From: Candidatus Methylomirabilota bacterium
Lineage (GTDB): Bacteria > Methylomirabilota > Methylomirabilia > Rokubacteriales > CSP1-6
Direction: 5' to 3'
Assembly: GCA_046726415.1 (NCBI GenBank)
Contig: JBKPAK010000084.1
Coordinates: 1-29,277 of the forward strand
DNA length: 29,277 bases
Positions 1 through 29,277 of the stretch are shown here, in pieces. Below the pieces are notes generated by a model. It was not told the DNA's origin. It was given only the letters and a program-made list of their open reading frames with translations, and made no database searches. The first letter of the stretch is position 1. Every line of letters starts with the position of its first letter. Made by a program: the position numbers and the translations under genes.

Positions 1-1412
1 GCGGCCGGACACGGCACGATGCCGCCCGTGATTCCCAGGGTGAACAGCTCGCGCAAGGTGGCCGGGGAGGCGTGGTGGTGATGGCCGTGCTCACCCCGAT
101 GTTCGCCGGCGTGGTGATGGTCGAGATCAGATGCATGGCCGTCCGTAGGGTTGAGGTCATGCCCCCGAGCGCGGTCGTGCGAGTCGCCGTGATCATGCGC
201 GTGGCCGTGTGGATGTGGGTGGTCATGGCTGTGGCCGGGGTGGTGCCCGTCGCCTCCCGCAAAGCGCTGCAGGAAGAGCCAGGCGCCGAGTCCCGCGATG
301 GTCAGGCCAGAAACTGCGCCCAACCACGGATAGAGACGCTCCGGAACCATGTACCGCGAGGCATAGAGCGTCACGAGCCCGAGGAGAAAGACCCCGGCGG
401 TGTGCGAAGCCGTGACCACGAATCCCAGGAGCACCGCATGCCACGCCGTCCCTCGCCCTCCCACGAGATAGGCGGCCACGATTGTCTTACCGTGCCCCGG
501 CTCGAGGGCGTGCGCGGCCCCCACGCCGAGCGCGGTGACGACGGCGAGCAGGATCACTCCGAGGCTCAGCTCGCGCGGCGTCACGAGTTGCGTGAAGCTC
601 GAGCGCGGCGTGGCATTCGCGATGGGCCTGGCGAGCACCGGCGAGGCGTCCCTCTCGCCGATCGGCTCCCGCTTCGGCAATGCGACCACCTTCTCGCCGA
701 TCGGCCCCCGCTCCACCGGCGCGGCGTCCGCGGCCACCCGCGCCGGCGCAACCGGCGGTGGCGAAGCGGATACCGCCGCCACCTTGGGCCCCGGAGTCAC
801 CGCGAATAGAACGCGCGCCTCGATGTCTTGGGGCGGGCTGTTGAGGAGATCTTCGGGATAGTCGCTCAGAGCGCGGCTGCGATCCTGCTCGGGGACAGAG
901 CTGGCGGTGAGGCTCGCTCCGGCTCCGGCCACGGCGACGATTTCCTTCCAGCCGGCCCGGTCGGAGAAGTTTGCGTCACGGTACCGCAACTCGCCGAGCG
1001 GGCGGGCCGCCATCGCCTCGAGGTCGACCCAATAGACCGCGCGCAGGCGCAACGTGGGCAAATCCCCGGCCCCCGCTGGAAAGAGCACGCCGCTGGAGGC
1101 TGTTTGCAGAAGGCGCCGGGACCCGTTGACCTCTAGATGGAGGCCTTCCCGGAGGCTCTCGGTGGCGCCGCGCAGGTATGGGCGCACCGACGGATGCTCC
1201 GGATCGGGAACGAGGCCGTGTGCCTGGATTTCCTGGAAGGCCGGAATCTCCGCCATGTCGATGACGTACGTGATCTCGATGCGCTCGGCATTGATGCGCA
1301 GTCCCGCGTAGCGGTTGATGGAGAAATTCCCCAGCGGATGTGCCTCGAGCGAGGGCGGGACGAGGACGCCAAGCGCGAGCGCGACGACGGGCACGAGGCG
1401 CACGACGTTCAT
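1..1412 (-). CDS. Ni/Co transporter, RcnA/HoxN(NiCoT)-like, with N-terminal periplasmic domain and His-rich loop; partial, runs off left edge
   Basis: Manual translation (not in ORF track): ATG at 1412 overlaps the TPR stop (ATGA). MNVVRLVPVVALALGVLVPPSLEA-HPLGNFSINRY...YVIDMAEIPAFQE...; membrane part has HALEPGHGKTIVAAYLVG and TASHTAG motifs, then His-rich GHHPGHSHDHPHPHGHAHDHG and LGITGGIVPCPA. Confidence 0.9.
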   Translation of the reverse strand, partial: MNVVRLVPVVALALGVLVPPSLEAHPLGNFSINRYAGLRINAERIEITYVIDMAEIPAFQEIQAHGLVPDPEHPSVRPYLRGATESLREGLHLEVNGSRRLLQTASSGVLFPAGAGDLPTLRLRAVYWVDLEAMAARPLGELRYRDANFSDRAGWKEIVAVAGAGASLTASSVPEQDRSRALSDYPEDLLNSPPQDIEARVLFAVTPGPKVAAVSASPPPVAPARVAADAAPVERGPIGEKVVALPKREPIGERDASPVLARPIANATPRSSFTQLVTPRELSLGVILLAVVTALGVGAAHALEPGHGKTIVAAYLVGGRGTAWHAVLLGFVVTASHTAGVFLLGLVTLYASRYMVPERLYPWLGAVSGLTIAGLGAWLFLQRFAGGDGHHPGHSHDHPHPHGHAHDHGDSHDRARGHDLNPTDGHASDLDHHHAGEHRGEHGHHHHASPATLRELFTLGITGGIVPCPA

Positions 1413-2680
1413 GGCCGAGGAGGGTCGAGGCGACCGAGCATCTGCTCCGCCTGGGGCGCCTGGAGAAGATCGAAGTGAGGGTTGAGAGCGACCGCCCGCC
1501 GGAGGTACGTCCGCGCGGCGTCGGTTTCGCCAAGCGCCGCATGGATCATCCCGGCATGGTAGAAGAGCCGGGCGTCTTGGGTGCGCAACCGCAGGGCCGC
1601 CTCGATGGAAGCGCGCGCTTCCCCGTGCCGGCCTCGCTTGTGAAGAATCCACGCCAGCACATCGTGCGCGTAGATGTCTTGCCTCGCCTCCAGCTCGGCG
1701 CGGGCCAAGGCGACCGCCTCGTCGAGCTTCAGGTCGTGATTTGCGTAGAACAGGGCGAGCTCACGGCTGTACAGGACCTTGTTCAGGCGGTCGAGCCGGC
1801 CAACGTACTCCACGAGGGCGTACTGCCGGGAGGCTTCCTGGGGCCGGCCGAGCAGCGCGTACAGGTCGCCCAGGGCGGCTGCCGTTTCGGGAAGGGGGAT
1901 CACGGCCAGCGACCGCCGGTAGAGCTCGATCGCCGCCTCGAACTGCTTCTGGGCGGCGCGGACCTGAGCGAGGCCGGCGGTGGCGCGATAGTAATCGGGC
2001 AAGGTCGTCAGGGCGCGTGCATAGCTAGCCTCGGCGCTCGTCAGGTCGCCGACGGCAAAGTATTCGTTGCCGAGTTGCCACTGGGCCCAGGCCACGCTCT
2101 CGCGGGGCCGTCCAGCCATCTGTCCCTCCGCGATGGCGCGCGTGAGATCGTCGATGGCGCCTTTCGGGTCGCCCAGGACACTGCGCAGGCCGGCGCGACG
2201 GCCGAGGGCATGCAGATCCTCGCTCAGCGCCAGCATCCGCTCGTACGCCCGCTTCGCCTCGTCGTAGCGTCCGACCTCGAGGAACGCGTCTCCGAGCACG
2301 CCCCAGGCATGCGCGTCCCGCTCGTTGATGGCGAGGGCTCGCTGGGCCTCGCGAGCCGCGCCCGCAAAGTCGTGGCGCGAATAGAGCACGAAGGCGAGAT
2401 GCCGCGCGGCGTCGGCATACTGCGGTTCGATGGCGAGCGCCCGCTGCAGGGCCTCCTCGGCGCGCTCGAAATAGGCCGCGTCGCCACTGGCGCGCGCCTT
2501 CTGCACATACGCGTCGCCGAGCCGAAAGTACGCGCGCCCGTCGCGGGGGTTGCGCCGAAGCATCCGCTGGTAAAGGCCGATGGCGCCGTCCGGAGTGGGT
2601 TCTTGTGCGAGGACGAGCGCCGTAGGGCCGACCAGAGGACTCAGAGCCAACAGCACCACTATCGTGTGCCAAGCCTGCAT
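1409..2680 (-). CDS. Secreted tetratricopeptide-repeat protein
   Basis: Signal peptide (MQAWHTIVVLLALSPLVGPTALVLA) and multiple TPR-like repeats (AYFRLGDAY, AWGVLGDAFLEVGRYDEA, ARLFYHAGMI); GGAGG RBS before ATG 2680. Confidence 0.9.
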   Translation of the reverse strand: MQAWHTIVVLLALSPLVGPTALVLAQEPTPDGAIGLYQRMLRRNPRDGRAYFRLGDAYVQKARASGDAAYFERAEEALQRALAIEPQYADAARHLAFVLYSRHDFAGAAREAQRALAINERDAHAWGVLGDAFLEVGRYDEAKRAYERMLALSEDLHALGRRAGLRSVLGDPKGAIDDLTRAIAEGQMAGRPRESVAWAQWQLGNEYFAVGDLTSAEASYARALTTLPDYYRATAGLAQVRAAQKQFEAAIELYRRSLAVIPLPETAAALGDLYALLGRPQEASRQYALVEYVGRLDRLNKVLYSRELALFYANHDLKLDEAVALARAELEARQDIYAHDVLAWILHKRGRHGEARASIEAALRLRTQDARLFYHAGMIHAALGETDAARTYLRRAVALNPHFDLLQAPQAEQMLGRLDPPRP

Positions 2681-2697
2681 CGCGGCTCCTCCGTGGG

Positions 2698-2727
2698 TCA
2701 CCCGGGCGAGGTGTCCCGCCCGGGTGA
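2698..2727 (-). other. Intergenic 11-bp stem hairpin (mRNA stabiliser or partial terminator)
   Basis: TCACCCGGGCG (2698-2708) pairs with CGCCCGGGTGA (2717-2727) just downstream of the DUF4331 stop; no U-tract. Confidence 0.5.
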
Positions 2728-2739
2728 TGGTGGGTAACC

Positions 2740-4257
2740 CTACCGGAACAGCGGCTGGTTCGGAGGAGTCGTACCGGGGGCCGGCGGCGGACCGCTGCGT
2801 CCCGGATTCGGCAGCGGCAGGAAGGGGAACTGTAGAGCGATGCCGTTGGGTGTCACCGCCGGCGTCTCGGGGCGCACGCGGTTGAAATTCACGCCGTCGC
2901 CCAGACGGTTGTTGGGGGAGCCGGAGCAGCAGCCACTCAAATTCAGGATGCCCGAAACCACGCGGAGCGCGATATCGGTCACGTCATCGTTGGGCCGGCG
3001 GCCGTTGGGCCAGCCGGCGGGATCAGCGGTCGAAGCGCCACTCGCATTGTGGGCGATCACGGTGAGACGCTTCTGGCTGGCCGCCGCCGTCGCCGGAACG
3101 GACATATCCAGACGCAGTAATTCCGAACGGATCCCTCCGCTCGCGTACTGCAGCAGGACACTCACCAGGTCGTTGCGCGGCGTCGCGGGGATCGGCACCC
3201 CGATGGCGTTCAAGAGCGAGGCCAGCCGCGGCGTCGTGTAGAAGTCGCTGAAGAGCACTTCATCCTCCGGCGCCGTGGCATTCCAGAAATCCTTGAAGCC
3301 GGTGCCGATGATCAGCTCGTTGACGAGCGGATTGCCCATGCGGGCCACCTGGGTCCACGGTCCCTCACCGCGGCGAGAGCCGTCTGCCTCAATCACGAGC
3401 GCTCGTGGGCGCTTCGTCGAGGCGTACATTCCCAACACCGGCTGCGGTGCGAGCGCGATCGGGACCTCGATGGCAATGGTGTTGATGTTGAGGCCTTCGA
3501 AGCCGTCGTCGATGCCAAAGGCATTGGCGGCGTCGTTGGCGTCCTGCGCGTCCGTGAGCACCGGCGGCGAGGCTCGGAAGTTCAGGGTGTCGAAGGTGGA
3601 GCCGAGGTCGATGTAGAACGTCTCCTCGCGCTGCCCGGCGAAGACCCGAATGCCCGAGCCAAGATCGTAAATACCCTGGCTGGCCAGGGCCGCGTAGTTG
3701 GGCATCGTTCGGGGTCCGACGTTGGACGGCACCGCAAAGAGCGGCTTGCCGCTCACGTCAGTCTGAACAACCCCTAGCTCCTGGCCGTCTCGGACGAAGC
3801 GCACCGAGTACCGCTGACGAAGGCCGAGCCCGGCCGAGCCCGGCCCATCGAGGGACGTGATGGCGGGGGGAAGCCCCGGCACGGGATCGACGCCCCCGTA
3901 CGAGATCGGGAGGTCGTCGAATGGCGAGCGGATTTCGGTAGTGAATCGGAACTCGATGAAGGCGTCGTCTGGCCGGCCGTCGCCGTTCAGGTCGAAGTGG
4001 AAGGTGTAGAGGACGTTGTCGTCGAAGTTGAAGAAGTTTGGCCCGGAGGCCGGGACCTGGCTGGGAATGACGTTCATGATGAAGACGACCTTGCTGCCGT
4101 CTTCCCAGCTCCTAAAGGCGTAGACATCGGTGATGTCTGCCGCGGGGTCGAGGGCGATCAGGGGAGCTTCCCGGTGGCTGGCCCCCCATGCCATAGGGGG
4201 CCACGGTAACCCGATGAGCACCACTAGTACTGCCGCGAGCACGCGAGATGCCTTCAT
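2740..4257 (-). CDS. DUF4331 family secreted protein
   Basis: Signal peptide followed by ASHREAP, DITDVYAF, QVARMGNPLVNE and GWPNGRRPNDDVTD motifs typical of DUF4331; GGGAGGG RBS. Confidence 0.9.
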   Translation of the reverse strand: MKASRVLAAVLVVLIGLPWPPMAWGASHREAPLIALDPAADITDVYAFRSWEDGSKVVFIMNVIPSQVPASGPNFFNFDDNVLYTFHFDLNGDGRPDDAFIEFRFTTEIRSPFDDLPISYGGVDPVPGLPPAITSLDGPGSAGLGLRQRYSVRFVRDGQELGVVQTDVSGKPLFAVPSNVGPRTMPNYAALASQGIYDLGSGIRVFAGQREETFYIDLGSTFDTLNFRASPPVLTDAQDANDAANAFGIDDGFEGLNINTIAIEVPIALAPQPVLGMYASTKRPRALVIEADGSRRGEGPWTQVARMGNPLVNELIIGTGFKDFWNATAPEDEVLFSDFYTTPRLASLLNAIGVPIPATPRNDLVSVLLQYASGGIRSELLRLDMSVPATAAASQKRLTVIAHNASGASTADPAGWPNGRRPNDDVTDIALRVVSGILNLSGCCSGSPNNRLGDGVNFNRVRPETPAVTPNGIALQFPFLPLPNPGRSGPPPAPGTTPPNQPLFR

Positions 4258-4368
4258 GCTCCCCTCCCCGCTCGAGTCGATGCATGTCGGGGCGGCCGGT
4301 CCGCCTCGCTATCAGCACATACGTGCGCGCCCCGCGGGTTGGATGTTTGGAAACTACACGCGCATCGA

Positions 4369-4630
4369 TCAGCCTCCCTCTGGTCGCCGGATCACCGTGT
4401 AGCCCCGCTTCTCCATGCACTTGTTGAGTGCCTCCCGGTCGGGACCGGTCAGCGAAGGATACGCGAAGGTGCCGGTGGGTCGGGCGATCTGGCGGCATTG
4501 GGTGAGGTCACGATCGAGCTGGCCTGCCGTCACCCGAGGCTTGTCGTAGGTCCACTCCTCCCCGGAGCGGCATCCGACGAGCACCCCGAGGAGGACTACA
4601 ATGATCGCCGCGCCCCGAATTGCCCGGATG
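4369..4630 (-). CDS. Small lipoprotein (start uncertain)
   Basis: Hydrophobic stretch with lipobox-like LVGC, then WTYDKP...DLTQC...CMEKRGY, the pattern of small two-Cys lipoproteins. No clear canonical start codon in frame. Confidence 0.55.
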
Positions 4631-4689
4631 GCCGCGCGGCAAGCTGCGCAGACTGCCGCGCGGCGAATTACGCAGAGGAGGACGGCGCC

Positions 4690-5037
4690 ATGTCCCCAAC
4701 GATCTTCTACGGTCGCGAGGGCTGACCCTCCTGCACCGCCGCGAGAGAGTTTCTCTCGCAGCGCGGCGTCGCCTTCGAAACCATCTCGGGCCAGGGCGCT
4801 CGGCTCGAGCGGGCCGCCGCCCTGCACTTGGCCATGCGGAGCCGGCGCCTGCTCGTGAAGACGCGTGAGGGAACGGTGCGGGCAGACGTGACGGAGCGGC
4901 GCCTCAGCGATGCGGAACTGGCTTCGTATCTCGTCCATCAGGATGGCTTTCTCAACGTCCCGGTATTGGTGCTCGGCGATCTGCTCGTGCGCGGGTATAC
5001 GCCGGAACTCTATCACGAGGCGTTGACCGGAGGGTGA
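4690..5037 (+). CDS. ArsC/Spx-like thioredoxin-fold selenoprotein, UxxC (UPSC), in-frame UGA at 4723-4725
   Basis: GAGGAGG RBS, ATG 4690. MSPTIFYGREG-U-PSCTAAREFLSQRGVAFE...LVHQDGFLNVPVLVLGDLLVRGYTPELYHEALTGG (115 aa); frame continues past UGA into the 4828..5037 ORF; hairpin 15 nt after UGA. Confidence 0.85.
4741..4759 (+). promoter_or_regulatory. Putative bacterial SECIS element
   Basis: GCGAGAGA-GTT-TCTCTCGC: 8-bp stem with G-containing apical loop, starting 15 nt after UGA. Confidence 0.75.
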
Positions 5038-5098
5038 GGACCAGGCCTCCAAGGGGCCCGTCTCCATCGCCGTTGGGGATCCGCATATCATAGGCACC

Positions 5099-5761
5099 AT
5101 GGCGTTTACCGACGAGCTGTGGGGTTCCATCACCGGCATCTACGCCGCCATCGTGAAGCACCCGTTCGTGCGCGGTCTCACCGACGGCTCTCTGCCGCGG
5201 GAGGCCTTCCGCTTCTACGCCGTGCAGGATGCGCTCTACCTGCGCGACTTTGCACGGTCGCTGGCGCTGGCCGGCGCCCGGGCGCCACGCGACGAGTGGA
5301 TCATCATGTTCAACGAGCATGCGGCGGAGACGCTCCGCGTCGAGCGAGTACTCCACGAGAGCTTCTTCGCCGAGTGGGGCCTCACGCCGGGCGATGTGAT
5401 GGAGACGCCGCTGGCCCCCACGAATCTGGCCTATACGAGCTACCTGCTCGCGGTGGCGCACGCCGCTCCCTTTCACGAGGGATTGGCCGCCCTCCTGCCC
5501 TGTTACTGGATCTACTGGGAAGTGGGTAAGGAGCTGGAGCGCGTCGGATCCCCCGAGGCGCTCTACACTCGCTGGATCGGAACCTACGCCTCGGAGGAGT
5601 TCGGCGGCCTGGTGCGGGCAGTGCTGGACGTAGCCAACGAGACGGCGGCGTCCCTCACCCAGGCCCAGCGCGATGCCATGCGCCGCCACTTCGTCACCAC
5701 GAGCCGCTACGAGTGGATGTTCTGGGACATGGGTTGGCGGCGCGAGGGCTGGCCTGTATGA
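5099..5761 (+). CDS. tenA: Thiaminase II / aminopyrimidine aminohydrolase TenA
   Basis: HPFV..L.DGSL, FRFYAVQDALYL, LLPCYWIY (catalytic Cys), Y.RWIGTY, EWMFWDM motifs. Confidence 0.93.
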   Translation: MAFTDELWGSITGIYAAIVKHPFVRGLTDGSLPREAFRFYAVQDALYLRDFARSLALAGARAPRDEWIIMFNEHAAETLRVERVLHESFFAEWGLTPGDVMETPLAPTNLAYTSYLLAVAHAAPFHEGLAALLPCYWIYWEVGKELERVGSPEALYTRWIGTYASEEFGGLVRAVLDVANETAASLTQAQRDAMRRHFVTTSRYEWMFWDMGWRREGWPV

Positions 5762-6010
5762 CGACGCCCTTGGCCGATGCAGCCGGGGAAGCGCCGCACA
5801 AACTCGGTCAGCGACTGGAATTCGAGGAGTTGCTCTCCGCGCTGTCCCGTGCCTTCGTGGCCGTGGTTTCGGCGGACGTCGACGACGCGGAGATCAAGCG
5901 CTAGGCTCCGCCGCCTCGTCGAGTTTCTCGGCGTTGATCGCTCGGGAATCGCGCAGATGTCGACGGGCGCGCGTTGCACACGACGCACTCCTACGCGGTC
6001 GAGGGCATCC
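5758..6010 (+). pseudogene. Degenerate N-terminal fragment of a GAF/PAS sensor or FhlA-like regulator
   Basis: RLEFEELLSALSRAFVAV...DVD.EI, then in shifted frames LRRLVEFLGVDRS and HTTHSYAVEG; broken by stop and frameshifts. Confidence 0.5.
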
Positions 6011-6019
6011 CTCATGGCC

Positions 6020-6400
6020 GTCCGTCAGTCTCTCTCGCGCTGATCAGATCGGTCGAGCTGGACGTCGAGACCTTTTCTACCCCAGCCGCGTTCCTCGCCC
6101 ACCGCCGGCCGACCGACCCGCGTGCGTCGTGCTCGACATCCGGATGCGATCCCCGCATCTGCCGGTGCTCCGCTCCACCGAGCCTCTGGCCCGCCCAGTG
6201 CCTTCGTGGGCGGCGCGCCGAAGGGCCTCCATCCATAGGCCAAAAGTCGTATAGCCCCCTTCCCAAGATCCGATTTACGGTCACCCGCAACGCGGATTGA
6301 ATGCATCCGGAGATGAACCCCTCCGGACCTACGGAATTCGAGGAAGGCGTGGTGTACGTCGACGACGATCTCTCGGTGCGCCGGTGCCGTCGCCTATCTG
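6020..6400 (+). pseudogene. Fragments of FixJ/TodT-like response regulator receiver domain(s)
   Basis: LIRSVELDVETFSTPAAFL and ACVVLDIRM in different frames (~6040-6150); separate VVYVDDDLSVRR (~6350-6390). Confidence 0.5.
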
Positions 6401-6508
6401 TCCAAGCCATTCGACGAGCGCTCACTTCTCGAGGCGATTCGACAATCGTTGAGTGGCGCCTCGAACCGGGGGCCGGGCTGACCTCGGGTTCGAAATGCCA
6501 GGCATGAC

Positions 6509-7612
6509 GTGGTCATGGGAGGTTGCATGGACCAGCGGCGTACGTCCGATCATGGAAGGTCGACACCAGTGAACGGAAAGCCCGTGGTCGAGCTCGATGG
6601 CGTTCGCTCTCTGGGGGAACGGCTCGGGGTAGACGACGGCGATCTGGGGCCACCCGACGAGCGGGACGACGACTCCGACAGGATCATCGGGAACAGCGAT
6701 GCCCTGAAGTCCGTCCTCTTTCGCGTCGACCAAGTGGCGCTGACCAACGCCACCGTACTCCTTCTCGGGGAGACCGGAACCGGCAAGAACCAGCTGGCCA
6801 GCCTCATCCACCGGCGGAGCCCGAGGGCGCACCGCCCGTTCCTCATCGTCAACTGCGCGGCACTGCCGACGAGCCTCATCGAGAGCGAGCTGTTCGGCCA
6901 CGAGCGTGGCGCGTTCACAGGCGCCCACGGCACGCGCCTCGGCCGCTTCGAGCTGGCCGACGGGGGCACGCTCTTCCTCGACGAGATCGGCGACTTGCCG
7001 CTCGAGCTGCAGCCCAAGTTGCTGCGGGTGCTGCAACACGGGAACCTGGAGCGACTGGGCTCTTCGCGGACGATCACGGTGGACGTCCGGGTCGTGGCGG
7101 CCACCAACCGAGACCTGGACGAGGCGGTGAGGGTGGGAAGCTTCCGGCAGGATCTCTACTACCGGGTGAACGTGTTTCCCATCTCACTCCCCGCTCTCCG
7201 ACAGCGATCGGAGGATATTCCGCTGCTCGCCCGGCATCTCGTGGCGCGGCTCGGGGAGAGGCTTGGGCGTCGCATCATGGCGATACCGCCGGAGATGATC
7301 CAGGCTCTGCAGGAGTACGACTGGCCGGGCAACGTGCGGGAGCTCGAGAACGTCCTCGAACGGGCCGTCATCCTCAGTGGGGGGCCGATGCTGCGCCTGA
7401 CCGAGCCCCTCTCGGCGGGTCGGGCGCGCTCGTGCACCTGCGGGACGACCGGATCGCTGCGCGACGTCGAGCGCGCGCACATTCTCCGCGTCCTCGAGCG
7501 CACCGCCTGGAGGATCGAAGGCGACCGCGGGGCCGCCGCTACCCTTGGCCTCAAGGCCAGCACCCTGCGGAGCCGTATGCGGAAGCTCGGCATCGCGCGG
7601 GGATCGACGTAG
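6509..7612 (+). CDS. Sigma-54 dependent enhancer-binding protein (FhlA/HyfR-like AAA+ plus Fis HTH), no N-terminal sensor domain
   Basis: Walker [24 protein letters not shown], Walker [27 protein letters not shown]-terminal [20 protein letters not shown]. Exact start uncertain (6509/6527/6569). Confidence 0.93.
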
Positions 7613-7627
7613 ACGGTCACTGGCCCA

Positions 7628-7999
7628 TCATGGAGCGGGAGGTGAATTCGCCCGGGAGCGACGCAGGAGGTCCTCCGCCCCGGTTCTCCGCGACACCACG
7701 TCGAGGGTGAGGTGGGGAGCTTCGGTTAGGAGAAAGGCCATACCCATCAGGACGGAGAAATCGTCAGACCGAAGATACGCGTCAAGACTCTCTTGGGTCG
7801 ACCATTCTGCGACGACCGCGAAGGCGTTCGGGTCCTCGCCGTCGATATAGAGCTGGCTCATCCGGCAGCCGATGCGGTCACGCGCTCGACTCGTCAGAGC
7901 CGTCACGGTCTGAACGAACTCCCGACGCTTCTCGGTCCGCGCTTTCATCCTTACCGTCACCACGCGGATGTCCGTCCGGGCGCGGGGCCTCATCGCCAT
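7628..7999 (-). CDS. Antibiotic biosynthesis monooxygenase (ABM) domain protein
   Basis: KRREFVQT...GC....LY.D.EDPNAF.VV.EW...ESLDAYLRSDDF pattern. Confidence 0.75.
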   Translation of the reverse strand: MAMRPRARTDIRVVTVRMKARTEKRREFVQTVTALTSRARDRIGCRMSQLYIDGEDPNAFAVVAEWSTQESLDAYLRSDDFSVLMGMAFLLTEAPHLTLDVVSRRTGAEDLLRRSRANSPPAP

Positions 8000-8019
8000 C
8001 GCTCGGTGCCTCTCGATGT

Positions 8020-8057
8020 CGAGGGCTCGGGAGCCGCCGCCGGGCCCCGAGCCCTCG
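8020..8057 (-). other. 12-bp stem hairpin downstream of the mla cluster genes
   Basis: CGAGGGCTCGGG (8020-8031) pairs with CCCGAGCCCTCG (8046-8057); no U-tract. Confidence 0.5.
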
Positions 8058-8064
8058 GCCGTGT

Positions 8065-8295
8065 CTACTGCTTCTCGACGCTGAGCTTGATGCCTTCAGC
8101 CGCGAGCTTGAGGTTGGCGCCCTGGGCCGTGCTGGTCAGCTCGACGAGGACGCCGTTCTGATTCCTCATGGCCGTGGCGCCCGCGCCCCCGGCGATGGTC
8201 GCTCCTGCGCCCGCGTTGGAAAGACACCCGCTCGTGAGGATCAGGCAGATCGCGGGCGCGACAATGGCGTGCAACAGTGAAGAACGCCCAATCAT
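8065..8295 (-). CDS. Short lipoprotein-like ORF, probably a deletion chimera
   Basis: Overlaps the mlaD stop (ATGA); lipoprotein signal ILTSGC joined abruptly to AGAGATIAGGAGATAMRNQNGVLVELTSTAQG. Confidence 0.55.
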   Translation of the reverse strand: MIGRSSLLHAIVAPAICLILTSGCLSNAGAGATIAGGAGATAMRNQNGVLVELTSTAQGANLKLAAEGIKLSVEKQ

Positions 8296-9422
8296 CGCTG
8301 AACGGTGTCTCTTCCGAAGATCAGGATGTTGGGTTGCCGGTCGATCTCCTCGCTGAGCGCGCGGACGGCCCGCGCCGCCCGGGTCAGCTCTGCGACCATC
8401 TGGGCCAGCTCATAGCCAAACGGCGAGCTCTCGTCGAACACGCCGCCCACGCCACCGAGCGCTCCGTCGGCTTTTTGCAGCGTCGCCCGCGCGGCGTCCA
8501 GGGTGCCCCGGGCGGCCACGGCCAGTGGCGCAATCTGGTCGTTGAGATCGCGGACAGTGCGCTGCAGGTCCGTGACGAGGACGCGCGTGGCATCCGAGGT
8601 GGCGCCGACGTTGGTGGCCAGCGGACCGACCTGGCCATCCACGTTCTGGAGAAGCCTTTGGAGGTCGCGCGAGAGAGTGCCGATCGCCGCTCGGGCCTCG
8701 TCGAGCGTGAGCTGGGCGCTGGTCGCCATCGGTCCCACCTTCTGACTGACATCCTTGGTGAGGACCTCCACGCTCTGCATGGTGGCCGTCATAGCATTGA
8801 TCGCGCGGGTGACCTCCGGGGAGCGCACGAGGCGTTCGACGCCCTCCACCGTGGAGAGGGTCGCCGTGACGATCTGCTTGAGGGGCAGTTTCTCGAATTC
8901 CGCCAGGAGGTGCTTCAACTGATCTTGAAGGAGGGCGAGCTCGGTCGGGATGGTGGGGATTTCCGGATAGTCGGGATCGATCTTCGTCAACACTGCCGGT
9001 GAATCGGGACGCATCTCGAGCGCGACGTTGAGCTGGCCGGTGACGAAGCTCTGCGTCTGCAGCTGGGCGCGGACGCCCTGCGCGATCAGGGCGGTCACCC
9101 GCTCGAGGGTGCCTTGGCGGCTCGCGTACAACCTTCCCGGCGCGCCCTCCACGCGGTCGGGATAGAAGTCCGCGTAGACGGCCACCCGATCCTTGCCGTA
9201 GCCCAGCGCGATCCGGATGACCGAACCAACCTGGACGCCACGGGCCAGCACGGGAGCCCCGACGCTGAGCCCGGAGACGTCGTCGAAGGCCATCACGAAG
9301 GTGACCGGACGCCTGAGAAAATGGCCGCCTCCGAGGATCAGGATGGCCACCACGGCGATGGCGATGGCCCCTAGGACAAAGGCGCCGATGACCGTGGCGT
9401 ATGCGCGTTTATTGATGGGCAT
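8292..9422 (-). CDS. MlaD/MCE family protein
   Basis: N-terminal TM IGAFVLGAIAIAVVAILILG, MCE motif DVSGLSVGAPVLARGVQVGSV, RAQLQTQSFVTGQL, long helical tail; AAGGAG RBS before ATG 9422. Confidence 0.92.
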   Translation of the reverse strand: MPINKRAYATVIGAFVLGAIAIAVVAILILGGGHFLRRPVTFVMAFDDVSGLSVGAPVLARGVQVGSVIRIALGYGKDRVAVYADFYPDRVEGAPGRLYASRQGTLERVTALIAQGVRAQLQTQSFVTGQLNVALEMRPDSPAVLTKIDPDYPEIPTIPTELALLQDQLKHLLAEFEKLPLKQIVTATLSTVEGVERLVRSPEVTRAINAMTATMQSVEVLTKDVSQKVGPMATSAQLTLDEARAAIGTLSRDLQRLLQNVDGQVGPLATNVGATSDATRVLVTDLQRTVRDLNDQIAPLAVAARGTLDAARATLQKADGALGGVGGVFDESSPFGYELAQMVAELTRAARAVRALSEEIDRQPNILIFGRDTVQR

Positions 9423-9436
9423 CTCGTCCGTGCTCC

Positions 9437-9603
9437 TTAGCGGGCCAGCGCGGCCGACTCGCCTCGCGTGAGAAAGAACTCGCCGAGAGGCAGACCTTGC
9501 CCCGCTCAACGGTGAAGTTCAGATTCCGCTGTACCACGAACGATCCGTATCCGATGTCGAGCTCGCGCACGACGATCTGGGCTGACGGGGCGATGGTCGA
9601 CAT
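9437..9603 (-). pseudogene. Internally deleted MlaF-type ABC ATPase
   Basis: Start MSTIAPSAQIVVRELDIGYGSFVVQRNLNFTVERGKV, then in another frame a C-terminal-like tail EFFLTRGESAALAR*. Walker A/B and signature motifs absent. Sits between mlaE and mlaD. Confidence 0.8.
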
Positions 9604-9604
9604 G

Positions 9605-10759
9605 CTAGATCCCCAACGCATTGAGGAGGACAGCGATGATGCCTTCGGCGACCACGATGAGCACGATGGCGGTCACCACAGCCGACGTGGTCGAGAGACC
9701 CACGGCGGCGGCGCTGCGGCCGGACTGCATACCGCGGAGGCAGCCGGAGATCGCGACCAGCACGCCGAAGATGGAGCCCTTGACGAGGCCGAGCAGGAAA
9801 TCCGTCATGTCGAGGGCCGCGCGCGTGCGGTCGAAGTACTCGATGATACCAAGCCCCAACATCGACGCCCCGACGAAGGCGCCGCCGAGGATGGCCATGA
9901 GATCCGAGTACAGCGTGAGCAGCGGCATCATGAGGATGAGGGCCAGCATGCGGGGGAGGACGAGGAAGTCCATGGGCGGGATGCCCATGGTCACCAGTGC
10001 GTCGATCTCCTCGTTGACGCGCATGGTGCCAAGCTGGGCGGCGAAGGCCGCGCCAGTGCGGCCGGCCATGATGATGCCCGTCATCAGACAACCCATCTCG
10101 CGCGTGCTGGCGATGGCCACCAGGTCGGCCACGTAGATCTGGGCGCCGAACGTCCGGAGCTGCACCGCTCCCATGAAAGCCAGGATGAGTCCTACCAGAA
10201 AGCTGATGAGGGTGACGATGGGCAGCGCGTTGGGCCCGCACTCGCGGACGATCACGATCAGATCGACCCACCGGAAATCGGCCTTCCCCCGCAGGAAGCG
10301 CGCGAAGGCCAAGGTCGCCTCGCCAATGAACCCCACGAACGACCCCACGGTCTCGGTGAGCCCCAGCGTGCCCATCCCGATCCGCGCGAGCCAGGGCAGG
10401 CGCTCGACCTCTGTTCGCGTCTTCCTCTCGGGCACCGCCGTGGCCAGCCTGATGAGGCGATTGACGCCGTCGGGGAGGCCACTTTGATCGACCGCGATAC
10501 CGCGTGCCGCACAGAGCTGGACGATCTTCAAGACGAACGAGACCAGCCCGCTGTCCCACGACGTCACCTCCCGGCCATCGAAGGCTAGATGATGAACGGG
10601 AGCGCCACCGGTGACCTCGTGCTCGACGTCAACGATGGGGGGAAGCTGGTCCTGCATGCGCCAACTCCCGGCCAGAATGATGCCAAGCGAGTCGCCTGCT
10701 TCTCGCCGGAGGTCAAGCATCCACGGCCGGGCGTCAGGATGAGACGGTGTCGATGGCAC
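9605..10759 (-). CDS. MlaE family ABC permease with N-terminal STAS-like domain
   Basis: WDSGLVSF STAS region; GPNALPIVTLISFLVGLILAF, REMG, AGRTGAAFAAQLGTMRVNEEIDAL. Start may be 10720. Confidence 0.93.
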   Translation of the reverse strand: MPSTPSHPDARPWMLDLRREAGDSLGIILAGSWRMQDQLPPIVDVEHEVTGGAPVHHLAFDGREVTSWDSGLVSFVLKIVQLCAARGIAVDQSGLPDGVNRLIRLATAVPERKTRTEVERLPWLARIGMGTLGLTETVGSFVGFIGEATLAFARFLRGKADFRWVDLIVIVRECGPNALPIVTLISFLVGLILAFMGAVQLRTFGAQIYVADLVAIASTREMGCLMTGIIMAGRTGAAFAAQLGTMRVNEEIDALVTMGIPPMDFLVLPRMLALILMMPLLTLYSDLMAILGGAFVGASMLGLGIIEYFDRTRAALDMTDFLLGLVKGSIFGVLVAISGCLRGMQSGRSAAAVGLSTTSAVVTAIVLIVVAEGIIAVLLNALGI

Positions 10760-10774
10760 GTCGGGCTCCGTCCC

Positions 10775-10791
10775 GCAAGTTCGGCGCCAAG
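10775..10791 (-). promoter_or_regulatory. Sigma-54 (-24/-12) promoter for the mla operon
   Basis: Minus strand CTTGGCGCCGAACTTGC = GG-N10-GC, close to TGGCAC-N5-TTGC. Confidence 0.7.
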
Positions 10792-11240
10792 TTGGTCAGT
10801 CCGGCGGGCCGGCATCCTGCGATGAATTGAGACGGCGTTACTCCGTACCGAAGAGGCGAGTGAGGCAGGCTTCTCCCGAGCGTTGTCGCTCGTCCTCCCC
10901 ACGATATACGAAGGTGGAGCTGCGACATTTCGCGGTCCTGGCCACGACCTCAACCGAGGCCGCCAGAGCGTGTCGTATATCGGCTCCCCCGGATATGGCG
11001 TGGAGGGGAACTCCGGGCGACGCATCGGTTGCTCGTGCGGCATGGAGATCGCGTGGTCGCCCGATCATGTGCGCTCACGCGCAATTGCGCACGGGCTCGA
11101 CGAGTATACGCCAGGCGAATGCGATCGCGGGGTCACGAGATGAGACGGGAATCCCGCGACATTCCGTGGCCGCAGGGGGTCCAGTGTGTTTCTGACGCAC
11201 GCAATCCGTTGATAACTCGCGATCCTCCGCAGCGTGGATC

Positions 11241-11256
11241 CCGGCATTGAACTTGC
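11241..11256 (+). promoter_or_regulatory. Sigma-54 (-24/-12) promoter, divergent
   Basis: CCGGCATTGAACTTGC = GG-N10-GC; shares GAACTTGCGG with the minus-strand promoter. Confidence 0.6.
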
Positions 11257-11375
11257 GGCATGTCGCTCGATCGGGATTTGTGAAACTGGAGCGAGAACAA
11301 TGACTCTGCCCGCGTGTACCGGGCGACGACGTTATGAGCTCGCTGCCGCCATTCTCGCGGTGAGACGGACAAGCG

Positions 11376-11534
11376 ATGGCATCGGGCGGCCGCTGGGTGG
11401 CGTCCTCGCCGCCTTCGCCCTCGCACTTGGTCCCCGATTTCTGCGTGTATCTCTACCAGATCACCGAGACAGGCCTGTCCGCGTCGCTGACGCTCAGTGG
11501 TACCAAGTTCTTCCGGGATGACGACCTGAACTGA
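11376..11534 (+). pseudogene. C-terminal remnant of a YSC84/SYLF-like lipoprotein
   Basis: VYLYQITETGLSASLTLSGTKFFRDDDLN* resembles the C-terminus of bacterial YSC84-related proteins (recognised from memory); the rest is missing. Confidence 0.5.
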
Positions 11535-11765
11535 GGTCGTAACGGTGCAACCGCCCACGAATCATGCTTCCGCCCCCGAAAAGCTGTGACGTCAGAAACG
11601 CGCCAGGTGAGACGCATCGCCACATCGTGGGGTAAGATCGCCACGACATATCGCGGTGCACAGACTCGTTGCGGCCGCCCTGCTTCACCAGCGCCCGAGA
11701 CGACTGGATTCCCCAGGCGGATCGAACATGGCGCAAATCTTGGCTCGCCGTGAACGGCAGCCCGC

Positions 11766-12693
11766 GTGCTCGTGACTGTCATGCCGTCGTGGGCCGACGG
11801 GAATCTCCAGGATGGGCGGGCGAGGTCCGCGCCGGATCCGGCGCCGCGCCGGGCCTACCACCTCGGTGTCCGCAAGTTCCACAGCATCGTGAATCGGTTC
11901 GGGGCCGGTCCTTCGTTCGGGATCTCCGTGCTCCGCCAGGACTCGGCGATCAACAACATCGCGGAGCGTCTCCCCGACGGCGAGCTGAAGATAAGGAGTC
12001 ACGGCTTCGGCGTCGGGGGCGTGGTCGGGGTGATGATCGAGCCCACAGCGACCACGCGCTTCGGCGTCCAGTACACGACGCCCATGTCGTTCACCTACGA
12101 GAACATCATCGACTCGGTCCAGGGCCTCGGGCCGGGCTTGAGGACCCTGTTCATCGCGGTGGGAGGCCTGCTCGAGATCCCGGCGGGGAGCCAGGTCGAC
12201 CTCAAGCTCACCATGCCGCAGCAGGTGATGGCGAGCGCCTACCATCAGTTCAATGACCGGTTGGCGCTCATGGGCAATTTCGGCTGGCAGAATTGGAACG
12301 CATTTGGTCAGCCCAGCGTGATCGTTCACGGGAACCCCAATCGCCGCTTCACGGTGGACCAGGGCTACGAGGACACCTTCCACACAGCCATCGGCATCCA
12401 CTACCGGGTAGCCGAGAAGTGGCTGCTGATGGGCGGTTTTGCCTACGACAGCTCGGCGGTATCAGATTCGAGGCGGACCGTGGGCCTTCCCCGTCGACGA
12501 GCAGTTTCGCTACGCCATCGGCGTTCAGTGGGCCGTGACCAAAGACATCACGCTCGGCGCAATGTACACGCTCATCGACGCTGGATCCGCACCTATCAAT
12601 CAGTCGCGGGGCCCACTGACGGGCACGTTGGTCGGGGACTATTCACCGAACCTGCTCCACGCGATTGGGTTCAACCTCGCGTGGCGCTTCTAG
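11766..12693 (+). pseudogene. OmpP1/FadL family outer-membrane transporter, 5'-truncated and frameshifted
   Basis: Beta-barrel segments (TRFGVQY, NFGWQNW, YEDTFHTAIG, GFAYDSS); extra C in CCCC at 12489-12492 breaks LP/VDEQFRYAIGVQW; ends LAWRF* (terminal Phe). Confidence 0.8.
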
Positions 12694-12991
12694 TCGTGAC
12701 ACATGGAGGCCGTACCGCACGCCACGTACTTTCGTTCATCCTCGTCCTTGGCCTGGGTGGCCGCAATCCCTATGTCGCTGCCGTCTCGGTCGCCCACGAG
12801 ACGTATGGCGTGACCACCGACCTCCTCTCGCCGTCCACCCAGGAGGCGGACACGCAGGCCGAGGTCTAGCGCAACGCGGGACTCTTGGCTTCGACGGTGA
12901 AGGGCACCAGGACCGGCGGTACCTCAGGCGTGCGCGGGGGCCGGCGCTCCGCTACCATGGGGCCGCCCGTGTGTGCGCGTGGAGGTGGCGA

Positions 12992-13951
12992 TTGACGACG
13001 AGACCCCCGAGGAAGCGGTGCCCTCAGGGCCTGATTTCCCGTCGGGTGCTCTGGGCCGTCCTCGGGCTGGGGCTCGCGTGCGCAGGTGCCGCCACGGGCC
13101 AGGAACGAATCATCAAGGGCGCGGACGGCGCGGAGATGGTGCTCGTCCCCACCGGACCCTTCGCGATGGGAAGCGCCCCCACCGACATCGCGCGGGGCGT
13201 CGACGAGTGCCGCAAGCGAGCCAAGCCCGAGAACGAGCTCAAGTGCGAGGGCTGGTTCCGGTCGGAGGGGCCCCAGCACACCGTCGTTCTCGACGGCTTC
13301 TACATCGACCGGCATGAGGTCACCAGCGCTCAGTTCGAGAAGTTCGTGGCCGCCACCGGCTACCGGACGACCGCCGAACAAGACGGTCACGGCTGGGTCC
13401 ATCGAGAGAGGGACGGCACGTGGCGCTGGGAAAAGATTGAGGGAGCGAGCTGGCGTTCGCCCGGCGGGCCCGGGACGTCGGCTTCACCGACACACCCGGT
13501 GGTGCAGGTCTCGTGGTACGACGCCGACGCCTATTGCCGGTGGACCGGCGAGCGTCTGCCGACCGAGGCAGAGTGGGAGAAAGCCGCGCGCGGGACGGAT
13601 GGCCGACGCTACCCATGGGGCAACGAGTGGGATGCGGCTCGCGCCAACGCCCATCGGGTCGCCAAGGGGACGAGTCCGGTCGGAAGCCATCCATCCGGAG
13701 GAAGTCCATACGACATTCACGACATGGCGGGCAACGTCTGGGAGTGGACGGCCGACTGGTACGGCGCGGACTATTACCGGACCTCGCCGGAGCGGAATCC
13801 CGCGGGTCCGTCCAGCGGAAAGCATCGGGTCCTGCGCGGAGGGTCGTGGATCAACCTGCCGTTCTTTCTCGGCGTCGCCCATCGGCTCAACGAACCCCCG
13901 CAATCGCGGGGGATGAACGTGGGCTTCCGCTGTGCCAAGAGTCTGAACTGA
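12992..13951 (+). CDS. Secreted FGE-sulfatase (SUMF1/EgtB/PvdO) fold protein
   Basis: GGAGGTG RBS before TTG 12992; SRRVL signal; MVLVP.G.F.MG, HPVVQVSWYDA, RLPTEAEWEKAARG, DMAGNVWEW, RGGSW, GFRC. Confidence 0.9.
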   Translation: MTTRPPRKRCPQGLISRRVLWAVLGLGLACAGAATGQERIIKGADGAEMVLVPTGPFAMGSAPTDIARGVDECRKRAKPENELKCEGWFRSEGPQHTVVLDGFYIDRHEVTSAQFEKFVAATGYRTTAEQDGHGWVHRERDGTWRWEKIEGASWRSPGGPGTSASPTHPVVQVSWYDADAYCRWTGERLPTEAEWEKAARGTDGRRYPWGNEWDAARANAHRVAKGTSPVGSHPSGGSPYDIHDMAGNVWEWTADWYGADYYRTSPERNPAGPSSGKHRVLRGGSWINLPFFLGVAHRLNEPPQSRGMNVGFRCAKSLN

Positions 13952-13981
13952 CCCATCACGGCGCTCTTACGGCCTGAAGAG

Positions 13982-14776
13982 ATGGCCTCTCGAGAGGGCC
14001 CGGCATGGTCGAGGGGGTGGCACCTGAGCTCTGTGGCCATTGGGGGCATCGTGTTGGCCTGTCTCGTGGGCGGGACGCTCCTCGGCATCGCGCTTCGGGA
14101 CATCCTACCCGCGCACCATCTCAACACGGAATCGCGCGATCTCGTCAGGCTGGGGATGGGACTGATCGCGACGATGTCGGCCCTGGTCCTGGGCCTGCTG
14201 ATCGCCTCGGCCAAGGGCTCGTACGAAGCGCAGGCGCACGAACTCACCCACCTGGCCACCAATGTCATCGTGCTCGACCGCGTCATGGCCCATTACGGAC
14301 CCGAGACGAAGGGCGTCCGCGAGCTCCTCCGCCGCGCAGTCGTCGATGCCGTCGCTCGGATGTGGCCCGAGCACGGGTCGCGGTCGGCCCAGCTGGAGCC
14401 GACCCCCAGGTCCGAGACCATCTATGACCAGATCCAGAAACTCTCGCCGCACAATGACGCTCAGCGCGCGCTCCAGGCTCGGGCCCTCGCCATCTGCATC
14501 GATCTCGCCCGAACGCGCTGGCTGCTCGTCGAGCAAAGCGACAGCTCCGTTCCGGTGCCCTTCCTCATCACGCTGGTCTTCTGGCTCACCATTCTCTTCG
14601 CCAGTTTCGGTCTCTTTGCGCCCCGCAACGTCACCGTGATCGCGACGCTATTCGTCTGTGCGCTCTCGGCGTCGAGCGCGGTCTTCCTCATCCTGCAGCT
14701 GGATCGGCCGTTCGGGGGGCTCATTCAGATCTCCAACGCTCCCCTGCGCAACGCTCTGCAGCATCTTGGCCAGTAG
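13982..14776 (+). CDS. DUF4239 (bestrophin-like) membrane protein
   Basis: LGMGLIATMSALVLGLLIASAK, LDR....YGPE, ILQLDRPFGGLIQIS..PLR motifs. Start may be near 14024. Confidence 0.8.
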   Translation: MASREGPAWSRGWHLSSVAIGGIVLACLVGGTLLGIALRDILPAHHLNTESRDLVRLGMGLIATMSALVLGLLIASAKGSYEAQAHELTHLATNVIVLDRVMAHYGPETKGVRELLRRAVVDAVARMWPEHGSRSAQLEPTPRSETIYDQIQKLSPHNDAQRALQARALAICIDLARTRWLLVEQSDSSVPVPFLITLVFWLTILFASFGLFAPRNVTVIATLFVCALSASSAVFLILQLDRPFGGLIQISNAPLRNALQHLGQ

Positions 14777-14777
14777 G

Positions 14778-14999
14778 ATGACGCGACCGCTCTCCATGGG
14801 GCGGCCAGCGACTCTGGCCGATCACGGCGTCATTTCCCAAGTTCTTGCCCTTCGGTTGGTGGGCGCGGCCGGGCTTCGCAACCTGGTCGCCCATCAGTAC
14901 GGCGCCGTCCAGTGGGGACGGATCTACGGCGCGGCGAGCTCGTCCGACCTTGATGAGCTGTAAGCGTTCAGCACCGCGCTTGCTGCGAAGGTTCGCTGA
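14778..14999 (+). pseudogene. HepT/DUF86 HEPN ribonuclease C-terminal remnant
   Basis: LADHGVI...LRLVGAAGLRNLVAHQYGAV (RxxxxH HEPN motif); premature TAA at 14961, frame continues AFSTALAAKVR*; N-terminus and MntA partner absent. Confidence 0.7.
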
Positions 15000-15015
15000 G
15001 GGCGGTGGCGGCGGC

Positions 15016-15429
15016 CTAGCTGCGCTCGCCCTCCTGCTGGCGCTCCAGGACGCGCGCGGTGGCTCGCCCCTTGTCGGGACTGGGATCCTTGACCACGCCG
15101 TACGCCTCGCGCCCCTCGTGGCCCTCAGGCAGGTACTCCGTGATGGGAACGCCTTCCGGGGTGACGAACAGGAGGCAGTGGCAATACTTGTACTTCTGCA
15201 TCTCGTCACAGGCGCAAATCCAGCGACGGAGTTTGGCCTCTTCCTTCGGATCCGGATAGAAGTTGCAGGGACAGAGCGGGCGGCCCACTTCCTCGATGTG
15301 ACGCGCCAGCCCCATCACCACTGTCTCGGTCACGCTGACATCGGGATGGAGCGACGTGCCGGACTTCTCTGCGTACTTACGGGCATACGCCCACATCTTG
15401 TCGATGTTGCCCTGCGCCGGCTGCTTCAT
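15016..15429 (-). CDS. Ferredoxin:thioredoxin reductase catalytic subunit (FTRc)
   Basis: GRPLCPC...WICAC..M..YKYCHCLLF: CPC/CxC/CHC pattern for a 4Fe-4S cluster and active-site disulfide; AGGGAG RBS. Confidence 0.9.
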   Translation of the reverse strand: MKQPAQGNIDKMWAYARKYAEKSGTSLHPDVSVTETVVMGLARHIEEVGRPLCPCNFYPDPKEEAKLRRWICACDEMQKYKYCHCLLFVTPEGVPITEYLPEGHEGREAYGVVKDPSPDKGRATARVLERQQEGERS

Positions 15430-15469
15430 GTCATCTCCCTGCCAGATCGAGCGAGCTGGGCGGGTTGCT

Positions 15470-15709
15470 CTACGCGAGCGCCGCCAGCGCCGCCTCGATG
15501 GCGTTGGGGTTGAAGCCCGTGAGCTTCTGGTCGCCGATGAGGAGCACGGGAAGCGAGAGCAACCCGAGCGCGATCAGCTCCTGTCGGGCCTCGGGATCCC
15601 GCCCCACATTCTTCTCGGTGAACTCGACACCCTTTTGCGATAGAAACTCTACCGCTTTGTGGCACGGCCCTCAGCCTATGTTCGTATAGATGGTGATCCG
15701 TGACGCCAC
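15470..15709 (-). CDS. NrdH/glutaredoxin-like selenoprotein, UxxC (UGPC), in-frame UGA at 15673-15671
   Basis: AGGAGG RBS, GTG 15709. MASRITIYTNIG-U-GPCHKAVEFLSQKGVEFTEKNVGRDPEARQELIALGLLSLPVLLIGDQKLTGFNPNAIEAALAALA* (79 aa), full Grx/NrdH pattern; not in ORF track. Confidence 0.9.
15637..15655 (-). promoter_or_regulatory. Putative bacterial SECIS element
   Basis: Minus strand GCGGTAGA-GTT-TCTATCGC: 8-bp stem (one G-U) with GUU loop, 15 nt after UGA. Confidence 0.75.
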
Positions 15710-15926
15710 CGGCGTCCTCCTTTCCCGCGCCTACGCGGTCACGTCGCGGACAATGAGCTGACCGAGACCGGGCCGAGACGGCGAGACAAGCGGTATCCAG
15801 CAGCCCATGCATCGTTGAATCCGCAAGGTTGTGATGCACTCCGGATGCTCACCGATGCGCTCGCCCTCATCCGCAGCGTCTCACCGATACGCCCGCACCC
15901 ATCCTAGGCGCGGGCGGGCACCGCGA

Positions 15927-16358
15927 TCAAGGTGCCTCGTTGGGTACGCCCCAGGGCGAGGTGGCCACCGGCACCACCGCAAAGGCCTCGATCTCCACCA
16001 GGATGTCGTCGCGCGAGAACCCCGCCACTTCTACCAGGGTACTCGCCGGTCTGGTGGAGCCGAAGTATTCTTGTCGGACCGGATTGATCCGGTCGCGGTC
16101 GGCTCCGTTGCGCAGGAAGACCGTGACCTTGCACACGTCGGCGAACGACGCGCCGGCGGCCTCCAGGCTCTTTCCGAGATTCTTGAGCACCTGCCGGGTC
16201 TGAGCCACGACGTCACGGCCCCCGACCACCTTCCCCTCCGCGTCGAGGGCGCTGCAGCCGGAGACGAAGATGAGCTGGCCGGCCCGGACGACGTGAACGT
16301 AATGGCTGGCCGGCTCTGGCAGGTCGGTGACGAAGATCTCGATCCGATCATCGCGCAT
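15927..16358 (-). CDS. RidA/YjgF/UK114 family protein
   Basis: HY.HVVRAGQLIFVSG, QTRQVLKN, KVTVFL, IN.VR..YFG..RPASTLVEV, VEIEA. Confidence 0.9.
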   Translation of the reverse strand: MRDDRIEIFVTDLPEPASHYVHVVRAGQLIFVSGCSALDAEGKVVGGRDVVAQTRQVLKNLGKSLEAAGASFADVCKVTVFLRNGADRDRINPVRQEYFGSTRPASTLVEVAGFSRDDILVEIEAFAVVPVATSPWGVPNEAP

Positions 16359-17149
16359 CAGCGGCCCCGGAACACCGGCTCACGTTTCTCCACGAACGCC
16401 TTGGCCGCCTCGCGATGGTCCTCCGTCATGCCGCACCGGGTGTGGTGCCAGGCTTCGAGATCGAGGAGATCCTTGAGCGTCCCGCTCTCGGCCGCATTCA
16501 TGTTGCGCTTCATGTAGCGCAGGGCCACCCGGGGGCCGTTGGCCAGCCGGCCGGCCAGGGCGACCGTCTCCTCCTCCAGCCGAGCGTCGGGCACCACGCG
16601 ATTCACGAGGCCAAGCGCCAGCGCCTGCTCGGCACCGAGGATCTCGGCCGTATAGTACAGCTCGCGCGCCTTGGCCGTGCCGACGAGCTGGGTCAGGAAG
16701 TAGCTCCCGCCGAAGTCGCCGGAGTAGCCCACGCGGGCGAAGGCGGTAGCGAAGCGGGCGCTGTCGCCGGCGATGCGCAGGTCGCAGGACATGGCGAGCG
16801 AGAGCCCTGCCCCGGCCGCCGCCCCGCGCACCATGGCGATGGTAGGCTTGGGCATCTCGTGCAGCCAGCGCGACACCTCCATGCGCGAGCGCAGGATGGA
16901 GGCCTTCTCCTCCAGCGTCTCGCCGCCAAACTCACGCCCCTCCGCCATGGCCTTGACGTCGCCTCCCGCGCAGAAGGCACGCCCGGCACCCCTCAGGACG
17001 ACTGCGCCGACCGCGGAATCGTCAGCGAGGCGAGGCAAGGCCTCCAGCATGGCATCGAGCATGGCCAGCGACATGGCGTTCAGGCGGTCGGGGCGATTCA
17101 GCGTGAGCATCGCCACGCCGTCCTTGACCACTTCCACCAACTCACTCAT
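16358..17149 (-). CDS. Enoyl-CoA hydratase/isomerase (PaaG-like crotonase)
   Basis: LTLNRPDRLNA, AFCAGGDV, KPTIAMVRGAAAGAGLSLA, AFVEKREPVF; ATG 17149 after GGAG; TGATG overlap with RidA gene. Confidence 0.92.
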   Translation of the reverse strand: MSELVEVVKDGVAMLTLNRPDRLNAMSLAMLDAMLEALPRLADDSAVGAVVLRGAGRAFCAGGDVKAMAEGREFGGETLEEKASILRSRMEVSRWLHEMPKPTIAMVRGAAAGAGLSLAMSCDLRIAGDSARFATAFARVGYSGDFGGSYFLTQLVGTAKARELYYTAEILGAEQALALGLVNRVVPDARLEEETVALAGRLANGPRVALRYMKRNMNAAESGTLKDLLDLEAWHHTRCGMTEDHREAAKAFVEKREPVFRGR

Positions 17150-17535
17150 TACACTCTCCAACAGGATGCGAGGTTCGCCAGATGGTGCGCGCCTCAAGAT
17201 CCTGACGCCCCGGACCCTTCTCGATACTCCGACCCGCCCCCAGGGGAGCGCGAGCCCGCGACCACCGGGGGTCGCATTCAAGGCAGACGCGCTGGGCGTT
17301 ATCATACCGGTCACCGAGAATTGCGCGCCAGGGCACCCACGATGGAAGCGGTGAAGGACGCCGCCATCTGTACGAGGTCGAGCGCCGCGCCGGTGACGCG
17401 AGAGGCCCAGCTTCTGGATCACGAGCTTCCGATCGGTCCCGCCCTCCTGCGTAGCGCCCATCACTGAACAAGGCATGAGCCACGGGCGGGGGGCGGACCT
17501 CCGGACCGCATGGCAGAGCGTCGTACCATGAAGGG

Positions 17536-20500
17536 GTGAGTCGCCGCGGAGCCGTCCATGCGCTGGAAGCGTTCCATCCCGCCGTCCGCGATTGGTTCGC
17601 CGCCTCGTTCGCGGAGCCCACGCGGGCGCAGGCCCTCGGCTGGCCACCCATCGCGCGCGGTGAATCGGCGCTGATCCTCGCTCCGACGGGCAGCGGCAAG
17701 ACGCTGGCCGCCTTTCTCTCGTGCATCAACCGTCTGATGTTCGAAGCGACACCGCCGCGCGGCGAGCGCTGCCGCGTCCTCTACGTTTCGCCGCTCAAGG
17801 CCCTGGCGGTCGACATCGAGCGCAACCTGCGCCTTCCCCTCGCCGGCATCGCCGCCATGGCCTCGCGGCGCGGCGACCCCCACGTCGTCCCGGTGGTGGG
17901 CGTGCGCACCGGCGACACCCCCGCGCGGGACCGCGTCCGCTTCACCCGCGAGCCGGCCGACATCTTGATCACGACTCCGGAGTCGCTCTATCTGCTCCTC
18001 ACATCGAGGGCGCGCGAAGCGCTGCGCTCACTCGACACGGTCATCGTGGATGAGATCCACGCGCTGGTCCCCACCAAACGCGGTGCGCATCTCGCGCTGT
18101 CGCTCGAGCGTCTGGAGGTGCTGGCTGGCCGCCGTCTCCAGCGCATCGGCCTCTCCGCAACGCAGCGGCCGCTGGAGGAAGTTGCGCGCTTTCTCGGCGG
18201 CGCGCGCGTCTCATCGTGGCCGGATGCGCATTCTGCTCCGGCCGGTCTTGTCGCCCCCTGTGGCGAACATGCCGCAGTTTACCGCCAGGATACCGCGCCT
18301 CCAAAGACGTCCGCCGTGGCTGAGGACGGTGGGGAACCCGCATCGACGGACGCGGTGACGGGGAGGGCCAGCGGCACCGACGCCGACCTCGGACCGATGC
18401 CGGCAAGGGACGAAGTCGATGACGAGGCGGCGGCCGCGGGGCTGGCGGCGAGCGCCAAGGTGCACGAGGAGTTCGCGATACATGAAGGCGCCGTCGAGTA
18501 TCGGGCAGTCACCATTGTGGATGCGGGGGAGCGTAAGCCGCTGGAGCTGCGCATCGAGGTGCCGGTCGAGGACATGGCGCGGCCCGCCGAGCCCGCCGGC
18601 CCGGGCGGGCCCGCGGGACGAGACCCGGGACGCACCTCCATCTGGACGGCCATTCATCCGCGCCTCCTGGAGCTGGTCCGCGAGCATCACTCCACCCTGA
18701 TCTTCGTGAACAGCCGGCGCATCGCCGAGCGGCTGGCGGCCGCGCTCAACGACCTGGCCGGCGATCCGCTGGCGCGCGCGCACCATGGCTCCATCGCGCG
18801 CGAGCAGCGGCTCGAGATCGAGGAGCAGCTCAAGGCAGGGCAGATCCGGGCCCTGGTGGCCACCTCGTCGCTCGAGCTGGGCATCGACATGGGGGCCATC
18901 GACCTGGTGATCCAGGTCGAGGCGCCGCCGTCGGTGACCAGCGGGCTCCAGCGAATCGGTCGCGCCGGCCATCAGGTGAGCGCGGTGAGCCGCGGCATCA
19001 TCTTCCCGAAGTTCCGGGGCGGCCTCGTGGCCTGCGCCGCGGTGGCGCGGCTGATGCGCGATGGTCAGGTGGAGCCCACCCGCTATCCGCGCAACCCACT
19101 CGATGTGCTCTCCCAGCATATCGTCGCCATGGTGGCCCTGGAGCGTTGGGACATCGATGCCCTCTACCACACCGTGCGGCAGGCGGCGCCCTTCGCCGAG
19201 CTGAGCCCTCGCATCTTCGAGAGCGTGATGGACATGCTCGCCGGCCGCTATCCCTCCGACGAGTTCGCCGAGCTGCGCCCGCGTCTGACGTGGGATCGCG
19301 TGGGCCGGCGGCTGACCGCGCGCGCCGGCGCGCGTCACGTGGCCGTGGTCAACGGTGGCACCATTCCCGATCGCGGTCTCTACGGCGTGTTCCTGGCCGG
19401 CACCGAGACCCCCGTCCGCGTCGGAGAACTCGACGAGGAGATGGTGTTCGAGAGCCGCGTCGGCGAGACCTTCGTGCTCGGGGCTTCCACCTGGCGCATC
19501 GAGGAGATCACGCACGACCGGGTGCTTGTCTCGCCTGCCCCCGGCGAACCCGGCAAGATGCCTTTCTGGCGCGGCGAGGCCGCCGGCCGGCCAGTTGAGC
19601 TCGGGCGACAGATCGGGGAGCTGGTCCGCGAGCTGCGCGAGATGCCATCCGCCGCGGCACGCCAGCGCCTGATCGGCCGCCACGATCTCGATGCTCAGGC
19701 GGCCGCCAATCTCCTGCTCTACCTGCAAGACCAGGCGGCGGCCGGCGCCGTGCCCGACGATGGGACCGTCGTCATCGAGCGCTGCCGCGACGAGTTGGGC
19801 GACTGGCGGCTCTGTGTGCTCTCCCCACTCGGCGGGCGCATCCACGCTCCGTGGTCGATGGCGGTGATGGCCAAGGTCCGTCGCGAGAGGGGGATCGAGG
19901 TCGACACCATGTGGACGGACGATGGCTTCGTCGTCCGATTCCCAGAGACGGACGAGCCGCCCGATCCCCAGCTCGCCCTACCCGATCCCTGCGAGGCGGA
20001 GGAGCTCGTGGTCGGCCAGCTCGGATCCACCGCGCTCTTTGCCGCGAAGTTCCGCGAGGCGGCCAGTCGCGCCCTGCTCCTTCCCCGGCGCCGTCCGGGA
20101 GGGCGAGCGCCCCTCTGGCAACAGCGCAAGCGGGCTGCCGACTTGCTCGCGGTGGCCGCGCCATACGGCTCCTTCCCAATACTGCTTGAGACGTATCGCG
20201 AGTGCCTGCGCGACGTTTTCGACATCCCCGCCCTCCTGGCCACCCTGCGTGACGTGGCCAGCCACACCATCCGCACGGTCACCCTGGACTCTCGAGTCCC
20301 TTCGCCGTTCGCGGCCGCCCTCCTGTTCGGGTACGTTGCCAACTACATCTACGAGGGCGATGCCCCGCTGGCCGAACGGCGGGCTCAAGCCCTGGCCATC
20401 GATGGCGATCAACTCCGGGAGTTGCTCGGTGCGGCGTCGTTGCGCGAGCTGCTCGACGCCGACGCCATCGCGAGCCTCGAGCGCCAGCTGCAGCACCTGG

Positions 20501-22272
20501 ACGAGCGTTCGCGCGCCCGCCACGCCGACGCCGTTCACGATCTGCTCCTGCGCGTGGGAGATCTCTCGAGTGACGAGCTACAGGCCCGCATGGCCGAGGG
20601 CACTGCCGTGGCGACGATCGAGGCGCTCGTCGCCGAGGGGCGGGCCGTGGTTCTCCCCGTGGCGGGCCGATCGCGATATGTCGCCGTCGAGGACGTCGCC
20701 CGCTACCGGGATGCGCTGGGCCTTCCGTTGCCCCCGGGCATTCCCGATGCGCTGCTCACGGCCGTGCGCGATCCACACGGCGATCTGGCGCACCGCTACG
20801 CGCGCACGCACGGGCCCTTCACCACCGAGGAGGTGGCCGGCCGGTACGGACTCTCGCGCTCCGCTGCGGATCGCGCGCTGAGGCGGCTGGCCGCGGCCGG
20901 CCGGCTGCTGGAAGGCGAGTTCCGCCCCGGCCGCGTGGGACGTGAGTGGTGTGATCCCGGCGTGCTGGCCACCGTGCGCCGTCGCTCGCTGGCGAAGCTA
21001 CGCACCGAGGTGGAACCGGTGGCTCAGGCGGTGCTCGGCCGCCTCATCACGACCTGGCAAGGCGTGATCAAGAGCCGGCGCGGCCTCGACGTCCTCCTCG
21101 ACGCGATCGAGAATCTCCAGGGGGCTCCCCTTCCCGCCTCGATCTTCGAGCGCGAGATCCTGGCCGCGCGCGTGGAGGGCTATCTGCCGGGCGACCTCGA
21201 CACCTTGACGGCGGCGGGCGAGGTCGTGTGGTGCGGCGTGGAACCGCTCGGCGAGCGCGACGGCCGGATCGCGCTGTTCCTCACCGATCACCAGGCGCGT
21301 CTGTGGCGGCCGCCGGCGCCTGCTGGAGCCGGAGATCTGACGCCGCTGGAGCTGCGAATTCTCGAATACCTCCGCGAGCACGGCGCGTCGTTCTTCAATG
21401 TCCTGCACGGGGGCATCGGTGGCGGTTTTGCCGGCGACCTCCTCGATGCCGTGTGGAACCTCGTCTGGCGAGGGCTCGTCACGAACGATGGCCTTCACGC
21501 GCTCCGCGCCTTCACCGCGCCCCGTGAGCGGCGCGATCGGCGGACCCGCGTGCTCCATCACGCCTTTCGCTCCCGGCGGACGACGCCCCCCGGCGGCGAG
21601 GGGCGGTGGACGCTCACCTCCTCGCGCGTCGCAGCGCTGCCGTCGGCGACGGAGTGGAGCGCGGCGGTCGTCCAGCAGCTCCTCCGGCGCTACGGAATCG
21701 TGTCGCGCGAGTCGGTGGTGACCGAGGGGGTGCCCGGCGGCTTCGCCGCGGTCTACGAGGTGTTCAAGGCGCTCGAAGACGCCGCGCGCATCCGCCGCGG
21801 CTACTTCGCGACCGGCGTGGGCGCGGTGCAGTTCGCCCTGCCTGCTGCGCTCGAGCAACTCCGCATGCTTCGCGATCCGCCCGCGTCACCGGAGGTCGTT
21901 CTGCTCGCCGCCTCCGATCCCGCCAATCCGTACGGAGCTATTTTGAAATGGCCCGAGGGGGACGCCGGGCGACCGCCTCTCCGGTCGGTGGGAGCCCATG
22001 TCGTCCTCGTCAACGGCGCGGCCGCCGCCTATCTCGCGCGCGGCGGCCGCCAACTCACGGCATGGCTGCCGGACGACGAACCCGAGCGCTCCGCGGTGGC
22101 GCGAGCGGTGGCGGCGGTACTCGCCGACCTCGCCCGGCGAGACGGGCTGCTGCTCAGCGAGATCAACGGGGCGCTGGCGGGCCAGCATGCCCTGGCCCCC
22201 GCGCTGGCCGAAGCGGGGTTCGTCGCCTCGGCGCTCGGCTTCAGCGTGCGGCGATCGTCGGCGCGCGTCTGA
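17536..22272 (+). CDS. lhr: Long Lhr family SF2 helicase with C-terminal winged-helix/glycosylase-like region
   Basis: APTGSGKT, SPLKAL, TTPESL, VDEIH, GLSAT, HHGS, TSSLELGID, QRIGRAGH, GELDEEMVFESR; 1578 aa. Confidence 0.93.
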   Translation: MSRRGAVHALEAFHPAVRDWFAASFAEPTRAQALGWPPIARGESALILAPTGSGKTLAAFLSCINRLMFEATPPRGERCRVLYVSPLKALAVDIERNLRLPLAGIAAMASRRGDPHVVPVVGVRTGDTPARDRVRFTREPADILITTPESLYLLLTSRAREALRSLDTVIVDEIHALVPTKRGAHLALSLERLEVLAGRRLQRIGLSATQRPLEEVARFLGGARVSSWPDAHSAPAGLVAPCGEHAAVYRQDTAPPKTSAVAEDGGEPASTDAVTGRASGTDADLGPMPARDEVDDEAAAAGLAASAKVHEEFAIHEGAVEYRAVTIVDAGERKPLELRIEVPVEDMARPAEPAGPGGPAGRDPGRTSIWTAIHPRLLELVREHHSTLIFVNSRRIAERLAAALNDLAGDPLARAHHGSIAREQRLEIEEQLKAGQIRALVATSSLELGIDMGAIDLVIQVEAPPSVTSGLQRIGRAGHQVSAVSRGIIFPKFRGGLVACAAVARLMRDGQVEPTRYPRNPLDVLSQHIVAMVALERWDIDALYHTVRQAAPFAELSPRIFESVMDMLAGRYPSDEFAELRPRLTWDRVGRRLTARAGARHVAVVNGGTIPDRGLYGVFLAGTETPVRVGELDEEMVFESRVGETFVLGASTWRIEEITHDRVLVSPAPGEPGKMPFWRGEAAGRPVELGRQIGELVRELREMPSAAARQRLIGRHDLDAQAAANLLLYLQDQAAAGAVPDDGTVVIERCRDELGDWRLCVLSPLGGRIHAPWSMAVMAKVRRERGIEVDTMWTDDGFVVRFPETDEPPDPQLALPDPCEAEELVVGQLGSTALFAAKFREAASRALLLPRRRPGGRAPLWQQRKRAADLLAVAAPYGSFPILLETYRECLRDVFDIPALLATLRDVASHTIRTVTLDSRVPSPFAAALLFGYVANYIYEGDAPLAERRAQALAIDGDQLRELLGAASLRELLDADAIASLERQLQHLDERSRARHADAVHDLLLRVGDLSSDELQARMAEGTAVATIEALVAEGRAVVLPVAGRSRYVAVEDVARYRDALGLPLPPGIPDALLTAVRDPHGDLAHRYARTHGPFTTEEVAGRYGLSRSAADRALRRLAAAGRLLEGEFRPGRVGREWCDPGVLATVRRRSLAKLRTEVEPVAQAVLGRLITTWQGVIKSRRGLDVLLDAIENLQGAPLPASIFEREILAARVEGYLPGDLDTLTAAGEVVWCGVEPLGERDGRIALFLTDHQARLWRPPAPAGAGDLTPLELRILEYLREHGASFFNVLHGGIGGGFAGDLLDAVWNLVWRGLVTNDGLHALRAFTAPRERRDRRTRVLHHAFRSRRTTPPGGEGRWTLTSSRVAALPSATEWSAAVVQQLLRRYGIVSRESVVTEGVPGGFAAVYEVFKALEDAARIRRGYFATGVGAVQFALPAALEQLRMLRDPPASPEVVLLAASDPANPYGAILKWPEGDAGRPPLRSVGAHVVLVNGAAAAYLARGGRQLTAWLPDDEPERSAVARAVAAVLADLARRDGLLLSEINGALAGQHALAPALAEAGFVASALGFSVRRSSARV

Positions 22273-22804
22273 CGGTCAACTCCTCGGTGATCTGGCGCGC
22301 GTGCCACCCCACCCCCTTGAGGTACTCGAGCAGACCGAGGTACACGGACGACGCCCGCGGCAGGCACACGCCTTCGGCCAGCCGCTGCTGATGGGCCATC
22401 GCGTAGTCGTTCGCGAGCTGCGCATACTGCGCGCCCGAGCCGAGGATGTGGCGCACGAGGACTCGGTTTTCGGTGGCCAGCGCATCGCGCGCGCACTCGA
22501 CGAGCTCGATGCCCTTCTCGAAGAGACTGTTGATCTCGCGCGTGGCCCGATCGGTGAACGGCACCGATTCCTCCACCATCGCGCGGACGGTGGCCAGAAG
22601 ATCCGCCACACTGGTGATCAGCTGATCGGGCGGTGCGCCCGGCGGCGCGTAGCTCCGGCGCATGCTCCGCAGAAGTCTCTCAGCGGCGCCGAGCGGGGCG
22701 ACGTCCTGCCGGCGGAAGGCCTCCCAGGCCAGCCGAAGCAGGTCGACGGCGCGCGCGGTCAACTCGTGCGTTGAGCGAGTGGCGAGGGTCGCCTCGACTG
22801 CCAT
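22241..22804 (-). CDS. Stand-alone PhoU-like helical protein (resembles Na/Pi cotransporter C-terminal domain)
   Basis: F(T)DRA..EI..LF, HQQRLAEGVCLPRASSVYL..L pattern; GGGAGG RBS before ATG 22804. Confidence 0.6.
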   Translation of the reverse strand: MAVEATLATRSTHELTARAVDLLRLAWEAFRRQDVAPLGAAERLLRSMRRSYAPPGAPPDQLITSVADLLATVRAMVEESVPFTDRATREINSLFEKGIELVECARDALATENRVLVRHILGSGAQYAQLANDYAMAHQQRLAEGVCLPRASSVYLGLLEYLKGVGWHARQITEELTVRRAPTIAAR

Positions 22805-22948
22805 GATGCCGCCTCCCTTCGGACGAGACCAGCAAGGACCACAGGGCGAGACCGTCGCTTTTACCGAGTGTAGGGAGGCGACCGGAAGACTGTCAAGACC
22901 GCACACATTTATGCCGTCCGTGACCTAAGGCGCGAGGTCTAGGAACAG

Positions 22949-23872
22949 ATGTATAGTAGTCACGTGCGAGCCGCGTACCGAGAGGAACCGTGCAAGAGCG
23001 CCCTGAATCCCGTGTCGGGAATGTCGTTCGCCTGGTCGCTCAACCCCTACGTGGGCTGCGTGCATCGATGCACGTTCTGCTACGTCCGGGCCTTCGAGCG
23101 GCGCGCCGATCGGCCGGCCGGCGAAGAGTACGGACGGATCATCCGCGCCAAGATCAACATCGTCCAGGTACTGCGGGGTGAGCTGGCCCGGCCCTCCTGG
23201 CGCCGCGAACTAGTGGCCATCGGCGCTGCCACCGATCCCTATCAACCGGCCGAGGGGCGCTTTCGTCTCACCCGCGGGTGCCTCGAAGCGCTCGCCGCTG
23301 CGCGCACCCCGTTCAGCATCGTCACCCGCGGTCCGCTGATCGTGCGCGACGTCGATGTCTTGAGATCTGCGGCGAAGCGAGCCGAGGTCGAAGTCCATGT
23401 GTCCCTCCCGACGCTCGACGAGAGCGTGTGGCGGTGCACGGAGCCGGGTACGGCCCCTCCGCGACAGCGCCTGCGCGCAGTGCGGACGCTCGTCGAGGCT
23501 GGGATCCGAACGGGCATCGGCATGGCGCCCATCCTTCCGGGCATCTCCGATCGCCCTGAGCAACTGCGAGCGGTGGTCCACGCCGCCCGGGAAGCCGGGG
23601 CGACACATCTCTGGTGCAACGTCGTCCACCTGCGCCCGGGCACGCGCGAGCACTTCCTCGCCCACCTCGCGCGCGACTGGCCGGAGGAACGCGAGCGATA
23701 CGAGCGGCTCTTCGCTCGGGGCGCCTACATGCCCCGGACACAGGCCGCGCCGATTCTCGACGAAGTCGCCCGGCTGCGCGACTCAGTCGGCATCGCCGAC
23801 CGGCGTGTTGCGCCGCCTGCCCCGCCTCCCGCACCGGAGCAACTCGACCTGCTCGGGGTGGCGGGACACTGA
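22949..23872 (+). CDS. Radical SAM protein, Rv2578c/PA0069 (SplB-like) family
   Basis: SLNPYVGCVHRCTFCY (CxxxCxxC), GAATDPYQPAE, TEPGTAPPRQRL; likely start GTG 22964. Confidence 0.9.
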   Translation: MYSSHVRAAYREEPCKSALNPVSGMSFAWSLNPYVGCVHRCTFCYVRAFERRADRPAGEEYGRIIRAKINIVQVLRGELARPSWRRELVAIGAATDPYQPAEGRFRLTRGCLEALAAARTPFSIVTRGPLIVRDVDVLRSAAKRAEVEVHVSLPTLDESVWRCTEPGTAPPRQRLRAVRTLVEAGIRTGIGMAPILPGISDRPEQLRAVVHAAREAGATHLWCNVVHLRPGTREHFLAHLARDWPEERERYERLFARGAYMPRTQAAPILDEVARLRDSVGIADRRVAPPAPPPAPEQLDLLGVAGH

Positions 23873-23942
23873 CCCTCACCCTCACGTCTGAACCCGCAGG
23901 CCTCCGTCGGACGCGCTACCCAAACGCCCCAGGTCGGGCTAG

Positions 23943-25082
<1,140 letters not shown>

Positions 25083-25098
25083 CGCGGGGGCCGGCCGC

Positions 25099-25608
25099 TC
25101 ACCCAGTCAACGAGCGTTCGAGCTGGCGGAGGCGGCGGCTGAGGGTGACCAGGATCTTGTAGGTCAGGTCCGGCACCTCCTGCAGGACGGTGTGGAAATT
25201 GCGCCGCGGGATGGCGAGGAGGCGCACGTCGGTCTCGGCGTGCACGGTGGCCGAGCGCGGCTCACCGTCGAGCAGGCTCATCTCCCCGAAGAAGTCACCG
25301 GGACTGAGGCGGCCGCGCTTTCGGGGGGCCACGTCGACGATGGCCGAGCCGTCCACGATGACGAAGAAGGCATCGCCGGGCTCGCCCATTCGGGTGAGCA
25401 CCGTGCCGCCCGGCAACTCGACGACCTTCGAGATCTTGGCCACCTCCCGCAGTTGCTTGCGCGTGCAGTCCGCGAACAGCGGCACCTCCTCCAGTCGGCG
25501 AATCTTCTCGTCCTGGCTGATGCGATAGCTGGACGACACCGAGCGACGCAGAGCGTCTTTGAGGTCCAGCGAGATCGATCCCTCCAGGATGCGGCTCACG
25601 AACTCCAT
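25099..25608 (-). CDS. Stand-alone cyclic nucleotide-binding domain protein
   Basis: LEEVPLFA, GEPGDAFFVIVDG, GDFFGEMSLLDGEPRSATV (phosphate-binding cassette); no HTH; GAGGAG RBS. Confidence 0.88.
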   Translation of the reverse strand: MEFVSRILEGSISLDLKDALRRSVSSSYRISQDEKIRRLEEVPLFADCTRKQLREVAKISKVVELPGGTVLTRMGEPGDAFFVIVDGSAIVDVAPRKRGRLSPGDFFGEMSLLDGEPRSATVHAETDVRLLAIPRRNFHTVLQEVPDLTYKILVTLSRRLRQLERSLTG

Positions 25609-26432
25609 GACGACGTCTCCTCGGTGGACATTAGGCGGAACGCCGGCAGCGTCGGCGCCACCCCGATCCGCTCGCCGCGGAATCGCTCGAGGAGCGCCCG
25701 GTACAGTTCGGCCTCGGCGGGCACGACCTCCGCCACGGCAACCCACGGCTGGATGGTCAGCTTGACACCGAGAGGCCCGATCTCGGTCACGCCGACCACG
25801 GGCGCCGGGTCCTTCAACACCCGGGGCTGGGCAGCGGTGACCTCGCGGGCGGCGGCCAGGGCGGCGGCCAGATCGGCGTCGTGGGGGACGCGCACGGCCA
25901 GAGTGAGCTGACGCATCGACCCGAAGTTGTGGAGGATCTCGCCCACGATCTTGCGATTCGGAATGACGATCCGCGAGCGGTCTGGATGTACGAGCGTGGT
26001 GGAGAACAGCTCGATGGCGATCACCTCGCCATGGACGCCCAGCAGCGAGATGAACTCGCCCACCCGATAGGGTTTCGTGAAGATGATCGTCAGACCTGCC
26101 ACCACGTTGCTGAGCACGCCTTGCAGGGCGAAGCCGATGCCCAGCCCCGCCACCCCGATGCCGGCGACCAGCGGCGCGATTTGAAACCCGAACTTGTCGA
26201 GGGCGACGATCAGCGCGAACAGCAGCACCACCACGCGCACCACGCGGACGGTGAGCTTCCGCATGGGCGGTTCCATGGTCTGGCGCTGGAGCCATCGGTC
26301 GGTGAGACTGCCAATCCAGTGGGCGACGACGAAGCCCGCCGTCAGGATGACCAGCGCGCCCAGCACCTGGAAACCGTAGCGGATCACGAGGTCGAGGATC
26401 AGATCGCGCGCGCTGTTGACGCTGGTGGGCAT
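25596..26432 (-). CDS. mscS: Small-conductance mechanosensitive channel MscS family protein
   Basis: GIGVAGLGIGFALQGVLSNVVAG, KPYRVGEFI, G.V..I.LFST, IPN motifs. Confidence 0.9.
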   Translation of the reverse strand: MPTSVNSARDLILDLVIRYGFQVLGALVILTAGFVVAHWIGSLTDRWLQRQTMEPPMRKLTVRVVRVVVLLFALIVALDKFGFQIAPLVAGIGVAGLGIGFALQGVLSNVVAGLTIIFTKPYRVGEFISLLGVHGEVIAIELFSTTLVHPDRSRIVIPNRKIVGEILHNFGSMRQLTLAVRVPHDADLAAALAAAREVTAAQPRVLKDPAPVVGVTEIGPLGVKLTIQPWVAVAEVVPAEAELYRALLERFRGERIGVAPTLPAFRLMSTEETSSWSS

Positions 26433-26448
26433 ACCGCCCCATCCCCTT

Positions 26449-28353
26449 CTACGCCCGGCCCTGGGGATACCCGAGAGCGCGGAGCCGTCCGGCGATCTCC
26501 TCCAGGATGGTGGGATCGTCGATGGTGGCCGGCGCCGTGTATGGCGCGCCGTCGGCTATTCGCTTGATCGTTCCGCGAAGGATCTTCCCCGACCTCGTCT
26601 TGGGCAGCCGCTGCACCACGGTGGCCGTCTTGAACGCGGCCACCGGGCCGATGGTGTCCCGAACCCGCTGCACCAGCTCGCGAACGATCTCGTCTTCCCC
26701 GCGATCGACGCCGGCCTTGGTGACCACGAAACCGACGGGAACCTCGCCCTTCAGCTCGTCCACCACGCCCACGACCGCGCATTCGGCGACGTCGGGGTGC
26801 CCGGCCAGCACTTCTTCCATGGCGCCGGTGGACAGCCGGTGGCCAGCCACGTTGATGATGTCGTCCACGCGGCTCATGATGTAGAGGTACCCGTCGTCGT
26901 CCCGGTAGCCCGCGTCGCCCGTCAGGTAGTTCCCCGGATAGGCTTCGAGATATGACTTTTCGAAGCCAGTGTCGTTGTTCCAGAGCGTCGCAAGACATCC
27001 GGGCGGCATGGGCAGGCGAATGACGATGCTGCCGATCTGTCCAGCCGGCATCTCGCGTCCCCGCTCGTCGACCACGCGCACGTCGTAGCCAGGCACGGGC
27101 TTCGTCGGCGACCCGGCCTTCACCGGCAGCATGCCGAGGCCGACGCAGTTGGCGGCGATGGGCCAGCCGGTCTCGGTCTGCCACCAGTGGTCGATGACCG
27201 GCACGCCCAGCCGCGCTTGCGCCCAGTGCAAGGTGTCGGGATCGCACCGCTCGCCGGCCAGGAACAGCGTGCGGAATCGCGAGAGGTCGTACTTGCCGAT
27301 GTGCGCACCGACCGGATCTTCCTTCTTGATGGCCCGGAAGGCCGTGGGGGCCGTGAAAATCACGTTGACGCCGTGCTGCGCGCTCAGGCGCCAGAAAGCG
27401 CCGGGGTCGGGGGTGCCCACGGGCTTGCCCTCGTAGAGGATGCTGGTGGCCCCGCGCAGGAGCGGCCCGTACACGATGTAGGAGTGGCCCACCACCCAGC
27501 CGATGTCAGAGGCGGTGAACATCGTGTCGCCAGCGGCCACTCCATAGATATTGCTCATACTCCACTTGAGGGCTACGGCGTGTCCGCCATGGTCGCGCAC
27601 GACGCCCTTGGGGACCCCGGTGGTACCGGAGGTGTAAAGGATGTAGAGCGGATCGGTGGCGGCCACCGGTACGCAGGCGGCGAGAGGGGCGCCGGCTATC
27701 GCTTCGTCCCAATCGAGGTCCCTTCCCGATACCAGCGAAGCCCTCTGCATCGGCCTCTGGACAATGACGCACCGCTCGGGCTTGTTTGCCGCCAGCTCGA
27801 TGGCCTGGTCGAGGAGCGGCTTGTAGGCGATCACTCGGTTGACCTCGATCCCGCAGGAAGCGGAGAGCACCAGCTTGGGCTTGGCGTCATCGATGCGTTT
27901 GGCCAGCTCGTTGGGCGCGAACCCCCCAAAGACCACCGAGTGGACGGCGCCGATGCGCGCGCAGGCCAGCATGGCGACGACGGCCTCGGGCACCATGGGC
28001 ATGTAGATGATGACCCGGTCCCCCTTGGCGATGCCGAGGCGCGCGAGGGCACCCGCACACCGCGCAACCTCGTCGCGCAGCTCCAGATACGTGAAGGCGC
28101 GCACGGTGCTGGTAACCGGGCTGTCGTAGATGAGCGCCTGCTGCTTAGCTCGCCCGCGGTCGATGTGGAGATCGAGGGCGTTGTAGCACGTGTTCAGCAA
28201 GCCGCCGGTAAACCAGCGGTAGAAGGGCGGCCGCGAGTCGTCGAACACCCGCTCCCAGCGCCGGTCCCAGTGGACATCGTCCGCGGCCGCTGCCCAGAAG
28301 TTCGCAGGATCACGCTGTGATCTCGCGTAGATCTCGTCGTAGATGCTCGCCAT
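26449..28353 (-). CDS. prpE: Propionyl-CoA synthetase / short-chain acyl-CoA synthetase (PrpE-like)
   Basis: YILYTSGTTGVPKG, SDIGWVVGHSY, DHWWQTETG, INVAGHRLSTG, LPKTRSGKILR. Confidence 0.88.
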   Translation of the reverse strand: MASIYDEIYARSQRDPANFWAAAADDVHWDRRWERVFDDSRPPFYRWFTGGLLNTCYNALDLHIDRGRAKQQALIYDSPVTSTVRAFTYLELRDEVARCAGALARLGIAKGDRVIIYMPMVPEAVVAMLACARIGAVHSVVFGGFAPNELAKRIDDAKPKLVLSASCGIEVNRVIAYKPLLDQAIELAANKPERCVIVQRPMQRASLVSGRDLDWDEAIAGAPLAACVPVAATDPLYILYTSGTTGVPKGVVRDHGGHAVALKWSMSNIYGVAAGDTMFTASDIGWVVGHSYIVYGPLLRGATSILYEGKPVGTPDPGAFWRLSAQHGVNVIFTAPTAFRAIKKEDPVGAHIGKYDLSRFRTLFLAGERCDPDTLHWAQARLGVPVIDHWWQTETGWPIAANCVGLGMLPVKAGSPTKPVPGYDVRVVDERGREMPAGQIGSIVIRLPMPPGCLATLWNNDTGFEKSYLEAYPGNYLTGDAGYRDDDGYLYIMSRVDDIINVAGHRLSTGAMEEVLAGHPDVAECAVVGVVDELKGEVPVGFVVTKAGVDRGEDEIVRELVQRVRDTIGPVAAFKTATVVQRLPKTRSGKILRGTIKRIADGAPYTAPATIDDPTILEEIAGRLRALGYPQGRA

Positions 28354-28443
28354 CGCCACGCCTCCGTCGCGACGTCCGCTTGCCCTGCTCGTGCGACGCG
28401 CTCCAGTCTGGATCAGGTGAGCCGGCTCAGCAACCAGGGGGGG

Positions 28444-28824
28444 ATGGCCCGGATCACGACATCTTTCCTCCAGGTTGCCGGCGGCCCGGCCTGGGCGCAG
28501 TTGCCATCCCCGTCGGAGCTACGCCAGCAGTTCCAGGAGACCGACCGAAACGGCGACGGCAAGATCGATCGCGAGGAGTTCCACCGCCGCTCGGTCGAGT
28601 TGTTCTACTTCCTCGACAAGGACCGGAAGGGCTATCTCGTGCTGGCGGCCATCAGAGGCCTGTCCGCAGACGATTTCAAGTCCGCGAACCGGAGGAGCGA
28701 TGGCAAGCACACCCTGGAGGAGTTCCTCAATGCCCGCTTCCGGCACTTCGACCTCGCCGACAGCAACGGCGATGGAGTGCTCACCTTGCAGGAGGTCGAA
28801 ACCCACGTGGGCCGCCTGCGCTGA
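28444..28824 (+). CDS. EF-hand domain protein
   Basis: EF-hand loops DRNGDGKIDREE, DKDRKGYL, DSNGDGVLTLQE; signal region looks shortened. Confidence 0.75.
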   Translation: MARITTSFLQVAGGPAWAQLPSPSELRQQFQETDRNGDGKIDREEFHRRSVELFYFLDKDRKGYLVLAAIRGLSADDFKSANRRSDGKHTLEEFLNARFRHFDLADSNGDGVLTLQEVETHVGRLR

Positions 28825-28879
28825 CGGGGGTCGAGGAGCGCTGACCGCGCCCAAACACGGCGGCCGAGACCGGGTCGGC

Positions 28880-29128
28880 TCAGCGCATCTTCAATGAGGG
28901 CCTCGGTGCGCCCGACGTACTCGGCGTAAATGGGCACCGTCTTCTGGAGCACGTCCGCCACGACGACGGTGGGCGGAGGCGGGTCTCGCTCTTCGGGGCA
29001 CTCTTGGCACGCTCGCAGGCGGAGAGAAGGACGAGGCCAAGGCACGCCGCAAGAGGAAACGCGCCAGCGGCAAGGAGAGGCGACTTCGAACGGCGGCGCG
29101 GCCACACAACTAAAGCCATGCCGAACAC
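28880..29128 (-). pseudogene. RND efflux periplasmic adaptor N-terminal remnant
   Basis: Lipoprotein signal LVLLSAC, frameshift, then PPPPTVVVADVLQKTVPIYAEYVGRTEA and abrupt end of similarity. Confidence 0.7.
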
Positions 29129-29277
29129 GGCGCCAGCCTAGCCCGCATTATGCGTGAAGACACAGACATGACCCCGACAGGGGCCGCATTGGCGCGCAGG
29201 GCCAACTTTGCGGGGTCGGAACATCGCGATGCATTGCCAATCGAAGGAACGAACCGTGGACACGCTCGGTGGAGGGC

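Follow-up and report, generated by a model that had tools for sequence, protein, structure and literature searches.

In the ferredoxin:thioredoxin reductase (FTR) reaction, ferredoxin reduces a cluster-disulfide centre, an exposed cysteine attacks the acceptor, and a second electron resolves the intermediate. Archaeal ferredoxin:disulfide reductase (FDR) has a domain like the catalytic subunit of FTR (FTRc), fused to a rubredoxin domain. A Clostridium selenoprotein glutaredoxin (Grx) was reportedly described by Kim et al. 2011.

The statements of this paragraph refer to the accessible parts of the papers cited. The variable subunit of FTR (FTRV) is exclusive to oxygenic phototrophs (PMC9025218), and FTRc occurs without it in non-phototrophs (PMC9025218, citing Balsera 2013). 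In Methanosarcina, the FTRc-related FDR reduces a non-canonical thioredoxin and is reported to deliver electrons to class III ribonucleotide reductase (RNR), for which Prakash 2018, Wei 2015 and Kumar 2015 are cited; the listed reductant of a class III RNR subtype is the glutaredoxin-like NrdH (PMC6262447, PMC9176816). FTR with selenocysteine (Sec) in the enzyme itself was described in the GOS study (Zhang & Gladyshev 2008, PMC2398784) and in PMC13188914, and the same two papers describe bacterial Grx and Grx-like selenoproteins with a UxxC motif.

The locus analysed here places a gene for a predicted Sec-containing redoxin beside an FTRc gene. An FTRc with a conserved selenoprotein partner is newly found, in the sense that the pair was not described in the literature searched (FTR together with selenoprotein, Sec or glutaredoxin; selenium together with Rokubacteria or Methylomirabilota), a search that did not cover several key papers and supplements. 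The accessible parts of PMC2398784 and PMC13188914 do not mention the pair. An earlier reading of this DNA, made from its letters (the sequence-only reading), knew of no characterised example. This stands for an FTRc with a Sec-bearing partner, which we did not find in the searched literature, but the Cys version is known from the FDR-to-redoxin route of Methanosarcina, as given in the accessible parts of the papers above.

The redoxin gene and its surroundings

Both genes lie on the minus strand of a 29,277-nt stretch of DNA (the window, to which all positions refer), in the order redoxin, FTRc, with a gap of exactly 40 nt. The redoxin gene (15470..15709) starts with GTG at 15709, has 79 codons and ends with a TAG stop (15472-15470). 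The Shine-Dalgarno sequence GGAGG (15716..15720, minus strand) was read directly 6 nt before the start, and at nearly all of the 52 orthologue loci a script found purine-rich sites of the GGAG/GAGG/AGGA type ahead of the chosen start. The translation has the Grx/NrdH fold (Pfam PF00462) and the motif U13-G-P-C16, in which U13 is an in-frame TGA at codon 13 (15671..15673, minus strand) read as Sec. The read-through product around this codon is ...YTNIG-U-GPC-HK....

A plain list of open reading frames gives just the 45-aa tail of the gene (15607-15470), and the gene is therefore hidden. The sequence-only reading had claimed such a 79-aa NrdH/Grx-like gene, hidden from the reading-frame track, with a ribosome-binding site and an in-frame UGA. 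GGAGG and the TGA at codon 13 were both confirmed, and the coordinates and description that it gave for the two genes were exact when the sequence was read again.

Among the 120 protein clusters listed from a 5.8-billion-cluster collection, two cover the whole redoxin, one of them a Cys form and the other with Gly at the Sec site. The remaining listed clusters are mostly fragments of 45-62 aa, and the named ones are mostly called 'hypothetical protein'. Public protein sets systematically mis-call the redoxin gene, mostly as shortened fragments, so that it is lost from redox reconstructions of this abundant soil phylum. The gene is genuine and conserved, codes for a selenoprotein and is widely mis-annotated.

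The source genome (7.6 Mb, 352 contigs) is 98% complete. In the window, the pair is flanked by RidA and enoyl-CoA hydratase genes upstream and by a HepT-like ORF on the opposite strand downstream. A simple scan of 14700-16100 gave no promoter-like or terminator-like sites, and Rfam had no match in the region. One contig of 171 nt from an RNA library (15412-15583) reaches from the 3' part of the redoxin gene across the spacer and just 18 nt into FTRc, which is too little for a claim of co-transcription. Read evidence was in the form of contigs for all four runs; among the covering contigs no variant is listed at 15671-15673, which gives weak support for the TGA. The stretch or its close relatives occur in soil and rhizosphere metagenome runs of 19 studies, and the module belongs to Candidatus Rokubacteria/Methylomirabilota, judging by its named homologues.

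Relatives of the redoxin

As judged from its sequence, the redoxin has a thioredoxin-type xGPC and resembles the NrdH/YruB redoxins more than it does a glutaredoxin that depends on glutathione. It matches Pfam PF00462 (Glutaredoxin) with 52.6 bits against a cut-off of 22.9. It falls under the curated cut-off of every Grx, NrdH, YruB and UXX-star model of NCBIfam, among which YruB (TIGR02196, 65.7 bits, cut-off 88.55) and NrdH (TIGR02194, 54.9 bits, cut-off 85.75) score best. The UXX-star models NF041212, NF041114, NF041211 and NF047338 reach at most 40 bits with cut-offs of 66-100. We take the name UXX-star to mean a Sec three residues before the C-terminus, whereas Sec of the redoxin is at residue 13 of 79. 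The label 'glutaredoxin' given by the sequence-only reading holds for the fold (PF00462), but the profile scores are closer to NrdH/YruB redoxins.

The redoxin is like NrdH/YruB in size, fold and best profile matches, and its C-terminal G-F-N-P stretch resembles the WSGFRP motif of NrdH. It differs from them in staying below both curated cut-offs and in lacking the CVQC motif. The best solved relative is 7c10_A ('Glutaredoxin', CPHC, E 1.6e-14), presumably from Clostridium oremlandii, followed by NrdH 1h75_A (E 1e-11), and PDB 4hs1 and 1r7h were also matched. The redoxin has the xGPC dipeptide of thioredoxin type and a cis-Pro-type SLP motif, and the 98%-complete genome gave no match to gshB (TIGR01380). 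By analogy with these relatives, the redoxin is likely reduced by a thioredoxin reductase instead of glutathione.

A connection to class III RNR, known from Methanosarcina, was rejected for this locus because class III RNR (NrdD) was not found in the genome; no RNR genes were found near the redoxin-FTRc pair. With the UxxC Grx selenoproteins of the accessible literature, the redoxin shares the Grx fold, Sec in place of the first Cys, an in-gene bSECIS and many Cys homologues. It differs from them in its UGPC motif, in Sec being present in 66/66 orthologues, and in the linkage to FTRc.

The FTRc gene

The spacer of 40 nt (15430..15469, minus strand) contains the ribosome-binding site of FTRc, GGGAG (15435-15439), as read directly. 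The FTRc gene (15016..15429, minus strand) starts with ATG and encodes 137 aa followed by a TAG stop. Its product matches Pfam PF02943 (FeThRed_B) with 84.8 bits against a cut-off of 22, and aligns with Synechocystis FTRc 1dj7_A over about 83 alignable residues (E 1.7e-22). The motifs C53-P-C55, C72-A-C74 and C83-H84-C85 (15175..15273, minus strand) fall column for column on CPC, CPC and CHC of 1dj7_A, seven residues including the active-site His, and the cluster and active-site motifs are invariant in 15/15 members of the subfamily.

FTRc is a single match in the whole genome, and the variable subunit (PF02941) had no match anywhere in this 98%-complete genome. The sequence-only reading had described FTRc as co-oriented, 40 bp after the redoxin and without an adjacent variable subunit; the 40 nt are exact, and PF02941 had no match genome-wide. 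A classical heterodimeric FTR was rejected on the ground that no match to the variable subunit was found in the genome.

Residues 93-137 (15019..15153, minus strand) form a C-terminal extension, as seen from the alignment, in which the matches to FTRc chains in the PDB end at residue 93. The extension is absent from cyanobacterial and plant FTRc chains, and its first ~30 residues are highly conserved. G93, P95, T97, E98, L100, P101, H104, E105, G106, R107, Y110, G111, D115, P116, P118, G121, R122 and A123 are invariant. A single-sequence fold of FTRc had a mean pLDDT of 45.8, unusable for the packing of the extension.

The CPC, CxC and CHC motifs of the catalytic subunit are shared with cyanobacterial and chloroplast FTR (1dj7, 2pvo, 7bzk), and by analogy electrons would be expected to flow from ferredoxin to a CGPC-type redoxin. 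In contrast to these systems, the locus has no variable subunit, FTRc carries the C-terminal extension of ~45 residues, and the presumed acceptor has a Grx fold with Sec.

Like FDR of Methanosarcina (4tpu), as described in the accessible parts of PMC6262447 and PMC9176816, the enzyme is an FTRc-related, predicted [4Fe-4S] protein without a variable subunit. Here, however, it is bacterial, the acceptor would be a selenoprotein, no NrdD was found, and the similarity to 4tpu_A is much weaker than to plant-type FTRc. PF02943 was the only Pfam match of FTRc, with no rubredoxin domain; assignment to the archaeal FDR type was rejected on this point and on the E-value of 5e-10 for the FDR chain 4tpu_A versus 1.7e-22 for the plant type. 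The chain 4tpu_A is named 'Rubredoxin' in the PDB.

The FtrB double-selenoprotein (NF041072) belongs to the same FTRc family and shares the selenium connection. There Sec is in FTRc, whereas here it would be in the partner redoxin and FTRc is all Cys. FTRc reached 39.3 bits with this model against a cut-off of 160 and has no internal TGA; the score and the Cys at both redox positions rule out this assignment.

Linkage of the two genes across genomes

Orthologues of the redoxin (E <= 1e-20, a single one in each genome that has it) were sought in 251 genomes of the phylum. A redoxin orthologue, each with one TGA, was present in 66 genomes and FTRc in 61. Both genes were found in 58 genomes, the redoxin only in 8, FTRc only (of a shorter type) in 3, and neither in 182. 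The unpublished genome G240 is counted among both the 66 and the 58. The two collections of genomes overlap and kin genomes are not independent, and these and the following counts describe a pattern and do not amount to a statistical test.

The two genes share contig and strand in 58/58 two-gene genomes, with the redoxin upstream and a match-to-match gap of 32-137 nt. Two of the 8 redoxin-only genomes are explained by a contig end at the gene. The redoxin-only group includes two 98%-complete genomes, one of them a single contig, with the gene among transporter genes.

Species-representative genomes were scanned by FTRc alignment, and the best 80 of 572 relatives were analysed. All 32 loci with an FTRc identity of at least 78% have the TGA-bearing redoxin directly upstream; by title, thirty of these belong to Rokubacteria or Methylomirabilota, one to Acidoferrum and one to an 'uncultured bacterium'. 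At 7 Entotheonella/Tectomicrobia-type loci among the best 80, the redoxin, with TGA in every case, neighbours FTRc in another arrangement: 6 are convergent at ~50-100 nt and 1 lies at 2.4 kb. The convergent loci are not an operon.

The 41 Nitrospira-type and Chloroflexota-type loci among the best 80 have no such redoxin within 3 kb. Five of these FTRc-subfamily genomes (2 Nitrospira-type, 3 Chloroflexota-type), searched whole, had no redoxin orthologue, and the FTRc subfamily therefore does not need the redoxin. Genes beyond the pair differ among subclades, and no third gene is common to all.

The linkage noticed at a single locus by the sequence-only reading proved to be conserved: FTRc directly follows on the same strand in 58/66 redoxin-bearing genomes and adjoins the redoxin at the 7 Entotheonella-type loci. 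The predicted functional coupling of the redoxin to FTRc is well supported by this pattern of gene order.

Electron donors of the redoxin

The gene linkage suggests an electron relay from ferredoxin through FTRc to the redoxin. We think it probable that the locus is a two-gene module of a Sec redoxin (U13-G-P-C16) and a single-subunit FTRc, in which electrons would pass from ferredoxin to FTRc and on to the selenenylsulfide of the redoxin. From this arrangement we infer the physical interaction of the two proteins, the direction of electron flow and the clients. The partners appear to fit each other, with a thioredoxin-type xGPC in the redoxin, the full set of CPC/CxC/CHC in FTRc, and gshB not found.

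The proposed mechanism follows, by analogy, the pathway solved for the FTR reaction (2pvo and other matched entries). Sec would be inserted at the UGA by SelB and tRNA-Sec, guided by the hairpin 15 nt downstream. The [4Fe-4S]/disulfide centre of FTRc would then receive single electrons in succession from reduced ferredoxin. The exposed C55 of FTRc would attack the Se-S bond of the oxidised redoxin, whose N-terminal active-site residue would be the selenium, to give a transient S-Se intermediate, and a second electron would free the reduced selenol/thiol redoxin. The reduced redoxin would in turn reduce disulfides or sulfenic acids of client proteins. In a Grx scaffold, the potential of a selenenylsulfide is lower than that of a disulfide and its exchange is faster, properties that would suit a low-potential donor.

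The sequence-only reading had also called the relay independent of NADPH, and this part is doubtful. A true trxB (405 bits with TIGR01292, cut-off 343; motifs CATC and HRRDALR) lies directly upstream and co-oriented in 11/32 close loci (L058, L059, L062-L067, L070, L071, where it is partial, and L073; it was additionally found in L031), giving the order trxB, Sec-redoxin, FTRc. NADPH may therefore serve as one donor or as the principal one. With contig ends set aside, at least 6 genomes carry the redoxin but no FTRc, which argues against strict independence from NADPH. The source genome itself has one true trxB. E. coli NrdH is reduced by thioredoxin reductase, and these observations could mean that the Sec-redoxin is an NrdH-like substrate of NADPH-thioredoxin reductase, and that FTRc is merely co-regulated and reduces another protein, for example a canonical thioredoxin. 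The same FTRc subfamily without the redoxin in Nitrospira-type and Chloroflexota-type genomes would agree with such a role of FTRc. We nevertheless consider this unlikely, because FTRc lies immediately downstream in 58/66 redoxin-bearing genomes, the neighbourhood survives rearrangement in a second lineage, and trxB of the source genome is on a different contig from the pair. Moreover, the ferredoxin and NADPH routes are not exclusive. We read the redoxin as a thioredoxin-like carrier that could take its electrons both from ferredoxin and from NADPH, with NADPH-thioredoxin reductase probably acting on it in parallel.

It is much less probable that the redoxin serves FTRc as a structural or protective partner, which would replace the variable subunit in a stable heterodimer and not act as a diffusible carrier. 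The missing variable subunit, the tight coupling of the genes (40 nt) and their co-occurrence would be explained by such a heterodimer. The invariant Sec-x-x-Cys, the cost of Sec insertion and the cis-Pro-type SLP motif, however, point to catalysis; some genomes have the redoxin and no FTRc, others FTRc and no redoxin, and the FTRc subfamily has its own conserved C-terminal extension.

The relay from ferredoxin through FTRc to the redoxin is the reading that we prefer, and the redoxin-FTRc unit suggests ferredoxin-driven, selenium-dependent protein-disulfide reduction in soil Rokubacteria. If the relay is real, it joins bacterial selenoproteomes with non-photosynthetic ferredoxin-dependent thioredoxin reduction, two fields that have been studied apart, and gives the FTRc homologues of non-phototrophs a specific client that can be put to the test. 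The question why Sec is retained would likewise gain a natural case, with Sec in 66/66 orthologues versus very rare Cys forms.

More tentatively, soil Rokubacteria and Entotheonella-type bacteria may have a dedicated third thiol-reducing system, in which a [4Fe-4S] FTRc free of the variable subunit passes electrons from ferredoxin to an obligate Sec acceptor with a Grx fold and a thioredoxin-type UGPC site, and Sec has been kept to match the chemistry of FTR. Sec would be kept because the S-Se intermediate and the low potential of the selenenylsulfide match the low-potential chemistry of FTR, which proceeds one electron at a time. If true, this would be the first FTR with a selenoprotein as its physiological substrate.

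Decoding of the in-frame TGA

Sec decoding of the redoxin TGA is well supported. The genome contains a tRNA-Sec (71 bits, gathering score 47; SeC(tca) by ARAGORN), and selA (592 bits) and selB (374 bits) both share a contig with it. selD (336 bits) has an in-frame TGA of its own. All of selA, selB, selC and selD are above their curated cut-offs in the same genome.

A bSECIS-type hairpin (15637..15655, minus strand) begins 15 nt downstream of the TGA. It has an 8-bp stem, the apical loop G-U-U and a UGA-to-loop distance of 23 nt. The bSECIS model quoted in the accessible part of PMC13188914 has an apical loop of 3-9 nt with G within its initial two positions, a stem of 4-16 bp, a distance of 16-37 nt from the UGA and MFE <= -7.5 kcal/mol, and the hairpin satisfies all four constraints. 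The 19-nt hairpin alone has an MFE of -8.6 kcal/mol, and 0/200 shuffles fold as well; the 66-nt fold around the UGA is not significant by itself (z -1.06).

Covariation of the hairpin was analysed with 51 distinct sequences, made up of 44 orthologues and 7 paralogues. Across these, 99.8% of the 408 stem cells pair. Compensatory changes on both sides occur at 3/8 pairs, and one pair is UA in 30, CG in 14 and AU in 7 sequences. The change in the 5' arm of this pair is an amino-acid replacement, and that in the 3' arm is in a synonymous Leu codon. The covariation score was reached by 0/500 shuffles, and sliding the partner by 1-3 columns lowered pairing to 54% or less.

The TGA is kept in 66/66 redoxin orthologues among the 251 phylum genomes. 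It is invariant in 45/45 distinct orthologue DNA segments (52 in total; several loci of the two collections are from the same genomes), in which third-codon-position variation is 0.356 (vs 0.225/0.166) upstream and 0.414 (vs 0.191/0.148) downstream of the TGA, so that third positions are the most variable and a coding signature is present on either side. Cys-form homologues of the redoxin exist but are rare: Cys stands at the Sec column in P0124 (72% identity, a single sequence), P0245 (56%), P0257 (52%) and PDB 7c10_A. The single-sequence metagenome cluster P0123 has Gly at this site.

The claim of a Grx-fold selenoprotein gene whose CxxC motif has Sec in its first position is borne out by the TGA aligning with the first Cys of CxxC in homologues, by the hairpin, and by the presence of tRNA-Sec, selA, selB and selD; relatives retain the TGA and the covarying hairpin and do not have TGC or TGG throughout. 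We infer that Sec is inserted at codon 13 in vivo. Public gene calls giving 45-62-aa fragments only and the Gly-bearing P0123 might suggest that the TGA is a genuine stop, in a pseudogene or at the end of a short upstream peptide, and that at most the 45-residue tail is made. This is extremely improbable, because against it stand the invariant TGA amid synonymously drifting codons, the ribosome-binding site before the upstream GTG/ATG, the covarying hairpin and the complete Sec machinery, and because the tail by itself has neither the active site nor the first strand of the fold.

The source genome has four other Grx-like genes with TGA. Among the Grx-like matches listed in 41 related genomes, a tally that takes in the unpublished genome G011, 80/83 have one or two in-frame TGAs. 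This number is in line with the 63 selenoprotein genes predicted for a Methylomirabilota MAG in the accessible part of a 2026 review (PMC13188914).

Additional TGA-containing genes and annotation of the Sec-redoxin

Besides the selenocysteine (Sec)-redoxin gene in the window, four additional glutaredoxin (Grx)-like genes of the same genome, G000, had a TGA in frame where the first residue of the CxxC motif belongs (loci L141-L144; G000:C156:86556-86771, G000:C199:7003-7215, G000:C347:5405-5608 and G000:C178:34353-34559). In two of the four, the site was U-Q-S-C, with similar leaders upstream, and one had U-S-S-C in an open frame that extended about 170 residues beyond the Grx-like domain. The selD gene of the Sec machinery (L019, G000:C223:11994-12938) also contained one in-frame TGA, thus the selD product is presumably a selenoprotein itself.

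In public protein collections, the Sec-redoxin gene was present mainly as fragments of 45-62 residues starting past the TGA (proteins P0125-P0242), among which the named entries were mostly 'hypothetical protein'.

Gene neighbors in other Rokubacteria

In one Rokubacteria subclade (11 loci), trxB, coding NADPH-type thioredoxin reductase, formed a co-oriented three-gene cluster with the Sec-redoxin gene and the gene of FTRc, the catalytic subunit of ferredoxin:thioredoxin reductase (L058:1739-2677; ten more in L059, L062-L067, L070, L071 and L073). About 0.8 kb downstream of FTRc, a second subclade (14 loci) had a CMD/AhpD-like gene, assigned with a score at the Pfam cut-off, and after it a TPR protein (L045:4180-4686; 13 more in L046-L054, L056, L057, L060 and L061). 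The CMD/AhpD-like gene is a possible peroxidase-related client.

C-terminal extension of FTRc

Alignment A1 of the FTRc subfamily revealed a strongly conserved C-terminal extension (window 15019-15153, minus strand) common to Rokubacteria, Entotheonella-type, Nitrospira-type and Chloroflexota genomes, whereas the solved FTRc chains have no counterpart of it. On one contig, a class-level relative, G047, had two short-type FTRc matches of the same score that were oppositely oriented and separated by 12 kb (G047:C74:663-911, minus strand, and 12790-13038, plus strand).

Other genes in the window

A Bestrophin-like membrane protein gene (13982-14776) was overlapped at its 3ʹ end by an ORF with a match to the HepT-like ribonuclease family (14658-14963, plus strand, 101 aa, E 5.5e-8). 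An Lhr-type large helicase gene (17536-22272, plus strand, 1578 residues) was located about 1.8 kb from the Sec-redoxin/FTRc module, on the opposite strand.
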